From positions 153,967-217,966 of IMG/VR virus record IMGVR_UViG_3300042868_003731: DNA of 64,000 nucleotides; one strand, given 5' to 3'. The translations under genes and the position numbers were made by a program. Below, piece by piece: positions 1 to 64,000 of this stretch (position 1 is its first letter; each line of letters begins with the position of its first letter). Origin of the DNA: a virus. Its lineage: Duplodnaviria > Heunggongvirae > Uroviricota > Caudoviricetes. The notes under the pieces were generated by a model, which saw only the letters and a list, made by a program, of their open reading frames with translations, was not told where the DNA came from and did no database searches.

Positions 1-1032
1 CAAGTAGAGCAAACATACAGATATGAAACTTCTATCACTCTAGCACAACAAGCATTAACGGACGGCGGCAGCATTCATCCGCTTATCGTTCCAGTCGAAC
101 TCACCGGTGGAACTGGTCTCATGAACCCATCCATCTTGGTTCATAATGATAAATTGATTGTTAATGTAAGATGCACCAACTATCTATTCTATCATTCAGA
201 GAAAAAGAAATTCGTCCATCCTTGGGGGCCTCTAACATATCTTCACCCCGAAGACGATATGAAGCTTCGCACTGAAAACTACTACTGCGAACTTGATGAT
301 AACTATAACATTACTAGATTCAATCACGTAGATACTTCAAGATTGGACAAAGAACCAATCTGGGACTTCGTAGGACTTGAAGACGCAAGACTCGTGGAAT
401 GGGGCGGAAAGCTCTATATGACTGGAGTTCGTAGAGATACGACTACAAACGGACAGGGTCGTATGGAACTGTCAGAGATAGAAGTTCTGGAAAACGAAGT
501 CATAGAAGTGTCAAGAACTCGTATCGGTGCACCTGGTGAAGACAAGTCTTATTGCGAAAAGAATTGGATGCCAGTTCTAGATCAAAACTATACGTACATA
601 AAGTGGTGCAACCCAACAGAAGTAGTTCTTGTAGATATAGAAAAATCTAAAGCAGAAACAGCCTTTCTTAGCGAGAAGCGTCTGTTTAATGGAAATCCTA
701 AGGGTCTTACAGAACCTCGTGGAGGATCGCAAGTCATTCCGTTCGGTGATCACTATATTGCTCTTACTCACGAGGTGGATCTGTTTAAAGGAGAGAAGCG
801 AGTAAAGGACGGAGTATATCGGCATCGCTTTATAGTATGGGATAGGAACTGGGACATAGTAGGTTTCTCTGATGACTTTACCATTATGGGAGGACATACT
901 GAGTTTACGTGCGGAATGTGTCACCATAAAGGAAAGATCCTCATCACGTTTGGTTTTCAAGACAACGTTGCATACGTATTAGAAACTCCATATGCAACCG
1001 TAGAAAAGTTTTTAAATTATGCAAAGGGTTAA
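1..1032 (+). CDS. 5'-truncated hypothetical beta-rich domain protein; paralogue of the C-terminal half of the next ORF (shared motifs GGS.H..VP, YCEKNWMPVLD, VWDRNW.IV)
   Basis: Frame 1 is open from base 1 with no stop before the ORF-track ATG at 121. Residues before that Met (GGSIHPLIVPV) align to GGSVHSIVVPH of the 1019..2635 product, so the true start lies upstream of the window. Confidence 0.5.
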   Translation, partial: QVEQTYRYETSITLAQQALTDGGSIHPLIVPVELTGGTGLMNPSILVHNDKLIVNVRCTNYLFYHSEKKKFVHPWGPLTYLHPEDDMKLRTENYYCELDDNYNITRFNHVDTSRLDKEPIWDFVGLEDARLVEWGGKLYMTGVRRDTTTNGQGRMELSEIEVLENEVIEVSRTRIGAPGEDKSYCEKNWMPVLDQNYTYIKWCNPTEVVLVDIEKSKAETAFLSEKRLFNGNPKGLTEPRGGSQVIPFGDHYIALTHEVDLFKGEKRVKDGVYRHRFIVWDRNWDIVGFSDDFTIMGGHTEFTCGMCHHKGKILITFGFQDNVAYVLETPYATVEKFLNYAKG

Positions 1033-2635
1033 TATGCTTGAAGAAATGAAACAATTGATCACGATGTTTGCTCTTAACCCTAGTGATCCAGAAGTAAGTT
1101 TTACTCTAGGATCTTACTATGAGGATCTGGGGCAGTATTCTTCGGCTGGTTCTTATTACTTAAGAACAGCAGAAAGAACAGAGAACCGTCTTCTGTCATA
1201 TGAGAGCCTAATAAGGTTTGCAGCATGTACTGCTTCACTAGGAAGACGTAGATATTCAACAAAGGGTATGCTAAACTTTGCGATATCGCATATGCCTGAT
1301 AGACCCGAAGCATATTTAATTCTAAGTAAGTTCATAGAAAATAACGAAACGAACGATGAGAAGTGGTTCACCGCGTACTCTCTAGTGTGCACCGCATTAT
1401 CTATTAAAGACATAGATAATTTAAAACCCTTGAGATTTAAAACTATTTTTGAAGGAAAGTATTCACTTCTTTTGCAAAAAGCGCATGCTGGTTTTAACAG
1501 CGGTTTCATTGAAGAAGCAAGAGAGATATTACTATCGTTAACAAAGATCAAGGACGTTCCGAACCACATAAAAAGAGATGCGTTAAAGAATCTTATGCAG
1601 ATCAAAAAAGAAAACGAAAGAGCTAACTACTATCACAACTCTTCAGATTTAAAGGATGTATATAGTTCTAGTCTTTCCAAATATGTTTTGGAAAAGGGAG
1701 GATCCGTGCATTCTATCGTAGTTCCTCATTCTGTTTCTAAAGGAGTTGCGACTACAAATGCTTCCGTGTTTGTTGATGATAAAGAGAGAGTCTTTGTAAA
1801 CTTAAGAGAAACAAACTACACACTCTACTACAGTAATAAGTTTCCAGAAAAAGACGGTCCTCTCAAATATCTATATTCCGACAACGACATTAATATCAGA
1901 TCCGAAAACGTCGTGTGCAGATTAGACGATCGACTTAATGTTATAACTGCAGATCGCGTTGACATGAGACTCAATGAGAATCCTAACTGGTTCTACATTG
2001 GATTGGAAGATGCTAGGTTTGTAGAGTGGGATGGAAAGAAGTATCTATGTGGAGTAAGAAGGGACCACATACTAGAAGGTAAGGGTCGTATGGATCTTTC
2101 ACAGATCGAGATAACCGAGAATGGCGTAGTCGAAGTAGAACGTTTTTCAATTCCTGCGCCAGGAAACGACGATACCTATTGTGAAAAGAACTGGATGCCT
2201 GTTCTAGATAAACCGTTCCAATGGGTGAAGTGGTCTAACCCAACTCAGATAGTTTCATTTGATACTAAAACTCTAAAGACCGAGACCGTTCACTTGGAAG
2301 AGTCTAAGACTTATCGGTTTCCTCGAGACTTAAGAGGCGGTTCTCATATTCTTCCTTGGAATGACGATTACTACATAGGTGTTACTCACGAGTGCTTATA
2401 TAGCGGCAAGGATAGCGGAAGAAGATACTTTCAGCGAATCGTAGTCTGGGATAGAAACTGGAACATCGTATGCTCTACTCGTGACTTTACTATGATGGGT
2501 GGTACTATTGAGTTTGTATCTGGTATTGCTTACCATAAGAATGACGTACTTATATCCTATGGCTATGAAGATAATGCTTCTTACATACTAAGAATACCTA
2601 GAGACGTGTTTGATGATTTTATTTTGAGAGGGTAA
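1019..2635 (+). CDS. Two-domain protein: N-terminal TPR-like domain (paralogous to the N-terminus of 2637..3653) plus a C-terminal paralogue of ORF 1..1032; probably glycan-active, family unresolved
   Basis: Internal paralogy is visible directly: YCEKNWMPVL and VWDRNWNIV recur in both proteins. N-terminal 'YYEDLGQYSSAGSYYLRTAERTEN' matches 'EYEILQQYSSACGYFLRAADRTDD' in the next ORF. Confidence 0.5.
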   Translation: MQRVNMLEEMKQLITMFALNPSDPEVSFTLGSYYEDLGQYSSAGSYYLRTAERTENRLLSYESLIRFAACTASLGRRRYSTKGMLNFAISHMPDRPEAYLILSKFIENNETNDEKWFTAYSLVCTALSIKDIDNLKPLRFKTIFEGKYSLLLQKAHAGFNSGFIEEAREILLSLTKIKDVPNHIKRDALKNLMQIKKENERANYYHNSSDLKDVYSSSLSKYVLEKGGSVHSIVVPHSVSKGVATTNASVFVDDKERVFVNLRETNYTLYYSNKFPEKDGPLKYLYSDNDINIRSENVVCRLDDRLNVITADRVDMRLNENPNWFYIGLEDARFVEWDGKKYLCGVRRDHILEGKGRMDLSQIEITENGVVEVERFSIPAPGNDDTYCEKNWMPVLDKPFQWVKWSNPTQIVSFDTKTLKTETVHLEESKTYRFPRDLRGGSHILPWNDDYYIGVTHECLYSGKDSGRRYFQRIVVWDRNWNIVCSTRDFTMMGGTIEFVSGIAYHKNDVLISYGYEDNASYILRIPRDVFDDFILRG

Positions 2636-2636
2636 C

Positions 2637-3653
2637 ATGCTTAAAGAAAAGATTAACACTTATATAAGTGATCCAGGAAACGCTCAGTACAACTACGATC
2701 TTGGAAAAGAGTATGAAATCCTTCAGCAGTATTCTTCTGCCTGTGGATACTTTCTAAGAGCGGCAGATAGGACAGATGACGTAGAACTTATCTATAATTC
2801 TCTAGTGTCAGCTGCAAAGTCATTGATAGAACATGGCGATAGTTTTGCGATGGCAGAGAAAATTTTAAAGAATGCATTGAACGTTGACTCGTCAAGAATA
2901 GATGCGTTTTATATGTTACTGCTAATATATAAATATATTGGAAAAGAAGATGATTTTATGAACATACATCCGTTCTTTCTTAAAGCAAAAGAAAAGAACA
3001 CTAAGAGTGAGATATATGATATGGTAAATTTGAACGACATAATGAAAAAGTATATTCCTTCGGTTGGTACTATTAGACATTCGGAAGACCAGCCGCAAAA
3101 AAATTTCAAACACATGATAGAGAAAGAGTTCGCGATCGCGGCTTCGTCTCCTAGTGACATTCACGAACACCTTCCAGTTCTATATGAACTAGCTAAAGAT
3201 TGTAATCATATAATAGAGATGGGTGTAAGAACCGGAATAAGTACACGAGCATTCTTAAGAGTTGATGCGAGACTAATTTCATATGACATCGTAACAGATC
3301 AAAAAGTAGTAGATCTAATCAACGAGGCAAAGAAAGCTGGAAAGGATGCTACATTCATCGAAGCAGACGTTCTTAAGATTGATATCGAAGAAACAGACCT
3401 GCTCTTCATTGATACTTGGCATACATACGAGCAGTTAAAACAAGAGCTTTCACTTCATGGAAATAAGTCTAGAAAATACATGGTGTTCCACGATACAAAT
3501 ACTTTTGGTCTAAAGAACGAGGGAGGCCAAGCATACAGTACTTCTCAAGGTCTTCTTCCAGCTATAATAGAGTTTCTCATGGTTAACCCTCACTGGAGAT
3601 TCAAAAAATTCTTAACAAACAACAACGGTTTAACTGTTTTAGAAAGGTTATAA
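2637..3653 (+). CDS. TPR-like N-terminus + class I SAM-dependent methyltransferase (CmcI/TylF-like O-methyltransferase fold)
   Basis: 'IIEMGVRTGIST' resembles a motif I glycine-rich loop. Acidic motif II ('LLFIDTWHTYEQ') and a 'VFHDTNTFG' motif follow. This is fold-level recognition only. Confidence 0.5.
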   Translation: MLKEKINTYISDPGNAQYNYDLGKEYEILQQYSSACGYFLRAADRTDDVELIYNSLVSAAKSLIEHGDSFAMAEKILKNALNVDSSRIDAFYMLLLIYKYIGKEDDFMNIHPFFLKAKEKNTKSEIYDMVNLNDIMKKYIPSVGTIRHSEDQPQKNFKHMIEKEFAIAASSPSDIHEHLPVLYELAKDCNHIIEMGVRTGISTRAFLRVDARLISYDIVTDQKVVDLINEAKKAGKDATFIEADVLKIDIEETDLLFIDTWHTYEQLKQELSLHGNKSRKYMVFHDTNTFGLKNEGGQAYSTSQGLLPAIIEFLMVNPHWRFKKFLTNNNGLTVLERL

Positions 3654-3654
3654 T

Positions 3655-5226
3655 ATGATAGTAGATTTTTTTCCATTTTTTGCTCCGTATGGCGAGCAAA
3701 CACTAGAGCTGAGAGTAAATCTTCTTAAAGATTATGTAGACTATTTTGTGATTGCAGAGTCGAATAAAACACATAGCGGACAGAACGTCGAGAGAAAATT
3801 TAGTGAGATTGCAAAAAAACTAAATTTACCAGAAGATAAGATCGTATATATAGAGCACGATATTCCAGAAGACGAAGATCTAGTGATTCTTCCTATCGAC
3901 ACCGCGGATATGAAAAACGATAGTCGTAACGAAATTGAATCAAAGAGAGCAAAGGTAAGAGAGCGCCTACAGAAAGATGCTCTTTTAATTGCGCTAGATA
4001 AGTTTGATGATGATACCGTGTTCATACATAGTGACGCTGACGAAATTATAAAGCCTGAAGTTATTCAATATCTTTCTAACGTATGCAAGCAAAATCAAAA
4101 TATTATTATTAAAGTTCCGTTGATATACTTAGAAGGAAGAGCAGACCTTCGTGTTTGTTATAGTAATGGGTATCCAGTAGATTGGTCTGGCGGAATGTTT
4201 CTTGCTACGAAGAGTCAACTAAAAAAAATAAATCCTTCGAATATAAGATCAAATATCGGTAACCCATTTCCTGTTCATTATATAACAGAAAATGGACAAC
4301 CCGTTAAAGATCTTGGATGGCACTTGTCATGGATGGGCGGAGTTGAAAATAGAGTTTTAAAAGCAAAAGTCTTTGCCCATTACAACGATTCGTTTGAATG
4401 GATGCGTAAAGAAGATAACAGTTCTATCAAATTTAGCGATGACTCGTTTATTGATTTTCTCAACAAAACTCCTCTTACTGAAGGTTCTGTTCCACCTTCT
4501 GGAAATAATGATCATGTTTTGAAAAAGTATCCAATAAGCGAGTTGCCAAAAATGATACTTGAAAGAGAGCATCTTAAAAACTTTTTCTTACCAAACTTTG
4601 ATTACAAAGACTTGGATGTATTCGAAAAATCAGTATTAAACCCCTCTTCGATTATAAATCCTTATAAGAAGAGACTGTGGGTCGTAGATGACTTTTATCA
4701 AAATCCGGATGAAGTAAGGAAGTATGCTATGACTAGAGAATTTGACGAGGGTGGCATAGGAAGAGGATACATTGGAAGAAGAACTCACAAACAGTACCTC
4801 TTTAACGGATTAAAAGACGAGTTCGAAAAGATCATGGGAATGAAGGTTACTAAGTGGGAACAGTATGGAATGAACGGTAGATTCCAGTACTGCTACGCAG
4901 GCGAACCTCTCGTGTATCACTGCGACGAACAGAAGTATGCAGGAATGTTGTTTCTAACACCAGACGCGCCATATCAGACAGGTACATCTATGTTTGCACA
5001 TAAAGCAACACGTATACGTCATAACTCGCATCCAGAAATTATGAGCACATTCTCTGGTCATACTACTCTGGATAGAACTCCATACGAGCCAGTTGATGTG
5101 GTTGGAAACGTTTATAATAGACTAGTTATATTTGATGCTGGGTTGATACACGCAGCGTCTGAATACTTTGGATATGCTTTAGAAAATTCACGTCTATGGC
5201 AAATGTTCTTTTTTGATGCGGAGTAA
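3655..5226 (+). CDS. GT17-like glycosyltransferase (N-terminus) fused to a C-terminal domain with a possible 2OG-Fe(II) oxygenase HxD...H arrangement
   Basis: N-terminus 'DFFPFFAPYGEQTLELRVNLLKDYVDYFVIAESNKTHSG' fits the Glyco_transf_17 signature D.F.F..E.d.LE.R...L...VD.FVi.ES. C-terminus has 'YHCDEQ' and, about 75 aa later, 'LIHAAS'. Confidence 0.5.
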   Translation: MIVDFFPFFAPYGEQTLELRVNLLKDYVDYFVIAESNKTHSGQNVERKFSEIAKKLNLPEDKIVYIEHDIPEDEDLVILPIDTADMKNDSRNEIESKRAKVRERLQKDALLIALDKFDDDTVFIHSDADEIIKPEVIQYLSNVCKQNQNIIIKVPLIYLEGRADLRVCYSNGYPVDWSGGMFLATKSQLKKINPSNIRSNIGNPFPVHYITENGQPVKDLGWHLSWMGGVENRVLKAKVFAHYNDSFEWMRKEDNSSIKFSDDSFIDFLNKTPLTEGSVPPSGNNDHVLKKYPISELPKMILEREHLKNFFLPNFDYKDLDVFEKSVLNPSSIINPYKKRLWVVDDFYQNPDEVRKYAMTREFDEGGIGRGYIGRRTHKQYLFNGLKDEFEKIMGMKVTKWEQYGMNGRFQYCYAGEPLVYHCDEQKYAGMLFLTPDAPYQTGTSMFAHKATRIRHNSHPEIMSTFSGHTTLDRTPYEPVDVVGNVYNRLVIFDAGLIHAASEYFGYALENSRLWQMFFFDAE

Positions 5227-5229
5227 GAA

Positions 5230-5976
5230 ATGAAGATAGTACTTGTAACCGGCGGTTTTGATCCAATTCACAGCGGTCACATCGCATATTTTAACGAAGC
5301 AAAAGAGCTCGGCGATATTCTAATAGTTGGAGTCAATAGTGACGAATGGTTAACTCGTAAAAAGGGCCAGCCATTCATGAGTCTATCAGAAAGAGTTGCA
5401 ATCGTTGAGAGCCTTCATATGGTCGATAGTGTCATGATCTTTGACGATAGTGATGGCGGGGCATCAGAAGCAATTAAGTTGTGCCTAGGAAAGTTTCCTA
5501 ATGATGAAATCATCTTTGCAAATGGCGGGGATAGAACGAATATTAATATTCCGGAAATGAGTATTAAGGATGAAAGACTATCATTTGTATTTGGCGTCGG
5601 TGGAACTCATAAGATGAATTCGAGTAGCAAGATCCTCACTGAGTGGAAGACTCCAAAGACTGAAAGAAAGTGGGGATACTATCGTGTTCTTCACTCAGAC
5701 GGTCCTTCTACGAAGGTAAAGGAGCTCGTCGTCGAACCAGGTAAGTCACTGAGTCTTCAGAGACATAAGTATCGAAGCGAACTTTGGTACGTGACGAATG
5801 GTACAGGTGCAATCCTACACAATGGAATAAGAAAACCTTTGAAGAAAGGTGACTTCGTCACCATTGTCGTAACCGACTGGCATCAACTCATTAACGACTC
5901 GTCTGAAGAACTCAAGATTGTTGAGATCCAGTATGGAGAGAACTGCTATGAAGAAGATATCGAACGCATCGAGTGA
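5230..5976 (+). CDS. Nucleotidyltransferase (cytidylyltransferase family, HxGH motif) fused to a C-terminal cupin domain
   Basis: 'LVTGGFDPIHSGHIAYF' is the (T/H)xGH cytidylyltransferase motif as in TagD/HldE domain II. The C-terminal 'ELVVEPGKSLSLQRHKYRSELWYV...G' is cupin-like. Confidence 0.6.
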   Translation: MKIVLVTGGFDPIHSGHIAYFNEAKELGDILIVGVNSDEWLTRKKGQPFMSLSERVAIVESLHMVDSVMIFDDSDGGASEAIKLCLGKFPNDEIIFANGGDRTNINIPEMSIKDERLSFVFGVGGTHKMNSSSKILTEWKTPKTERKWGYYRVLHSDGPSTKVKELVVEPGKSLSLQRHKYRSELWYVTNGTGAILHNGIRKPLKKGDFVTIVVTDWHQLINDSSEELKIVEIQYGENCYEEDIERIE

Positions 5977-6063
5977 GTATATACTACCGGCCTGATAGAT
6001 ATTAAATCTAATTATATCAGTAATTTCACATATGTCAATAGAAAAATGCGGTTCGTCTTCTTT

Positions 6064-6071
6064 TATAAATA
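6064..6071 (+). promoter_or_regulatory. T4-type late promoter box TATAAATA, 37 nt upstream of the 1718-aa structural gene
   Basis: Exact TATAAATA. The same box recurs upstream of five other structural genes in this window. Confidence 0.55.
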
Positions 6072-6108
6072 GAAGAAACAATCTTATCATTAAGCTAGGA
6101 AGCAATAA

Positions 6109-9100
6109 ATGGCTAAAGTACTTATCCCATCTTATACGTTTACACCATCAACGGATACAATTGTCATTGATGGAATATATCGTTTAGAGAGATTCCTGCT
6201 TATCACGAATGTTACGGATAATCAAATCATTTTTTCGTTCGCTGATTCAGCAAAGGGAATAAGTAACTACACCATTAACACGACTGCAGAAACCACAACT
6301 CTCGTCTTAACATACGACTGCAGTGCTATGAGTGCATCTGATAAGCTTCAGATCTTCGTTGAAAAAGACAATCAATCATTTGAGCCTAGTGAAACGTTTG
6401 TTGATCCTGTTTCAAAATTAAGAATAAGTCAACCAGAAAACCTAATCGATACTGACTTCGAATACGGTCTTCAGTCAACTAAATGGGAGACTCTTGAACT
6501 CGTTAAGAATATTCCTACTTTCTATTCAAGAACTGGTGACACTTCTTTTAGTATTACTTCTATGTCTACAATTAATGGAAGCGATCTTGTCACTGTTGAA
6601 CTTGGAGAAGTTCACAACTTTATTAGCGGAAGCCCAGTGATCGTTTCTGGTTCTAGAAGTATTTCTTGCGATGGCGGATTTGTTGTAACTAATATTATAA
6701 GTACAACTTCGTTCCAATACAAATCAAAGTCAATACAAAACTTTACAGGAAGTATACTTGATACATTCACTCAGATCTTTGCTGGATCACTTTATCAAGG
6801 AACCGAATTTGATATTTCTGGAATTTCCGCAATCACAACGAGCGGATCTGGAAATACTGCCCTAACTGTTACGACGGCATACCCGACAAATTTTACACCT
6901 GGAACCAGCTTCTTTTTAACAAACAGTAAAGGTGTTGTAGACTTAGACATTGATGCGTCTCTAGTAGAAGCAAATAATTTTGTTACTAGCACGGTAACAA
7001 GCACAAACAATACTGCAACTGGAGAAACAGGTTCGTTTGCTCTTGGTGCAGTTCAGCCATATAACTACAGTGGAGACTCATCAAAAGGTTCACCTGTACT
7101 ATACTTTAGAAATTCGGCAGTCACAATTGATGCTGGAGCTGGAGTTGAGACGATTACGTTTCCAACTGCTCATGGATTGTCGGATAACTTTCCATACGTG
7201 TATGTAGCTGGTGAAGGAAATACCGTAATCGGCGGTCTTACTACCTTTAACTGGTACTACGTAAGAGTGGTAAATCCTACAACTATATATCTTACCACTA
7301 CAAGCGGAAGCACAACAAGAGTAAACTTGTCAGGAGCAGGAACTGACGGTGGAGTTATGAGAAGCGCTTTCATAAGAGGCACAAGAGTTAGTGGCGTGGC
7401 CACTGCAACAGAAATTGTTACGTTCGTTGAACCGCACAATCTTACTAACTCTGATAATAACGTTCCACTTTTATTCTTTGGCCCAGGTGGAGCAGGCAAC
7501 GTTTCCGTATCAACCGACCTTCTATCTTCTTACACTCCATATTATGTTTCGGTTGTCAGTGGTGCAACAACAATGACGATTAGAACTACACCTACGGGCG
7601 CAACTCTAAATATGACAACGACCACGAATGGTGCTGTGATGATTGCTGCGTCACTTCTTCCAGATTTTGATACGATATGGTTTTCAAATCACGGTTTTGA
7701 AACCGGAGACATAGCAACATATACTGTTCAATCTGGCACTGCCATCGGCGGTATTACATCTTCTACGGCTTACAGAATTGAAAAAGTTAATGTCAACAGA
7801 GTTAGATTTACGTCAGTTTCAAACGGCGCACAAATTAACCTTACTTCGTTTGGAAGCGCAGCTGGCCAGTATCGCATATCTGGAAATTATTCTATTTTAA
7901 ACAATGATAGTATATTTGCTCCTAGTAATACACTTATAGACGGTTCTTCAGTATTGTACAACAATAATGGAAATTCTAATATCAGTGGTCTTACTAGTGG
8001 TGACTTTTACTATGTTTTTCAAAAATCACAGAACAATTTTAAACTTGCGACCACTACTGCTGGATTTAAGACCGTTGAGCGAACATTTACACAATCCTCT
8101 GCTGTTAACGTTTCGACTGACGTGATCACTACGGCTGTTGCTCACGGTTTTACAAACGGCGACGCCGTACAATACTTAAGCTCAACGCCGATATCTGGCC
8201 TTAGAAGCGGCGCATGGTATTGGGCAAGAATTGGGACTACAACAACGCTTACTCTTCACTGGACAAAAGCCGGCGCAAATGCAAATACAGATCGTGTTGA
8301 TATAGGCGGCCCTCTTAGTGGATCAGGATCTTTGCGCGCAGCAGACTTGGTGGATATAGCGGCCTCCGGTACAGCCACACATACCTTCTCGGCTACGACG
8401 CCCGGTGCAGCAGATGGGGTGTATACGTTAGTGGATAATATAACTTCTAACACGTTTACGGTGTCTACAGCTAACGTTAGCGTGCCTTTGAGAATTATTA
8501 GTATAAATCCTAATCTGTTTTTAGATTTAAGTAAGAGTGCTTTCTATTCGTTAACACACGGACTCAGAACCGGCACTGCCGTAGAATATAACACAACTGG
8601 AACTGCAATAGGCGGTCTTACAGATTCTACTACTTATTATGTGATAAGAGTGAGTAAAAACTGGTTTAGACTGGCGTCTTCTGAGCAAAATGCGATTGAT
8701 GGTGTGTCAATTACTTTAACTTCGAAAGGTACCGGTACAGATCACACCATAACAACTTCTACAGTATCCGGTGAAGTGCTAGGACCTGGAACAGTAACTA
8801 TTACTGCTGGCGAGACTACAATCACTGGAACGGACACAAACTTTCCTTCATTGTTTACTCGAGGAAACGAGTTCTTTGTTTATGAAAGCCAAACTATAGG
8901 AGCGAACGTAACAGTAAGCAGTATAAACACAACTACAGACGTTATTACAACCTCTGCTTCACATGGATATATTACAGAAGATGCAGTATTTGTGTCATCT
9001 GATTCGACGCCGGGTGGAATAACAGAAGATGGGATTTATTACGTAAATGTCTTAAGTAGCACAACTCTTCAACTACACCCAACTCCAGCCACAGCGACCG

Positions 9101-11265
9101 CAAACACAAATAAAATCGATATAACATCAAGCGGAACTAGTGTTATACTAAATGAAATTATAGGTATTGGTGCGACGTACAACGCAACTATAGAAAGCAT
9201 AAACAGTACAACTGAAATTATTGCACGAGAGAGTGTCGCAAACACCACTCTTACGAGCTCTGAGTATGCTGTTGGTACATCTCTCTTGCTTCGTGCAGAT
9301 GGCTTCGCTCTTCATAGACCATACGATGGCGGAGTTGAACTTATTCCGAGCACAAATCCAGACAGTACTATGATACGCCAGACACGTAAATATTTCCGTT
9401 ATCAGTCTGGTAAGGGTATTCAAGTTAGCTTTGCTGTTAACTTTAGTCCAACCACTACTATTGACTCGATGGTGTATGACACTGGAAACACGGCAATAAT
9501 AACGACTCGTTTTCCAAGTAGAGTGACAGAAGATTTGAGTATAACAGTAAGTGGAGCTACAGTTACTGCCGGACAAAATTATTGGAATGGGTCCTTTACG
9601 GTGGATAGCATCATAGACCCATATTCGTTTAGAGTCAACATCGGCGGCCAACCTGCCGATACTTTTGCGCTTGGTATTCCTGAGTACTATGTCAACACGT
9701 GGTCTAACAGTCTTCTAAAATGCGGCCTCTTTGATGATCAAAACGGACTATATTTTGAATATGACGGTTCGGAACTATATTGCTGTCGAAGAAGCAGTAC
9801 CCTTCAGATAAGCGGTACTGTATCTGTTCAGTTTAAGCAGGGTAACGTTGTTGGAACAAACACGAAGTTTCTTTCTCAATTAAACGCAGGCGGTCGAATA
9901 GTCATCAAAGGCCAAACTTATGTCATATCAGAGATAGCAAGTAACACTCTTCTTTACATACTTCCTAGTTATAGAGGAACGGATGCTACGAATGTAATCA
10001 TTACAAAAACGATTGACACTAAAATACCACAGTCTCAGTGGAATATTGACACCTGCGATGGAACCGGCTCGACTGGTTTCTATCTTAATACTAATAAGAT
10101 ACAGATGGCCTATATGGATTACAGCTGGTATGGTGCCGGTAAAGTGAGATTTGGTTTTAAAGATCAAAAAGGTAAAGTCGTATACGTTCATGAATTTATA
10201 CACAATAATAAACAAAACGAAGCTTATATGAGATCTGGTAATATACCAGGAAGATATGAGATTGAGAACGTTGGAGCTCCAACATATGTTCCGGCGCTAG
10301 CTCACTGGGGTACTTCTGTGATCATGGATGGAAGATATGACAACGACCGTGCATACGTGTTTGCTGCAAGCTCGAATACACTAAGTATTTCAGGAACCGC
10401 GAGTATCGTAGCTAACGGTGCAATTGCAAATACTTCATTATACTATGTTCTATCACAAGGCCAATTTAGAACAGCAAACTATGCTATTGAAGTTGTGACT
10501 CCAAGCACAGCATTAAACGCGATTCCTGCTGGCGTGTCTATAACTGGTAACGGAATTACTGGAAGACTAACCGCAAACCCACTGGACACTAGAACTACTC
10601 CATTCCAAGCGTACCTTCCAAGCGTTTCTTCAAGAATACAATTTCCAGGAAACGTCGCTTCTACTGCTACAAGAAACCTTATTCTATTGAACGGTCCTCC
10701 AACAGCAACTGCAGCAGCGAACAACTACACTGTAACTCTTTCTGCTGCAACTACTTCCGTTGTGTACGAACAACCTCTTATTAGCATTCGTCTAGCTCCT
10801 AGCGTTGACAACGGAACGCCAGGAAATCTTGGAGAAAGAGAGATCATAAATCGTATGCAACTGATCTTAGATAGCGTTGGTATTCTGACGACTCACAGCT
10901 GCGAGGTTCTTCTGAAATTGAACGGCAAGTTGAATAACTATGACTGGAAGAGAGTTGCGAACCCGAGCTTGAGTCAACTTATCTATCACGATTCGTCGGA
11001 TAGAATCACCGAAGGAACTACGGTGTATACGTTCAGAGCGCAGGGTACATCGGGCACAACCGCTCGTTCACAAAACAATATCATAGTTTCTCTCGATGAA
11101 ATCGCGACACTTGGAAACTCTATCCTCGGTGGAGACGGAACATTCCCAGATGGCCCAGATGTTCTAACTCTTGTTGTTAAGCTTTTAGAAGATCCTAGTA
11201 ATGTTACCGCAGCAAATCCATTCGTGGTTGCTGGTAGAATAGGTTGGTCTGAATCTCAAGCTTAA
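6109..11265 (+). CDS. Very large (1718 aa) Thr/Ser/Gly/Asn-rich virion structural protein (fibre/baseplate-associated?)
   Basis: Long uninterrupted ORF. It lies directly upstream of the gp13-gp14 neck genes, is preceded by a late promoter and followed by a terminator. Composition is typical of fibrous phage proteins; no specific family recognised. Confidence 0.6.
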   Translation: MAKVLIPSYTFTPSTDTIVIDGIYRLERFLLITNVTDNQIIFSFADSAKGISNYTINTTAETTTLVLTYDCSAMSASDKLQIFVEKDNQSFEPSETFVDPVSKLRISQPENLIDTDFEYGLQSTKWETLELVKNIPTFYSRTGDTSFSITSMSTINGSDLVTVELGEVHNFISGSPVIVSGSRSISCDGGFVVTNIISTTSFQYKSKSIQNFTGSILDTFTQIFAGSLYQGTEFDISGISAITTSGSGNTALTVTTAYPTNFTPGTSFFLTNSKGVVDLDIDASLVEANNFVTSTVTSTNNTATGETGSFALGAVQPYNYSGDSSKGSPVLYFRNSAVTIDAGAGVETITFPTAHGLSDNFPYVYVAGEGNTVIGGLTTFNWYYVRVVNPTTIYLTTTSGSTTRVNLSGAGTDGGVMRSAFIRGTRVSGVATATEIVTFVEPHNLTNSDNNVPLLFFGPGGAGNVSVSTDLLSSYTPYYVSVVSGATTMTIRTTPTGATLNMTTTTNGAVMIAASLLPDFDTIWFSNHGFETGDIATYTVQSGTAIGGITSSTAYRIEKVNVNRVRFTSVSNGAQINLTSFGSAAGQYRISGNYSILNNDSIFAPSNTLIDGSSVLYNNNGNSNISGLTSGDFYYVFQKSQNNFKLATTTAGFKTVERTFTQSSAVNVSTDVITTAVAHGFTNGDAVQYLSSTPISGLRSGAWYWARIGTTTTLTLHWTKAGANANTDRVDIGGPLSGSGSLRAADLVDIAASGTATHTFSATTPGAADGVYTLVDNITSNTFTVSTANVSVPLRIISINPNLFLDLSKSAFYSLTHGLRTGTAVEYNTTGTAIGGLTDSTTYYVIRVSKNWFRLASSEQNAIDGVSITLTSKGTGTDHTITTSTVSGEVLGPGTVTITAGETTITGTDTNFPSLFTRGNEFFVYESQTIGANVTVSSINTTTDVITTSASHGYITEDAVFVSSDSTPGGITEDGIYYVNVLSSTTLQLHPTPATATANTNKIDITSSGTSVILNEIIGIGATYNATIESINSTTEIIARESVANTTLTSSEYAVGTSLLLRADGFALHRPYDGGVELIPSTNPDSTMIRQTRKYFRYQSGKGIQVSFAVNFSPTTTIDSMVYDTGNTAIITTRFPSRVTEDLSITVSGATVTAGQNYWNGSFTVDSIIDPYSFRVNIGGQPADTFALGIPEYYVNTWSNSLLKCGLFDDQNGLYFEYDGSELYCCRRSSTLQISGTVSVQFKQGNVVGTNTKFLSQLNAGGRIVIKGQTYVISEIASNTLLYILPSYRGTDATNVIITKTIDTKIPQSQWNIDTCDGTGSTGFYLNTNKIQMAYMDYSWYGAGKVRFGFKDQKGKVVYVHEFIHNNKQNEAYMRSGNIPGRYEIENVGAPTYVPALAHWGTSVIMDGRYDNDRAYVFAASSNTLSISGTASIVANGAIANTSLYYVLSQGQFRTANYAIEVVTPSTALNAIPAGVSITGNGITGRLTANPLDTRTTPFQAYLPSVSSRIQFPGNVASTATRNLILLNGPPTATAAANNYTVTLSAATTSVVYEQPLISIRLAPSVDNGTPGNLGEREIINRMQLILDSVGILTTHSCEVLLKLNGKLNNYDWKRVANPSLSQLIYHDSSDRITEGTTVYTFRAQGTSGTTARSQNNIIVSLDEIATLGNSILGGDGTFPDGPDVLTLVVKLLEDPSNVTAANPFVVAGRIGWSESQA

Positions 11266-11294
11266 TTACAAAGTGGATCTATTGCATTTTGATA

Positions 11295-11330
11295 AAGTAA
11301 GGCTGTCGAATAGATCGCCTTACTTTTTAT
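11295..11330 (+). terminator. Rho-independent terminator after the 1718-aa gene
   Basis: Stem AAGTAAGGC/GCCTTACTT (9 bp) with a 13-nt loop, followed by TTTTT. Confidence 0.5.
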
Positions 11331-11335
11331 AAATA
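11328..11335 (+). promoter_or_regulatory. T4-type late promoter box TATAAATA upstream of gp13
   Basis: Exact TATAAATA, 25 nt before the ATG. Confidence 0.5.
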
Positions 11336-11359
11336 GATCAAAAAGTAAGGTGATCAAAC

Positions 11360-12103
11360 ATGGCACGTCCTTCAACAAGAAGCGAATTCAAAGATTATGT
11401 TCTTAGAAAGATCGGTGCACCAGTCATTCAGATCAACGTTTCTGACGAACAGATAGAAGATCGTATTGACGAGGCAATAGCATTCTGGAGAGACTATCAC
11501 TACGATGGTAGCCAGATGATATATCTTAAACACGCGCTAACTCAAGAAGAGATAGATCAGGGATATGTAGAAGTACCTGAGAGCATGCTTGGCATTACTC
11601 GTATCTTTGATCTTAGTTCATCGATCTCGACCGGAACTGGCTTCTTCAACGTTCAGTATCAGTTCGTTTTGAATAATCTCGAAGACATAACCGGTTATAA
11701 CATTCAGCATTACTACATGGCTCTATCGCACCTACAATTTCTTCAGGAAATTCTCGTGGGTAAACCTCTTATAAGATATAACCGCCACATAAATCGTTTG
11801 TATCTCGATGTAAATAAGAACATCTTAAATCCTGGGTCGTTTATCATTATAGAAGGATACGACATTATTGATGGCAACACATATTCCGATGTATGGAGCG
11901 ATCGCTTTCTTCAGAACTATGCGTCTATCCTAATACGTGAGCAGTGGGGTGTAAACCTAACAAAGTTCACAAACATGCAGCTTATCGGTGGTGTTCAGTT
12001 CAACGGTGAACAGATCCTATCGGAAGCAAAGGCAGACCGCAAAGAGATGGAAGAAAACGCGAAGACTTCACTTCAACCACTCGTTTACAATTTCGTTGGA
12101 TGA
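11360..12103 (+). CDS. 13: Neck protein gp13
   Basis: 'EFKDYVLRKIGAPVIQINVSDEQIEDRIDEAIAFWRDYHYDG' parallels T4 gp13 '[32 protein letters not shown]..YHFDG'. The T4 gene order is conserved. Confidence 0.75.
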   Translation: MARPSTRSEFKDYVLRKIGAPVIQINVSDEQIEDRIDEAIAFWRDYHYDGSQMIYLKHALTQEEIDQGYVEVPESMLGITRIFDLSSSISTGTGFFNVQYQFVLNNLEDITGYNIQHYYMALSHLQFLQEILVGKPLIRYNRHINRLYLDVNKNILNPGSFIIIEGYDIIDGNTYSDVWSDRFLQNYASILIREQWGVNLTKFTNMQLIGGVQFNGEQILSEAKADRKEMEENAKTSLQPLVYNFVG

Positions 12104-12106
12104 TAA

Positions 12107-12853
12107 ATGGCGACTAACGTCTTTTTTCAAAACTATGGATACTTCAATGAGCAACAACTCATTGACGACTTGGTCATTGAAGCAATTCAGATCTATGGCG
12201 TTGATACTTACTACTTAACTAGAAAGTTAGAAGCAACGGATCACATACTTAACGAAGACGATCTGTCTATCTTTAATGCTGCTTACTCGATGGAAGTTTA
12301 TGTAAAGAGTGTTGACGGGTTCCAAGGTGAAGGCGACTTTCTTAGTAAGTTTGGTCTTCAGATACGTGATCAAGTTACTTTCACAGTTGCTATGAGAACG
12401 TTTGAAAGATATGCGACAAGACTGAACACTACATTAATACGTCCTAAAGAAGGCGACCTAGTCTACCTGCCGTTGAACGATAAGTTCTTTAAGATAATGT
12501 TTGTTGAACACGAGAGTGTATTCTATCAGAGTGGATCACTGCAAGTTTTTGATCTTAAGTGTGAACTATTCGAATACTCGAACGAAATGTTCAATACCGG
12601 AATCCAAGAGATAGACACTTACTTCGATAGCATAAATACAGAAGATCCGCATGTATATTCTCTTGATAAACTTCTAAGCAAGGATCCGATAGCTAAGAAC
12701 ATATTCTTTGAAGAAGAAGGTGAAGATATCATCGACTTTACAGAGATAGATCCGTTTAGTGAGATTATTACTAGACCAACGAATTATTCAATCACCGCCG
12801 ACAGTAACAATATAACTGCTGACACTACTGAGATCACAGCAGACACCGTATAA
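12107..12853 (+). CDS. 14: Neck protein gp14
   Basis: Motifs FQNYGY, RPKEGDL, KIMFVEHES.FYQSG and CELFEYSNE match T4 gp14 (IQNYGY, RPKEGDL, KFVEHESPFYQMG, CELFQYSHE). Confidence 0.8.
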   Translation: MATNVFFQNYGYFNEQQLIDDLVIEAIQIYGVDTYYLTRKLEATDHILNEDDLSIFNAAYSMEVYVKSVDGFQGEGDFLSKFGLQIRDQVTFTVAMRTFERYATRLNTTLIRPKEGDLVYLPLNDKFFKIMFVEHESVFYQSGSLQVFDLKCELFEYSNEMFNTGIQEIDTYFDSINTEDPHVYSLDKLLSKDPIAKNIFFEEEGEDIIDFTEIDPFSEIITRPTNYSITADSNNITADTTEITADTV

Positions 12854-12862
12854 GAGGAAGAC

Positions 12863-15265
12863 ATGGCAAAGCAAACCATCAATATCGGTACAACAGCGAA
12901 CGATAGAACCGGTGATCCGTTAAGAACGGCATTCACGAAGATTAACCAGAACTTTACTGAACTCTATAACGATGACGCTGCAGATTTTTCTGGAAACTAT
13001 AACGATCTGTCGAATAAGCCAAACTTAAACTTGTATCAGTTAGTAAGTACCGCTTTTTCTGGTGACTATGATGACTTGGATAACAAACCAACGATACCAA
13101 CTGACATTTCTGATCTTACAGATGCGAATAATTTAATTGTATCTGACGTGTCAGACTTGACGGATACTTCCAATATCATTGAAAGAAAATATAGTATCAT
13201 AAAACAGAACTATGTTATTAAAGATAAGGCAGCGACCGCAATTGAAAATGGTGAGCTTATACCACAAGACTTAAGCGAAAACTATATAGGTAACACTGAG
13301 GACACTCGTGTTCTAAACTTTAGCACAGAGTCTGAGGACGGCGCTTCTTTCTCTACTCTTTTTGAAAGCGCGGTATTTAATAAGCAAGCTTTTGAACTGT
13401 TCATTACAGATCACCAAGGTAACGATGACGTATTCTTTACAAAGGCGGTGTCATATATACCAACCGACACAAACAACTATAGAGGGTTTAGCGCGTCGTT
13501 CTCTACAATATATAACACCGGTATACCAAGTATAAATCAAATCGTAATTACATCAGAAGCCGTAAACCCAAATACAAGTGTTACACAAACTGAGGACGAC
13601 GATTTCGCAGTTTCGAATATAAGTGGTTCCGCAACGGTTGCTGTTATATCAATCTTTAGAGGTTCTGAAGATCCGATCGGAAGAGGACAGCTGTGGGAAT
13701 TCTTTAAAGAGTACGTTGATCTAGTTCTATACACAGGAGATACTCAGAATAGCACTGCGACTATAAAGACTAGGTTCTATCAACATATTGAGTCTCTTAA
13801 GTCAAAAGTTCCAGTTCTTTATCCAGATTTTTGGTTCTACGAAGGTAGCGAAATAACTGCCAATTCGAGCATAGTTACGGGCGGGTCTGGAACTGGCGCC
13901 GCATTCGGTCTGCTTTTTGGTAGATATGAAGGCGAGTCTTGGAGAGACAATAGCTTACTTAATGGCGGGACTGGTTATGAAGTCGGCGACACTCTAACGA
14001 TATTGGGAACTAACTTAGGTGGAACTAGTAACAATAATGTAAGTATTCTAATCTCGGGTGCTGATGAAAACGGTGTTATTACCTCATACACAGTTTCAGG
14101 AACGGCCGTGAATATATGGCCTGCTACTGAAATTTCAGGTGGTGGATCTGGCCAGTACGATACTTCCGGAAATATTATAAACACGAACCGATCAACGGGC
14201 ATAGATTATAATGATGGCAACAGAGTACCATCTGCTGGAACTGCAGCCACACCGTTTGGATCGGCAAGTAGCTATGTAACTCTATATAAAGACTCTATCT
14301 TTTCTATGGTTGCAAAAGATGCAGACATAACGAGTGTATACTTCTCAGGTACACTTGGATCCGAAGGCGACATAGAAAAGACGCATGGAGAGCTTGAAGG
14401 AGTAATCGGTTATAAAGTAGAAGTTGGCGGCCTATCTGTAACAGGGAACTGGGTTGAAGATAGAGAGTACACCGTTTCTTACAGCTATGCAGGGTATGAT
14501 TTCCCAAGAACTGCGGCTGGTTCTATAACCAGTACAAATGTGTCTAACTGGAACACAGCTTATTCTTGGGGTGATCATGCTCTAGCTGGGTATTTAACAG
14601 GAGCAGCTTCATTCACTGAGTTGGAAGACATAATCCCGGCAGAAGATCTAACTTACGACATCGGTTCTCTGTCAAACTATTGGAGCGACCTCTATGTAAA
14701 TACAATATTTATGAAAGGTGACGAGTTCAATGACACGTCTGGAAGTATAAGAACTGACTTTTCTTCGATTCTATTCACTGCTATTCCTGCAAACACGGTT
14801 TCAGTCGCTGCAAACACCGGACCTTTCTATGCTATAGGGCTGTTTCCGACAGTAGACTCAGGTTCTGAGGACCATTTTATAATCGTAGATGCAATAAGAC
14901 CGAATGATATTCGTATCCGTGCCGGCGGAATTGAAGATGACAGTGAGTCGAATTTAACAATAGGCGGAAATAACAGTTACTTTAGAGTTGAGTCCGGATT
15001 AAATCCTGATTTACAAGTCGCTGCAAATAACAATGTTTGGACATTTGGTGCGAATGGATCTATAATTTTTCCAGACGAAACCTTACAGAATACTGCCTGG
15101 TCTGGCGGAAGGGTAGTGCCAGTTCCATCAAGTAGTATTGGGGCATTAGGAGATAAGACTGGCGACATATCCTTTAGTTCTTCTTACATATATTATTGCA
15201 CTGCGAACTATAATGGTTCTACTAATATCTGGAAAAGAACTGCTTGGTCACTAGACACTTGGTAA
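12863..15265 (+). CDS. Tail-fibre-like structural protein (800 aa) with a conserved phage-fibre N-terminal motif
   Basis: N-terminus 'TINIGTTANDRTGDPLRTAFTKINQNFTELY' is the widespread phage tail-fibre N-terminal box. The C-terminus 'YIYYCTANYNGSTNIWKRTAW' has a fibre-tip-like appearance. Confidence 0.55.
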   Translation: MAKQTINIGTTANDRTGDPLRTAFTKINQNFTELYNDDAADFSGNYNDLSNKPNLNLYQLVSTAFSGDYDDLDNKPTIPTDISDLTDANNLIVSDVSDLTDTSNIIERKYSIIKQNYVIKDKAATAIENGELIPQDLSENYIGNTEDTRVLNFSTESEDGASFSTLFESAVFNKQAFELFITDHQGNDDVFFTKAVSYIPTDTNNYRGFSASFSTIYNTGIPSINQIVITSEAVNPNTSVTQTEDDDFAVSNISGSATVAVISIFRGSEDPIGRGQLWEFFKEYVDLVLYTGDTQNSTATIKTRFYQHIESLKSKVPVLYPDFWFYEGSEITANSSIVTGGSGTGAAFGLLFGRYEGESWRDNSLLNGGTGYEVGDTLTILGTNLGGTSNNNVSILISGADENGVITSYTVSGTAVNIWPATEISGGGSGQYDTSGNIINTNRSTGIDYNDGNRVPSAGTAATPFGSASSYVTLYKDSIFSMVAKDADITSVYFSGTLGSEGDIEKTHGELEGVIGYKVEVGGLSVTGNWVEDREYTVSYSYAGYDFPRTAAGSITSTNVSNWNTAYSWGDHALAGYLTGAASFTELEDIIPAEDLTYDIGSLSNYWSDLYVNTIFMKGDEFNDTSGSIRTDFSSILFTAIPANTVSVAANTGPFYAIGLFPTVDSGSEDHFIIVDAIRPNDIRIRAGGIEDDSESNLTIGGNNSYFRVESGLNPDLQVAANNNVWTFGANGSIIFPDETLQNTAWSGGRVVPVPSSSIGALGDKTGDISFSSSYIYYCTANYNGSTNIWKRTAWSLDTW

Positions 15266-15274
15266 GGAAAATAC

Positions 15275-16090
15275 ATGGCCTTTGTAAATCACTTCTATAA
15301 TGCGACTACGCGGAAGTATGTTGCGCTATTCGGTACTATCTTTAATAAGATCTCGATCACTCGAGACGGCTTAGATGGTGCTGAAGTGCAGCGTATGGTA
15401 GTTCCAATTGCATACGGCCCGTTTCAAAAGTTTCTTGCTCGTATCACGCAGGATCCAGATCTAACTCGTAAGACTGCTATCTCTCTTCCTCGTATGTCTT
15501 TTGAAATCACAAATATGACATACGATGGAGCGAGAAAGATACCATCGAAGCAAAAGATTCAAAAGAACCTAGGTGAGACAGATAGCCAAAAATCATATGT
15601 GTGGACGGCGACACCATATAACCTCGACTTTTCTCTTTATATAATGACTAAGTATTCGGAAGATGCAACAAAGATCGTAGAGCAGATCATACCATTCTTT
15701 AAACCAGAGTGGACAGCTACGGTTAAGTTGATTAACGACCTTGATCCTATTGATATTCCTATCATTTTGAATGGAATTACGAACGAGGATCTATACGAAG
15801 GAGGCTTTGAAGAAAGAAGATCCGTCCTATGGACTCTTAACTTTACTATGAAGGGCTGGTACTTTGGTCCTGAAAGAGAAAAGAAGATCATTAAGTTCAT
15901 AGACACAGATATCTGGACATCTATGGACGCATCTTCGGATCCTTCTGAAGGTGTCAATGTATATCCAGGTCTAACCGCAAACAACGTGCCGACGACAGAT
16001 CCTGACCTAACTATTCCATACGAAGAAATCCAGTTTGACGATGATTGGGGAATCATACGAGTCATAACAAGTAACCCAGAAGAAGAGTGA
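15275..16090 (+). CDS. 15: Tail sheath stabiliser / tail completion protein gp15
   Basis: 'MAFVNHFYNATTRKYVALFGTIFNKISITR...VVPIAYGPFQKF' parallels T4 gp15 'MFGYFYNSSFRRYATLMGDLFSNIQIKRQ...IRVPITYASKEHF'. Length is 271 aa versus 272 in T4. Confidence 0.75.
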   Translation: MAFVNHFYNATTRKYVALFGTIFNKISITRDGLDGAEVQRMVVPIAYGPFQKFLARITQDPDLTRKTAISLPRMSFEITNMTYDGARKIPSKQKIQKNLGETDSQKSYVWTATPYNLDFSLYIMTKYSEDATKIVEQIIPFFKPEWTATVKLINDLDPIDIPIILNGITNEDLYEGGFEERRSVLWTLNFTMKGWYFGPEREKKIIKFIDTDIWTSMDASSDPSEGVNVYPGLTANNVPTTDPDLTIPYEEIQFDDDWGIIRVITSNPEEE

Positions 16091-16527
16091 AAATGAACAA
16101 TGATAAAATTTCAGAGGTTCTTGGTCTTAGACCTTTAGAAGAAGCAAAATCAGAAGAACTTGTGGTTGTATACGAAGAAAAGGAAGTCATCACTGCTGTT
16201 GCAACAGTCGTAGAAGACGATGAAACAATTCGAGATATCGAACAGGTTCGCGGAAACATCAAGAACATTATAGAGCAAGGCGATGACGCATTAAAGGAAA
16301 TGATTAGTCTTGCAAAACAATCTGAGTCTCCACGTGCGTTTGAAGTTGCGTCAACTCTTATGAAGACTCTCCTCGATGCTAACAAAGATTTCGTTGAAAT
16401 CTCTACGAAGAAGAAGTACGCAATTGAAGAAAAGAATGGTCCTAAGGAAGCTGCTCAGACGAACGTAACGAATAACAATCTCATACTCTCGACAGCAGAT
16501 CTTCTTAAGATGTTAAAGGGTGAATAA
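16087..16527 (+). CDS. 16: Terminase small subunit gp16
   Basis: 'SPRAFEVASTLMKTL' matches T4 gp16 'SPRHMEVFATLMGQM'. Immediately precedes TerL with a TAATG overlap. Confidence 0.7.
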   Translation: MKMNNDKISEVLGLRPLEEAKSEELVVVYEEKEVITAVATVVEDDETIRDIEQVRGNIKNIIEQGDDALKEMISLAKQSESPRAFEVASTLMKTLLDANKDFVEISTKKKYAIEEKNGPKEAAQTNVTNNNLILSTADLLKMLKGE

Positions 16528-18140
16528 TGGGTGACGGATATCTTGGTAATATACACTTAAAGAAAACTGGTGAACCAATCGAATGGACGCCGGAACTCAT
16601 AAAGGAATACGTTAAGTGTTCTGAAGATCCAATATATTTCGCTAAGAAGTATATTAAGATCGTTCACGTTGATCACGGTCTCATTCCTCTCGACATGTAT
16701 GACTATCAGAAAGAGATAGTTGAAAAGATTACAAACAATCGTCGTCTTGCAGTTCTTACGGCTCGCCAGTCTGGTAAAACGACTACGGCCGTCGCAGTGA
16801 TTCTACACTACATACTCTTTAACGAGTTTAAGACTGTCGCCATCCTTGCGAACAAGGGAGACGCAGCGAGGGAAGTTCTTGCTCGTATTAAACTTGCGTA
16901 TGAAGCTCTACCTAAGTGGCTACAGCAGGGCATTGAAGAATGGAACAAAGGAAACATCGCTCTCGAGAACGGATGTAACGTTTTGGCCGGAACAACGTCT
17001 TCTTCGGCTATTCGTGGTAAGACGGTGTCGTTCCTCTATCTAGACGAGGTAGCCTTCATCGAGGGATACGATGAATTCTTTGCATCGGTATATCCAACCA
17101 TTTCATCAGGCGAGTCTACAAAGCTTCTAATGACCTCTACACCAAACGGATTGAACCACTTTTGGAAAACATGTAAGGGAGCCGAAGAAGGCACTAACGG
17201 TTACGAATACGTTAAAGTCATGTGGTATGACGTCCCTGGCCGTGATGAGAAATGGAGAAAAGAAACGATCGAGTCGCTCGATCACGACGAGGAAAAGTTC
17301 AATCAGGAATACTGCTGTCAGTTCCTCGGATCTTCTGGTACTCTCATATCGGGTTCAAAGCTCAAAGAGCTGTCATACTCAACACCACTATACGCAAACG
17401 AAGGTCTTTCACAATATGAAAAGCCAGTCGGTAATCATGTGTATGCGATGACTGTTGACGTATCGAGAGGAAAGGGTCTAGACTATTCTACCTTTAGCGT
17501 GATAGATATAACTTCTATGCCATATAAACAGGTATGTACATTTAGAGATAACTTTGTATCGCCGATTGATTTCGCTTCGATAATATATAGAGTAGGTACC
17601 GCATATAATGGAGCCTTGATTCTAACTGAGATTAACGACATCGGAGCTCAAGTGTCTGATACTCTTATCATGGATTTTGGATATGAAAATATGCTTTACA
17701 CTGAGAACGCTGGAAGAGAAGGAAAGCGTATTTCAAATGGTTTCGGAAAAATAACCGATACAGGAATAAGAACCACAAAATCTGTGAAGGCCGTTGGGTG
17801 TTCTATGCTTAAGCTATTAATCGAACAGAACCAGTTACTCATTAATGATTTTCAAACTATCCAAGAACTATCACGTTTTTCAAAAAAGGCGAACTCATAC
17901 GAAGCAGAACCGGGATCTCACGACGATTTAGTTATGAACCTCGTATTATTTGCTTGGTTGACTAACCAGGCGTATTTCAAAGAGATTACTGACATTAATA
18001 CGCTGCACAGATTAAGAGAGAAGACCGAAGAACAGATCGAAGATGATCTTCTTCCCTTTGGGTTTATTGATATAGGCGCCGACGACCTAAAACCTGGTTG
18101 GAAGCAGGCATCCGATAAATCAGACAACTGGATGATGTAA
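16527..18140 (+). CDS. 17: Terminase large subunit gp17 (ATPase/nuclease)
   Basis: 'DYQKEIVEKI...LTARQSGKTTTAVAVILHYILFNEFKTVAILANKGDAAREVL...LPKWLQQGIEEWNKGNIALENG' closely parallels T4 gp17 '[70 protein letters not shown]'. Confidence 0.9.
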   Translation: MGDGYLGNIHLKKTGEPIEWTPELIKEYVKCSEDPIYFAKKYIKIVHVDHGLIPLDMYDYQKEIVEKITNNRRLAVLTARQSGKTTTAVAVILHYILFNEFKTVAILANKGDAAREVLARIKLAYEALPKWLQQGIEEWNKGNIALENGCNVLAGTTSSSAIRGKTVSFLYLDEVAFIEGYDEFFASVYPTISSGESTKLLMTSTPNGLNHFWKTCKGAEEGTNGYEYVKVMWYDVPGRDEKWRKETIESLDHDEEKFNQEYCCQFLGSSGTLISGSKLKELSYSTPLYANEGLSQYEKPVGNHVYAMTVDVSRGKGLDYSTFSVIDITSMPYKQVCTFRDNFVSPIDFASIIYRVGTAYNGALILTEINDIGAQVSDTLIMDFGYENMLYTENAGREGKRISNGFGKITDTGIRTTKSVKAVGCSMLKLLIEQNQLLINDFQTIQELSRFSKKANSYEAEPGSHDDLVMNLVLFAWLTNQAYFKEITDINTLHRLREKTEEQIEDDLLPFGFIDIGADDLKPGWKQASDKSDNWMM

Positions 18141-18151
18141 AATCTCGTTAT

Positions 18152-18159
18152 TATAAATA
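18152..18159 (+). promoter_or_regulatory. T4-type late promoter box TATAAATA upstream of gp18
   Basis: Exact TATAAATA, 53 nt before the ATG. An AAGGAG RBS follows. Confidence 0.5.
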
Positions 18160-18212
18160 AAGAAGAAAAGATTGAAACTTATCAAATAAATCTTACGAAA
18201 AAGGAGAAAAAT

Positions 18213-20072
18213 ATGGTTTTTTCTGTAAGCCCATCCGTCATTGTTAGAGAAGTGGACGCGACTGCCGTAATACCGGCCGTAGCTACACCTCCTGCTGCTG
18301 TTGCCGGTGTGTTTCGCTGGGGACCAACCAACGAACGCATTCTAATCACATCAGAAGATGAACTTGCTTCACGTTTTGGAAAGCCGTTTGCTAACACAAC
18401 ATGGCAGAATCATGAGACATTCTTTACCGCAGCTGACTTTCTGTCATACTCGAATGCTCTATATATAACTCGAGTAACGTCAGATTCTGCTGCATCTGCT
18501 AACAGCACATACTTCGAAGCAAAGTATGAAGGTGCACTCGGTAACTCTCTCCAGGTTGCGGTAGTATCTTCCGCTTCGTTTTCTGATACACTTGCTGCGG
18601 TTGGAGACGCGACAGGTATCTTTAACTTTAACTCTAACACGGTAAACCTATCTCTTGAAGACGAGATCACAACTGCGCTTCAAGTAGATGATATAGTTCG
18701 TATCGGCAATCCAACGATTGGTTATCAAGATTTAATCGTCACCGCTTTCACGGACAACGAAGCAAACACTACGCCGTTTACATACAGTGTTAGTTTTAAG
18801 AACAGATACACTCTAACGGAAACGGATATGGCGTTTCTTAGCCTAGAAAGAAGATGGGGATACGGCGACCGCGTAGGTGCTGCTCCATCTAACAATACTC
18901 TAGTTCATATCTCTGTTATTGATAAACTAGGAACAATCAGCGGTATCGTAGGAAGCGTTCTTGAACTATACGAAAACGTATCAGTTTCATCGTCTGCAAA
19001 ACTTCCAGATGGAACGACAAACTACTATGTTGACGTAATTGCAAACCGTTCCGCATACATTAAAGCGATCGGGACTGACGCTGCGCTAGGCGATAACACG
19101 CCATCCGCTGCACTCACAGGAACGTTTACATCCCCGATCTATGGAGCTCTAAGCGGTGGTTCTGACGGTGACGGTGAAGCTGCAATCTCTCTTGGAAAAG
19201 TTGCTCTTGGATACGATCTCTATAAGGATCCTAACGAGGTTGACATCTCTGCGCTTCTAACCGGCAAGTCATCAAGTTCTAACCTTGCTAACTATCTAAC
19301 ACAGAACATAGCAGAGTCACGTAAAGACTGCGTTGTGTATGCGTCTCCGACGTATGCTAACGTTGTAACACCAGCAAATCCAACCGATAAGATGAACAAC
19401 GCGATTGCATTTAGAAATAGCTGTACATCGTCATCCTATCTTGTGATTGACACTGGATACAAGTATCGTTACGATAAGTATAACGATGCATATCGTTGGG
19501 TTCCACTTAACGGTGACATTGCAGGTCTATCAGCTCGCATCGAGTCATGGGAGTCTCCGGCTGGATACAAGCGTGGTGTTATCAAGAACGTCGTAAAGCT
19601 TGCATTCAATCCAAACAAAGCACAGCGAGATCAACTTTACGGCAGCGACATTAACCCAGTCATCGCGCAGGTTGGGCAAGGTGTTCTTCTGTTCGGTGAT
19701 AAGACTGCTCTTGGAACTGCGACAGGAAGCGCGTTCACTCGCATCAATGTTCGCAGACTCTTCATCACTGTTGAGAAAGCAATCGCCACTGTGGCTGCTT
19801 CGTTCCTCTTTGACTTCAACGACGAGTTCACTCAGACACAGTTCAAGAACTTGGTCGAACCGTTCCTTCGTGACATTCAAGGAAGAAGAGGTATCATAGA
19901 CTTTAGAGTCGTCTCTGATGCTACAGTAAATACACCAGACGTAATCGACCGTAACATCTTTAGAGGCAACATCTTCATTAAGCCAGCGCGTTCAATCAAC
20001 GTGATCGAGCTTACATTCGTTGCGACTAGAACCGGTGTAGAATTCGATGAAATCGTTGGTCAGCCACTCTAA
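18213..20072 (+). CDS. 18: Contractile tail sheath protein gp18
   Basis: 'FRWGP', 'YRYDKYNDAYRWVPLNGDIAGLSAR..SPAGYKRGVIKNVVKLAF..AQRDQLY..INPV' and 'FTRINVRRLF' parallel T4 gp18 ('FQWGP', 'YQYDKYNDVNRWVPLAADIAGLCAR..SPAGYNRGQILNVIKLAI..AQRDRLY..INPV', 'FDRINVRRLF'). C-terminal 'IKPARSINVIELTFVATRTGVEFDE' matches 'IQPARSINYITLNFVATATGADFDE'. Confidence 0.9.
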   Translation: MVFSVSPSVIVREVDATAVIPAVATPPAAVAGVFRWGPTNERILITSEDELASRFGKPFANTTWQNHETFFTAADFLSYSNALYITRVTSDSAASANSTYFEAKYEGALGNSLQVAVVSSASFSDTLAAVGDATGIFNFNSNTVNLSLEDEITTALQVDDIVRIGNPTIGYQDLIVTAFTDNEANTTPFTYSVSFKNRYTLTETDMAFLSLERRWGYGDRVGAAPSNNTLVHISVIDKLGTISGIVGSVLELYENVSVSSSAKLPDGTTNYYVDVIANRSAYIKAIGTDAALGDNTPSAALTGTFTSPIYGALSGGSDGDGEAAISLGKVALGYDLYKDPNEVDISALLTGKSSSSNLANYLTQNIAESRKDCVVYASPTYANVVTPANPTDKMNNAIAFRNSCTSSSYLVIDTGYKYRYDKYNDAYRWVPLNGDIAGLSARIESWESPAGYKRGVIKNVVKLAFNPNKAQRDQLYGSDINPVIAQVGQGVLLFGDKTALGTATGSAFTRINVRRLFITVEKAIATVAASFLFDFNDEFTQTQFKNLVEPFLRDIQGRRGIIDFRVVSDATVNTPDVIDRNIFRGNIFIKPARSINVIELTFVATRTGVEFDEIVGQPL

Positions 20073-20097
20073 TAAATAAAGAAAAAGGAGTATAAAC

Positions 20098-20631
20098 ATG
20101 GCCTTCAATATAAACGAATTCAAATCACAACTAGTAGGAGGAGGAGCGAGACCATCGCTCTTCCAAGTCCAAATTACAAACCCAATCAATGCTATCGCCG
20201 ACTTTAAAGTTCCTTTCATGGTAAGAGCAGCTGCTCTTCCTGAGTCAACTACAGGATCATATCAGATACCATACTTTGGACGTTTCATAAAGTATGCTGG
20301 AGATAGAACGTTTGCCGACTGGACAGCTACAATCATCAACGACGAGGACTTCCTTGTTCGTAACGCGATGGAAGCTTGGTCAAACGCAATTAACTCTCAC
20401 GACTCAAATACGAGAGCTCTACCACAGACTTATAAGTCGAACGCAATCATAACTCAGTACAGCAAAGATGGTAGACCTCTTCGCACGTATGTATTCGAAG
20501 GAATTTATCCTATCAGTATCGGTGCGATACCGGTTGCTTGGGAAAACACAGATCAAATTGAAAACTTTGATGTCACATTCCAATACGATATGTGGAGAGT
20601 TGAAGGCTCGACTGGCATTTCCACTACTTAA
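20098..20631 (+). CDS. 19: Tail tube protein gp19
   Basis: 'RPSLFQVQI', 'YAGDRTFADWTATIINDE', 'YKSNAIITQYSKDG' and 'FDVTFQYDMW' parallel T4 gp19 ('RPNLFQVEI', 'VAGDRTFDDWTVTVMNDE', 'YKKSAIVRQYARDA', 'FEVTLALDYWE'). Confidence 0.85.
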   Translation: MAFNINEFKSQLVGGGARPSLFQVQITNPINAIADFKVPFMVRAAALPESTTGSYQIPYFGRFIKYAGDRTFADWTATIINDEDFLVRNAMEAWSNAINSHDSNTRALPQTYKSNAIITQYSKDGRPLRTYVFEGIYPISIGAIPVAWENTDQIENFDVTFQYDMWRVEGSTGISTT

Positions 20632-20704
20632 TAGTTGATAAAGGAATTGCTAATTGGACTGTTTTGTAATACCGTTTGGTAAATCACAGAACGATATATT
20701 TCAC

Positions 20705-20723
20705 GGCGGGATCAAATCCCGCC
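20705..20723. other. Stable stem-loop (GGCGGGA-TCAAA-TCCCGCC) in the 190-bp gp19-gp20 intergenic region
   Basis: 7-bp GC-rich stem seen directly. No U-tract follows and there is no TATAAATA box in this spacer. Possible attenuator or RNA-processing structure. Confidence 0.3.
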
Positions 20724-20823
20724 ACATGATAGATATTATGAAAGACGCTGCGACCTCTTTAGGCACTGCTGATTGTTTTATCAATAAGATACTAAAGAAT
20801 GGCGAAGCAAGGAGATTGAAATA

Positions 20824-22491
20824 ATGCGTGTATTTGGATTTGAAATCAAAAGAGAAATCGGCGGAGCCGAAGAAGAAAGAGCTGTCTCTTTTGTAGAACC
20901 TAACAACGACGAAGGCGCAATCACCATAGGAAACTCTCTAGGAGGATCCTATGGTATCGCTATTAATATGGAAGGCGACGCCAAGACTGAAGGCGAGCTT
21001 ATCACCAAGTATCGTGGAATGGTAATGCAGCCTGAGATTGCACAGGCCGTAGACGAAATTGTAAACGAAGCAATTAACGTCGATAGTCATGAGAATGTTG
21101 TAGAGATTATTCTTGACGATACAGAATTACCAGACAAAGTAAAAGATCGTATCGTCGAAGAGTTTGAAGAAGTGCTACGTCTTCTCGACTTTTCCAACTA
21201 CGGCTATGATATTTTTCAGAAGTTCTATGTAGATGGAAGATTGAATTATCATATCATTATTGATAACGAAGATCTGAAAGCTGGCATCAAAGAGCTACGC
21301 TACATTGACCCACGTAAGCTTCGTCTCGTCAAAGAGATGGACGAGAAGTCAAAGGATCCGCACTCCGGTATACCTCTTAAGAAGATCAAGAAGGAGTACT
21401 ATCTATACTCCGATTCTGGTTTTGGTTCAAAGTCAACAACGAGCAATGTTAACTCTGGTCAGACGGTTCAGGGATACCGCATCGCAAAAGATTCCGTTGC
21501 TCGTGTAACGTCTGGTCTCATGAATGAGACGAATTCGCTTGTACTATCGCACCTGCATCCTGGTATTAAACCTCTAAACCAACTGCGTATGCTTGAAGAT
21601 GCGACTGTTATCTATACGATTACCCGTGCTCCGGAAAGAAGAATTTTCTATATCGACGTCGGTCAGTTACCAAAGGCTAAGGCTGAGCAGTATCTACACG
21701 ATATGATGACTCGCCATAAGAACAAACTACAGTACGACTCCGACAGCGGTGACATTACAGACGGTCGTAAGTTTATGACAATGACTGAAGACTTCTGGTT
21801 CCCTCGTCGTGGCGGCGAGCGTTCCACAGAAGTTGACATTCTTGCTGGTGGATCCGCGCCCGCTCTAAGCGGTGACGAAAACCTTCAGTACTTCCAAAGA
21901 AAGCTTTATAAGTCCCTTAAAGTTCCGATATCACGTTTAGAACCAGAGACTATGTATAGCTTCGGCAGAGTGTCCGAGATATCAAGAGACGAACTCAAAT
22001 TTAGTAAGTTCATTCGCCGTCAAAGACTACGTTTCTCTGGTATATTTGATCTCTTCTTAGAAAAGCAACTCATTCTTAAAGGTATTCTCGATCCTGAGGA
22101 ATGGGCTGACATAAAGAATAAGATACGATATGACTTCATGAAAGATAACTACTTCGAAGAACTCAAGCAGACGGAAATACTTCGTGAAAAAGTAACGATG
22201 CTTAGAGATATCGAGGAACAGATCGGTAAGTACTACTCAAGAGAATGGGTTATCAAAAACGTTCTATTCATGTCAGATGAAGACATACGTGAAATGAAAA
22301 AGCAGATCAAGAAAGAAACTGACGAAGGCTTGTACGACGTTGGTATGCCTGATGATGAACAACCTCCAGCACCAGCAGATCAGCCGCCAGAAAATCAGCA
22401 ACAGCCTCCTCAGAATGATCAAGAGGCCGAAGAATCATTAAAAGTTATAAATAATAAAGTAAAACCATTCAAAAGAGGGCTTAAAAGATGA
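20824..22491 (+). CDS. 20: Portal vertex protein gp20
   Basis: 'KPLNQLRMLEDATVIYTITRAPERRIFYIDVGQLP..MTMTEDFWFPRRGGERSTEVDILAGG' parallels T4 gp20 '[61 protein letters not shown]'. Also 'IKELRYIDPRKL'. Confidence 0.9.
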   Translation: MRVFGFEIKREIGGAEEERAVSFVEPNNDEGAITIGNSLGGSYGIAINMEGDAKTEGELITKYRGMVMQPEIAQAVDEIVNEAINVDSHENVVEIILDDTELPDKVKDRIVEEFEEVLRLLDFSNYGYDIFQKFYVDGRLNYHIIIDNEDLKAGIKELRYIDPRKLRLVKEMDEKSKDPHSGIPLKKIKKEYYLYSDSGFGSKSTTSNVNSGQTVQGYRIAKDSVARVTSGLMNETNSLVLSHLHPGIKPLNQLRMLEDATVIYTITRAPERRIFYIDVGQLPKAKAEQYLHDMMTRHKNKLQYDSDSGDITDGRKFMTMTEDFWFPRRGGERSTEVDILAGGSAPALSGDENLQYFQRKLYKSLKVPISRLEPETMYSFGRVSEISRDELKFSKFIRRQRLRFSGIFDLFLEKQLILKGILDPEEWADIKNKIRYDFMKDNYFEELKQTEILREKVTMLRDIEEQIGKYYSREWVIKNVLFMSDEDIREMKKQIKKETDEGLYDVGMPDDEQPPAPADQPPENQQQPPQNDQEAEESLKVINNKVKPFKRGLKR

Positions 22492-23621
22492 AGACTCTAC
22501 GTCAAATAATATCAGAGGTCTCTCAGCCAAAAGCAGACGACGAAAAAGATTTCAAAGATAAGCATATCGTAACAAAGGTTCAGCATCCTGTAGCTACAGA
22601 TCATACTTTCACTGGAAAGCTCGGAAAGGCTCCTAAGCGTCGTGCGGATTATAACAAGGGCGAGGACGAAGCTGTCTATGAAAATAGCTTTAAATCGCCA
22701 ACTGCAGCTGGCGGAGAATACGACTCAGAAGATAGTCACCAGAAGTATAAAAAAAGTAACAAGTCTTCTAAGACAATGAAAGAAGCAAAGAAGATGGACC
22801 CGGTCGGCAAGGAAGATGACGACATTGATAACGACGGCGACACGGACAAGTCTGATAAGTACCTTCACGCTCGTCGTAAAGCGATTGGTAAGGCCATGTC
22901 TGAAAGAGTAAGAGAACCATACGCGATTGGTATGGCTGCTGCTATGAAGGCAACCGGAGATAAGCCACCTCTAAAGAAAAGCACAATCACTAAGGCTCAT
23001 AAGATTGCAAAGTCAATCGCAAAGAATGAGCAAGCCGACCTAGTTGCCGAAGACGCGATGGAAGAAATTCCAATGATGATGAATCAGCTATATTACATCG
23101 CATACGGTGCTGAAGAAATCATGGGATATCTCGAGGGTATGGATTTTGATCCAGAAGAGTGGTTCCAAAATAAACTTTCTGCCGTACATAAAGAAATGAT
23201 GAGCCTACACGCTTACATGGAAGGTGACAGACGTATGATGTCAGCCATGGATTACGAAGATATGTATGGCGAAGAAACAAACCTCGGTGAAGTAACTCGT
23301 TCTGCAATAAAGAAAACAGTATCCTATACAGGTGCAGACGGAAAGTCTCATACTCGAAATGTTCCTATTCGTAAAGTGGAACGCGACGACGATGGTGAAG
23401 AAAAGATCCGTGAATCTGCAGAACTAACTGAAGTTTTTAGCCAGGGTATTGTTAAGCTCAAGGACGGTGGTTCAGTTATTCTTAAGAAAGAAGACGCCGA
23501 TCTTCTAAACCAGATGCTTAAAGATCTTTCTTCTGCAAATCGTAAAAAGATGGAAGAAGTAGCACTCAAAGATAAAGTTGGCTTTAATGAGATCCTAGGA
23601 TTTGCGAGGGAAGCACTATGA
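22488..23621 (+). CDS. Highly charged 377-aa protein in the gp67/gp68 (prohead core) position; candidate prohead core / internal virion protein
   Basis: Synteny slot between portal and prohead protease. K/D/E-rich low-complexity composition. No T4 counterpart of this size. Confidence 0.35.
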   Translation: MKTLRQIISEVSQPKADDEKDFKDKHIVTKVQHPVATDHTFTGKLGKAPKRRADYNKGEDEAVYENSFKSPTAAGGEYDSEDSHQKYKKSNKSSKTMKEAKKMDPVGKEDDDIDNDGDTDKSDKYLHARRKAIGKAMSERVREPYAIGMAAAMKATGDKPPLKKSTITKAHKIAKSIAKNEQADLVAEDAMEEIPMMMNQLYYIAYGAEEIMGYLEGMDFDPEEWFQNKLSAVHKEMMSLHAYMEGDRRMMSAMDYEDMYGEETNLGEVTRSAIKKTVSYTGADGKSHTRNVPIRKVERDDDGEEKIRESAELTEVFSQGIVKLKDGGSVILKKEDADLLNQMLKDLSSANRKKMEEVALKDKVGFNEILGFAREAL

Positions 23622-23860
23622 TGATAATCAAACCTACTGATGTAGAAATTTCATTCACGACTGCAAACACAGTATACGATGCAAAACTCGTTCGTATCTA
23701 TGCCGCAGCAAATTCTGTAGTTACTATTGTAACTGAAGCACACGCAAATACTACGTTTACGATGCATCAGGGAACTGTTGAAATTGTGGAAAAGCTGCCA
23801 ACCGAAACAATCGCTGGCACCACTACTCTTCGTTGCACTCCAGTTTCATATAAGTACTAA
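23618..23860 (+). CDS. Small hypothetical protein (prohead core slot)
   Basis: ATGA-overlapped with the preceding gene. Position suggests a head-assembly accessory; no recognisable motif. Confidence 0.35.
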   Translation: MMIIKPTDVEISFTTANTVYDAKLVRIYAAANSVVTIVTEAHANTTFTMHQGTVEIVEKLPTETIAGTTTLRCTPVSYKY

Positions 23861-23863
23861 AAG

Positions 23864-23871
23864 TATAAATA
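23864..23871 (+). promoter_or_regulatory. T4-type late promoter box TATAAATA upstream of gp21
   Basis: Exact TATAAATA, 20 nt before the AAGGAG RBS and the ATG at 23892. Confidence 0.5.
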
Positions 23872-23891
23872 AAGAACAAAGGAGAAATCAT

Positions 23892-24566
23892 ATGAAACTG
23901 ATCACGGAAACAATTGAAGAAGTTAGAGTTCTAACTGAAACAAGCGAACACGAGCCAAAGCAGTATTTCATCGAAGGTATCTTCATGCAAGGAGATATCA
24001 AGAACCGTAATGGAAGAATATATCCATCGACGATTCTAGAAAAAGAAATGATGAGATACGGCGAGCAGTTCATTAAGACTAAAAGAGCTCTTGGAGAACT
24101 TGGGCACCCAGATGGTCCTCAGATCAACGGTGATCGCGTATCTCACCTTATTACTGAGATGAAGCGCGACGGTTCAAACTTCGTTGGTAAGGCAAAGATC
24201 CTAGGTACTCCAATGGGTAACATTGTAAAGACGTTCATTGACGAGGGTGTCAAGGTTGGTGTTTCTACTCGCGGCCTTGGATCTGTAAAGGCAACGAAAG
24301 AAGGCATCATGGAAGTTCAAAACGACTTTCATCTTGCGACTGTCGATATCGTCACAGATCCATCGGGTCCAAACTGCTTTGTGAACGGTATTATGGAAAA
24401 CACGGACTACTATTACGATATAGTATCTGGAACTTGGAGAGCTCAGCAGATGATTGAGCAGGCCGTTCAAGAAGTGAAAAAAGAGTATAAGAGAACTGTA
24501 AGAAAGGTAGACGAAGCATATGCTGCGCGTCTATTCGAAAACTTCATTCGTTCTCTGAAGAACTAA
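23892..24566 (+). CDS. 21: Prohead core protease gp21
   Basis: 'YFIEGIFMQGDIKNRNGRIYP..ILEKE', 'ALGELGHP' and 'VSTRGLGSV' parallel T4 gp21 'LYIEGIFMQAEVVNRNKRLYP', 'ALGELNHP', 'VSSRGLGSL'. Start chosen at the RBS-preceded ATG 23892 rather than the track's 23778, which would read through the late promoter. Confidence 0.85.
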   Translation: MKLITETIEEVRVLTETSEHEPKQYFIEGIFMQGDIKNRNGRIYPSTILEKEMMRYGEQFIKTKRALGELGHPDGPQINGDRVSHLITEMKRDGSNFVGKAKILGTPMGNIVKTFIDEGVKVGVSTRGLGSVKATKEGIMEVQNDFHLATVDIVTDPSGPNCFVNGIMENTDYYYDIVSGTWRAQQMIEQAVQEVKKEYKRTVRKVDEAYAARLFENFIRSLKN

Positions 24567-24570
24567 GTTT

Positions 24571-24578
24571 TATAAATA
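24571..24578 (+). promoter_or_regulatory. T4-type late promoter box TATAAATA upstream of gp22
   Basis: Exact TATAAATA. It overlaps the first ATG of the ORF-track call, which argues that the real start is the downstream RBS-preceded ATG. Confidence 0.5.
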
Positions 24579-24616
24579 TGGATATGAAACACGAATCCAA
24601 TAAAAGGAGAGTAAAT

Positions 24617-25564
24617 ATGTCAGGGTTAGACGAACAAAATTTTGTAAGTGACGACGGAATATCTACCGTTCCTGGTCCAGTCACACCAGTAGGTGGAGAG
24701 ATCAAGAAGCGTAAGGCAGATGTAAGCAAAGTCGTTGACGCAAAGGCAGGAACAGTGGCAAAGCCACCAATGTCCGAAGCTGAAGAAGCTTCAGACGAAG
24801 AAGTAATCGAAGAAGAGGTAATCTCTGTCGAAGAATCGATTAAGAACATGTTCGAAGGAATGGATCTTTCAGAAGAGTTCAGATCAAAGGTAACACTTGT
24901 ATTTGAAGCAGCTGTAAACGAAGCTGTTACTCTTCGTCTAGAAGAAGCTACCGCTTCTCTTGAAGAGCAGTTCGAAAATGATCTTAATGAGTCGCTCAAT
25001 GAAGCGATGGCAGAAGTTGTAGAGAACCTCGATTCATATCTTGACTACGTAGTCGAAGAGTGGATGACTGAGAATAAAGTTGCTATTGAAGCTGGTATCA
25101 AAGTAGAAATGGCAGAGTCCCTAATGGATGGACTTAGAGAACTATTCACTGAGCACAACATTGAAATCGATGATGAGACAATCGATGTTGTAGCAAGTCT
25201 AGAAGAAGATAACGCTTCTATCACAGAACAAGCTAACGAAATAATCAACGAAAACATCGAACTTAAGAAAGAGGTTGCTGCACTAAAAGCTGAAATCGCT
25301 TTCGAAGAAGTTTCAGAAGGTCTTACCGTTTCTCAAAAAGAGAGACTTAAGGTTCTTTCAGAAAAGCTCGATGTAGATGAAATCGATGGTTATAAGTCAG
25401 ATCTTGCAACTCTTAAGGAGTCATTCTTTAAGACTAAAAAAGCTCAGGTGATTAACGAAGAAGCAGAAGAAGTTGTTCAGGAAGACACCGCCAAAAAGCC
25501 AGTATCTTCTTACTCAACCGTTAATGCTATCGTTGAAGCTCTAAATAACAAAACTATTAAGTGA
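24617..25564 (+). CDS. 22: Prohead scaffolding protein gp22 (acidic, coiled-coil)
   Basis: Position between gp21 and gp23. Strongly acidic with E/A/L-rich heptad-like sequence. AAAAGGAGA RBS lies 8 nt before the ATG at 24617. Confidence 0.65.
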   Translation: MSGLDEQNFVSDDGISTVPGPVTPVGGEIKKRKADVSKVVDAKAGTVAKPPMSEAEEASDEEVIEEEVISVEESIKNMFEGMDLSEEFRSKVTLVFEAAVNEAVTLRLEEATASLEEQFENDLNESLNEAMAEVVENLDSYLDYVVEEWMTENKVAIEAGIKVEMAESLMDGLRELFTEHNIEIDDETIDVVASLEEDNASITEQANEIINENIELKKEVAALKAEIAFEEVSEGLTVSQKERLKVLSEKLDVDEIDGYKSDLATLKESFFKTKKAQVINEEAEEVVQEDTAKKPVSSYSTVNAIVEALNNKTIK

Positions 25565-25576
25565 AAACAACAAAAT

Positions 25577-25584
25577 TATAAATA
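25577..25584 (+). promoter_or_regulatory. T4-type late promoter box TATAAATA upstream of gp23
   Basis: Exact TATAAATA, 36 nt before the ATG. AAAGGAGAG RBS. Confidence 0.55.
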
Positions 25585-25620
25585 CAACCAGACAATAACA
25601 ACAGCCAAAGGAGAGACAAA

Positions 25621-26931
25621 ATGAGTCAATCTAATAAAACTTTAGTCGAAAAGTGGGGTCCTCTTCTTGAGCACTCTTCCTTCTCGCCAATCACAGACAA
25701 CCACAGAAAAGCAGTAACTGCTACTCTTCTAGAGAACACAGAGAAAGCACTTCTTGAGACCAGCGACGCGTCAATCAACATGACTTCGCTTCTTCAGGAA
25801 ACACCAACCAACTTCGCTGGAACCGGCGGTTTTGGTGCTGGTGCTAGCACACCACAAGCTGGTTACGATCCAATCCTTATCAGCCTAGTTCGTCGTGCTA
25901 TGCCAAACCTAATGGCATACGACATCGCTGGTGTTCAGCCAATGACTGGCCCAACTGGTCTTATCTTCGCAATGCGTTCTAACTACAACGCAATGTCAGG
26001 TAACACCGCAGTTGAAGCATTCTACAACGAAGCTGACACTGACTTCTCCGGTACTGGCTCTATGACTGGCGTTACTGGTTCTGCTGCAACAGCACCAACC
26101 GGTACTGGTCTAACAACCGCTGCTGCTGAAGCGCTTGGCGACGGAAACGGAACAAACTTCGCAGAGATGGCTCTTGCTATCGAAAAAGTTACTGTGTCTG
26201 CAAAGAGCCGCGCTCTTAAAGCAGAATATACCAGTGAACTTGCACAGGATCTCCGCGCTGTTCACGGTCTTGACGCTGAAACAGAACTTGCAAACATTCT
26301 ACAGTCTGAAATCCTTGCAGAAATCAACCGTGAAGTTGTTCGTACTGTTTACACCTCAGCCGTAACCGGTGGTGCAAACACTGCTGTAACTGGTATCTTC
26401 GATCTTGACGTTGACTCAAACGGCCGTTGGTCAGTTGAGAAGTTCAAGGGTCTTATGTTCCAGATCGAACTCGAAGCCAACGCGATTGCAAAAGCAACTC
26501 GTAGAGGCAAGGGTAACATCGTTATCTGTTCTTCTGACGTAGCTTCTGCTCTTCAGATGGCAGGTGTTCTCGATTACACCCCAGCTCTTAACAGCAACGC
26601 TCTAAACGTTGACGACACCGGAAACACCTTCGCTGGTGTTCTAAACGGTCGTTACAGAGTTTACATCGACCCATACGCTGGTGCAAACTACCTCGTAGTT
26701 GGCTATAAGGGATCCTCCGCATTCGACGCAGGTCTCTTCTACTGCCCATACGTTCCACTACAGATGTACCGCGCAGTTGGTGAAAACAGCTTCCAGCCAA
26801 AGATCGGCTTCAAAACCCGTTACGGTATGGTTGCTAACCCATTCGCTTTCGGCCCAACCCGTAGCGAAGGTGCTCTTACCGCTAACAGCAACGTCTACTA
26901 CCGTAGAGTTCGCGTTTCGAACCTATTCTAA
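25621..26931 (+). CDS. 23: Major capsid protein gp23
   Basis: 'KWGPLLE', 'VRRAMPNLMAYDIAGVQPMTGPTGLIFAMR', 'SAKSRALKAEYTSELAQDLRAVHGLDAE', 'FAGVLNGRYRVYIDPYA..YLVVGYKG' and 'FQPKIGFKTRYGMVANPFA' closely parallel T4 gp23. Confidence 0.92.
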   Translation: MSQSNKTLVEKWGPLLEHSSFSPITDNHRKAVTATLLENTEKALLETSDASINMTSLLQETPTNFAGTGGFGAGASTPQAGYDPILISLVRRAMPNLMAYDIAGVQPMTGPTGLIFAMRSNYNAMSGNTAVEAFYNEADTDFSGTGSMTGVTGSAATAPTGTGLTTAAAEALGDGNGTNFAEMALAIEKVTVSAKSRALKAEYTSELAQDLRAVHGLDAETELANILQSEILAEINREVVRTVYTSAVTGGANTAVTGIFDLDVDSNGRWSVEKFKGLMFQIELEANAIAKATRRGKGNIVICSSDVASALQMAGVLDYTPALNSNALNVDDTGNTFAGVLNGRYRVYIDPYAGANYLVVGYKGSSAFDAGLFYCPYVPLQMYRAVGENSFQPKIGFKTRYGMVANPFAFGPTRSEGALTANSNVYYRRVRVSNLF

Positions 26932-26941
26932 TAATAAAAGA

Positions 26942-26959
26942 GGCCGGAAACAACCGGCC
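26942..26959 (-). terminator. Rho-independent terminator for the - strand (ends the convergent methyltransferase transcript)
   Basis: GGCCGG-AAACAA-CCGGCC hairpin. On the - strand it is followed by UCUUUUAUUAUU. Confidence 0.5.
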
Positions 26960-26973
26960 CCTTCTAATAACTC

Positions 26974-27000
26974 GGCGGGTCTTCGGATCCGCCTTTTATT
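26974..27000 (+). terminator. Rho-independent terminator after gp23 (UUCG tetraloop hairpin + T-tract)
   Basis: GGCGGGTC-TTCG-GATCCGCC (8-bp stem including one G-U) followed by TTTTATTT. Confidence 0.6.
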
Positions 27001-27631
27001 TAATAGACGTCCGCTTAAAGATGATAGCGCCGTCAATCCATCGTTGTTCTTCGAACCCAATCTCTTTAAGAGCATCAGGAACGAGAGAAACATCTCCCCA
27101 GTTAATATCGTCCGCAATACAGTAACCACCAAGTTTTACTTGGCGCGCATACTTATTTACATCACGAATTGCTTGGATTGTATGCTGACCATCAATATAA
27201 AGAAAATCAATATCGAAGATAACAGGCGCATCGTCGCTTGGCTTTCGAATGATCTCTACGTACTTTCCACAGTCGTTTTCTTCCAAGACTGTAGTAAAGA
27301 CATTATAGATCCAAGGCATGTTGACGTTGGTCCAAAACTTGTAGTTGTCGCCGTCATAGCCCTTGGTTGCCTCTACGTTATCCCATGGATCAATCGCATA
27401 GAACTTGCCAGAGTTCATTCTCTTAAGTTCTAGAACTGCAGGAATGACACTCTTTCCACCATAGACGCCAATCTCTACGCATACCGGATCTTTCACGTGA
27501 GTAAAGATATCATCAATACAGTCAATAATACACCCAGCTTTGTTTAGAGAACACCAGCCCCACTCGCCAAAACGATTATCGAAGTCAGGATATATCTTTT
27601 CAATAAGGCGTTTACTTTCTTCCTTACTCAT
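26996..27631 (-). CDS. Class I SAM-dependent methyltransferase (CmcI-like O-methyltransferase fold)
   Basis: 'VCVEIGVYGGKSV' motif I, an acidic 'FYAIDPWD' motif II and a 'FLYIDGQH' motif. Confidence 0.55.
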   Translation of the reverse strand: MSKEESKRLIEKIYPDFDNRFGEWGWCSLNKAGCIIDCIDDIFTHVKDPVCVEIGVYGGKSVIPAVLELKRMNSGKFYAIDPWDNVEATKGYDGDNYKFWTNVNMPWIYNVFTTVLEENDCGKYVEIIRKPSDDAPVIFDIDFLYIDGQHTIQAIRDVNKYARQVKLGGYCIADDINWGDVSLVPDALKEIGFEEQRWIDGAIIFKRTSIK

Positions 27632-27876
27632 TAGATCATACCCAATGCAGCTTTGTACATCTCAAGAACTGCTTCTTCTTCGGCGATTGCATCTGCTTTA
27701 CGTTTACGAATGGCGATGATCTTCTTCATGACTTTCGTGTCGTATCCACGACCCTTAGCTTCTGCCATCAATTCCTTTTGAGAATTTGTGACGTCTTTCT
27801 TTTCTGACTCAAGCTGTTCGTAGCGTTCGATGAACTGACGAAGTTCATCGGCGGTTACGTTATATGCATCGTTCAT
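27631..27876 (-). CDS. gapR: GapR-like (DUF2312) nucleoid-associated DNA-binding protein
   Basis: 'LRQFIERYEQLESEKKDV..KELMAEAKGRGYDTKVMKKIIAIRKRKADAIAEEEAVLEMYKAALGMI' aligns along its whole length with Caulobacter GapR '[66 protein letters not shown]'. Confidence 0.8.
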   Translation of the reverse strand: MNDAYNVTADELRQFIERYEQLESEKKDVTNSQKELMAEAKGRGYDTKVMKKIIAIRKRKADAIAEEEAVLEMYKAALGMI

Positions 27877-28058
27877 ATCTCTTCTCCTTTTGTTAATTCA
27901 TTCAATCGAATGGTTGCAGTAACTGCGGCATCCAATTCTTCTCTTGTTTGGGACAGTGATACACAATCCCAAAGTTGTTCAAAGGAAACTCCACTGAAAA
28001 ACGCATTTCCAATCGAGCTTCCAATATAGTCATAGTCTGAGATCTTAAAGTCAGACAT
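27873..28058 (-). CDS. Hypothetical small protein
   Basis: ORF in the ATGA-coupled - strand series; no motif. Confidence 0.3.
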   Translation of the reverse strand: MSDFKISDYDYIGSSIGNAFFSGVSFEQLWDCVSLSQTREELDAAVTATIRLNELTKGEEI

Positions 28059-28470
28059 TCTTTACCTGTAGAACTCCCTCTTTTACGATAAGTGTTGCAT
28101 ATCGAGATTCATCAACCAAGCTAACTCTTGTATAGGATCGACCGCCGTCAATGAAAACAGAACCATCGGATGAGGATCGATAGTCGTGTCGAAACCTACT
28201 ATATACAATCTCGCCGTCATCAGCGATCACGGCAGAGATCTCTTGATCTTCAACGAATCCGCCGTTAGTAATATAGAGTTGATTATCTAGACTGCTAAAG
28301 TATAGGCCAAAGTATCGTCCGCCAGCAACATGCGCATCCTCTGAGTAGAATATCTCGATAGTCTTATCGTCTCTTTCGGTTGCGCATACATATCTTGCTC
28401 GCTTCAGATCTTCGATCTTTGCGATCTGTTCTCGGTTAAATAGAACCGGTTCGTTAAGGATCTTATTCAT
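28051..28470 (-). CDS. Hypothetical protein
   Basis: ORF with a plausible RBS context; no motif. Confidence 0.35.
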   Translation of the reverse strand: MNKILNEPVLFNREQIAKIEDLKRARYVCATERDDKTIEIFYSEDAHVAGGRYFGLYFSSLDNQLYITNGGFVEDQEISAVIADDGEIVYSRFRHDYRSSSDGSVFIDGGRSYTRVSLVDESRYATLIVKEGVLQVKNV

Positions 28471-28500
28471 AGTACTCTTTCTAAAGTAAAGAGAGGCTGC

Positions 28501-29457
28501 TCACGCAGCCTCTGCCATTTCTACTGCCAGGTTTAGAGCGTCAACCTTGCGCTTTGCGTTGGCACCGAACCAAGCCGACGAAAGACGAGTGTCGTTCGAA
28601 CGGCCGAGTTCATGGTCAGTCAGGTAGGTAACTGCGTTGAACATCTGCCAGAACGAACCCTTCTTGAACTCTGCGCCGGGCTGAGTCTCGACGACTTCGA
28701 GGGCACGTTCAGCGGTCGGCGACAGAAGCTTACCTTCCTTCGTCGACTCACCGAAGATCTTACCGAAGTACTTTTCCAGATCTTTCTGACCGTACTGCTT
28801 CGAACCAAGCAGTTCAGCAGCCGATTTGAAGGTTTCGACCTTACGGTGCGAGATGCCGAGCAGTTCTTTCACGCGCTCAGCGTCGAAGACCGAACGGTGG
28901 TTGACACGAACAGCAGCCTGACCGCTCTCAGCCAGAGCAACAGTCAGAGTGTTGTTGCAGACAACGCGCTCAAGTACGAAACGAACGTCGATCGACTTAC
29001 CGTACTGGTGCGGGTTGGAGAAGAGCAAGTAACCCTTCACTTCATCGCCACCGAACAGAGTGAAACCGTCACGAACATCTGCAAGAGCCCAGACGATACG
29101 ACCGTCGCGGAGCGAACCAGCGGTGTCCATCACCATGTCGCCTTTGGAAACAAAGTCGGTGAAGAAGTTAAAGGCTTCTTCGTTCTGAACCGGATTCCAA
29201 CCAGGACCGACCTGAGTCAGGATCTTACCGTCAGTTTCGCGAATGAGCGACTGCTGACCGGTCGGAATGCGCTTGCCGTTGAATTCGACGAAGGAGTCAA
29301 CCTTCTGAACATTCCAATCAAGGCCAGCGGCCTTCATCATTTCGGCAGGAGTCATATCGTCGCCAACCGGAGTACCAAGGCCATGCCAAGGTTTGCCTTT
29401 CGACGAGCGGTAAGCCATCTGGGCAACGCCGTCGATCATTTCAATCATGTGAGCCAT
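28501..29457 (-). CDS. DUF932-family phage/plasmid protein (TIGR03299-like); locally GC-elevated
   Basis: Overall resemblance to the DUF932 family ('KPWHGLG', 'WNVQKV', 'DGRIVWALA'). GC is about 55-58% against 43-45% in the flanks, which creates a 297-aa spurious antisense ORF. Confidence 0.5.
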   Translation of the reverse strand: MAHMIEMIDGVAQMAYRSSKGKPWHGLGTPVGDDMTPAEMMKAAGLDWNVQKVDSFVEFNGKRIPTGQQSLIRETDGKILTQVGPGWNPVQNEEAFNFFTDFVSKGDMVMDTAGSLRDGRIVWALADVRDGFTLFGGDEVKGYLLFSNPHQYGKSIDVRFVLERVVCNNTLTVALAESGQAAVRVNHRSVFDAERVKELLGISHRKVETFKSAAELLGSKQYGQKDLEKYFGKIFGESTKEGKLLSPTAERALEVVETQPGAEFKKGSFWQMFNAVTYLTDHELGRSNDTRLSSAWFGANAKRKVDALNLAVEMAEAA

Positions 29458-29479
29458 TCTGTAGACCTTTCAGTTTGTG

Positions 29480-29523
29480 TTCCTTACATTATTAGAATAC
29501 ACTGATTCTAAACGAATGTCAAC
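29480..29523 (-). promoter_or_regulatory. Conserved early promoter-leader cassette copy 1 (PeSL-like), serving the DUF932 gene
   Basis: - strand reads GTTGACA-17 nt-TATTCT-AATAATGTAAGGAAC then the leader and ATG. Nearly identical to copies at 31400, 45080 and 47490. Confidence 0.6.
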
Positions 29524-29538
29524 CATTAAATGAAAAAA

Positions 29539-29838
29539 TTAGTGCATAGTTGTAGAAGTCATAGGAATGAAATCAATCATCTTATGAGTATACTTTCCAT
29601 AACCATTCTTCACTAGGTATACGACACTAACGTATTCGTCTTTCGTGTCGACCGGAATTACTTTCCAGACTCCACGATCTCGTCCGAGAAAATCGTCGAT
29701 GTATAGATTCGCTTCATCCTCGGTATCAAATGCGATTGCCTTTGAGAGACCTATGACATCATTCTTAGCAAAGATTCCATACTTCTGGAACGCGCCCAGA
29801 AAGAAACCTAGATCTTCTTCTGCAATCGCGTATCTCAT
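29539..29838 (-). CDS. Hypothetical protein
   Basis: ORF; no motif. Confidence 0.35.
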   Translation of the reverse strand: MRYAIAEEDLGFFLGAFQKYGIFAKNDVIGLSKAIAFDTEDEANLYIDDFLGRDRGVWKVIPVDTKDEYVSVVYLVKNGYGKYTHKMIDFIPMTSTTMH

Positions 29839-30395
29839 TAAGCTGCTACTTTAAACCACTCAGGGATATCACGTTTAGTCCACACCATTTTGAACCTTGC
29901 TTGTTTCGTCTGATAGAACTCTCGATAAGAACGAACAGGATCGTTAGGGAACATGCACTCAGGATTAGCTTTCATTGCGAGCGGCTGCTGAGTTAGATAT
30001 CCGATAGGAATGTTTCGTGGTAGTTCCTTCAGCTTTTCGCGAAGAAGTTTGTCAGTCGAATGAACCTTGCCATAACGATAGGTGTACTCGTCGCAGAGAG
30101 CAGCGAAGTGAACCCAGTGCCAAGTGTAGTTGTTATTCGACTGAGTAGTCCATACGGTACAAGGGTGCGCCATGTGAACTGCTTTGTATAGAATATGTTC
30201 GCGCTCATCAGGAAGAGTCCAATGCTTTGACATCGTCTTACCCGACTTCGATGGCGCACGTTTAAGAACACCATCAAGCATACGATGCGCAGTCGACAAC
30301 ATCTGTGCCGACTCCACGATCATTTTGACTACGTGCTTATCACACTGCAGTTGCGCTGCGACAACTGGGTCTTTATCCAAAATAAAAAGATTCAT
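29838..30395 (-). CDS. Possible pyrimidine-dimer DNA glycosylase (DenV / Pyr_excise-like); uncertain
   Basis: N-terminus 'MNLFILDKDPVVAAQLQCDKHVVKMIVESAQML' resembles the 'MRLWSLHPKYLD..GLVA.WREALLAQ' start of bacterial/phage pyrimidine-dimer glycosylases. This is weak pattern-level recognition only. Confidence 0.3.
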   Translation of the reverse strand: MNLFILDKDPVVAAQLQCDKHVVKMIVESAQMLSTAHRMLDGVLKRAPSKSGKTMSKHWTLPDEREHILYKAVHMAHPCTVWTTQSNNNYTWHWVHFAALCDEYTYRYGKVHSTDKLLREKLKELPRNIPIGYLTQQPLAMKANPECMFPNDPVRSYREFYQTKQARFKMVWTKRDIPEWFKVAA

Positions 30396-30608
30396 GATGA
30401 TTTATCCAAAAAGATGCATTCCTGACAAGAACCAGGCAATGAGAATGAACCCCATCCGCCCAGTGAAATAATGCTTACGTATTTTCATTCTACGCTGAAA
30501 GTCACTTACTGTAAACTGAAAAATGCTGTCCAATAGCGCAATGAAGATAAAAAAGATCCAACAACAAATGCGATCCATGCAACAATAGTCGTGAACATAG
30601 GATTTCCT

Positions 30609-30812
30609 CTATAGTTTATACTTAATCTGATTTACACCTAGAATGCCAAGTTCTACGCTCTTTACGTGATTGCACTTTGCAAAGTGGCGCTTCTTGCAGT
30701 TACAAGAAAAGCCATTCGCATGCATCTCTACTTGGCATCCACGAAACTTCCAGACATATCCAATGAACTGGTGTCCATTCGTATTGATTGACTTAGACTG
30801 AAACAGCGTCAT
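30609..30812 (-). CDS. Small SWIM-type zinc-finger protein
   Basis: 'FSCNCKKRHFAKCNHV' fits CxCxnCxH. Confidence 0.4.
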   Translation of the reverse strand: MTLFQSKSINTNGHQFIGYVWKFRGCQVEMHANGFSCNCKKRHFAKCNHVKSVELGILGVNQIKYKL

Positions 30813-31009
30813 TCGAATTCACAGACGAGTTCTTCGTGATAGTAGCAGTCGTCTACATATTCAGGATCGTAATCCTTTTCATGAGCTTGCTGAGTATGAT
30901 ACTGATGGCGAGCAAAGTCAGCTTCGGCTTCAAGATGAGCTTTCAGCTCGGGGTCCATCGAAGAGCAAGCCGACATAGTCAAAGCAAAGAGAACGATTGC
31001 GTATTTCAT
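30809..31009 (-). CDS. Small putative lipoprotein
   Basis: N-terminus 'MKYAIVLFALTMSAC' is signal-peptide plus lipobox-like (L-T-M-S-A-C). Confidence 0.4.
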   Translation of the reverse strand: MKYAIVLFALTMSACSSMDPELKAHLEAEADFARHQYHTQQAHEKDYDPEYVDDCYYHEELVCEFE

Positions 31010-31023
31010 GATGTTTCTTTCGA

Positions 31024-31383
31024 TTAAGCTGCGAAGCGGATCTTAGTCATCATTTCGGTGCACTTATAGAGCTTACCGTCTGCAGCGTTACGATAGACGA
31101 ACGGCATCTTCGGGGCGCGAGTGTTATAGTCAACGAGCTCGTCACCTGCTTTATTCTTCAGCTTGATGCCGAGAGCAGCTACACGAGACTCAAGGATCAC
31201 ATTGGTGAGAGTCTTTGCACCTTTGACCTTCGCTTTGACTTTAATCTCAACTTCGTTCGCGCTGAACTTCATATTGCCGACTTCAAACTCAAGGTTCGAG
31301 TCAACGCCGTACTTATTCAGAAGAACGGCCATCTCGGCACGAAGAGCATTCAGATTGGTACGGTCAAACTTGGAGAATTTCAT
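31024..31383 (-). CDS. Hypothetical protein
   Basis: First ORF downstream of cassette copy 2; AGGAGG RBS. Confidence 0.4.
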   Translation of the reverse strand: MKFSKFDRTNLNALRAEMAVLLNKYGVDSNLEFEVGNMKFSANEVEIKVKAKVKGAKTLTNVILESRVAALGIKLKNKAGDELVDYNTRAPKMPFVYRNAADGKLYKCTEMMTKIRFAA

Positions 31384-31399
31384 AGGAGGTTCCTTTCGT

Positions 31400-31443
31400 T
31401 CCTTACATTATTAGAATACACTGATTCTAAACGAATGTCAACT
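31400..31443 (-). promoter_or_regulatory. Conserved early promoter-leader cassette copy 2 (PeSL-like)
   Basis: 44/44 identity to copy 1. Confidence 0.6.
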
Positions 31444-31448
31444 ACTTT

Positions 31449-31679
31449 TTAGATTTCTCGGATTGCGTCGAGGATATGTTGATAGTCGATGTCACCTAGT
31501 ACTTGAGAGACGAGTTCCTCGAGGCAGTCTTGACTGTTAGACGAGAACTGATAGAGAGGGTTACCGCCGGCAGGGCCGTATTCCATGATAAGAAGAGCGG
31601 TGCAGCCGTGTTCGGTTGCGAACTGATGAATGGATTCTTGCGAGGCTTCGGCGGAGATGTCGAGTTCGGCGACGTACAT
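31449..31679 (-). CDS. Hypothetical acidic protein
   Basis: ORF downstream of a cassette variant. Confidence 0.35.
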   Translation of the reverse strand: MYVAELDISAEASQESIHQFATEHGCTALLIMEYGPAGGNPLYQFSSNSQDCLEELVSQVLGDIDYQHILDAIREI

Positions 31680-31711
31680 GGTGTATCCTTTCGTTTGATA
31701 TAGAACAGTCT

Positions 31712-31737
31712 ATACTGATTCTGAACGAATGTCAACC
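31712..31737 (-). promoter_or_regulatory. Degenerate cassette variant (TTGACA-17-TAGACT)
   Basis: Shares the core GTTGACATTCGTTCAGAATCAGTATA with the other copies; the leader differs. Confidence 0.4.
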
Positions 31738-32403
31738 GTTTTCATGAAGAAGTTTGTACTTTTTTCGAACCTTTAAGAACTCTGGCAAGTAATCGTATGT
31801 GTTGACTTTAAAGACTTGTGGCTCTGAGTCGTCAACCATTATGACTATGGCAGCTTGCTTGATAGGTATGCCAGTCATCTCGTAGAAAGCAGCCGCATAG
31901 AACGCAGCCTGAATGAAATACCCAAGGATCCATTCCTTCTTCTTTTCTTTTCTTGATGTTTTGAAATCTATGATAGAGAGTTCGCCGTCGAACTCGGCTA
32001 TACAGTCAGTCTGACCTGCGCACTTTAGGCTATCGCTGTATAGAAAGGTTTCTTGGAACCATACATTGTTTACTCTTTCATCAAGTATCTTTTTGATCTG
32101 ATTGAACGAGAATAGGTTCCCCGGCATATGATCTTTTTGCCATTCTGGTTCGTTATTGAGATAGTCCTCGGCTAGCTTGTGTACTGCGGTACCTCGCCCT
32201 GCGGCTTGTTTAGAGATACGGTTCGCTTCTTCTTCGCCGACTCTCTTACGCCATTCGATTAGGCCATCTTTGTCCATAACAGACAAAACCGTCGTGATTG
32301 ACGGATACGCATTGCCTTCTGGCGTATAATACTTTCTTCCACTTTCGGTAGTCTTCCTAGTGATAACAGGAAGCACCAACCCATGATCTACGTGTTGAAA
32401 CAT
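31732..32403 (-). CDS. PD-(D/E)XK nuclease (RecB/Cas4-like exonuclease fold)
   Basis: 'GTAVHKLAE' with 'DCIAEFDGELSIIDFKTSRK' (D..E.K core). Confidence 0.5.
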   Translation of the reverse strand: MFQHVDHGLVLPVITRKTTESGRKYYTPEGNAYPSITTVLSVMDKDGLIEWRKRVGEEEANRISKQAAGRGTAVHKLAEDYLNNEPEWQKDHMPGNLFSFNQIKKILDERVNNVWFQETFLYSDSLKCAGQTDCIAEFDGELSIIDFKTSRKEKKKEWILGYFIQAAFYAAAFYEMTGIPIKQAAIVIMVDDSEPQVFKVNTYDYLPEFLKVRKKYKLLHENG

Positions 32404-32709
32404 TCACCCTCCGCATGATACTTTACCTGACCCAGTTGCCACAGACCCAGCGTCGGCCGAGTCTCCTACACGCGCAACCGGTATTCCTGCTATCGTTACT
32501 TTTGAAGAACCCGCATTGATAACAGAAGAATGCGGGACACAAACTGGTCCCGCATTAATAGTATGAGGTGCAATTGCATCACCTTGCACAGCGACTCTCT
32601 TTCCACCTATCGTAACCTTTGTCTGAAGAGAACCTTGTATGAGAGCGGTGCCGTCACAACCGTGACCGGTGGTGATCGTATCAACAGTACAGACGGCAAC
32701 CGCTGGCAT
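32404..32709 (-). CDS. PAAR-repeat spike-tip protein (T4 gp5.4-like)
   Basis: 101 aa, Gly/Val-rich, with repeated 'GxxVxxGxxxV' beta-strand units and His/Cys ligands (HGCDG...CVPHS). Confidence 0.65.
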   Translation of the reverse strand: MPAVAVCTVDTITTGHGCDGTALIQGSLQTKVTIGGKRVAVQGDAIAPHTINAGPVCVPHSSVINAGSSKVTIAGIPVARVGDSADAGSVATGSGKVSCGG

Positions 32710-32724
32710 ACGTAATTCTCCTCT

Positions 32725-33474
32725 TTACGCGTAGTCTAAAACTTTTTCTTCTGCGAGGATAAACGACTTCACGAGACCAGATCTTACGATGTCATCGACT
32801 GTGAATTCTATCGTTTTAAACTCTCTTATCTCTTTCAACACATTGATAAAGCTCGATAGTCCAGAGCGATCCAATCGGTTCTTAGAATTTCGAAGGTCGT
32901 CCTGCTTCGTATCACCACAGAAAATAATCTTAGAAGACTCGCCAACACGAGTCATAATTGATCTTATTTCTTCGTATGTCATGTTCTGGCATTCGTCAAC
33001 TACGATGACTGAGTTATCGAAAGTAAGACCACGAACAAACGAAGAGCTCATGAATTCGATGCATCCTTGCTGTTTCATAATGCTATAGCCATCAGATCTT
33101 CCAAACAAATCGTTTACTATATCTATATATGGCGTCTCATAGTATGCTATTTTTTCCTTAAGACTACCTGGCATAAATCCTTGATCGCGAGTCTGAACCG
33201 CAGATCGAATGACTATGACCTTTTCGTAGTTCTTTGTCTCCATCACGTCGTTCAACGCGAGATAGAGAGCACACATTGTTTTACCTGTTCCTGCTGTTCC
33301 GATGGCCGCTATGTTGTATCCTTGTTTATAATCGTCGAATAGCATCTCTTGAGTTGAAGTAATTGGTTGTATCTTTTTCATTGTGAACTTCTGATTAACT
33401 ACGTTCACTATATTATCTAGATTTCTTTCATGTCTTCTTTTTTCTTTTCGAGATAGACGACGTGATACTACCAT
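32725..33474 (-). CDS. phoH: PhoH-like phosphate-starvation-inducible ATPase
   Basis: Walker A 'GTAGTGKT', 'VIVVDECQNMT' (DExx box) and 'IIFCGDTKQDD' are typical of PhoH. Confidence 0.85.
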   Translation of the reverse strand: MVVSRRLSRKEKRRHERNLDNIVNVVNQKFTMKKIQPITSTQEMLFDDYKQGYNIAAIGTAGTGKTMCALYLALNDVMETKNYEKVIVIRSAVQTRDQGFMPGSLKEKIAYYETPYIDIVNDLFGRSDGYSIMKQQGCIEFMSSSFVRGLTFDNSVIVVDECQNMTYEEIRSIMTRVGESSKIIFCGDTKQDDLRNSKNRLDRSGLSSFINVLKEIREFKTIEFTVDDIVRSGLVKSFILAEEKVLDYA

Positions 33475-33490
33475 GCGGCCTCCTTATGAC

Positions 33491-33724
33491 TTAAAAGTCA
33501 TTGATTGTGTTATGTTTATGAACCTTTGCTTTTTTCAACACATCACGAAAATTATCATCGGGCTTGCGAATGCCGATGCGTACCGAGTCAACTGTCCCCG
33601 GGAATCGAGTAAATATTTGTACTATGTGGGAGTTGTTTTTTAGATACTCATCAAGCTCAGAGTATCGCATTGTAGCTTCGTATTCTTCTTTAGTTTCAGT
33701 ATCTCTAAAGCTATATACCGGCAT
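33491..33724 (-). CDS. Hypothetical protein
   Basis: ORF immediately upstream of phoH in the same transcription direction. Confidence 0.35.
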   Translation of the reverse strand: MPVYSFRDTETKEEYEATMRYSELDEYLKNNSHIVQIFTRFPGTVDSVRIGIRKPDDNFRDVLKKAKVHKHNTINDF

Positions 33725-33742
33725 TTAGTCTCCTGTTAATAA

Positions 33743-33763
33743 CAAAGGGCGATCCCGCAAGAT
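33743..33763 (-). terminator. Possible intrinsic terminator/attenuator between the HAD gene and the next gene
   Basis: - strand GGCGATC-UUGCGG-GAUCGCC followed by CUUUGUUAUU. The U-tract is imperfect. Confidence 0.3.
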
Positions 33764-33808
33764 CGCCACATCATGATATAGATCTGCTTAATTGTATTTA
33801 TTCCTGTA

Positions 33809-34441
33809 CTACTCTGAGTCTACGACGATATCGTAGATTTGTTTCCAATTATTTACTCTTAGGTACTGAGGTTCATCAAATGGATGTTCAATGTAATTTA
33901 GGTTGTATGAATGATTGATGAGAATTGATCGCAGGCCAAGTTCGTGCCCCATGATAGCATTCGATACTTTATCCTCTACCCAGTAGAGTCTAGAGTCTTT
34001 GTACTCTTCAAGGATTGGTCTCTTTGCCCTACTTGACTCTGTACATACAAGCCGTTTAATCACATTAGAACCAAAGAGATCGTTAAGATTCTTGAGGCGA
34101 AGATCATGTACGCGATGATGAGTACCACAGGCAGTGATGCAATGGAATACATATCCGTGCTCTTCGTGTAGCTTTCGAATGTACTTAATCGCATCTTTCA
34201 GAGGAGGTAGATGGCCTAGGTGGATACTCTCGTTAAACATATCGACCATAAAGTCAGCTTGCTGTTTACTGATACCATAGAGATCTTCAATCTCATATAC
34301 GTCGTCGCGATACAACCACGGATGAATATTATTATCTCTTTCGACAACGTTTTCGAAACCGTGTCTCTCCATGAAATTGTTGAATTCGTTTTTCCAAACA
34401 ACCATACAACCATCGACGTCAGATAGTATCACCTTAGACAT
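33809..34441 (-). CDS. HAD-superfamily hydrolase (putative nucleotidase/phosphatase)
   Basis: N-terminal 'ILSDVDGCMV' matches HAD motif I (DxDG). Confidence 0.45.
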   Translation of the reverse strand: MSKVILSDVDGCMVVWKNEFNNFMERHGFENVVERDNNIHPWLYRDDVYEIEDLYGISKQQADFMVDMFNESIHLGHLPPLKDAIKYIRKLHEEHGYVFHCITACGTHHRVHDLRLKNLNDLFGSNVIKRLVCTESSRAKRPILEEYKDSRLYWVEDKVSNAIMGHELGLRSILINHSYNLNYIEHPFDEPQYLRVNNWKQIYDIVVDSE

Positions 34442-34443
34442 TA

Positions 34444-34596
34444 ATCATCAGCCTTTTCATCAAATCGAGAAAATTTCTCAGCGGTCTTTTTTCGACGCTG
34501 ATCGCGACGTTTCTGAAGTTCACGATCCTTGTCATCAGAATCGTCATTCCAATCATCATCCCACTGCTCGCGGAATTTCTTAAACGACTTTGCCAT
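34444..34596 (-). CDS. Unannotated small acidic/basic protein (~50 aa; MAKSFKKFREQWDDDWNDD...)
   Basis: My own translation of a gap not covered by the >=60-aa ORF track; coordinates +/-3. Confidence 0.25.
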
Positions 34597-35026
34597 CTTG
34601 TTCCTCTTTTACTCCTTCGATTAATCCTGGGAACGATTGTACTATAACACTTCGAGGCAGACCTGTCAATGGTTTTTGTGCAATCATCTTACACAAAAGT
34701 TCTGCATCACCATTATCAATATCTTCTAAAAGACTGATGAAAAGGTTTTCGCGTTTGACTTGATTAAGAGTATCGTAGCCGCCACCCTTCACAAAGATAC
34801 GAAGACGTCTTGCTTCTTTCAAAAGCATACCTTCAACGCCGATGTAGCTGTTCTTCTTCCAAGGCGGAGGAGTGTTTGGAATAAGGAATTCCACACTCTT
34901 ATCATAGGTGTTCTTAAGTATTGTTCGAAGTGGAACAGAATCATTCTTACGAAGCCATTCGATCTTTTCTTGATTCGTCTTTAGTTCTGCCGCTTTATTT
35001 ACAATTTCCGATAGGGAGAGTAACAT
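34580..35026 (-). CDS. Hypothetical protein
   Basis: Directly downstream of rnh; no motif. Confidence 0.35.
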   Translation of the reverse strand: MLLSLSEIVNKAAELKTNQEKIEWLRKNDSVPLRTILKNTYDKSVEFLIPNTPPPWKKNSYIGVEGMLLKEARRLRIFVKGGGYDTLNQVKRENLFISLLEDIDNGDAELLCKMIAQKPLTGLPRSVIVQSFPGLIEGVKEEQDGKVV

Positions 35027-35887
35027 TCAAAAGTCCTGTATATCAGTGATTAAATTTTTAAGTTTGTTCTTCATAAAGTAATCAAATAGTTGAGATCTCC
35101 CAACTTCTTTATCCACGCTGTAGTCTTCAAGGATTTTCTTTTTATAAGCATCTGGAATCTCAGTCAGATCAATCATCATCTTATTACGATGATAGTTTCT
35201 AACTGTATTTTCATCCATGTGATCAGGGCCTTTCAAAAAATTGGCCAGGCGATTCGCAGTCATCATTTTTTGGCGTTCACCAATCGCAAGACAGTTGTCT
35301 GGAGATAGAATGTTCGGTACACCGTCACCGCTGTCGCCTTTAATGATATGTTCCATGAGGTATTTATCGGGATCTGAATTCTGAACCCATTTCTTGCGAA
35401 CCGGATCGTACTGCTTTACGTTTGCATACTTATGCAATTGGATGTAGTCTTTATCACCCGAAAGGATAAGGAACTGCTCAGCGCCGATGTTTAGTTCTGT
35501 TCCATGCTCATGGACGACAGCACCGATGATGTCGTCTGCTTCACAGTGGTCGATATGAATGACCTTATAAGGGAAGTGATCTTTAAGCTCAGAACGAATG
35601 GTATTGATCATTCGAAACAGTTCGTTCCAATCGAGCTCAGACTCTTCACGAGACTTTCTGCGGTTTGCTTTGTAGTAAGGAAAGGTTTCTCGCCGCCAAG
35701 AGTTCTTACCGTCGGCGCAGATAACGATCTCACCGAACTCTTTATGAAACTTTTTTCGGTTTGAACGGATTGAGTTTAGAAACATATGACGAAGAAGATT
35801 TTCATCCAAGTCAATGTTGTGGTGATTGCCGATACCGACAAATAGTGATGCTAGGATCACTTGGTTGAAGTCAATGAGTATTGCCAT
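35027..35887 (-). CDS. rnh: RNase H / FEN-like 5'-3' exonuclease
   Basis: 'LIDFNQVILASL', 'MFLNSIRSNRKKF', 'REESELDWNE', 'VIHIDHCEADDIIGAVV' and 'LHKYANVKQYDPVRKKWV' parallel T4 RNase H ('LIDFSQIALSTA', 'LILNSIKFNVKKA', 'REESTWDWEG', 'IVMDIDKYEADDHIAVLV', 'LHKYPNVKQWSPMHKKWV'). Confidence 0.85.
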   Translation of the reverse strand: MAILIDFNQVILASLFVGIGNHHNIDLDENLLRHMFLNSIRSNRKKFHKEFGEIVICADGKNSWRRETFPYYKANRRKSREESELDWNELFRMINTIRSELKDHFPYKVIHIDHCEADDIIGAVVHEHGTELNIGAEQFLILSGDKDYIQLHKYANVKQYDPVRKKWVQNSDPDKYLMEHIIKGDSGDGVPNILSPDNCLAIGERQKMMTANRLANFLKGPDHMDENTVRNYHRNKMMIDLTEIPDAYKKKILEDYSVDKEVGRSQLFDYFMKNKLKNLITDIQDF

Positions 35888-35926
35888 GTTGTATGTGTTT
35901 CTCTTATATTTGGATCTTATGAGTCT

Positions 35927-35955
35927 ATACTACTCTAGTAATTCACCAATGTCAA
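35927..35955 (-). promoter_or_regulatory. Sigma70-like promoter for rnh (TTGACA-17-TAGTAT)
   Basis: Seen directly on the - strand. The -10 overlaps the stop codon of the upstream ORF. Confidence 0.4.
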
Positions 35956-36271
35956 TCATTTCTTTGTCGATTTCTTCATTTTCTATAAATTCATCTGCAA
36001 AGTCTTGCAGAGGATGATATATGTCGCTTGCCATTAAATGAAGCGAGCGAATTGATTCGAGAAGAAGAATGATGGACGGGTAGTACCTTTCGGTGTCTTG
36101 TTCGAACCTGCACCCAGACCTTACCATCTCGATAAGAACAAGGTTCCAAAGACTTTCTGCGACGTCGTTCGAAAAACTCGTTCTGTATTCCGTAAGTTTT
36201 TCGGATAACTCTTCGAGTGATTGTGGTGGTGAGTCGAGTTTCATTCGAGGGAATTTTATGATTTCAGCCAT
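35930..36271 (-). CDS. Hypothetical acidic protein
   Basis: ORF; no motif. Confidence 0.35.
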   Translation of the reverse strand: MAEIIKFPRMKLDSPPQSLEELSEKLTEYRTSFSNDVAESLWNLVLIEMVRSGCRFEQDTERYYPSIILLLESIRSLHLMASDIYHPLQDFADEFIENEEIDKEMIDIGELLE

Positions 36272-37217
36272 TACTTAAACGCCTCAACAAGTTAATCCAA
36301 GAGTTCTTAAAGGTATTTATGCTATTCCGTGGAAGGTTACATGCGTCCGAATTCGTTATCTTATTAATGAAGTTTTCGTCGATACGCTGGGCATCAAGTA
36401 TGTTCTTTACTGCAGAAAAAGAACGGTTCGCATGCTCGTTTCTATCCTCAGTATATTCATACATTAGAGTAGCGTTAGAAGACGTTTCTGGCAGAGCTGC
36501 ATAATTAGGATGGATCACCAATACACCAGAACGTATCGCTTCTATCATCGCGATACAAGACGTTTCCTGCCATATTGAAGGGAAAAGGAAGATATGAGAT
36601 TCCTTCAGAGCTTCGAGAACTTCTTCGTTACTCTTTGATCCATGATATGTAATTCGTGGATGAGCTTTGAGTTTTTCGAACAAGTTTTCATATGGCTTAT
36701 CACGTTGTTCCCAACCATAAATCTTAAAGGATGAGTATACATCCAGATGAATGTTGTCGTATTGTTTGCTGAGAGCATCAAAGATCGGATAGACGAGTTC
36801 CAATCCACGATGCGGAGTCGTGTGATAGATGAAACGAATTTGATCGGTTCTCTTTTGATGCGGGTGATACTCCAACTCAATCGCATTGTGTATTACGCTA
36901 CACTTCGAGTATGGAATCTGATAGATGAGCATGTATTGATCACGCTGCCAATACGAAACGAAAACAAAGTGATCGAACTTTTGCCAACCGCCGTCACGAA
37001 GAACAGCATTCTCTGGATCAAAAACTAAATCATGGCAGTAGAAAATGTTTTTCACATCTTTGTGCATCTCACGAGGCCTCGAGAAGTGAACTGCAAAATT
37101 CTGTAGAAGTTCCGGCGGAACATTATTAAGCAGCCTCTCTCGCATCATCTCAGTGCCTCCACGAGCATTGCGAGAGAGGTTTGTATCTACAATGTTTCCC
37201 TTGTAAATACAGCTCAT
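36264..37217 (-). CDS. GT-B fold glycosyltransferase (GT1/GT4-like)
   Basis: 'FPSIWQETSCIAMIEAIRSGVLVI' fits the E-x7-E donor-binding motif. Confidence 0.5.
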   Translation of the reverse strand: MSCIYKGNIVDTNLSRNARGGTEMMRERLLNNVPPELLQNFAVHFSRPREMHKDVKNIFYCHDLVFDPENAVLRDGGWQKFDHFVFVSYWQRDQYMLIYQIPYSKCSVIHNAIELEYHPHQKRTDQIRFIYHTTPHRGLELVYPIFDALSKQYDNIHLDVYSSFKIYGWEQRDKPYENLFEKLKAHPRITYHGSKSNEEVLEALKESHIFLFPSIWQETSCIAMIEAIRSGVLVIHPNYAALPETSSNATLMYEYTEDRNEHANRSFSAVKNILDAQRIDENFINKITNSDACNLPRNSINTFKNSWINLLRRLSNG

Positions 37218-37477
37218 TATTTGTCTACTGTGCTGAACTCTTTAAGAGAGTCCCAACGGAAAGAACGCCATCCGTTTGCTTCAACATCCCAGACCGCAAG
37301 CACAGTGTGGTTTGGAATCTTCTTTTGAATTGCTTCTTCAAGATCTACTTGAGCTGGCAGAAACTCATTTGATAGAGTGCAGTGCATCACTCGAGTCTCA
37401 CCGTTTGCTTTTGTGAAAACGACCTTGCAGATCGTTTCGTTTAGCTTTTTAATGATATCGTCTTTATCATAATTCAT
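37217..37477 (-). CDS. Hypothetical protein
   Basis: ORF; no motif. Confidence 0.35.
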   Translation of the reverse strand: MNYDKDDIIKKLNETICKVVFTKANGETRVMHCTLSNEFLPAQVDLEEAIQKKIPNHTVLAVWDVEANGWRSFRWDSLKEFSTVDK

Positions 37478-37487
37478 AACTGTTTCC

Positions 37488-37766
37488 TTAGGTCATAGCA
37501 AAGATTTTTTTGGAGCGCTCTTTTGCGGGTCCACCGTTCAGATCGTTCATTCGAACACGAATGAAACGCTTATTCGTCTGTTCTTTGTTTGGATTCTCGA
37601 TGGTCAGCCATGGGTTCGATCCATTCACCCATGCACGCTGCTTATTGAGCATGTCATCGGCGCCAGTTCTTTCGGCGCGAATGCTATTCAAAAGCTTGGA
37701 GTTAACGTTTTTGTTTTCGCCCTTAGAAACATAATTTTTACCGGACGAGCTCTTTCCCTTTGCCAT
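37488..37766 (-). CDS. Hypothetical basic protein
   Basis: ORF; K/N-rich. Confidence 0.35.
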   Translation of the reverse strand: MAKGKSSSGKNYVSKGENKNVNSKLLNSIRAERTGADDMLNKQRAWVNGSNPWLTIENPNKEQTNKRFIRVRMNDLNGGPAKERSKKIFAMT

Positions 37767-37780
37767 AATATAGTATCTCC

Positions 37781-38002
37781 TTAGTTGGTCATTTCAAGTG
37801 TTACGAGGTTAAGATCTTTAAGTATCTTGAAGTTAAGAGTTGTTAGATCGACTTCTGGGTCTAATCTCAATAGAGAGATGAGTCTATCGACGAATATAAG
37901 TTCCTTATCATGTTCTGACGCAATTGATAACGATTCGAATAATGTCTCTAAGTCGTATGGATTTTCATAGAAAACCCTAGGTTTTGTTTTCTGTTTTTGC
38001 AT
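37781..38002 (-). CDS. Hypothetical protein (start trimmed to an internal Met to limit overlap with the kinase gene)
   Basis: The track ORF 37781..38071 overlaps the dNMP kinase C-terminus by 95 nt. An internal start at MQKQ (38002) is assumed. Confidence 0.3.
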   Translation of the reverse strand: MQKQKTKPRVFYENPYDLETLFESLSIASEHDKELIFVDRLISLLRLDPEVDLTTLNFKILKDLNLVTLEMTN

Positions 38003-38612
38003 CACGTTCCTTATCGTAAATATCTTGGAGAACATCATGGAACTCCTCAAGAGAACCATTGTTATGTACACGATAGGTACGGATTGGAAATTTGTGAGAG
38101 AGCACGTGTTCGCTATCGATCTCTGTCGTCTCGCGAATAACGTATTCTTTTTCTAATCTTCCATTGAAATATCGGCGTGAGTCTGAAGAGTAGTCGCACC
38201 CATTGCGTGTAAGCTGAACCAATAGTATATTTTCAGCTCTAACTCTATTTATTAATGGAACTAATTCCTCTTCGAAGCCGCCGTCTGAGATCGCGTAGTC
38301 AACGCCATCTTCGATCTTCGATGCCACTGCGACACCAAATACGTCCTTACCGAAGGCAGGTTTCGTGATCACTTCTGATACATAGATCATAGCTTCTCGT
38401 CTCGACATGTCTTCGAGAAGTTCTTCTTTTCTCTCTTTGACGGATCTATCGTTATAGCCATCCATGAACCATTCTTTGTCAACGCCAAAGAAAGAGATGG
38501 TCTCTTCGAATAGAACATCCTTAAAACTTAAATGAGTAAATCCGCGGCGAGCGAAATACGCCGCAGATTCATCTTTACCAGATCCAGGAGGACCATTAAA
38601 AATTACGATCAA
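37977..38612 (-). CDS. 1: Deoxynucleoside monophosphate kinase (T4 gp1-like)
   Basis: Walker A 'IFNGPPGSGKDESAAYF' with C-terminal 'VHNNGSLEEFHDVLQ', parallel to T4 gp1 'IFLSGVKRSGKDTTADF' and 'ITNDGSLEELFSKIK'. Confidence 0.7.
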   Translation of the reverse strand: MIVIFNGPPGSGKDESAAYFARRGFTHLSFKDVLFEETISFFGVDKEWFMDGYNDRSVKERKEELLEDMSRREAMIYVSEVITKPAFGKDVFGVAVASKIEDGVDYAISDGGFEEELVPLINRVRAENILLVQLTRNGCDYSSDSRRYFNGRLEKEYVIRETTEIDSEHVLSHKFPIRTYRVHNNGSLEEFHDVLQDIYDKERDAKTENKT

Positions 38613-38830
38613 AACCTATGCTCCTCCGTCGATGCTTCTGCAAATGCTTCATCCCACTCCTTGGCAGTGATACCGGAAAGAATGAACTCGCGGTCGGTAT
38701 CGTTAAGATACGGCATCAGCTCCTGAATGTTGCCTAGGCCAGTTTCCCAAGCAGCCATGTCGTCAGGGTTAACCGGAATGTTGCGAGTACGCTCAACACC
38801 AGTCAGAATGCTCTTACGCTTGATCCACAT
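38609..38830 (-). CDS. Hypothetical protein
   Basis: ATGA-coupled small ORF. Confidence 0.35.
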   Translation of the reverse strand: MWIKRKSILTGVERTRNIPVNPDDMAAWETGLGNIQELMPYLNDTDREFILSGITAKEWDEAFAEASTEEHRF

Positions 38831-39380
38831 TTTCTTTTTCCTTTATGAAGCCTAGCTTTGCGATATAGTAGGAATCAACAATGTCCGAAACCGGATTCCA
38901 TTGATTCTTATTTAATATATCCAATTCTACGCGAATGTCAACCATTGTTTCTTCAAAAAAGCTTTCATACATCTTTTCTTTGTTTGCGTTTCCCTTCGTG
39001 GTAGCAAACTTTTTGATCTCGGGTGGCGCAAACACTTGAAAGGGAATCTTGTCTTTCCAAAGACGATACTTTAGTTGGCCGGTGTTCTCTGCTATCTGAA
39101 AGACTCGGCCGACAGCATTGAAGGCGTATCCTTCAATGAAGCACTTAGTTACGTTGTTTGATGTGAGAGTCTTGAGTGACCACTTTGAGAGGTTATCGTA
39201 TCGATGCGCGTCGCAAAGATACTCTTGATACATCTCTCCATAGAACTGCCCAGAGACAACGACTGATTTCTCTCGATGTACGACATAGTAGAAACGGCAG
39301 TTTTTCACGTTCCATTCATCGCCCTCGTGAACGCATATAGCGGGGCTCGTCAAACTATAATCAATACCAGCAACTATCAT
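38814..39380 (-). CDS. RuvC-like Holliday junction resolvase
   Basis: N-terminal 'MIVAGIDYSLTSPAICV' (catalytic Asp in the GID.S context) and C-terminal 'DIVDSYYIAKLG' (D..D.Y.IA). Confidence 0.55.
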   Translation of the reverse strand: MIVAGIDYSLTSPAICVHEGDEWNVKNCRFYYVVHREKSVVVSGQFYGEMYQEYLCDAHRYDNLSKWSLKTLTSNNVTKCFIEGYAFNAVGRVFQIAENTGQLKYRLWKDKIPFQVFAPPEIKKFATTKGNANKEKMYESFFEETMVDIRVELDILNKNQWNPVSDIVDSYYIAKLGFIKEKENVDQA

Positions 39381-39407
39381 AAAATATCTCCATCTTGTAG
39401 AGATATT
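39381..39407 (-). promoter_or_regulatory. Leader hairpin at the RuvC-like gene start (stem AAATATCTC / GAGATATTT) overlapping the Shine-Dalgarno
   Basis: Perfect 9-bp inverted repeat with a 9-nt loop, ending 1 nt before the ATG. The GGAGA RBS lies in the loop/3' arm. Confidence 0.4.
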
Positions 39408-39416
39408 TATCTTAGA

Positions 39417-40352
39417 CTACTTATGATATGAAGTGTACCAATCAACGAATGAAGCAACACCTTCTTCGATATTGACTGAAGGTTGATAACCATACTTTAC
39501 AAGTTTTGATACGTCAGACTGAGTCTCAAGACAATCGCCTGCTTGGTGTTCGATATACTCAATATCAGCTTTCTTTCCAGTCGCCGTTTCGATTGCTTCT
39601 ACGAAACGTTTAAGAGTGACTTGCTGAGTGTTACCTATGTTAAAGATCTCGTTCGAAGGAATACTGTCGTTTTCCATCACTATCTGAACACCTTTCACGA
39701 TATCATCAATGTACGTGAAATCGCGCTTCATGTTTCCATAGTTATACAGCTTTATCTTTTCACGATTGAGAATGTTCTTTGTGAAGTCATAGAGAGCCAT
39801 GTCGGGTCTACCCCAAGGTCCATATACTGTGAAGAAACGAAGACCGATGTCGTTCAGGCCAGACATCTTAAACTGGCATTCATTAACAAACTTAGTGTAT
39901 CCATACGGACTTATCTGATGAAGAACCGGTTCGTCTTCTCTCCATGGAAGTTGTTCGATTCCAGCGCAGACGCTAGAAGTAGATGCATAGACGACTTTTT
40001 CTATGCCGTTTTCTTTGCACGCATCAATAACGTTTTGAGTTCCGTCTATGTTTACCTTATGGTAGATACCAGGGTTCTTCATAGAATATCTTACACCCGC
40101 CATCGCTGCTAGGTGTACAACAATGTCTGGCTTCGCACTCTTAATAAAGCGAGATAGAGCTTCTTTATGAATGATATCTACTAGGTGTACTGGAGGCAAG
40201 CGAAAATGCTTAACTCTATCCACCTTAAGTGTAGCTGGATAGTAATCACAATAGTTGTCAATACCAATTATCTCGTAACCGCAATCGCGAAGACGAGCGG
40301 ATAGTGAAGCTCCAATAAATCCTGCTGCACCAGTTACAAGAACTCTTTTCAT
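39417..40352 (-). CDS. NAD-dependent nucleotide-sugar epimerase/dehydratase (SDR family)
   Basis: 'VLVTGAAGFIGASL' Rossmann motif and the 'YGYTK' catalytic YxxxK. Confidence 0.85.
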   Translation of the reverse strand: MKRVLVTGAAGFIGASLSARLRDCGYEIIGIDNYCDYYPATLKVDRVKHFRLPPVHLVDIIHKEALSRFIKSAKPDIVVHLAAMAGVRYSMKNPGIYHKVNIDGTQNVIDACKENGIEKVVYASTSSVCAGIEQLPWREDEPVLHQISPYGYTKFVNECQFKMSGLNDIGLRFFTVYGPWGRPDMALYDFTKNILNREKIKLYNYGNMKRDFTYIDDIVKGVQIVMENDSIPSNEIFNIGNTQQVTLKRFVEAIETATGKKADIEYIEHQAGDCLETQSDVSKLVKYGYQPSVNIEEGVASFVDWYTSYHK

Positions 40353-41176
40353 TTAAAAAATAAACCTTCTTCGAAGTCTTTATAAATTAGTTTTTTAGAT
40401 GCGCCTTCATAATGAATAAAGCTTGGAGACACCTCAATCATTTCCGATCCACTTCTAAAGAATGGCTTTTCGCTAAATTTTCTGCGATAGTTATACTTTC
40501 TTCCGATATGGAATGGAAGTAGAGTATATAAGTTCACAATGTAGTGAAAGAAATTTTCATCTGAAGCTGTTTTGTTCTTTAGATAAATTACGTTTTCAGA
40601 ATGCTTTTCTTCCCAATGCTCCCACCATTTGCCCTTTGAAAATTTCTCAAGTATATGAGTTTCAGATGGAGTTCCTCTGCATGGATAGTTACCAGAAAAT
40701 ATATCCATGTTATATAGTTTTCCATGTCCGTTCTTTAAATTTCTATTTGTGTTATTAAACAGTATGACACCAGAATTTATCTTTCCGAGCGAGCTGCTAT
40801 CCCTATGAATATATCTATCAGCGACATTATCAAAGTAACCGACGAGTCCGCTATGCATAAATTCTTCAAAGATGTTATCGGCATTTTGGTGTATGATCAC
40901 GTCGGTGTCTACGTATAGAACCTGATCGTAATCCTTTAGATGTTGAACTGCTCTATACTTATCAAAGGTCTCAACGCCAAATGCCCAAGGTTTATATTCC
41001 TCTTCACTTAGGAACTCAAACTTATAGTCGATACCATATCTCTCACAGTATGCTTTTGCAAAAGTTGTGCTATGTTTCCAGTATTCTCCAACCGAAACTC
41101 GATCAAAGCTTTCGCCGAAAACATTCTTACTTCTATCTTTAAAGTCGACGTGAAACTGGTACAGTAATCTCTTCAA
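40349..41176 (-). CDS. Putative GT-A glycosyltransferase (GT8-like, DxD)
   Basis: 'VLYVDTDVII' DxD-containing segment in a roughly 275-aa protein. Family assignment is tentative. Confidence 0.4.
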   Translation of the reverse strand: MKRLLYQFHVDFKDRSKNVFGESFDRVSVGEYWKHSTTFAKAYCERYGIDYKFEFLSEEEYKPWAFGVETFDKYRAVQHLKDYDQVLYVDTDVIIHQNADNIFEEFMHSGLVGYFDNVADRYIHRDSSSLGKINSGVILFNNTNRNLKNGHGKLYNMDIFSGNYPCRGTPSETHILEKFSKGKWWEHWEEKHSENVIYLKNKTASDENFFHYIVNLYTLLPFHIGRKYNYRRKFSEKPFFRSGSEMIEVSPSFIHYEGASKKLIYKDFEEGLFFK

Positions 41177-41179
41177 TAT

Positions 41180-41524
41180 CTATCTTCTCATACTCGCTGC
41201 ATCAACCGCAGCCTGTTTATTGTCTTTACGAATAGGAACCATGTTGGACTTGTGCGTGGTCGCAATGCCGAGGATCTCATTGCCTGTGTACTTAACGCTA
41301 GCTTTCTTTGCGCCGTTGGCGGCAACAACATCGCTTGTGACTCGAGGGCCAGTGTTGTAGTCCGGAATCTCGTAACGGTAGTCCTTTGAGTTTCCTTTAT
41401 AGCCAGCACGAGCAAGAAACCGAGCGTGTTCCGCTTCGGCTTCGATCATACGCTTCGTTTTGGTCTTTGGCTTTCTCTTACGAGTGTTGAGGGAAGTCAT
41501 CCCTCGAATCAAATGCATAGTCAT
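41180..41524 (-). CDS. Hypothetical basic protein
   Basis: ORF; Lys/Arg-rich N-terminus. Confidence 0.35.
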   Translation of the reverse strand: MTMHLIRGMTSLNTRKRKPKTKTKRMIEAEAEHARFLARAGYKGNSKDYRYEIPDYNTGPRVTSDVVAANGAKKASVKYTGNEILGIATTHKSNMVPIRKDNKQAAVDAASMRR

Positions 41525-41778
41525 TATTGGATCTTCTTCAGTTCAATATCCAGCTCTTGGCCGGTCCATACCATCATGTAGTACATGACCTTTTCAAGGT
41601 CAACAAGTTTTTCTTCAAGAAATTCGCACGGATCAAAGACGTTTGATATATCGATGCATTCTGCTTCAAAGTCAAAGCTGAGTGCTTCCGATAGAGTTAG
41701 ATGATAGTCCCTCATAAGAGTAACAAGATGAATCTCATAGTCAGAAGCTTCTGTCTTGGTAGCCATGTCTATCTCCAT
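41524..41778 (-). CDS. Hypothetical acidic protein
   Basis: First ORF downstream of the cassette variant at 41791. Confidence 0.35.
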   Translation of the reverse strand: MEIDMATKTEASDYEIHLVTLMRDYHLTLSEALSFDFEAECIDISNVFDPCEFLEEKLVDLEKVMYYMMVWTGQELDIELKKIQ

Positions 41779-41790
41779 ATGATATTTACT

Positions 41791-41820
41791 AGAGTATACT
41801 GATTCTATCAGAATGTCAAC
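41791..41820 (-). promoter_or_regulatory. Degenerate cassette variant (TTGACA-17-TACTCT)
   Basis: The core GTTGACATTCTGATAGAATCAGTATACTCT shares GAATCAGTATA with the other copies. Confidence 0.4.
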
Positions 41821-42072
41821 TCAAAAAGCTGACTGGCCGTAATTTCCTAGTGTATCTTCGATCTCTTTTACGAATTCCGAGTATCCTCCGATGTGTCTCT
41901 CATCCCACCAGATCTGCGGAACCGTCTTTACTTCTGGATAACGTTCAAACATTTCATCGCGGTTATCTGTAAACCCGGTATTCTTGTATTCGTACTTTAA
42001 GTCGTATTGCTCGGCGATCTTTTTTGCTTCTTGGCACCAGTGGCAGTTGTCCTTACCGTATATTGTAATCAT
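41821..42072 (-). CDS. Glutaredoxin/NrdH-like redoxin (T4 nrdC analogue)
   Basis: 'IYGKDNCHWCQEAK' CxxC active site, followed by 'TVPQIW' and 'IGGY' glutaredoxin-fold motifs. Confidence 0.6.
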   Translation of the reverse strand: MITIYGKDNCHWCQEAKKIAEQYDLKYEYKNTGFTDNRDEMFERYPEVKTVPQIWWDERHIGGYSEFVKEIEDTLGNYGQSAF

Positions 42073-42103
42073 TTATGCTCCAATCCTATTGAAATACCTA
42101 ACT

Positions 42104-42280
42104 TATTTATCAGTCCGACCAGTTAAAAAATCCTTCGACGAATGCCCATAGTACAAAGAGAGGAAGGATTAAAAAGAATAGCGCTAGCGCTAACCAAAAA
42201 TTTTTTGAAAACACGATGATCGCGCCACGAATGAATGTAGCTACGAGCAATAACACAATGCCTAGAACAACAAATTCATT
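42104..42280 (-). CDS. Unannotated small hydrophobic membrane protein (~58 aa)
   Basis: My own translation (MNEFVVLGIVLLLVATFIRGAIIVF...); below the track size cutoff. Confidence 0.3.
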
Positions 42281-42485
42281 CATATTTTTCTCGTATCTCT
42301 TTTAGTTTTTCATTATCAATCCGATAGTCGGATACTTGCTTTACGATAGTAAGCAACCAAAGAATATCATTCAGCATCTCTGCTTCAGTTATCTTCGTCT
42401 TCATCATATACCCATTCTTGAGCTTCGTCAATAAAACCATCATCGTGCATTGCTTCAAAGATATCATCCACCATGAAATCCTCAC
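42276..42485 (-). CDS. Hypothetical protein
   Basis: ORF; competes with an alternative-frame 49-aa ORF, so it is uncertain. Confidence 0.25.
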   Translation of the reverse strand: MRISWWMISLKQCTMMVLLTKLKNGYMMKTKITEAEMLNDILWLLTIVKQVSDYRIDNEKLKEIREKYE

Positions 42486-42573
42486 CCTCGATTAGCATCA
42501 TACACCATTTTGCATATTCTTGCTTCGTTGCCATATCGCCCTCTTATTCTAAAGTTACTTTCTTACAACCTTG

Positions 42574-42599
42574 CGCTCTTCGTGAAATTTCACGAAGAG
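42574..42599. other. Perfect 26-bp palindrome GCTCTTCGTGAAA|TTTCACGAAGAGC followed by TTTTTG
   Basis: Seen directly in a ~200-bp non-coding gap. It could be a + strand terminator or a dimeric-protein operator. Confidence 0.4.
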
Positions 42600-42732
42600 C
42601 TTTTTGCAGATTTACTTAGTTGTTCTAAAACTCTCGTCAGGATCTCTCTGTCGTGATGAGAGCCAGTTCTTCTTATGAGATCTTCTAGTTCCTGTACCAA
42701 AGACATGCAATCACTCCCATCCTATTAAAGAA

Positions 42733-42966
42733 CTATTTATTTTGTTTCCAATAGGGATGTTCAAGAATATATTCGGCACATAGCATAAAGATGATGTCTT
42801 CTTCTACGTCTTCTTTTGAAGACAGATGAAACACCACGCTTCGGTCCATGCTTTGTGGTTTTTCAATACCTACAACGAGCTTATCCTTAAAGGATGGATT
42901 GATGCTGCGAAGGAACTTTGTAACTGAAACAAGGTCGCTAATTGCTACATCTACAAATTCGACCAT
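42733..42966 (-). CDS. Hypothetical protein
   Basis: ORF. Confidence 0.35.
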   Translation of the reverse strand: MVEFVDVAISDLVSVTKFLRSINPSFKDKLVVGIEKPQSMDRSVVFHLSSKEDVEEDIIFMLCAEYILEHPYWKQNK

Positions 42967-42969
42967 CTT

Positions 42970-43212
42970 TCAATTCTCTTTAGCGTATTTTTCATCGATG
43001 CCGAGCTCTTCCATCTCGCAGCTCACGGCGAATTCATTCGTCGGAAACATGAACAAAGTTTGCGGATCGATATTTTCCGGTTCCGCATAACTCTGCTCAA
43101 GGTCTAACGTCATCGTTCGCGTGAGTGACAAACACTCGTCGGCAGTTTGACCTTCATAGCCAAGCTGCATCACGACCGCACCAGAGTACCATAGTGTAGC
43201 CCAATAAGTCAT
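42970..43212 (-). CDS. Hypothetical protein
   Basis: ORF. Confidence 0.35.
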   Translation of the reverse strand: MTYWATLWYSGAVVMQLGYEGQTADECLSLTRTMTLDLEQSYAEPENIDPQTLFMFPTNEFAVSCEMEELGIDEKYAKEN

Positions 43213-44355
43213 TTACTTCATTCCCATCCAAGTTGCGCATTCATCCCACTTGACGTTAGACGACAATTGCTTTTCGATATGATCAAGGATCATCTCGCGA
43301 CCGTCACGGCCAGCGAAACGCCCAAACACATAGTTAGGAGCGAATGAGTCGTTGTCCTTGATGGACGGCATCCACTCCAAAGCGTAACGCTTGCGGTCGA
43401 GACCGCTTGCGACCACGGTGTTCCAGTAGCGATCGTAGATTTCTACGACAGCATGAAGCCGCTCTGCAAAACGAACCTCAAAGTTACGAACACGGTTTGC
43501 CTGAATGACAGGTAGCATCGGCATCACGTCGTCCATTTCCTCGTTGAGGATAAGAGCAACGATGTTACGGTCGAACACGATACGATCCACAGTCTTGTGG
43601 ATACGCACATACCAATCATTCTTGACCTTAACCATATGGCCATCAGCAAAACGAATGATGTCACCCTCACGACCTTCTGCACCGCGCTGACGGCTAATGT
43701 AGTCAGCAAGGTTGCCTTCTACACTACCATAACGAGGAACAGTGGAGAACGGACAAGACTTATCCATTACATACGCACCGGTTGCGTTGTCACGAGTACC
43801 AAGATACACGAGGTCTGCTTCTTCGTATGCCAACACGATCTGGTTGAACGGGCTTACCCACTCAAAGATCGGAGTCACCGAGTCGTGTACACACTGACGA
43901 AGCCATTCGTTCAACGAAGGGTCCTGAGCAGCAAGCCAGGTCTCAGCCTGCATAGCCACTTCAGTCACGCCCATCTTGGTAGCAAGACGAAGGTAACCAT
44001 CGACCAAGATAGGACGGATCATCGAACCATCGAGCTTTTCCATGATCACGTGATCAAACAAAACACTGAGATCCAACCGATGTGCTTGAGTCTCTTCACG
44101 TTCGTTCACGTTGAAGAACTTGTGAAACGGGCGGCTCATCAGGTTACCATCAGCATCAAAGATAAGACCACGGCATTCACGGCGGATCGCGCCACCAAGG
44201 TCATCGGGGCCAGTCATATCAAAGGTGTCAGCCATCGCCACCACATAGTTGACGATGGTATACCCTTCACGTTCTGCCACAACGAACTCAGGACGACCTT
44301 CGATGTGAGGAAGGACGTCTTCGATGGTGCGTATGATAGGAAAGGCGTAGTGCAT
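43213..44355 (-). CDS. rnlA: RNA ligase 1 (T4 RnlA-like)
   Basis: 'ECRGLIFDADGNLMSRPFHKFFNVNE', 'EKLDGSMI' (adenylation KxDG), 'IFEWVSPFNQIVLAY' and 'DGHMVKVKNDWYV' parallel T4 Rnl1 'ECRGIMFEMDGE..RPMEKFFNLNE', 'TKEDGSLV', 'NFEFVAPTNRIVLAY', 'DGSHFKIKSDWYV'. GC-elevated. Confidence 0.85.
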   Translation of the reverse strand: MHYAFPIIRTIEDVLPHIEGRPEFVVAEREGYTIVNYVVAMADTFDMTGPDDLGGAIRRECRGLIFDADGNLMSRPFHKFFNVNEREETQAHRLDLSVLFDHVIMEKLDGSMIRPILVDGYLRLATKMGVTEVAMQAETWLAAQDPSLNEWLRQCVHDSVTPIFEWVSPFNQIVLAYEEADLVYLGTRDNATGAYVMDKSCPFSTVPRYGSVEGNLADYISRQRGAEGREGDIIRFADGHMVKVKNDWYVRIHKTVDRIVFDRNIVALILNEEMDDVMPMLPVIQANRVRNFEVRFAERLHAVVEIYDRYWNTVVASGLDRKRYALEWMPSIKDNDSFAPNYVFGRFAGRDGREMILDHIEKQLSSNVKWDECATWMGMK

Positions 44356-44657
44356 TAGGTGTTCCTTTTTCGACTCGATAGATACTCTGTCATCTCAAGA
44401 GTGAGTTCACGAATTCGTGGCTTTACCGAAGCGTCATTATCTTGAACGAGTTTCTTCATAAGCTTCTCTCGTTCGCGGCGGAGGTCTCCAAATTTAGAAC
44501 CAATCCAGAGACCATTCGCCACTTCGTATTGTTTTTCGTCAGTCATTTTTAATCTTTGCTTTGCGCCATACACGATACCGATAGACAAACAAACCCAACA
44601 CGATGGCACCATCTGCATAGCTGTAACCATCAGTGACTTCTTCAAAATCTTCGGCAC
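44355..44657 (-). CDS. Hypothetical protein (start uncertain)
   Basis: ORF overlapping the next track ORF in another frame; one of the two is probably shorter than called. Confidence 0.25.
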   Translation of the reverse strand: MPKILKKSLMVTAMQMVPSCWVCLSIGIVYGAKQRLKMTDEKQYEVANGLWIGSKFGDLRREREKLMKKLVQDNDASVKPRIRELTLEMTEYLSSRKRNT

Positions 44658-44868
44658 GATACCAATGAAAACCGGACCACTTAATCCGAAGGAAGCCTAC
44701 TCTTTCAATACTACTTCGGCTTGGGCAGGCACGACCCTGGTTGCAGTCACTGTTACACGAAGAACAAGTCATTCTGCTTTTCCTAGCACAAGATCTTCGA
44801 TTGCACCGTACACAACGAGTACGATAAGAAAGACGACGGGGATCATTACAGCGGTCATTAGAAGTCAC
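44539..44868 (-). CDS. Hypothetical Cys/Arg-rich ORF (doubtful)
   Basis: GC-rich segment; the ORF may be an artefact. Confidence 0.2.
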   Translation of the reverse strand: MTSNDRCNDPRRLSYRTRCVRCNRRSCARKSRMTCSSCNSDCNQGRACPSRSSIERVGFLRIKWSGFHWYRAEDFEEVTDGYSYADGAIVLGLFVYRYRVWRKAKIKND

Positions 44869-45066
44869 TCCAGTTCATTGCCATACCGACATTCGTTTCG
44901 GCGTTACGCTTAGCAGCTTCGAAGTCCACGAAAGGACCGGCTGAGGTGAAGTTGTCGAGCAGACGACCCTCGGGGGTAAAGACCATGTAACCTTTGAAAG
45001 TCTTATGGATCATAACCGGCTTGATGGAGTTGGTAGCTTCGTTGTGTTCGTTGAAGGTCATCATGG
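44858..45066 (-). CDS. Small hypothetical protein (~69 aa, MMTFNEHNEATNSIKPVMIHK...), trimmed to the RBS-preceded ATG
   Basis: The track ORF extends through the upstream promoter cassette. AAGGAA-N7-ATGATG defines the start. Confidence 0.4.
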
Positions 45067-45079
45067 TCAGTTTCCTTTC

Positions 45080-45123
45080 GTTCCTTACATTATTAGAATA
45101 CACTGATTCTAAACGAATGTAAA
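45080..45123 (-). promoter_or_regulatory. Conserved early promoter-leader cassette copy 3 (-35 TTTACA variant)
   Basis: Identical to copies 1 and 2 except that the -35 reads TTTACA and the upstream flank shares AATAGGAAAGTGCACT with copy 4. Confidence 0.6.
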
Positions 45124-45149
45124 TAGGAAAGTGCACTGACCACGATTTT

Positions 45150-45461
45150 TTAGGAAATATTTTTCCAATTGCGAACGTATTCGACCTTCTTCTCACGAGT
45201 CCAATCTTTAAGATAGTCGTTGTCAGCGTCGAACTTCTCGAGCATCTGTTCTTCGGTGAGAATCTCCGAGTCGATGATAGTCTCGCCAACGTGCTTCTGA
45301 GAAAACTCTACTACCTCGTCACAGGTAACACAGTCTTCAGCCCATTCGATCTCACGTCCTTCGACAGGAACTTCAACGTTCAATTCCTGCAGTTCATCTA
45401 CAGGAATACAATACCGCATACGGTAAGACGAGATAGCAGTTACGATTACATATTTGGTCAT
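45150..45461 (-). CDS. Hypothetical acidic protein
   Basis: ORF. Confidence 0.35.
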   Translation of the reverse strand: MTKYVIVTAISSYRMRYCIPVDELQELNVEVPVEGREIEWAEDCVTCDEVVEFSQKHVGETIIDSEILTEEQMLEKFDADNDYLKDWTREKKVEYVRNWKNIS

Positions 45462-45823
45462 TTAATTAAATTACTCCAAGTTTTAAGTTTATTTCGCTTT
45501 ACATCTACTCTATCATCTAATTCATCATTAGTCAAGACGCCGTGTTCTACCATTAGTTTAATCATACAAAGCACATCACCTGCTTCTTCAACTAGTTGAT
45601 ACCTATATTTGTCTTTAGACATATCTTCCATGTTATCATACTTACGCATAATTTTCATGCAGACTTGAGTTAATTCGCCCGATTCTTCTGCTGTAATTGC
45701 CATTAACTGTTGGAAGGCATTAATTGGAGATTTTAGTTCTTCGTTACTTACCATGTCTTCTTTCCCGCAATCTCGCCCAGCGTGGTGCGGGCCATATCTC
45801 TTGCATACGTGTCTTCTCCCCAA
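45458..45823 (-). CDS. mazG: MazG-like nucleoside triphosphate pyrophosphohydrolase
   Basis: 'AEESGELTQVCMK' and 'LVEEAGDVLCMI' form the two EExxE/D metal-binding helices of the MazG fold. Confidence 0.55.
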   Translation of the reverse strand: MGRRHVCKRYGPHHAGRDCGKEDMVSNEELKSPINAFQQLMAITAEESGELTQVCMKIMRKYDNMEDMSKDKYRYQLVEEAGDVLCMIKLMVEHGVLTNDELDDRVDVKRNKLKTWSNLIK

Positions 45824-46017
45824 ACATAGATTGCATTAAGACCCCCGACGGCCTTCGCCAGATTGTCCTCTAGTTCTTCGATGCGGTCGGCGGCTTCGAG
45901 AGCATCTTCATCTTTCCACTCAATCCGCTTGTACCCGTCAATAGACTCAAACTCTTGCCGCTTCCGCAGCCGCTTCACCAGTTCTTCGTCAGTCATTTTA
46001 CTTCCTTTGCAATACAA
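45748..46017 (-). CDS. Hypothetical protein (probable start at MTDEELVKRL, ~45996)
   Basis: ORF; an upstream ATGA chain couples it to two unannotated small ORFs. Confidence 0.35.
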   Translation of the reverse strand: MYCKGSKMTDEELVKRLRKRQEFESIDGYKRIEWKDEDALEAADRIEELEDNLAKAVGGLNAIYVWGEDTYARDMARTTLGEIAGKKTW

Positions 46018-46323
46018 TATCCTTCCAAGGCGCGCACCGGCTCAAGCTGTGTAATAGCAGATTTGCAAGAATCATAATTAGGGAATTCCAGTGTTGTAAT
46101 AGCAGCTCCGTTATAAGAGCTGATTAGAATAAGAATATATGCGCCTGCTGTGTCAATCATTTGCTCACCTTTGTAACTGCCTTACGCAGCTCTCCACCTT
46201 CAAAGTTATCCATTGCCAGATAGTGTTTCAGTTTAGCATTATCTGGATCCACTCGATGCAACTCCTGTGCAAGAGTTTCGATTAGATCGTAGTCCAGTTG
46301 AGTTTTGATATGTTTACCCATTA
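45994..46323 (-). CDS. Two unannotated tandem small ORFs (~56 aa MIDTAGAYILILISSYNG... and ~54 aa MGKHIKTQLDYDLIETLAQ...) joined by ATGA overlaps
   Basis: My own translation; each start overlaps the previous stop (TAATG / AAATGA). Reported as one span. Confidence 0.3.
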
Positions 46324-46767
46324 GAAGTCCTCCTCACCTTGATAGACGTTAAACACAAAGATACCAGCATCACGCCACATGCGAACCACGCGAGGACGAT
46401 CGTCAAACACCATGTCTGGCTTCTTACCAAAGTCAGAGATGATTTGATCCAGCATTTCACGCTTTACAATATCATCACCACGGAAGTCATCTGCGGGACG
46501 CATGTAGAGCTTGTCCCACGTATGCAGGTTGTTCTTAGTCAACCATGCGACTGTGGCTTCACGACTGCGCTCGTTGCGACCGCTCGCTAGGACAATGGTG
46601 TTCCTAGCAGCACTTAGAGAGTGAAAGGCTTCCGCAACAAATCGGTTCACTTTATCATTCGGAATGCCAGCATCAAATGCAGCCCAGTTCTTAGGCTTGC
46701 TACGAACATAGTCCAAACGATGCTCGATGTTAGCGAGTGTTCCGTCCAAGTCAAATACGATTAGCAT
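46321..46767 (-). CDS. Polynucleotide 3'-phosphatase (stand-alone phosphatase domain of T4 PseT/Pnkp; HAD family)
   Basis: 'FDLDGTLA', 'SGRNERSREATVAWL' and 'VFDDRPRVVRMWRDAGIFVFNVYQGEEDF' parallel T4 Pnkp 'FDVDGTLA', 'SGRESGTKEDPTKYY', '[27 protein letters not shown]'. Confidence 0.8.
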   Translation of the reverse strand: MLIVFDLDGTLANIEHRLDYVRSKPKNWAAFDAGIPNDKVNRFVAEAFHSLSAARNTIVLASGRNERSREATVAWLTKNNLHTWDKLYMRPADDFRGDDIVKREMLDQIISDFGKKPDMVFDDRPRVVRMWRDAGIFVFNVYQGEEDF

Positions 46768-47116
46768 TTATAATCCTCAGATAGTTGTTCAGCAAGCCTT
46801 CGATGTTTGCTTTGCCGATAGGGTTTTGTGAGTGGACGTAGAAGTCAAAGTTGTCTGGAAGCGGGTAGCGCTTATCATTCATATCCCAATACATAATACG
46901 TTTAGCGACATCGTGACCGGTGGGTTCATCTTGACCAAGATCGTGATCAAATGAAATATATGATGGCATTCCTCTCGTCCTAACAGCTATAACAACTTCA
47001 TAAAAATTGCGGCAGATCACCCACTCTTCGTTACGATACTTCTCGCGAACCTGCCAAGGTGCCCAAGTGGCATCCTCGAGGTTACGTTCGTCATCAAGAA
47101 ACAGGTTCCAAGTCAT
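46751..47116 (-). CDS. Hypothetical protein
   Basis: ORF; no motif. Confidence 0.35.
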   Translation of the reverse strand: MTWNLFLDDERNLEDATWAPWQVREKYRNEEWVICRNFYEVVIAVRTRGMPSYISFDHDLGQDEPTGHDVAKRIMYWDMNDKRYPLPDNFDFYVHSQNPIGKANIEGLLNNYLRIINANRI

Positions 47117-47117
47117 C

Positions 47118-47279
47118 TTAGATCACCTTTGCGATTTCAATAAAAACATAGTACTCTTTGTCGAGACCTTCAACGATCTTTTCGACCTCTTCTTTTGTGT
47201 CTGCTCTAAACATGTCGTAAGACTCGAGTCGATCGCCGTAACGATCGAACTCTTCGTAGTGTGCGTAGACCTTGTACAT
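47118..47279 (-). CDS. Small hypothetical protein (~53 aa, MYKVYAHYEEFDRYGDR...)
   Basis: Trimmed from the track ORF 47118..47411, which overlaps 47290..47475 in another frame. Confidence 0.3.
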   Translation of the reverse strand: MYKVYAHYEEFDRYGDRLESYDMFRADTKEEVEKIVEGLDKEYYVFIEIAKVI

Positions 47280-47289
47280 CTGATTCTCC

Positions 47290-47475
47290 TTAGAAGCGAT
47301 ATTCTGCAGGTGCATCAACTGCGACTTCACGAACAACGAACTGCTCATAAGATGGCAGATCACGTTCAGCATCAACCAGATACTGTTGCGAAGCAGCTTC
47401 TGCGAGTTCACGAGACGAGTATACGCCTAGAAGGGTTTCACCTTCGTAGTCAGCAGCAAGAGTGAGTACAAACAT
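47290..47475 (-). CDS. Small hypothetical protein
   Basis: First ORF after cassette copy 4, with an AAGGAAC leader. Confidence 0.4.
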   Translation of the reverse strand: MFVLTLAADYEGETLLGVYSSRELAEAASQQYLVDAERDLPSYEQFVVREVAVDAPAEYRF

Positions 47476-47489
47476 CGGATGTTCCTTTC

Positions 47490-47535
47490 GTTCCTTACAT
47501 TATTAGAATATACTGATTCTAAATGAATGTAAATA
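47490..47535 (-). promoter_or_regulatory. Conserved early promoter-leader cassette copy 4
   Basis: Near-identical to copy 3 (TTTACA -35; one A/G change in the spacer). Confidence 0.6.
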
Positions 47536-47556
47536 GGAAAGTGCACTCTTTTTCAT

Positions 47557-48681
47557 TTAATCTTCTCTTTTTCCAAAGCCCCAATCGATTACGACTGGAA
47601 ACCGAGGAACGCCATCCGGAGTCGGAGTGAAGTAGCGAAGAGTAACCCAATCGGGTTTCTTGCCTGCATCCCAGAGAGCACGTAGAGTGTCCATGTCACC
47701 ACGAACACCAGCTTGGAAGTCACGAGTATCATTCAGTTTCAAAACAAAATGTTTAGTGCATCCCTGCCAGTTTCCAATACCAGACATCATTTCCTTGACT
47801 TCGAACTCGTCGGTCAAGAACTCTTTACGCTTCAGCAAGTTTTTCGTACGCTTGTTCTCGTAACGACCATCGATGCGGATCATCTGACCTTCGTATCCAT
47901 GTTCGAGATAACCCTCATACAGAGTATCGATCGACTGCGGATCGTTGACCTGCATGGTCGGAACCATCTTTACGAATTCGTTCGAAGCTTCGTAGCGCAA
48001 CAGCTCACGCTTACGGAACGGCAGATCCGGACTATCAGTCACATAGACGTCATAGACGTGATACTGCACGAGTTCCTTCGATTTCATGATGTCTTCGGGC
48101 TTCGGTTTTGTCTTACGAACCATCGAGGTGATGGTGTTGAAGTCATCCTTCAGCTCGTGATTATAGAGTTCGCCGTCAAGAATTAAGTTTGGATTCTTTT
48201 CAAAATAAGACTGCAGCGACTCCCAGACGTGAGGAACAGCGACGATTTCTTTTCCTGCGCGAGTCCATAGACCATCCTTACGAGCGATGCAACGAATGCC
48301 ATCGAGCTTCGGTTGACTATAGATGTATCCCTTTGACCAGTTAACCGGAACCTCTTCATACTTCTCAGCCAACATCGGCTTGAACTTATCAAAGGTATGG
48401 ATCATATCGATGTTAGAGAAATAGCCAGTATCTTCTTTCTTCTGCATTTCAGATACCATCTCAGCGTTTGCTTGCGCTTCGAGAGACGTCTCGTTTGAGC
48501 GTCCGACGTTCTTTTGTTCAACGAAGGTCCATTCAGAAGTAATCTGTTTTCCGTCCTGAAGCCCTGAGATCGTCCGTAGACCCCATCGAGTTCCATCAGT
48601 GCCGGTCTCTGCTCGCCAGACTCGCGTCTTACCTTTTGTATCTACCTTATACAGGTTCTCAGTGCTTGTTTTAACTTCCAT
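47557..48681 (-). CDS. ATP-dependent DNA ligase
   Basis: 'SQPKLDGIRC' carries the KxDGxR adenylation motif I in a ~370-aa protein with the expected downstream 'ILDGEL' and 'EGQMIR' motifs. Confidence 0.8.
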   Translation of the reverse strand: MEVKTSTENLYKVDTKGKTRVWRAETGTDGTRWGLRTISGLQDGKQITSEWTFVEQKNVGRSNETSLEAQANAEMVSEMQKKEDTGYFSNIDMIHTFDKFKPMLAEKYEEVPVNWSKGYIYSQPKLDGIRCIARKDGLWTRAGKEIVAVPHVWESLQSYFEKNPNLILDGELYNHELKDDFNTITSMVRKTKPKPEDIMKSKELVQYHVYDVYVTDSPDLPFRKRELLRYEASNEFVKMVPTMQVNDPQSIDTLYEGYLEHGYEGQMIRIDGRYENKRTKNLLKRKEFLTDEFEVKEMMSGIGNWQGCTKHFVLKLNDTRDFQAGVRGDMDTLRALWDAGKKPDWVTLRYFTPTPDGVPRFPVVIDWGFGKRED

Positions 48682-48744
48682 AACGATTCTCCGAATTGGT
48701 TCATACTTGTTCTGTATAAACTAGTTTTATGAGATTGTAAACAA

Positions 48745-48772
48745 AAAAGAGCGCCGAAGCGCTCTTTTTCTT
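48745..48772 (-). terminator. Rho-independent terminator after the SPFH gene (bidirectional-looking)
   Basis: AGAGCGC-CGAA-GCGCTCT hairpin flanked by an A-tract and a T-tract. Confidence 0.55.
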
Positions 48773-48784
48773 CATATTTTTATC

Positions 48785-49741
48785 TTACTGGGCTGGCTTA
48801 GCAACAACGTCCATGAATGGAACAGTCGAGTCTGGGATCATAGTGGTAGGAAGAGCACCGTTCCACTTTTCAGCTTGAACTAGAGCAATCAAACCTGCGT
48901 TATCCTTCAGAGCTTCTGCTTTCGCCTTAATCGCGCTTGCTTCTGCTTCACCTTGAATACGAGTTGCTTCTGCGGCCGCAACTGCTTGAGCTAGTTGAGC
49001 GTCGGCTTGTGCCTGTGCCTGAGTCACGACGATCTCAGCCTGAACCTTTTCACGTTCTGCGTTCTGCCGAACCTTTTGCACTTCGACTTCTGCAAGCATA
49101 CGAGCTTCAATCGATTGTTCATAAGCATCAGAGAAGTCGATGTTCTCAATTTGAACCGACTCAACGATGATAGGACCAATTACAGCTTTCTGGATTGCCA
49201 TCTGAACTTCTGCAGCAAGACGTTCACGTTCCTGAATAGCGGTTGCTGCGTTGAACTTACCAAAGACGTTCTTGACTTCTTCAAGAACCTGACGATCAAG
49301 CAAGCGAGAGATCACGCCAGCTTCGCCACCATATTCACGATAGATCGTCTCAACTTGATCTGCAGGGAAGCGATAGTTAACAGACAGGTTTAGACCCGCA
49401 GTCTGTTGATCACGAGAGTAAGCAAGGATGTTCTCGTACAACTGAGCCTGTGATTGAACAGAAATATCAACCACCTTTTCGATCAAAGGGATTTTAAATC
49501 CAAGACCTGGTTCTGCAGTACCAACCACGGCACCGTTACGAAGAGTTACACCACGGTAACCTTCATCAACAGTATACCACGATCCGCCAATTACAGTCAG
49601 TGCAGTAAGACCGACGACAGTAGCGATAGTTCCACCAACGATAGCATTCATTTTCATTTTCCTTTTACGTTCATTATATTGATTTAGTGCTGCTTCATAC
49701 TCAGCTTTAGTGTTAAAGTCATAGCGATCAGGTTTAAACAT
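48785..49741 (-). CDS. SPFH/band-7 (prohibitin/HflKC-like) membrane protein
   Basis: N-terminal TM helix, then 'YTVDEGYRGVTLRNGAV' and the long Ala/Glu/Gln-rich coiled-coil typical of band-7 proteins. GC-elevated. Confidence 0.75.
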   Translation of the reverse strand: MFKPDRYDFNTKAEYEAALNQYNERKRKMKMNAIVGGTIATVVGLTALTVIGGSWYTVDEGYRGVTLRNGAVVGTAEPGLGFKIPLIEKVVDISVQSQAQLYENILAYSRDQQTAGLNLSVNYRFPADQVETIYREYGGEAGVISRLLDRQVLEEVKNVFGKFNAATAIQERERLAAEVQMAIQKAVIGPIIVESVQIENIDFSDAYEQSIEARMLAEVEVQKVRQNAEREKVQAEIVVTQAQAQADAQLAQAVAAAEATRIQGEAEASAIKAKAEALKDNAGLIALVQAEKWNGALPTTMIPDSTVPFMDVVAKPAQ

Positions 49742-49919
49742 CAGGTTTATCTTTCGTTGTTACAGTGTTATCACGGACGTATTCATTACCATCTTCATCT
49801 TTGGTATACGTGAAGCGTTCAGGCTGGCGTTTAAACGTGATATTTGACACCACCCAATACGCACCAACACCAATCACAGCCGCAACGACAATGAAGCCAA
49901 TCATAGTATAAAAAGCCAT
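49734..49919 (-). CDS. Small single-pass membrane protein; possible NfeD-like partner of the SPFH protein
   Basis: One hydrophobic helix (MIGFIVVAAVIGVGAYWVV), immediately upstream with an ATGA-style overlap. Confidence 0.35.
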   Translation of the reverse strand: MAFYTMIGFIVVAAVIGVGAYWVVSNITFKRQPERFTYTKDEDGNEYVRDNTVTTKDKPDV

Positions 49920-49959
49920 CTATTCCTCCAATTTCCAATTAATAACTAAGTACGCAATA

Positions 49960-50544
49960 TCATGCATTTTTCTTCTCCATAATTACATTGCAAAAGATGT
50001 CGACAATGGTGATCTTATCGAAGCCTTCATCGAGTTCAGGTTCAACATAGGAATCAGCCATAGCTTCAATGATGTGATGAGGGATAGTCTTCCCAGGACG
50101 AGAATCAAGGCGACGATCGAGTTCAGCCCACTCTTCAGCAGTCTGAGGAACACGAACGCACCAACATTCCTTGTGATAGTTCTTAGGGAACTTCGACAAG
50201 ATGCTCTTACGCTTCTTCGAAGACATATTAGTCTGATCCCAGTACACATCAATCCCTGCGCTGATAGCAATTGCAAGCACATTATTCATATGCTTAGTTG
50301 CTTCGTTGATGTGATCACCGAACACGTCGTCGTAAGACTTACCAGCTTCTTTGGCTCGAGCTTCGATATATGCATCAGTGCTATACACAAAGACGTCTCC
50401 ACCAAACTCCGGATCGTCAACAAACGACAATCGAGTCGACTTACCTGAACCAGGCAGACCTACGAGAACTTCAACCTTAGGCATCTTCGCCAACCTCTGC
50501 ATCTTCAAAAATCTTGTTAAAGGTAATCTCGTTGTATTCGCCAC
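49960..50544 (-). CDS. Polynucleotide 5'-kinase (stand-alone kinase domain of T4 PseT/Pnkp)
   Basis: 'VLVGLPGSGKST' P-loop and 'WDQTNMSSKKRKSILSKF..CVRVPQTAEEWAELDRR..GKTIPHHIIEAM' parallel T4 Pnkp 'ISDTNLNPERRLAWETF..HKVFDVPWTELVKRNSKR..TKAVPIDVLRSM'. Confidence 0.65.
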   Translation of the reverse strand: MANTTRLPLTRFLKMQRLAKMPKVEVLVGLPGSGKSTRLSFVDDPEFGGDVFVYSTDAYIEARAKEAGKSYDDVFGDHINEATKHMNNVLAIAISAGIDVYWDQTNMSSKKRKSILSKFPKNYHKECWCVRVPQTAEEWAELDRRLDSRPGKTIPHHIIEAMADSYVEPELDEGFDKITIVDIFCNVIMEKKNA

Positions 50545-50755
50545 GGCCGGTCATGCCGAGTTCATAAAGTCGGGCCATCATCTTTGCATCGTGTTCAGTC
50601 TTGATATACATCGATGTGTCGAGATCGCCGTGCAACATACCTACTTCAGTTCTAAAGAAGTCAACTACATACATAGTTTTGGTATAGGAACCGTCAAAGT
50701 TGCCGTAGCAGACGTCGACTTCAACTTCTTCGGGGGTCACGATTGCGATAGCCAT
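50477..50755 (-). CDS. Hypothetical acidic protein
   Basis: ORF with a weak TTGACA-17-TATATC promoter-like sequence upstream (50782..50810). Confidence 0.35.
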   Translation of the reverse strand: MAIAIVTPEEVEVDVCYGNFDGSYTKTMYVVDFFRTEVGMLHGDLDTSMYIKTEHDAKMMARLYELGMTGRGEYNEITFNKIFEDAEVGEDA

Positions 50756-50818
50756 AGTTGTTCTCCATTGCTTACAATATAGATATAATCAATGTAGAAG
50801 CAAATGTCAATGGCTTTC

Positions 50819-51577
50819 TTAAACTTTTTTTCGAACAGACTCATTATATTTTACGGCAGCTTCTAGCGTCTGTAGCTCGACGCCTGAGTTCTTTGCCGTC
50901 TGCAGAATCGCCGCGGTATCCTTTGGAAAACACGCTCCGCCCCAGCCTCTATCGTTCTCATTTACAAAAGTATGGCTCTCACCGATACGAGAGTCTAACG
51001 TGACACCAGAGCGAACCGACTCGTAATCCAATCCGAGCGTTTCACAGAAATCGTAGATCTCGTTGAAGAAGCTACACTTTGCCGCAAGAAACGAGTTTCG
51101 AAAATACTTGATGGCAATTGCGTGCTTTGGCTTACATACAGTTATGCTGATGTCTGGATACACCGTCGTGTAAAAATCTAACCAGTATTGAACGTTACCG
51201 CCAGCCAAGAACGCATGAGTGAGGTTCTTAAGGTCGTCGTCTGCGCTTGCAGCTCGAAGAAATTCTGGACTAAATGTGATGGAGTGTTCAGGAAAGTTTC
51301 TTTCGAGAGTTTCCCATCCCTCCATCGATATCGTGCTCTTAATGAGAATTGGAGCTTCTTTTGGAATGTCTTGAATTACATTATAGATTATGCTCATATC
51401 ACAGCTTCCATCTTCAGATGATGGAGTCGAAACACAGACGATAGCACCACTAATGTTTTCTATGTCTTTGATACGAATATTGCTGAAGGCCGGATCTACG
51501 ATAGACATTTCGTGATGAGGGCTAAACGCTTTATAGTGAGCTTTACCAACGAAGCCGTATCCTAATAGTACAATCAT
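50819..51577 (-). CDS. Short UDP-glucose/GDP-mannose dehydrogenase-family protein
   Basis: N-terminal 'VLLGYGFVGKA' Rossmann motif and 'GWGGACFPKDTAAI' catalytic-Cys motif (GG.C.PKD). At 252 aa it is shorter than canonical UDPGDH. Confidence 0.6.
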   Translation of the reverse strand: MIVLLGYGFVGKAHYKAFSPHHEMSIVDPAFSNIRIKDIENISGAIVCVSTPSSEDGSCDMSIIYNVIQDIPKEAPILIKSTISMEGWETLERNFPEHSITFSPEFLRAASADDDLKNLTHAFLAGGNVQYWLDFYTTVYPDISITVCKPKHAIAIKYFRNSFLAAKCSFFNEIYDFCETLGLDYESVRSGVTLDSRIGESHTFVNENDRGWGGACFPKDTAAILQTAKNSGVELQTLEAAVKYNESVRKKV

Positions 51578-51587
51578 GGTTTATCCT

Positions 51588-52595
51588 CTAGTTAGTTTTA
51601 CAGTTTATAAGATTGTCTCGAAAAATGTTCCAAGCGTTTCCCCAATCCCATTTCATGCTGAATTTGTATACTGATTCTCTATCGAGGTCAAGAGATTTTT
51701 TAATAGCGATAGTGATATCCTCATCCATATAACCAGTTACATCTTGATCTATTACGTCTAATGGTCCTTGCACAGGATAAGCAGCGACCGGAGTACCGCA
51801 TGCCATTGCCTCAATCATCACCAATCCAAATGTATCCCAACGACTAGGAAACACAAAAACATCAGCCTGTTGATAATAATGCGCGAGTTCAGCACCACGT
51901 TTGGCACCTACAAAGTTCACGTAAGGATATTGCTTCTTGTATGTTTCTAACATAGGACCATCGCCTACGATAGTTTTAACTGCATTGGGGTAGTTTATCT
52001 CAAGAAAAGCTTCCAGATTTTTTTCTTTGCTTACTCGACTCACGCAAACGAGGTTAATGTGCGAGCATGGTTCTTTCACTGCCGGTTTGAATATATCCCT
52101 ATCAACTCCTCGAGTCCAATGAATAACATTGTTATTAAATCCATGCGCATGAAGTTCATCGACCATTGATTTTGTCGTAGTGAGTACCTTATTGCTATTC
52201 TTATGGAACCAGCGCACAACTGCCCAAGTAATTCCTTCAGGAATTCCTAGTAACGTCCTTACACCTTCAGGAAACTTAGTATGGTAAGCAGTATTGTACT
52301 TAATCCCACGTATTGCAAGATACCTTCTAGCAGACATACCCATAGGACCTTCTGTGGCGATGTGTATATAATCCGGATCAATCTTCTTGATCTCTTTCCC
52401 AACAACCCAAGGAGGTGCCCAGGCAAGCTTAACTTCATTGTACTTTGGGCAATCAATATGGCCGTACATCCCGGGATGAATATAATCAACAGTATAACCG
52501 TCGCGAATCGCATACGTCTCAATATTTTTGTAGGTCGTAACCACACCATTAATCTGATTCGGTAAGTTGTCTGTAACTATTAAGATCTTCGGCAT
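51588..52595 (-). CDS. GT4-family (GT-B) glycosyltransferase
   Basis: 'FPSRWDTFGLVMIEAMACGTPVAA' fits the E-x7-E motif. Confidence 0.7.
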   Translation of the reverse strand: MPKILIVTDNLPNQINGVVTTYKNIETYAIRDGYTVDYIHPGMYGHIDCPKYNEVKLAWAPPWVVGKEIKKIDPDYIHIATEGPMGMSARRYLAIRGIKYNTAYHTKFPEGVRTLLGIPEGITWAVVRWFHKNSNKVLTTTKSMVDELHAHGFNNNVIHWTRGVDRDIFKPAVKEPCSHINLVCVSRVSKEKNLEAFLEINYPNAVKTIVGDGPMLETYKKQYPYVNFVGAKRGAELAHYYQQADVFVFPSRWDTFGLVMIEAMACGTPVAAYPVQGPLDVIDQDVTGYMDEDITIAIKKSLDLDRESVYKFSMKWDWGNAWNIFRDNLINCKTN

Positions 52596-53319
52596 AATGC
52601 ACTATCTCCCATCTTCCATCAAAGTGTTCTACCAGAGCGGTGGCACTCTCGACCCAGTCGCCATCGTTCATGTATATAACACCATTTATTTCTTTTATTT
52701 CAGCATGATGAATGTGACCACAAATTATTCCGTCATATCCATGTTGCTTACAATAGGCAGCTAGATGTTCTTCGTAACGATTGATAAAGTTTAACGCGTG
52801 TTTAGTATTCTGTTTTAGATATTTACTTAAACTCCAATAGTCCATACCAAACAAACTTCTTACTCGATTAAACTGAACATTGGCATATATCATAGCGTCA
52901 TACAAAGTATCTCCAATGTGCATCAACCATTTTTTATCATGCATCAATACGTCAAAGAAGTCACCATGAATAACCAGATAACGTTTGCCGTCTAAACCTA
53001 TGTAGTCTTGTCTGTTAGTTACTTTAATATTACCGAAGCTGATATCAAAGTTTAAAAACTTACGGCCTGCTTCATCGTGATTACCTAATATGTATTCTAC
53101 TCTAGTGCCACGCTTAGCTGCCGTGAGTATTCTGCGTATCACATTGGCATGACTCTGTGGAAAGTACCAACGTTTCTTTAAGCGCCAACCATCCAGCATA
53201 TCACCAACTAGGAATAGGTTTTCGCTTGTGTTGTTTTTTAAGAAAACACAGAGGGCGTCTGCTTGACACCCTCTGGTTCCTAAATGCACATCACTTATGA
53301 AGATGCTTTTATATTTCAT
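52549..53319 (-). CDS. LpxH-like calcineurin-type metallophosphoesterase (nucleotide-sugar pyrophosphatase family)
   Basis: 'IFISDVHLG', 'LFLVGDMLDGW' and 'ICGHIHHAEI' match the LpxH arrangement (FISDLHL / GDlFeaWiGDD / GHTH). Confidence 0.5.
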   Translation of the reverse strand: MKYKSIFISDVHLGTRGCQADALCVFLKNNTSENLFLVGDMLDGWRLKKRWYFPQSHANVIRRILTAAKRGTRVEYILGNHDEAGRKFLNFDISFGNIKVTNRQDYIGLDGKRYLVIHGDFFDVLMHDKKWLMHIGDTLYDAMIYANVQFNRVRSLFGMDYWSLSKYLKQNTKHALNFINRYEEHLAAYCKQHGYDGIICGHIHHAEIKEINGVIYMNDGDWVESATALVEHFDGRWEIVHYAEDLNSYRQLTESD

Positions 53320-53321
53320 TC

Positions 53322-54287
53322 TTATTTAAGAGCAGAAACTTCAGCCTGAGTAGCTGCAAGTTCTGGATCTGGAACCAATCCATACTGTGCAAGAGCGCCA
53401 TCAGGACCTGCCATCTCATCACTCACGAAGAACTCGATGTATTCCTTCAGACCAGGAATGACGCTGAGGTGAGCGTTCTTCACGTAGAAGTAAAGTGGAC
53501 GGCTGATTGGATAGTCACCGCTTGAGATGGTTTCTACGCTTGGTGCCACGCCACTTACCGTGGCAACTTCTAGTTTATCAGTGTTGTTCTGATAGAAGCT
53601 AAGACCAAACACACCTAGCGATGTTTTATTAGCATCAAGACGAGCAAGTGTTTCTGTGTAGTCGCCATCGATGTCAACTGCTGCACCGTCAGTTCTTACT
53701 TTCACACAAGCTTTCTTTTGATCGTCATCGAGTTTCTCAACACCGAGAGCTGCTTTACAACCTTCTTCCATCACCTTTACATCGAACACTTCACGAGTGC
53801 CGTGTTTGGTACCTGGAATGTATGCAAGGATTGCTACTTCTGGAAGAGTCGAGTCGACTTCACTCCAGAGTTTTGCAGTGCTCGACTCGTGTAGAGCGCT
53901 ATAGAGTTGTTCGACTGTTAGATTATCGATATTAAGTTGATCGATGTTCGATGCAAACACGATACCGTCATAACCAATACGAACCTCAGTCACTTCACCA
54001 ATTGCTTCTTCACACTTGGCTCTTTCTTCATCCTTCATCTTTGAAGAACTATTTGCGATGTCAACAGTGTTTTCACCAACACCTTCGCAGAGCTTCTTAC
54101 GGCCTGCACCCGAACCACCACCTTCAACTACTGGCGACGGAAAATCAAAATTTTCACCAAATGCCTCTGCGACAATGGTTGCATATGGTAGTACTGTAGA
54201 CGATCCTGTTACTTGAACGTTATCTCTTGCAAACGCAGTCGTGGACGCCAAAGCAATAATTGCCGCCGCTGATAGTAAAGCTTTCAT
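53322..54287 (-). CDS. pstS: Periplasmic phosphate-binding protein PstS (PBP_like_2) with signal peptide
   Basis: Signal peptide 'MKALLSAAAIIALASTTAFA', then 'VQVTGSSTVLPYATIVAEAF' and 'GGGSGAGRKKL', the hallmarks of phosphate-binding SBPs. Confidence 0.75.
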   Translation of the reverse strand: MKALLSAAAIIALASTTAFARDNVQVTGSSTVLPYATIVAEAFGENFDFPSPVVEGGGSGAGRKKLCEGVGENTVDIANSSSKMKDEERAKCEEAIGEVTEVRIGYDGIVFASNIDQLNIDNLTVEQLYSALHESSTAKLWSEVDSTLPEVAILAYIPGTKHGTREVFDVKVMEEGCKAALGVEKLDDDQKKACVKVRTDGAAVDIDGDYTETLARLDANKTSLGVFGLSFYQNNTDKLEVATVSGVAPSVETISSGDYPISRPLYFYVKNAHLSVIPGLKEYIEFFVSDEMAGPDGALAQYGLVPDPELAATQAEVSALK

Positions 54288-54349
54288 ATAATTCTCCTTT
54301 GTTTAAATATCCCTATTCATTGGGGATATTACTATATTATATTGAAGAT

Positions 54350-54367
54350 GTAACAATCGTATAACAG
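54350..54367 (-). promoter_or_regulatory. Pho-box-like direct repeat (CTGTTAT-ACGA-TTGTTAC), 8 bp upstream of a TATAAT -10, in front of pstS
   Basis: The - strand reads CTGTTATACGATTGTTAC-ATCTTCAA-TATAAT. It matches the CTGTCAT-N4-CTGTCAT PhoB consensus at 11 of 14 positions. A leader hairpin (AATATCCC..GGGATATT) follows. Confidence 0.45.
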
Positions 54368-54388
54368 TTGGAATAAATTTTTGTAAAA

Positions 54389-55048
54389 TTAATCCCAAAG
54401 TGAAAAATAATACTTTCCAAAAAGTCGGTGGCCGTTCTTGATGCGATCGTAGTGAGCTTTCTTACCTTCTTCGTCTACCTTGAACGTATGGTTCGGGCCA
54501 TATTCCATTCTAGAGTATTTGTCGTCTTCTTTTACAAACTTCCAATCAACCTCACCAGAGTAGAATTGATCGTCACCAGTGTCGTCCTTTGCGCATTGCT
54601 CGAATGCCCAGATCATCTCGTCGAGAACCCAGTCCCAACGTGCTTCGTGGTTATCATCAATGTCCCATTCATCCCTTTTTGGTGGTGCAGCAGTGCTACG
54701 AAGATGCTCAGGAACATCCTCATCATCAACATAAGGTGCACCGTGCTTGTTCTCTTTCAGCTTCAACAGCAAAGGATGAACAAGCATTGCGATCGTATGA
54801 TCCGCACCCCAAACATCGTATCCGTCAACGTGGATCTTAACCTTGCGTTGAGCTTTGTCAAGATACTTATTGATAGTTTTGTTATAGAGAGTTTGAAGGG
54901 CACTCTCGAGTTTGTAAGTAAACTTGTCCATCCAAGTATACTTGTCTTCATCCATATCCCACCATGTCTCGGCGTACTTTCTATCCATCCAACGATCATG
55001 GACTTTAGAAATCCAACGGTAGCGATAAGGTCCTATGTATACACGCAT
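54389..55048 (-). CDS. Hypothetical Trp-rich protein
   Basis: ORF; unusual W/D/K-rich composition. Confidence 0.4.
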   Translation of the reverse strand: MRVYIGPYRYRWISKVHDRWMDRKYAETWWDMDEDKYTWMDKFTYKLESALQTLYNKTINKYLDKAQRKVKIHVDGYDVWGADHTIAMLVHPLLLKLKENKHGAPYVDDEDVPEHLRSTAAPPKRDEWDIDDNHEARWDWVLDEMIWAFEQCAKDDTGDDQFYSGEVDWKFVKEDDKYSRMEYGPNHTFKVDEEGKKAHYDRIKNGHRLFGKYYFSLWD

Positions 55049-55050
55049 CT

Positions 55051-55233
55051 TTATCCCTCGTATTTTTCTTTTAGTCGAGCAAGTTCGGCTCGTTCTTTAC
55101 GTTCTTTGTCTTTACGCAGCCATCTGATATAGATATCTTGGTCGTATGTACAATCCTTATTGCAGCATTCCCAACCGATAGGACCACAATCGGTGAGTGG
55201 CTGTTTACACCCTTCACATACTAACTCAGTCAT
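55051..55233 (-). CDS. Small Cys-rich zinc-ribbon-like protein
   Basis: CEGC...C..C...CC..C pattern in 60 aa. Confidence 0.35.
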   Translation of the reverse strand: MTELVCEGCKQPLTDCGPIGWECCNKDCTYDQDIYIRWLRKDKERKERAELARLKEKYEG

Positions 55234-55754
55234 TCGATTACCTCGTTTGGAAACTGTTCTGTTGGTACAAAAACATACTCAGGCTTTTCTGGTTGTGTCC
55301 ACGGAAACTCAATAAACACTCGGCTTTCACGACCCGTATAGTAGCTCTTATATGGTTTACCTTCGTCAATATCTGGCGATGAATACCATTCCCAAAACAC
55401 TCGACCATCCATCCAGTATGGTCGCCCATCTTCATCCTTAAAGACAGAACTGTTACGTTTGTTCTGCCACATATCTGCGCTGACTTCCGTCCACTCGTCA
55501 GATTCGCCAGTCAAAGGAGCAATAGGTTTCCATGATGCGAGCTTCTCAAACAAAGCTACTGCATACGGTGCCGACATACCGCTGTGTCCTTGTTCTGAGA
55601 ACACTTTGAGAAGCTCAAGCGTTCCTTCTGCAAGCCAACGGTTTGGTCCATCTTCTGGATCATTAATATCATATCCAGCCAGTTTAAGTTCGGCTTCCGC
55701 CCATTTCAACATGTTGCTCATTTGCTTTCCTCTATTAGATTTTTCAAGCGCCAC
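55230..55754 (-). CDS. Hypothetical protein
   Basis: ORF. Confidence 0.35.
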   Translation of the reverse strand: MALEKSNRGKQMSNMLKWAEAELKLAGYDINDPEDGPNRWLAEGTLELLKVFSEQGHSGMSAPYAVALFEKLASWKPIAPLTGESDEWTEVSADMWQNKRNSSVFKDEDGRPYWMDGRVFWEWYSSPDIDEGKPYKSYYTGRESRVFIEFPWTQPEKPEYVFVPTEQFPNEVIE

Positions 55755-55906
55755 ATAACGAAGTCATAGTCGCCATCTTCATTTTTATACATTTGGTCAT
55801 AAGCAGTTTGAAGCCCTGCGATGTATGCTTTCTTCATAAGGTCAAGCGAGTCTTCACCTGTATCAATATCCATACTGTGATAACCAAGCCATTCATACCA
55901 GTTCAT
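55718..55906 (-). CDS. Hypothetical protein
   Basis: ORF. Confidence 0.3.
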   Translation of the reverse strand: MNWYEWLGYHSMDIDTGEDSLDLMKKAYIAGLQTAYDQMYKNEDGDYDFVMWRLKNLIEESK

Positions 55907-56226
55907 TCTTTAGGCTTCTCATTATATGATTGCCAGGGAGTGTACCCTGTGGTGACAATTTTCGTGCCGTAATACGGTCTCATAAACGTAGGACAGTGAA
56001 TATCAGCACAGACATATCCCATTACTCCTCTAAACTCCATTCCACACTTTGAACATTTCACTGGAGGAGTTGGAATACCGTCACGAGGATATGGAACATG
56101 AGGAGGAATTGGATTAGGTTCATCTTTCTTAAGGAGGTGCTGAATGATCAAAGCAACATCATGCTTGATATCTTCAACATCAGACTGAATCTTCTCGATT
56201 GCCTTATTGCGTTCTTCTTTATTCAT
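55903..56226 (-). CDS. Hypothetical protein with a C-terminal CxxC...HC metal-binding-like segment
   Basis: 'CSKCGMEFRGVMGYVCADIHCPTF'. Confidence 0.35.
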   Translation of the reverse strand: MNKEERNKAIEKIQSDVEDIKHDVALIIQHLLKKDEPNPIPPHVPYPRDGIPTPPVKCSKCGMEFRGVMGYVCADIHCPTFMRPYYGTKIVTTGYTPWQSYNEKPKE

Positions 56227-56588
56227 TAGTTAATATCCTCATCTTCCCATTCTTTGGTGTATATCACATTTGAAGGTCGGTTGTACTTTTCAATCAGTGG
56301 CTTGATCTGGTCACGACGATAGCCAGCAAGACCACAACCAATAGGAGTCAGTAGAAACTCATCATCAGGATTAGCATATGCATACTTGATAAAGTCAGCG
56401 ATGTGTTGCTCAATTGCTTCAAGAGTAAGAGTCTTAAGACTAAAGTCTTTGGTGGGAATGGCATATGAACAGCCAGTCCGACCAACACCTACACCATACT
56501 CTGCGCCGTAGCGCTCGTGTGCATACTTAGCTGCCCCGGCACCGTGGCGACCAGCAAGGTTAGAACCAAAGACAAAGATCTTAGTCAT
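56226..56588 (-). CDS. Conserved hypothetical; possible macro/Rossmann-like nucleotide-binding fold
   Basis: 'IFVFGSNLAGRHGAGAAKYA' loosely resembles the macro-domain 'IVNAAN..L.GGGGVDGAI' P-loop. Low confidence. Confidence 0.3.
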   Translation of the reverse strand: MTKIFVFGSNLAGRHGAGAAKYAHERYGAEYGVGVGRTGCSYAIPTKDFSLKTLTLEAIEQHIADFIKYAYANPDDEFLLTPIGCGLAGYRRDQIKPLIEKYNRPSNVIYTKEWEDEDIN

Positions 56589-56737
56589 TTGCGTTCCTCC
56601 GCAATTCGAATTAACTCAGCCAATAGCAACAGACCAGCAGTTACTTCGGCAACCAGAAACCCTGCAGCCAATCCACCAAATGCGATGACTCGAAGCACGC
56701 TCTTGGCGTATGATAGATACAGAGTAGGTATTTTCAT
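56586..56737 (-). CDS. Unannotated small hydrophobic ORF (~50 aa, MKIPTLYLSYAKSVLRVIAFGGLAAGFLVAEV...)
   Basis: My own translation; ATGA-coupled at both ends. Confidence 0.3.
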
Positions 56738-56991
56738 TTCTGCACCGCGGTAAATCGTTTCATCCAGTCCGAATGAATTGACTTTTGACCCAAACCAGAA
56801 ACTCTGAAGTGTGTTACTCTCATAGATTTTTGATTGGTGTATTGTTCTATGTAAATTTCGCCGTTTTCATCTTCAACAAGTTCTATGGTTCTTTCTTCAA
56901 TACCATCTACGAGTGCTGGATATACTAGATTAAATGTTGGGTGTGGCCAATCCCTAGTGTCTCCGGGTTTTTCTATTAGATAGAGTTTCAT
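56734..56991 (-). CDS. Hypothetical protein
   Basis: ORF. Confidence 0.35.
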   Translation of the reverse strand: MKLYLIEKPGDTRDWPHPTFNLVYPALVDGIEERTIELVEDENGEIYIEQYTNQKSMRVTHFRVSGLGQKSIHSDWMKRFTAVQK

Positions 56992-57416
56992 TTATCATAC
57001 TCCACCATTGGGCAGACCTTAGACTTGTACGACTTATACTTTGCAACGAACAGAGAGTCTGGAACTTCTTTGTTTTGGTATTTACGCTTTTCAAAATACT
57101 CGCTGAGGAACATTCCACATACAATTATCGTACCAAACGCAAAAATTACACCAACTACGCTACCTACAACCTTAAAAGTATCCCAAGGATTTTGATAGGC
57201 AACTACACCAATAACGAAAAGGAACGATAGAATACCGGCCGTGCCGGCCGCTGCGGCCACTAAACGAAACATAGTCACTCGCCAGTATGCGCAGAAGTTA
57301 TTGTGCTTTTGCTCCCAAGTGTCTCGCATATACCATTCGTTATCACCACGTTCGTTAAAGAAGTGTTGATTCAGTTTATAGTGCCAAGAGTCACGATTTA
57401 CTTTAAATGGTTTCAT
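56988..57416 (-). CDS. Integral membrane protein (2-3 predicted TM helices)
   Basis: Hydrophobic stretches 'FRLVAAAAGTAGILSFLFVIGVVAY' and 'VVGVIFAFGTIIVCGMFL'. Confidence 0.4.
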   Translation of the reverse strand: MKPFKVNRDSWHYKLNQHFFNERGDNEWYMRDTWEQKHNNFCAYWRVTMFRLVAAAAGTAGILSFLFVIGVVAYQNPWDTFKVVGSVVGVIFAFGTIIVCGMFLSEYFEKRKYQNKEVPDSLFVAKYKSYKSKVCPMVEYDK

Positions 57417-57580
57417 TTCACACAGCTCCCACTAATATATTGCATGCCACTTTCAATGCATTGCTTCTTGAACTCTCTTGTTTGTTCTTCAGTAGTCAGA
57501 ATCATATACCCAACTCCCCACAAGAAGAAGATTGCAACAATTGCAACAAGAATCTCTACCGTATAATCAAGTAGTTTCAT
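57413..57580 (-). CDS. Unannotated small membrane ORF (~55 aa, MKLLDYTVEILVAIVAIFFLWGVGYMIL...)
   Basis: My own translation; ATGA-coupled to both neighbours. Confidence 0.3.
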   Translation of the reverse strand: MKLLDYTVEILVAIVAIFFLWGVGYMILTTEEQTREFKKQCIESGMQYISGSCVK

Positions 57581-58053
57581 AGCGAAATTTTCTCCATAAT
57601 CTTTTCAAGTTTTTTCAAAGAAGGACTATTATAGTAATTCATCTCATTACGCATTTCCATCCGCAAATCAAATAGATCTCTACGCAGTTCGCCATACACA
57701 TGTTCAATGATTGCGTGTTTCATATTCTCGACTGCATGCGTGATCACTTCACCATCTGATGCTCGAATTAGATCTTCTGCAATCCATTCATTAGTACCAA
57801 TAGTGACAATGATTGCATATTCTCTAGCAAATCTGGAGCGGTGGTCAATTGGGTCTTTGTCAAAAGTTAGCTTAATCGAATGAAGAGGTTCGAAGATATG
57901 CCGACGATTGCCGGTTTCTACAGCCTTGAGATTTTCAATTAGTTTCATTCGGTTTCCTTTACGACTTTGTCCACGGAGTAGACCAATAAAAACAGAAGAA
58001 GTATAAGTCAAGTTGAGCATGTGGTCCATCATGCCAAAACCGATTAATACCAA
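57577..58053 (-). CDS. Hypothetical protein (start probably internal)
   Basis: ORF. Confidence 0.35.
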   Translation of the reverse strand: MVLIGFGMMDHMLNLTYTSSVFIGLLRGQSRKGNRMKLIENLKAVETGNRRHIFEPLHSIKLTFDKDPIDHRSRFAREYAIIVTIGTNEWIAEDLIRASDGEVITHAVENMKHAIIEHVYGELRRDLFDLRMEMRNEMNYYNSPSLKKLEKIMEKISL

Positions 58054-58228
58054 AGATCTTCCACTTTAACTTTTTTCGTGCCTCTCTTCCAGTCTTACTA
58101 ATCCAATCCCACTTAAAATAATAGAAGTAATGGTCAGTACCAAGAGTTACATCACTCTGCCACCACTCAATACCATCCCGTTCTAGTTTGAACTTCCAAG
58201 GATACTGTTTCATTTTTCGATGATCCAA
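57959..58228 (-). CDS. Hypothetical Trp-rich protein
   Basis: ORF; overlaps its neighbour, so the start is uncertain. Confidence 0.3.
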   Translation of the reverse strand: MDHRKMKQYPWKFKLERDGIEWWQSDVTLGTDHYFYYFKWDWISKTGREARKKLKWKIFGINRFWHDGPHAQLDLYFFCFYWSTPWTKS

Positions 58229-58539
58229 TCCATATTCATCCAGTCCGTATCTTCTGGCATCATTTCAACTTCGCCTCCATATTCATCTTGTAGCCGCGAC
58301 CAGATATGAGCATTGTTCATACGAAGGCAATACGAAGTCTTGCGGCACTGGTAGCAAGAACCAGTGGAACCATAGAAGTTGAAGCAGTGTTTGTCCTCGG
58401 TGACTCGAACAATACCACTGTTCATACGCCAAGAGTCACCAGTGGTGTAACCGCCGGACCAACCAGCAAGAACACGATAGTGAGGATCATCACCTTTGAA
58501 TTTGATCACGACCCAGTTATCAGGAAAATAGTTTCTCAT
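58210..58539 (-). CDS. Hypothetical protein
   Basis: ORF; contains a CYQC pair. Confidence 0.35.
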   Translation of the reverse strand: MRNYFPDNWVVIKFKGDDPHYRVLAGWSGGYTTGDSWRMNSGIVRVTEDKHCFNFYGSTGSCYQCRKTSYCLRMNNAHIWSRLQDEYGGEVEMMPEDTDWMNMDWIIEK

Positions 58540-58826
58540 TAATAGTTCCTTGGCAACTCGATGTTACGAATCATATCCAGCATCTTGTCTTTCGCCTTGC
58601 GGAACGTGTCTTGAGCCCAGTGAATCGTGTTTTCCCAGTCAGTCACTTCTTCAATCATTTTATCAAGGATTTCTTTCGTCTCAAAACCATCAGTACCAAC
58701 TTCTCTGATGCGGTTGAGAGCATTTTCCTTGATCTTTTTAATCTCATTCTGAGCCTTCGTGTAGTCACGGGCAGCTTGTTCGAGTTCAAACGTAAGACGT
58801 TCAAAATTACGATTGTCGATCATCAT
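58539..58826 (-). CDS. Hypothetical protein
   Basis: ORF. Confidence 0.35.
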   Translation of the reverse strand: MMIDNRNFERLTFELEQAARDYTKAQNEIKKIKENALNRIREVGTDGFETKEILDKMIEEVTDWENTIHWAQDTFRKAKDKMLDMIRNIELPRNY

Positions 58827-58986
58827 TTAGCATCCTTTACTTTAATATTGCCGCAGTGATCGCACTGCAACGTATAGCGATCACACGACCCTTTTGAAAA
58901 GTCGGTTTCATAATCAACTCTAAGTTTATCAATGATCTTCCACTTATGGATATGACCAAAGAAGAGTAGTTGAATTAGACGAATCA
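58825..58986 (-). CDS. Unannotated small Cys/His ORF (~54 aa, ...CDRYTLQCDHCGN...)
   Basis: My own translation; ATGA-coupled on both sides. Confidence 0.3.
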
Positions 58987-59376
58987 TTCCTTCACCTCAT
59001 ATACTGGAATTCCAGCTTTCTTTCCTTGTCGAATCATATCAGCGGTACCTTTACCACCTCTAAAAGCTATTATAACATGCGGTTGCCCAGATGTCAACAT
59101 TAATTTATTGCGAATTGGTCCTGCAGATCTTCCATGATTTGCCCAGTCTGCAGGAAATGATAGAACCTTAAGCGATCTCTCTCTTGCGTATTGATCTGCG
59201 AGAAGATCCGCCCCTCGTGCGTTTCCATGAATGATGACCAGAACTTTTTCTGCATTCCGGACTCCTTCATGTACTGCGTCAAGTACTCTTCTAAGTCGAA
59301 CGGAGTCTGAATAGTCTCTGCCTCCGCAGACGAGGACTCGGAACTCATCACCATCCATCCTTGAAATTGACTCCAC
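58984..59376 (-). CDS. SLOG-superfamily protein (DUF2493/YspA-like Rossmann nucleotide-binding domain)
   Basis: 'VLVCGGRDYSD', 'IIHGNARGADLLADQYA' and 'VIIAFRGGKGTADMI' give the GG.....GAD...A / GG.GT pattern of DprA/LOG/SLOG-type domains. Confidence 0.45.
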   Translation of the reverse strand: MESISRMDGDEFRVLVCGGRDYSDSVRLRRVLDAVHEGVRNAEKVLVIIHGNARGADLLADQYARERSLKVLSFPADWANHGRSAGPIRNKLMLTSGQPHVIIAFRGGKGTADMIRQGKKAGIPVYEVKE

Positions 59377-59593
59377 GAATGAGTATTTCGATTAGTTTAT
59401 CAATCTTATTGTTCACGTCGTCAACGTCGGTCACTCGCGTAAAACGAATATCATTCAATTCGTCAAGCAGATTTGATACTTGTGCGTTATGTCTTGCGAC
59501 CATCATAGGAACTTCTTTATCGGTTCCTTGCTTACGCCATTGCTTAACCTGTTCTACAGTGACAGGAGTATGTCCAATAATACTATACATCAT
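59348..59593 (-). CDS. Hypothetical protein
   Basis: ORF. Confidence 0.35.
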   Translation of the reverse strand: MMYSIIGHTPVTVEQVKQWRKQGTDKEVPMMVARHNAQVSNLLDELNDIRFTRVTDVDDVNNKIDKLIEILIRGVNFKDGW

Positions 59594-59594
59594 C

Positions 59595-59798
59595 TCAGTA
59601 CCCTTGCTTGATCAAGAAGTTCTTCATAGCTGTAGCTTCTTCTGCAGTCATAGTAAAGCTGGCTCGTTGACTATCCCAACCGTTGTCTTCATTCGTAGTG
59701 ATCATAATATCACCACCCGCAAACACATAGGCTTCTACGCTGCGGCCACCACCAGAGACTTCAAAACTACGATCATCTTCAAAAACACGATCAGTCAT
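59595..59798 (-). CDS. Hypothetical protein
   Basis: First ORF after the cassette remnant at 59808. Confidence 0.35.
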   Translation of the reverse strand: MTDRVFEDDRSFEVSGGGRSVEAYVFAGGDIMITTNEDNGWDSQRASFTMTAEEATAMKNFLIKQGY

Positions 59799-59807
59799 GA
59801 TAGGTTC

Positions 59808-59850
59808 CTCTCGTTCCTTATAGAATCAGTATAAACCATTTCGCAACGAA
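59808..59850 (-). promoter_or_regulatory. Rearranged or degenerate cassette remnant (TTTACA -35; the TAGAATCAGTATA core on the opposite orientation)
   Basis: Shares ACGAATGTAAAC and TAGAATCAGTATA blocks with the other copies, but the arrangement differs. Confidence 0.3.
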
Positions 59851-59863
59851 TGTAAACAACTTT

Positions 59864-60514
59864 TTAGAGTTCAACGTCCACGTGATCGTATATTCCTATA
59901 CAATGAAACAGGGTTCTTCCAGATTTATATTGCATCGTATTGTGCCAATGACCAAAATACCAACTTTCCGGTTGATGAAGCTCGAATAGTTTCTGCAAGA
60001 AGTCGCCAGTTCGAGTGTTGTATCGAGGTCCTTTTAGAAATCCGGTGTTCCAGAACATTTCAGTGGCGATGTTATGCGGGCAGTCGTGAGTAATCATAAT
60101 CCGAGGCTTGACTGCCAGATATGTATCTAACATCAAGTCAAACTGTTCATCCGAACACTCTTCGTCTTCCCACCAGTCAAGATCCTTAGTACGTTTGTAC
60201 CAGCCAGGAGGAGCATCAGGGTTATCAATGCTCCATGCACCACCGATGAACATCACATCGTTCTCTACAGTGCCGTCCTTGATCCAGCCAACCATCTCTT
60301 TGCACTTAGCAGGGTTGTCGTGGTTGCCACGGATGAAGCGGTGAGTGCCATCAGAATGAAAGCTATTGATACTCTCGTGCCAATAGTCCGACTGACCAAA
60401 GCCTACGCCAAAGTCACCGATCTGAATCGTAGGACCTTCGAAATTATTAATGCCATATACTTTGTATTCAGCCATCTGGCCGTGGATATCGCCAATCAGT
60501 CGTGTAAGTGTCAT
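59864..60514 (-). CDS. Calcineurin-like metallophosphoesterase (Ser/Thr phosphatase or nucleotide phosphodiesterase fold)
   Basis: 'LIGDIHGQ', 'IGDFGV', 'RGNHD' and 'GHWH' match the conserved metallophosphoesterase motif series. Confidence 0.7.
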   Translation of the reverse strand: MTLTRLIGDIHGQMAEYKVYGINNFEGPTIQIGDFGVGFGQSDYWHESINSFHSDGTHRFIRGNHDNPAKCKEMVGWIKDGTVENDVMFIGGAWSIDNPDAPPGWYKRTKDLDWWEDEECSDEQFDLMLDTYLAVKPRIMITHDCPHNIATEMFWNTGFLKGPRYNTRTGDFLQKLFELHQPESWYFGHWHNTMQYKSGRTLFHCIGIYDHVDVEL

Positions 60515-60726
60515 CGTTTCCTCATCTTCTCATAAATGTGGTAGCCCATCGTTCCAGGCGCATGGGTTGAAAACGTTGCTAGGATAAAGTCAACCTCTTC
60601 TGGAATCAAATCACCAGGAACAAACTCATCATCTTCAACGACTCGATACCCACGATCTTCGATTTCATCGATCAAGTCATCGTCATCGAATTCTCTTAGG
60701 CTTATGTCAATTGTTGCGTATGCCAT
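60511..60726 (-). CDS. Hypothetical acidic protein
   Basis: ORF. Confidence 0.35.
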   Translation of the reverse strand: MAYATIDISLREFDDDDLIDEIEDRGYRVVEDDEFVPGDLIPEEVDFILATFSTHAPGTMGYHIYEKMRKR

Positions 60727-60912
60727 CTTACACCTTTATCTGGTTAATCTTTTCTTCGATAACATCGAGACGACGCAACACGTCTTCGAACAACTCAGCA
60801 ATCGTCGGCTCTTGTTCATGGATTGCCATAGGTTCGTACTGCTGAGTGTTCATATTATCACCTTCAACCCACATGATGTCTTTCAGTTTTTTGATATACA
60901 TGTCTCTTCTCC

Positions 60913-62013
60913 TTACGATTTGACTAGAGTAATTTTTTCAGAAGCTCGAGTGATTGCAGTATACAACCACCTTTGCCAGTCGTCTCGGAAACACCAAGAC
61001 TCGTCATATATGAGAACATTTTCCCACTGCGAACCCTGCGACTTATGACACGTGATCGCGTATCCAAAGTCGAACTCTTGACTTCCTTTTAAGAACTTCC
61101 AATCTGGAACTGCAACTTCTGAACTAAAGAAGCTCTTATGAACCTTTACCATCACAGGAAGACTCGTGTCGTCGTCTTCTGGATTGAGACTCATATTCAG
61201 AAAGCTAGTCTTATACTTTGACTCAAAGACACGATCCACATTAAACATACCGCCGTTAAAGATTGCTCGATCGCGATCGTTACGAAGGCAGATGAGTTTT
61301 TCTCCTTTGATTGGATACTCATCATAGATCTTTAGAAGTTTGCGAACCTTTAAGTTCATCGTGTCACGAGTCGCATTCCTTCCTACGAGGATCTGGCTCG
61401 CCTCGAGTGCATCAGTCGAGGACACCTTCGAAACGATACGAGAATCTCCGTAGTCACCAATGTCTGGTTGAATTCCTTGGCGAACCTGAGACGCAAGATA
61501 GACGATTGGATTGTCTTGTGCTTGACGATGGATCTCAGTCAACATAACGTCAGGCTTTGCTTCTGTGAAGAAACCAGCTCCTGAGACTGGAGGCAGCTGA
61601 GCCGGATCTCCTAGAACCAAGACAGGAACTCCAAACGAAAGAAGATCCTTCGCCAGTTCTTCGTCAACCATCGAACACTCGTCAATGATCAAAAGAGATG
61701 CTTCCTTGAGCATGCTCTCTTTATTCAGACGCCACCAAACCTCGCCCGTCTTTTTGTCCGGTTCGGCGATATAGATTAGACTGTGGATGGTTCTTGCACC
61801 TTCGCAACCACGCTTTCTCATTACGAGCGCAGCTTTACCGGTGAATGCCGCAAACAAGACGAGACCGTCAATGTTTTGAGCGAAGTGTGTGGCCAGTGTA
61901 GTTTTTCCCGTGCCAGCATAACCAAAGATGCGAAAGACCTGCTTCTTTTTTGATTCCGTATAGAACCATCTATCGACCGCTTTAAGTGCGGTCTCTTGTT
62001 GTGGTGACCACAT
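60913..62013 (-). CDS. dda: Dda-like SF1 DNA helicase (RecD-like)
   Basis: 'IFGYAGTGKTTL' Walker A, 'LLIIDECSMV' Walker B, and 'GDPAQLPPV' and 'YAITCHKSQGSQW' helicase motifs, as in T4 Dda ('INGPAGTGKTTL', 'VLICDEVSMY', 'GDNKQIRPV', 'TFHKAQGMS'). Confidence 0.85.
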   Translation of the reverse strand: MWSPQQETALKAVDRWFYTESKKKQVFRIFGYAGTGKTTLATHFAQNIDGLVLFAAFTGKAALVMRKRGCEGARTIHSLIYIAEPDKKTGEVWWRLNKESMLKEASLLIIDECSMVDEELAKDLLSFGVPVLVLGDPAQLPPVSGAGFFTEAKPDVMLTEIHRQAQDNPIVYLASQVRQGIQPDIGDYGDSRIVSKVSSTDALEASQILVGRNATRDTMNLKVRKLLKIYDEYPIKGEKLICLRNDRDRAIFNGGMFNVDRVFESKYKTSFLNMSLNPEDDDTSLPVMVKVHKSFFSSEVAVPDWKFLKGSQEFDFGYAITCHKSQGSQWENVLIYDESWCFRDDWQRWLYTAITRASEKITLVKS

Positions 62014-62042
62014 AACTGCCCCTTATCTTACCATACAAAACC

Positions 62043-62071
62043 ATAATATCACACAACTAAAGGGTTGTAAA
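62043..62071 (-). promoter_or_regulatory. Sigma70-like early promoter for dda (TTTACA-17-TATTAT with upstream TG)
   Basis: Seen directly on the - strand: TTTACAACCCTTTAGTTGTGTGATATTAT. Confidence 0.5.
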
Positions 62072-62088
62072 TAGATAAATACTAGCAG

Positions 62089-62310
62089 TTACAAATCTGC
62101 ACCCGCAGCATCCCAGTGATAACACGAATATTTCTTTGGCTCATAGCCAACGTACGCCGTCTGAAAATATTCGTTGCTGACGAAAGACGCAATCGCATCT
62201 TCGCATTCTCTTTCAGACTCTAAAATATTTTGATTTGATAGTATGATACAGTTACTTGAGCTTATAGGATTGTCGATAAGACATATCATGATCATTGCTG
62301 TAAACATCAA
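62089..62310 (-). CDS. Hypothetical ORF (doubtful)
   Basis: It would start only 14 bp from the divergent + strand lipoprotein gene. No RBS or motif support. Confidence 0.2.
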   Translation of the reverse strand: MMFTAMIMICLIDNPISSSNCIILSNQNILESERECEDAIASFVSNEYFQTAYVGYEPKKYSCYHWDAAGADL

Positions 62311-62324
62311 GGGAATCCTTTCAT

Positions 62325-62876
62325 ATGAAAATAACCATGATTTTATTTATATTAACATTCTTAACTGCTTGCACGAATCCTGAATATCTTGCTAAACGTG
62401 AAGAAAAGCTTGCAAAAGAAAATAGTGAAAAGGTGGTTTACTATGCTAGTAACTACGTAGGCATGCATGAGGTAACAGACAGAAAGCAACTAAAGAGTCT
62501 AATGGGTATGGATCCATCACGTTTCGAGTGGTGCGCCGCCTTCGTAAATTCAATTCTATCCACAAAGGGTATACCAGGATCCGAGTCAGTCAGTAATCAT
62601 CCTCTCGTGGCAAAAAGCTTTTTAAAGTGGGGTGAAGAAGTTACTGAGAGTCCTCGACCTGGAGATGTAGTCGTGTTTCCGAGAGGAAGGCAACAGTGGC
62701 AAGGACACGTCGGATTCTTTGTTACTTCCTATGTCGACGAAGGAAAGATGTACTATGTTATTCTTGGTGGAAATCAAGGAAACGAAGTAAGCTACAAGGT
62801 ATATGAAGCAAGAAAGGCCATCTCCGTTAGAAGATGGCCTACAGATGTGAACACAACAGTTATGACTATGAACTAG
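62325..62876 (+). CDS. Lipoprotein with a CHAP/NlpC-P60-like (TIGR02594-like) Cys-His domain; putative periplasmic peptidoglycan-active enzyme
   Basis: Lipobox 'LTAC' after the signal peptide. 'FEWCAAFVN' (Cys) and 'QGHVGFFVT' (His) are spaced as in CHAP-type hydrolases, and 'GGNQGNEV' is TIGR02594-like. It is a lone + strand gene in the - strand block. Confidence 0.5.
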   Translation: MKITMILFILTFLTACTNPEYLAKREEKLAKENSEKVVYYASNYVGMHEVTDRKQLKSLMGMDPSRFEWCAAFVNSILSTKGIPGSESVSNHPLVAKSFLKWGEEVTESPRPGDVVVFPRGRQQWQGHVGFFVTSYVDEGKMYYVILGGNQGNEVSYKVYEARKAISVRRWPTDVNTTVMTMN

Positions 62877-63223
62877 GTCAGCTGCGGATATTTGCCAACA
62901 GCGACGAAGCCAAAGGTATCGCAGACGAAGCAATCACCGCTATCGTCGATGAAGATATCACCGACAGAACTGGAATAAGCACGGCCGATGCGCTTACCCT
63001 TGTAACGATCACCAATCCCATTCGAAACTTCGAACGCTTCGTCCAGGTCGGTAGTATCGATTTCCCAACCTTTGACGTAGTGCTTCAGATAAGCTTCAGA
63101 GAACTTAGACTTATCAAAGCCGAACTGCATTCGGTTGCGAACCGTAAAAGCTTCAACCTCACGACCTGCGTTGATAGCGATGATCTGATCGTCGGTCAGT
63201 TGGATCTGGTAGATGGTAATCAT
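62873..63223 (-). CDS. Hypothetical protein
   Basis: First ORF after the cassette copy at 63258. Confidence 0.35.
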   Translation of the reverse strand: MITIYQIQLTDDQIIAINAGREVEAFTVRNRMQFGFDKSKFSEAYLKHYVKGWEIDTTDLDEAFEVSNGIGDRYKGKRIGRAYSSSVGDIFIDDSGDCFVCDTFGFVAVGKYPQLT

Positions 63224-63257
63224 GGTGGCCTCCTTGCCATTCCTTATATTATCAATC

Positions 63258-63288
63258 TACACTGATTCTAAACGAATGTAAATAGAAA
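63258..63288 (-). promoter_or_regulatory. Conserved early promoter cassette copy (TTTACA -35 variant; -10 region diverged)
   Basis: Shares ACACTGATTCTAAACGAATGTAAATAG with copies 3 and 4. Confidence 0.45.
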
Positions 63289-63292
63289 AGTG

Positions 63293-63478
63293 TTATGATA
63301 AAGACTTTTTTAGAGTCTCCATAACGTTTTCTGGAAGTTCGCCTGCCTTGAGCGAGTCCTTCATATAGTCATTCTCTGGTTCGTACCCAGGATTATCCAC
63401 GATCATTTGAGCTCTCTTTTGCTCGTATTCTTTCCACTCTTCTGGAGTGATGGTCGGTACAAATTCTATTTCAGCCAT
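63293..63478 (-). CDS. Hypothetical protein
   Basis: ORF. Confidence 0.3.
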   Translation of the reverse strand: MAEIEFVPTITPEEWKEYEQKRAQMIVDNPGYEPENDYMKDSLKAGELPENVMETLKKSLS

Positions 63479-63894
63479 GCTATCTTCTTACCCTCTTTAA
63501 CTCTTTGATCGTGTTCTTCTACACTTCCTGGATATCTCCATCCCCACACTGCTACGAAGAACATAAACAATGCAGACCACATAACGGCGTTGATGTTCTG
63601 AGTAGCGATCCACAACATAAGAAGTGATACCGACATCGTTCCTATCATAAGGTACTTTGCTTTCGTAGGAAAGACTTTCTTTTCATTCCAATTGGTCAGA
63701 AAAGGACCGAACACACGATGGTTATAGATCCAAGCGTGCATTCGGTTGCTTGACTTTGCAAAACAGATAGCAGCAAGAACTGCTGGCGTACTCCATGGAA
63801 TACCAGGAAGTATGATACCTAGGTATGCAATGCCTAACAGCACGATACCTAGGATCAACCAGAACAATTTCTTTACTTCTGAATACTTACTCAC
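63466..63894 (-). CDS. DUF454/YbaN-family inner-membrane protein
   Basis: 'LGIVLLGIAYLGIILPGIPWSTPAVLAAICFAKSS' reproduces the YbaN signature (G..LP..P.T.....A..F...S). Four predicted TM helices. Confidence 0.5.
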   Translation of the reverse strand: MSKYSEVKKLFWLILGIVLLGIAYLGIILPGIPWSTPAVLAAICFAKSSNRMHAWIYNHRVFGPFLTNWNEKKVFPTKAKYLMIGTMSVSLLMLWIATQNINAVMWSALFMFFVAVWGWRYPGSVEEHDQRVKEGKKIAWLK

Positions 63895-64000
63895 GTTTTT
63901 CTTCCATACGCAGCCTTACCTGACAATATATATTAGCCCAAAGATCCCAGATAAGAGCAAAAAGTAAACTTATGCCTATCTGCAGCCAAAAAGTCTCTGC

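What the first reader, a model, noticed from the sequence alone, without database searches (positions are those of the whole stretch)
54288..54388. Host-type Pho box plus -10 hexamer and leader hairpin upstream of a phage pstS
On the - strand, 60-80 bp upstream of the pstS ATG, the sequence reads CTGTTAT-ACGA-TTGTTAC-ATCTTCAA-TATAAT. Two 7-bp direct repeats separated by 4 bp match the PhoB-binding CTGTCAT-N4-CTGTCAT consensus at 11 of 14 positions, positioned where a -35 would be. An AATATCCC/GGGATATT hairpin follows in the leader. Together with phoH (32725-33474), this suggests the phage places its own high-affinity phosphate-binding protein under the host phosphate-starvation regulon, as shown for cyanophage pstS. 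Here the host context looks alphaproteobacterial.
Basis: partly seen in the sequence, partly recalled or inferred. Interest (0 to 1): 0.7.

Follow-up and report, generated by a model that had tools for sequence, protein, structure and literature searches.

The report
Host-type Pho box on phage pstS
A T4-like marine phage carries, in front of its phosphate-binding-protein gene, the same phosphate-starvation switch (Pho box) that Rhodobacterales bacteria use on their own pstS, and in this phage the switch probably also drives three genes that swap membrane phospholipids for phosphorus-free glycolipids.

Summary
The sequence is as described, but it matches CTGTCAT-N4-CTGTCAT at 10/14, not 11/14. 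By that E. coli count it is no better than chance (54 such sites in the window, 57 expected). Lineage-appropriate tests show it is real.

- **Conservation:** 54 of 61 distinct related phage loci keep NTKTNAY-N4-YTGTTAC upstream of pstS, with a TAnAnT −10 exactly 10 nt downstream.
- **Phage-family PWM (window excluded):** 22.5 bits, the best hit in the window and above all 200 shuffles.
- **Rhodobacterales chromosomal PWM:** 16.9 bits. Targeted P is 5–9e-5, and pstS is the only one of 91 genes with an upstream hit above 8 bits.
- **Related phages:** in L063/L048 the same array heads a phoX–pstS pair.

The closest cellular PstS proteins (60–68%) are all Rhodobacterales, so the alphaproteobacterial reading holds. 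phoH has no box.

The leader hairpin exists (8 bp, −7.5 kcal/mol). It is marginal on its own but recurs across the family.

New here: pstS is followed 2 nt later by plcP (49% identical to the validated PA3219), agt (41% to PA3218) and a UDP-glucose dehydrogenase. That is a phosphate-stress lipid-renovation cassette with no promoter of its own.

Everything is in silico. PhoB binding is untested.

The parts
54350..54367 (-). Core Pho box: CTGTTAT-ACGA-TTGTTAC. Two 7-bp direct repeats with an 11-bp period; predicted binding site for a PhoB~P dimer.
   Evidence: sequence; 22.5 bits with the phage-family PWM, best in the window, 0/200 shuffles; 16.9 bits with the Rhodobacterales-only PWM, targeted P 5-9e-5; conserved in 54/61 distinct relatives.
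54372..54389 (-). Possible upstream second Pho box in 11-bp register: ATTTTAC (54389..54383, overlapping the last base of the upstream stop codon) - AAAA - ATTTATT (54378..54372). The first half-site is decent and the second is weak.
   Evidence: family columns show a periodic T-n-A at -8/-6 and -19/-17 relative to the core box. Relatives such as L015 and L063 have four clear half-sites. In the window this is only a weak match, so it is an inference.
54334..54341 (-). -10 region. TATAAT (54341..54336) lies 8 nt after the box. The overlapping TAATAT (54339..54334) lies 10 nt after the box, which is the register conserved in the family. There is no -35 hexamer.
   Evidence: +11 T 45/54, +12 A 46/54, +14 A 37/54, +16 T 39/54; the generic -35/-10 scan finds no promoter here.
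54306..54330 (-). Leader stem-loop AATATCCC / CAATGAATA / GGGATATT, starting at or within 3 nt of the predicted transcription start. It does not cover the SD.
   Evidence: 8 bp, -7.5 kcal/mol, p=0.007 by stem score. (present in MFE and centroid; whole-leader z=0.03). (family: mean z -1.37, 35% below -1.64, p 6e-8; window z -1.5); not terminator-like on the - strand.
54294..54299 (-). Shine-Dalgarno AAGGAG, 6 nt before the pstS ATG.
   Evidence: read directly.
53322..54287 (-). pstS: periplasmic phosphate-binding protein with a signal peptide, 321 aa.
   Evidence: PBP_like_2, E 8e-54. (PstS family). (60-68% identical to Rhodobacterales PstS). (the exact protein is on 156- and 205-kb phage contigs).
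52549..53319 (-). plcP-like metallophosphoesterase (phospholipase C of the phosphate-stress lipid-renovation pathway). Its start codon is 2 nt after the pstS stop.
   Evidence: 49% identity, E 4e-87, full length, to P. aeruginosa PA3219, the validated PlcP (PMC8528852); only 46 bits against LpxH (cut-off 134); 56% identical to Mosig_00120.
53249..53275 (-). Very stable hairpin inside the 5' coding region of plcP (CAGAGGGTGTC-AAGCA-GACGCCCTCTG, followed by TGTTTTCTTA). Function unknown.
   Evidence: terminator-like: 11 bp, 7 GC. (-19.6 kcal/mol; 0/300 synonymous-codon resamplings are as stable; also present in the plcP of L047 and L169, which are not preceded by pstS).
51588..52595 (-). agt-like GT4 glycosyltransferase (makes glucosyl-/glucuronosyl-diacylglycerol). 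It overlaps the plcP 3' end by 47 nt.
   Evidence: 41% identity, E 8e-85, to P. aeruginosa PA3218/Agt1. (Glycos_transf_1, Glyco_transf_4).
50819..51577 (-). Short (252 aa) UDP-glucose 6-dehydrogenase-like protein with N-terminal and central domains only. It could supply UDP-glucuronate.
   Evidence: NDP-sugar dehydrogenase, E 8e-39, profile positions 73-299 of 413. (PF03721 weak, PF00984).
54389..55048 (-). Upstream 219-aa ORF of unknown function. Its stop codon abuts the Pho-box array, and no terminator lies between it and the promoter.
   Evidence: no family hit. (no - strand terminator between 54389 and 54350).

Best explanation
The 101-nt gap upstream of pstS is an activator-dependent promoter of the proteobacterial Pho-regulon type.

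Proposed mechanism:
- In a phosphate-starved host, phosphorylated PhoB binds head-to-tail as a dimer to the two 7-bp direct repeats CTGTTAT and TTGTTAC, which are 11 bp apart. It may also bind a weaker upstream pair.
- The repeats occupy the place of a -35 element. Bound PhoB recruits the host sigma-70 RNA polymerase to the -10, which is TAATAT 10 nt downstream with a perfect TATAAT overlapping it 2 nt upstream.
- Transcription starts at about 54326-54330, so the mRNA begins with, or inside, an 8-bp stem-loop. That stem-loop most likely protects the 5' end and leaves the Shine-Dalgarno sequence free.
- The transcript encodes PstS. The next gene starts 2 nt after the pstS stop and has no promoter or Pho box of its own, so the transcript probably continues into plcP, agt and a UDP-glucose dehydrogenase.
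- The net effect would be that the phage raises phosphate uptake and strips phosphate from host phospholipids only when the host reports phosphate stress.

What is shown: motif presence, its statistics, conservation, identity with the Rhodobacterales chromosomal pstS motif, -10 spacing, gene identities and gene spacing.

What is inferred: PhoB binding, Pi dependence, the transcription start, co-transcription, the role of the hairpin, and the host.
For: -: exact sequence.
- 54/61 distinct related phage pstS upstream regions carry NTKTNAY-N4-YTGTTAC. T4, A6, T15 and A17 are 54/54 and G14 is 51/54, while flanking columns carry 0.1-0.3 bits.
- A at +1 (52/54) and TAnAnT at +11..+16. This is the 10-nt box-to-(-10) spacing of E. 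coli Pho promoters (established knowledge). Periodic upstream half-sites are also seen.
- window site 22.5 bits with a PWM that excludes the window. It is the top hit on both strands, and 0/200 shuffles reach it. 60 of 63 same-strand hits above 14 bits in 457 kb of related loci lie within 230 nt upstream of pstS.
- the closest cellular PstS proteins are all Rhodobacterales, and the phage PWM finds YTGTCAT-N4-CTGTTAC 80-110 nt upstream of their chromosomal pstS, even at 60-69% GC.
- a PWM built only from those chromosomes gives 16.9 bits. Targeted P is 5-9e-5, and pstS is the only one of 91 upstream regions above 8 bits.
- L083 is a true phoR-pstSCA chromosome locus in a 39% GC Rhodobacteraceae genome.
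- in L063/L048 the same four-half-site array heads phoX-pstS.
- no -35-type promoter at the site and no - strand terminator in the gap.
- plcP and agt are orthologous to the validated PA3219 and PA3218.
- 2-nt, overlapping and 10-nt gene junctions.
- recurrent 5'-leader structure in the family.
- PMC4447250: definition of the Pho box and of PhoB-sigma recruitment.
- PMC10976474: precedent for PhoB control of cyanophage genes.
Against: - No experiment has been done. PMC10976474 showed that predicted phage Pho boxes can fail to bind PhoB and that unpredicted sites can bind.
- Against the E. coli consensus the site is 10/14, which is chance level.
- With the host-only PWM it is not window-wide significant. 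An antisense intragenic site at 49651-49668 scores 17.2 bits, and 13% of shuffles reach that.
- Both repeats have TGTTA rather than TGTCA. The distal TGTTA form is rare in Rhodobacterales (7/79).
- The host is not identified. The phage is 42% GC while most Rhodobacterales are 55-69%.
- No terminator separates the promoter from the upstream ORF, so read-through could express pstS without PhoB.
- A very stable hairpin with a U-rich tail 47 nt into plcP could stop transcription after pstS.
- plcP genes elsewhere in phages have no Pho box, and most relatives carry pstS alone. The extension to lipid genes is therefore specific to this phage and is unproven.
- The leader hairpin is not exceptional by folding energy alone.
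Confidence: 0.75

Rival explanations
1. Chance resemblance. An AT-rich intergenic spacer happens to contain two TGTTA pentamers 11 bp apart next to a TATAAT, and there is no regulatory function.
For:: 10/14 to the E. coli consensus is at background (54 observed, 57 expected); with the Rhodobacterales-only PWM, 13% of shuffled windows contain an equally good hit somewhere.
Against:: the same motif sits at the same place in 54/61 distinct relatives whose flanks are randomised; 22.5 bits, 0/200 shuffles; targeted P 5-9e-5, computed also with the AT-rich intergenic composition, and the only one of 91 upstream regions above 8 bits; the motif also heads phoX.
Confidence: 0.03
2. Inherited but idle promoter. 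The box came across with pstS when the gene was captured from a Rhodobacterales chromosome. Today pstS is expressed mainly by read-through from phage early promoters, with little or no dependence on PhoB.
For:: no terminator between the upstream ORF and the box, so read-through is possible; pstS sits in a long co-directional block of small ORFs typical of T4-like early regions; the motif is identical to the bacterial one, as expected for co-transfer.
Against: Phage and cellular PstS proteins are only 60-68% identical, and phage PstS proteins diverge to 60% among themselves. Even so, the box, the +1 A and the -10 spacing are kept while every neighbouring non-coding column has drifted. That indicates purifying selection inside phages. 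The box also travels with different cargo (phoX-pstS in L063), and the leader sequences differ in each lineage.
Confidence: 0.1
3. The repeats are read by another protein: a phage-encoded regulator, or a different OmpR/PhoB-family response regulator of the host that also binds direct repeats with an 11-bp period.
For: OmpR/PhoB-family regulators in general bind tandem direct repeats about 10-11 bp apart (established knowledge). The window covers only 64 kb of a phage of about 205 kb, so phage regulators cannot be excluded.
Against: The motif occurs upstream of chromosomal pstS next to phoR in bacteria and upstream of phoX in a phage. Both are classic PhoB targets. It occurs only once in the window, which is unlike a general phage promoter or operator.
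Confidence: 0.07
4. For the hairpin only: it is a terminator or insulator that stops read-through from upstream genes. Transcripts that start at the Pho promoter begin inside the 5' arm and so cannot form it. This would make pstS strictly PhoB-dependent.
For:: in several relatives (L053-L058, L068/L073, L027, L037) the leader hairpin is followed by a T-run and looks like an intrinsic terminator lying between promoter and gene. With the family -10 register, the predicted start (about 54326-54328) falls inside the 5' arm.
Against:: the window's hairpin does not meet terminator criteria on the - strand. It has only 3 GC pairs and the tail TAAACAAAGG has no U-tract. At -7.5 kcal/mol the stem is weak. 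The transcription start is unknown.
Confidence: 0.15

Closest known systems
Proteobacterial PhoB-dependent promoters (E. coli pstS, phoA, phoB; Pho box = two CTGTCAT repeats with a 4-bp AT-rich spacer; PMC4447250)
   Same: The 7-4-7 direct-repeat architecture with an 11-bp period. An A/T-rich 3' flank (A at +1). No -35 hexamer. A -10 lying 10 nt after the box in the family register. Further half-sites upstream, as in E. coli pstS. A location in front of pstS.
   Different: The core is TGTTA rather than TGTCA in both repeats, so the site is only 10/14 to the E. coli consensus, which is chance level. The element sits on a lytic T4-like phage genome. A perfect TATAAT lies at 8 nt instead of 10.
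Chromosomal pstS promoters of Rhodobacterales/Paracoccaceae
   Same: The same dialect, YTGTCAT-N4-CTGTTAC-A, with T at position 5 and C at position 7 of the proximal repeat (59/79 and 74/79). A similar distance to the start codon (63-80 nt here, 80-110 nt there). PstS proteins 60-68% identical.
   Different: The bacterial promoters usually continue with a third and fourth repeat (CTGTCRC-AAAAGC), where the phage has its -10. The bacterial distal repeat is TGTCA in 72/79, while the window has TGTTA. The bacterial operon continues with pstCAB and the phage one with plcP-agt-ugd.
Cyanophage pstS and other genes under host PhoBR control (P-SSM2; S-PM2d; PMC10976474)
   Same: The same strategy. A T4-like phage carries a host-derived pstS and lets the host's phosphate-starvation two-component system switch it on.
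   Different: Cyanophages use the cyanobacterial Pho box (PyTTAAPyPyT/A repeats with 3-nt spacers). That pattern is at background level in this window (73 matches against 85 +/- 10 expected). The cyanophage case has EMSA and expression data, and this one has none. The cargo and the host group differ.
PlcP-Agt phosphate-stress lipid renovation operons (Phaeobacter MED193, SAR11 HTCC7211, P. aeruginosa PA3219-PA3218; PMC4796936, PMC8528852)
   Same: A plcP-agt gene pair in the same order with overlapping junctions. 49% and 41% identity to the validated P. aeruginosa proteins. A Pho box upstream of the operon.
   Different: The cassette is phage-borne and placed behind pstS, sharing its Pho box. 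It is followed by a short UDP-glucose dehydrogenase. plcP carries a very stable intragenic hairpin. plcP in other phages has no Pho box.
Pelagibacter phage Mosig EXVC030M pstS / LpxH-like gene pair (MT647606; L002)
   Same: A cultured T4-like phage with pstS (about 40% identity) next to a plcP homolog (56%). The shared intergenic region contains ATGTTAA-GTTT-TTGTTAA, the same 7-4-7 layout with a TGTTA core.
   Different: The genes are divergent rather than tandem. The repeats end in A rather than Y, which may be a SAR11 dialect also seen in L065. The plcP homolog is annotated as a UDP-2,3-diacylglucosamine hydrolase. No agt or ugd is adjacent.

Membership tests
Proteobacterial PhoB-dependent (Pho-box) promoter | Two 7-bp direct repeats separated by 4 bp (11-bp period) | tested here: met
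   CTGTTAT-ACGA-TTGTTAC. The same layout is present in 54/61 distinct relatives.
Proteobacterial PhoB-dependent (Pho-box) promoter | Match to the enterobacterial consensus CTGTCAT-N4-CTGTCAT better than background | tested here: not met
   10/14. There are 54 sites at >=10/14 in the window against 57 +/- 9 expected. Both cores are TGTTA, not TGTCA.
Proteobacterial PhoB-dependent (Pho-box) promoter | Match to the Pho box of the presumed host lineage (alphaproteobacterial / Rhodobacterales pstS promoters) | tested here: met
   16.9 bits with a PWM from 79 chromosomal promoters. Targeted P is 5-9e-5, and this is the only one of 91 upstream regions above 8 bits. It is not window-wide significant (13% of shuffles).
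Proteobacterial PhoB-dependent (Pho-box) promoter | The box takes the place of the -35, with a -10 hexamer about 10 nt downstream | tested here: met
   no -35/-10 promoter called at the site; family TAnAnT at +11..+16. The window has TAATAT there and TATAAT at +9..+14.
Proteobacterial PhoB-dependent (Pho-box) promoter | Located upstream of Pho-regulon genes and conserved there | tested here: met
   60/63 strong same-strand hits in 457 kb lie within 230 nt upstream of pstS; the motif heads phoX-pstS in L063/L048; it is upstream of chromosomal pstS.
Proteobacterial PhoB-dependent (Pho-box) promoter | Bound by PhoB~P; transcription induced by Pi limitation in a phoB-dependent way | not testable with these tools
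   Needs EMSA or footprinting, reporter fusions, or transcriptomes of infected P-starved cells. The caution in PMC10976474 applies.
Cyanobacterial/cyanophage-type Pho box | Tandem PyTTAAPyPyT/A octamers separated by 3 nt | tested here: not met
   73 matches at <=3 mismatches against 85 +/- 10 expected. Only a background-level 3-mismatch hit lies at 54386-54404.
PlcP-Agt lipid-renovation operon | PlcP-type metallophosphoesterase (LpxH-related but not LpxH) | tested here: met
   49% identity, E 4e-87, to PA3219; 46 bits against the LpxH cut-off of 134; no solved LpxH matched by sequence.
PlcP-Agt lipid-renovation operon | Agt-type GT4 glycosyltransferase immediately downstream of plcP | tested here: met
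   41% identity, E 8e-85, to PA3218/Agt1. The two genes overlap by 47 nt.
PlcP-Agt lipid-renovation operon | Phospholipase C and MGDG/GADG synthase activities; induction under P stress | not testable with these tools
   Needs heterologous expression and lipidomics.
Intrinsic (Rho-independent) terminator, for the leader hairpin | GC-rich stem followed by a U-tract on the transcribed strand | tested here: not met
   not listed on the - strand. The stem has 3 GC pairs and the tail is TAAACAAAGG.
5'-terminal stabilising stem-loop (ompA-type), for the leader hairpin | Stem-loop within a few nt of the mRNA 5' end | tested here: inconclusive
   The stem starts 5 nt after TATAAT, or 3 nt after TAATAT. 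The predicted start therefore falls at or just inside its 5' arm, but the true start is unknown. Family-wide excess of structure at that position. In the window alone the excess is marginal.

The most novel reading that the evidence does not exclude
A phage of marine heterotrophs uses the host's PhoB signal to switch on a complete lipid-renovation programme as well as a phosphate-binding protein. PlcP would cleave the phosphate head groups from host phospholipids. Agt, with a UDP-glucose dehydrogenase, would rebuild the membrane from glucosyl- and glucuronosyl-diacylglycerol. The phage would thereby mine the host membrane for phosphorus to make its DNA, only when the cell is phosphate-starved. 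Related phages put phoX behind the same switch. Together these point to a phage-borne 'mini Pho regulon' in uncultured Rhodobacterales myoviruses.
Probability: 0.4. Interest if true: 0.8.

Novelty: new member of a known kind. Interest (0 to 1): 0.6.

Why it matters
Host PhoBR control of phage pstS has so far been demonstrated only for cyanophages, which use the cyanobacterial type of Pho box. This locus and more than 50 distinct relatives show the same strategy in T4-like phages that most likely infect Rhodobacterales. They use the proteobacterial 7-4-7 box in the exact dialect of the host's own pstS promoter. That gives a sequence-level marker for phosphate-responsive phage genes in metagenomes and metatranscriptomes of heterotroph phages. 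It also offers a possible host-lineage clue, because the box dialect seems to track the host: CTGTTAC here and TTGTTAA in SAR11 phages.

The plcP-agt-ugd block sits directly behind pstS, and phoX sits behind the same box in relatives. This suggests phages manipulate membrane phosphorus as well as phosphate uptake. In the pelagimyophage survey (PMC7029224), phage UDP-glucose dehydrogenase and glycosyltransferase genes were read as LPS O-chain genes. The Mosig plcP homolog is annotated as a UDP-2,3-diacylglucosamine hydrolase. If the lipid-renovation reading is confirmed, it would change how P budgets of infected cells are modelled in oligotrophic waters.

Tried and rejected
- **E. coli consensus mismatch count:** chance level, so it cannot carry the claim.
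- **Generic sigma-70 and terminator scan:** no promoter at the site, as expected for an activator-dependent promoter. The leader hairpin is not a - strand terminator. It scores as terminator-like only on the + strand, where there is no gene to terminate.
- **Cyanobacterial Pho-box pattern:** background level.
- **Rfam on 53100-54500:** nothing near a gathering score (best JA04, 30 against 81 bits, wrong strand).
- **blastn of the region against 50,697 phage records:** no match, so there is no close sequenced relative.
- **'Acinetobacter phage MD-2021a' PstS hits:** these are Acinetobacter chromosome contigs carrying pstSCAB, not phage. I used them only as an example of a bacterial Pho box.
- **phoH as part of the same regulon:** no box upstream, and phoH lies 16 nt from the preceding ORF.
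- **Phage plcP genes generally carry their own Pho box:** rejected. L169, L047, L005, L028, L165 and Mosig all score <=9 bits.
- **The strong hairpin at 53275..53249 is a pstS terminator:** weakened, because the same hairpin occurs in plcP genes not preceded by pstS.
- **Whole-leader folding energy as evidence for the hairpin:** z=0.03. Only the family-level test gives a signal.
- **First hairpin script:** timed out and was replaced.
- **Literature searches:** I looked for a phage plcP-agt cassette and for a proteobacterial-type Pho box on a heterotroph-phage pstS and found none in the held library. This is absence in that library only.
Full report
**What is there.**
On the - strand the gap between a 219-aa ORF (stop TAA at 54391..54389) and pstS (ATG at 54287) reads as follows:

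TTTTACAAAAATTTATTCCAA-CTGTTAT-ACGA-TTGTTAC-ATCTTCAA-TATAAT-ATAGT-AATATCCC-CAATGAATA-GGGATATT-TAAACA-AAGGAG-AATTAT-ATG

One number is wrong: the two repeats match CTGTCAT-N4-CTGTCAT at 10 of 14 positions (6/7 and 4/7), not 11.

The window is a T4-like myovirus. It has portal, major head protein, sheath, large terminase and a Dda helicase, and it is 42% GC. It has no DNA-level relative among 50,697 phage records. The pstS call is sound (PBP_like_2, E 8e-54; PstS family).

**Is it more than chance?**
There are 54 sites in the window that match the enterobacterial consensus at >=10/14, against 57 +/- 9 expected. The claim therefore has to rest on other evidence, and that evidence is strong.

A search of IMG/VR returned 80 phage loci whose PstS is 60-91% identical. 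I aligned their upstream regions on the start codon. I then refined an 18-nt PWM on the 61 distinct sequences, leaving out the window, a bacterial locus and two distant SAR11-phage-type loci.
- 54 of the 61 sequences carry NTKTNAY-N4-YTGTTAC.
- Positions T4, A6, T15 and A17 are invariant (54/54), and G14 is 51/54.
- Neighbouring non-coding columns carry only 0.1-0.3 bits.

With that PWM, which never saw the window, the window's site scores 22.5 bits. This is the single best hit on either strand of the 64 kb. The next hit is 14.5 bits and intragenic. None of 200 first-order Markov shuffles reaches 22.5 (95th percentile 18.5, maximum 21.1). Across 457 kb of related loci, 60 of 63 same-strand hits above 14 bits lie within 230 nt upstream of pstS. 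Only 7 hits lie elsewhere on either strand.

**Is it host-type, and which host?**
A scan of one genome per species returned 80 cellular loci with PstS 60-68% identical. All are Rhodobacterales/Paracoccaceae or unclassified alphaproteobacterial MAGs.

The phage-derived PWM finds YTGTCAT-N4-CTGTTAC-A 80-110 nt upstream of essentially all of these chromosomal pstS genes, including genomes at 60-69% GC. It is usually followed by a third and fourth repeat (CTGTCRC-AAAAGC). L083 is a 39% GC Rhodobacteraceae single-cell genome and is a real chromosome locus: gap, a PhoR-like histidine kinase, pstS, pstC, pstA.

For independence from phage data, I rebuilt a PWM from the 79 distinct bacterial promoters alone. 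I seeded it from the E. coli consensus and neutralised the spacer columns.
- Its consensus is YTGTCAT-N4-CTGTTAC (position 5 C 72/79; position 16 T 59/79; position 18 C 74/79).
- The window's site scores 16.9 bits, second in the window. An antisense intragenic site at 49651-49668 scores 17.2.
- Scanned window-wide this is not significant, because 13% of shuffles reach the top score.
- The hypothesis is targeted, though. The exact probability of >=16.9 bits in the 84 positions of this gap is 9e-5 with window composition and 5e-5 with the AT-rich gap composition.
- Among the 120-nt upstream regions of all 91 called genes, pstS is the only one above 8 bits (16.9 against a runner-up of 8.0).

The 'alphaproteobacterial' reading is therefore supported by the affinity of the gene and by the dialect of the box. 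The low-GC pelagic Rhodobacteraceae (L083, L085, L086, L098, L145; 39-41% GC) match the phage's 42% GC and are the most plausible host type. This is an inference. The major head protein is about equally close (61-67%) to Sinorhizobium, Methylophilales, Stenotrophomonas and Synechococcus phages.

**Promoter architecture.**
Downstream of the box the family shows three features:
- A at +1 (52/54).
- A partial third repeat or extended -10 at +6..+8 (T 43, G 26, T 41 of 54).
- T-A-n-A-n-T at +11..+16 (45, 46, 37 and 39 of 54).

This places a -10 hexamer exactly 10 nt after the box, which is the spacing of E. coli Pho promoters (established knowledge). It also fits the 22-bp PhoB footprint with A/T-rich flanks described in PMC4447250. 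In the window that register is TAATAT (54339..54334).

The generic -35/-10 scan calls no promoter here, as expected when an activator site replaces the -35. Upstream, the family shows a periodic T-n-A at -8/-6 and -19/-17, so many members have two tandem boxes, as in E. coli pstS. In the window ATTTTAC (54389..54383) is a fair half-site and ATTTATT (54378..54372) a poor one. A second box here is only a possibility.

**Independent corroboration from relatives.**
L048 and L063 lack a box directly upstream of pstS but have one about 2 kb upstream. There the array TTTTACA-AAAA-TTTCACA-CAAT-CTTCATA-TTAT-TGTTACA heads a 624-aa PhoX alkaline phosphatase (PF05787, E 6e-166) followed by pstS. So the same motif precedes a second classic Pho-regulon gene.

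Pelagibacter phage Mosig has ATGTTAA-GTTT-TTGTTAA between pstS and a divergent plcP homolog. L065, which is similar, has TTGTAAA-GGTT-TTGTTAA. This may be a SAR11 dialect. I did not test that.

The cyanobacterial type of Pho box known from cyanophage is at background level in the window (73 matches against 85 +/- 10 expected).

**The hairpin.**
AATATCCC/GGGATATT is a perfect 8-bp stem with a 9-nt loop and -7.5 kcal/mol. It appears in both the MFE and centroid structures and leaves the SD free.
- By stem score it beats shuffled leaders (p=0.007).
- The 72-nt leader as a whole is no more stable than dinucleotide shuffles (z=0.03).
- Over the 42 nt after the -10, the window has z=-1.5.
- At family level the signal is clearer. 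The best stem starts at a median of +25 after the box, 52% start at +17..+30, and the sequences are unrelated.
- The 42 nt after the -10 have mean z -1.37, with 35% below -1.64 where 5% is expected (t-test p 6e-8; the loci are not fully independent).

The stem begins 5 nt after TATAAT, or 3 nt after TAATAT, so it is at or just inside the predicted 5' end. I favour a 5'-terminal protective stem-loop, with low confidence. It is not a terminator by the usual criteria. In several relatives, however, the equivalent hairpin is followed by a T-run. That keeps alive an insulator model, in which read-through transcripts would terminate while Pho-initiated transcripts start inside the 5' arm. Rfam has no match.

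**What the promoter drives.**
pstS is followed on the same strand by three genes:
- a 256-aa metallophosphoesterase whose ATG is 2 nt after the pstS stop;
- a 335-aa GT4 glycosyltransferase that overlaps it by 47 nt;
- a 252-aa UDP-glucose 6-dehydrogenase-like protein 10 nt further on.

Neither PWM finds a second box in this block. One search lists only generic 9-of-12 sigma-70-like matches there, at chance frequency.

The metallophosphoesterase scores far below the LpxH cut-off (46 against 134 bits). It is 49% identical over its full length (E 4e-87) to P. aeruginosa PA3219. The glycosyltransferase is 41% identical (E 8e-85) to PA3218. I identified these two genes in L170 by their position next to cyaB.

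PA3219 and PA3218 are the experimentally validated PlcP and Agt1 of the phosphate-stress lipid-renovation pathway. PA3219 is itself 46-47% identical to the Phaeobacter and Sinorhizobium PlcPs (PMC8528852). plcP-agt operons with Pho boxes are widespread in marine heterotrophs (PMC4796936). The dehydrogenase could supply UDP-glucuronate for GADG. It lacks the C-terminal domain (profile positions 73-299 of 413), so its activity is uncertain.

This tight arrangement is specific to this phage.
- Most relatives carry pstS alone.
- L005 has pstS...plcP-agt, L047 has plcP-agt-pstS, and Mosig has the genes divergent.
- The nearest plcP homologs (about 70%) are on other T4-like marine phage contigs.
- plcP genes elsewhere have no Pho box of their own.

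The box therefore belongs to pstS. Only here would it extend to the lipid genes, and that remains an inference. A very stable hairpin inside the first 25 codons of plcP could attenuate read-through. It is -19.6 kcal/mol, 0/300 synonymous resamplings are as stable, and it has a U-rich tail. It also occurs in plcP genes not preceded by pstS, so its role is unexplained.

**Comparison with what is known, and novelty.**
The principle that a phage pstS is switched by the host PhoBR system is established for cyanophage, with EMSA support for some S-PM2d promoters. The same work warns that in-silico Pho boxes can mislead (PMC10976474).

For phages of heterotrophs the held literature has the following:
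- pstS reported in pelagimyophages as a structural variant, without any promoter analysis (PMC12379486);
- pelagimyophage UDP-glucose dehydrogenase and glycosyltransferases read as LPS O-chain genes (PMC7029224).

I found no report of a proteobacterial-type Pho box on such a phage, nor of a phage plcP-agt cassette. This is absence in that library only.

I therefore file the focal finding as a new member of a known kind. It is a well-supported, family-wide instance of Pho-regulon capture, in a new host group and with the proteobacterial box. The more novel and less certain part is the cargo behind the switch: plcP-agt-ugd here and phoX in relatives.

**Verdict.**
The sequence and coordinates are exact, the count is off by one, and the -10 register is probably 2 nt downstream.
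- Confidence that this is a functional PhoB-type promoter is about 0.75.
- Confidence that it also drives plcP-agt-ugd is about 0.6.
- Confidence that the hairpin is a 5' stabiliser is about 0.35.

Noticed in passing
window 50819-53319 (- strand): A phage-borne plcP-agt-ugd block (phospholipase C PlcP, Agt glycosyltransferase, short UDP-glucose dehydrogenase) lies directly behind pstS. It is a complete phosphate-stress lipid-renovation cassette. The pelagimyophage survey read phage UDP-glucose dehydrogenase and glycosyltransferase genes as LPS O-chain genes, and the Mosig plcP homolog is annotated as an LpxH-type hydrolase.
   Followed up: yes
window 53249-53275 (- strand): A very stable hairpin (-19.6 kcal/mol, 11 bp, U-rich tail) lies inside the first 25 codons of plcP. 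0/300 synonymous-codon resamplings are as stable. It is also present in the plcP of L047 and L169 and absent in L005, Mosig and L165. Its function is unknown.
   Followed up: partly
L063 1900-5000 and L048 (same arrangement): In these related phage contigs the four-half-site Pho-box array heads a phoX (alkaline phosphatase, 624 aa) - pstS pair. It is preceded by an agt-like GT4 and a RimK-like ATP-grasp gene.
   Followed up: partly
window 55230-55754 (- strand): A 174-aa ORF matches Pfam Tad3 (type I Thoeris inhibitor), E 6.7e-39. It lies three genes upstream of pstS.
   Followed up: no
L002 3851-3868 (Mosig EXVC030M) and L065: SAR11-phage-type pstS loci carry ATGTTAA-GTTT-TTGTTAA or TTGTAAA-GGTT-TTGTTAA. 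This is the same 7-4-7 layout, but the repeats end in A. It may be a SAR11 dialect of the Pho box, which would suggest that the box dialect tracks the host lineage.
   Followed up: partly
window 49651-49668 (+ strand): TTTTCATTTTCCTTTTAC scores 17.2 bits with the Rhodobacterales Pho-box PWM and overlaps a sigma-70-like hit (TTTTCA-18-TATATT). It is antisense inside a - strand gene, with no + strand gene downstream for about 10 kb. It is probably a chance match.
   Followed up: partly
L053-L058, L068/L073, L027, L037 (leaders of pstS): In several relatives the hairpin between the Pho promoter and pstS is followed by a T-run and looks like an intrinsic terminator placed after the promoter. This could be an attenuator or a read-through insulator.
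   Followed up: partly
L001 (CAKLQF020000007.1) and CAKLQH020000006.1: Records named 'Acinetobacter phage MD-2021a' in the phage collection are Acinetobacter chromosome contigs (lrp, ipdC, aroP, pstSCAB, sohB), not phage. Their pstS has a textbook CTGTAAC-TTAT-TTGTCAT box.
   Followed up: partly
window 50819-51577 (- strand); L006, L019, L022, L031, L032, L035, L038, L041, L054: UDP-glucose dehydrogenase-like genes (33-46% identical to the window's) lie within 0.1-3.1 kb of pstS in nine other listed loci (upstream of pstS in eight, downstream in L054). The window's copy lacks the C-terminal domain (252 aa).
   Followed up: no
window 49960-50502 (- strand): A Zeta-toxin/AAA_33-type kinase-like ORF (weak polynucleotide kinase similarity) lies two genes downstream of the ugd-like gene. 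The same family sits next to plcP in the Tara phage contigs L165-L168.
   Followed up: no
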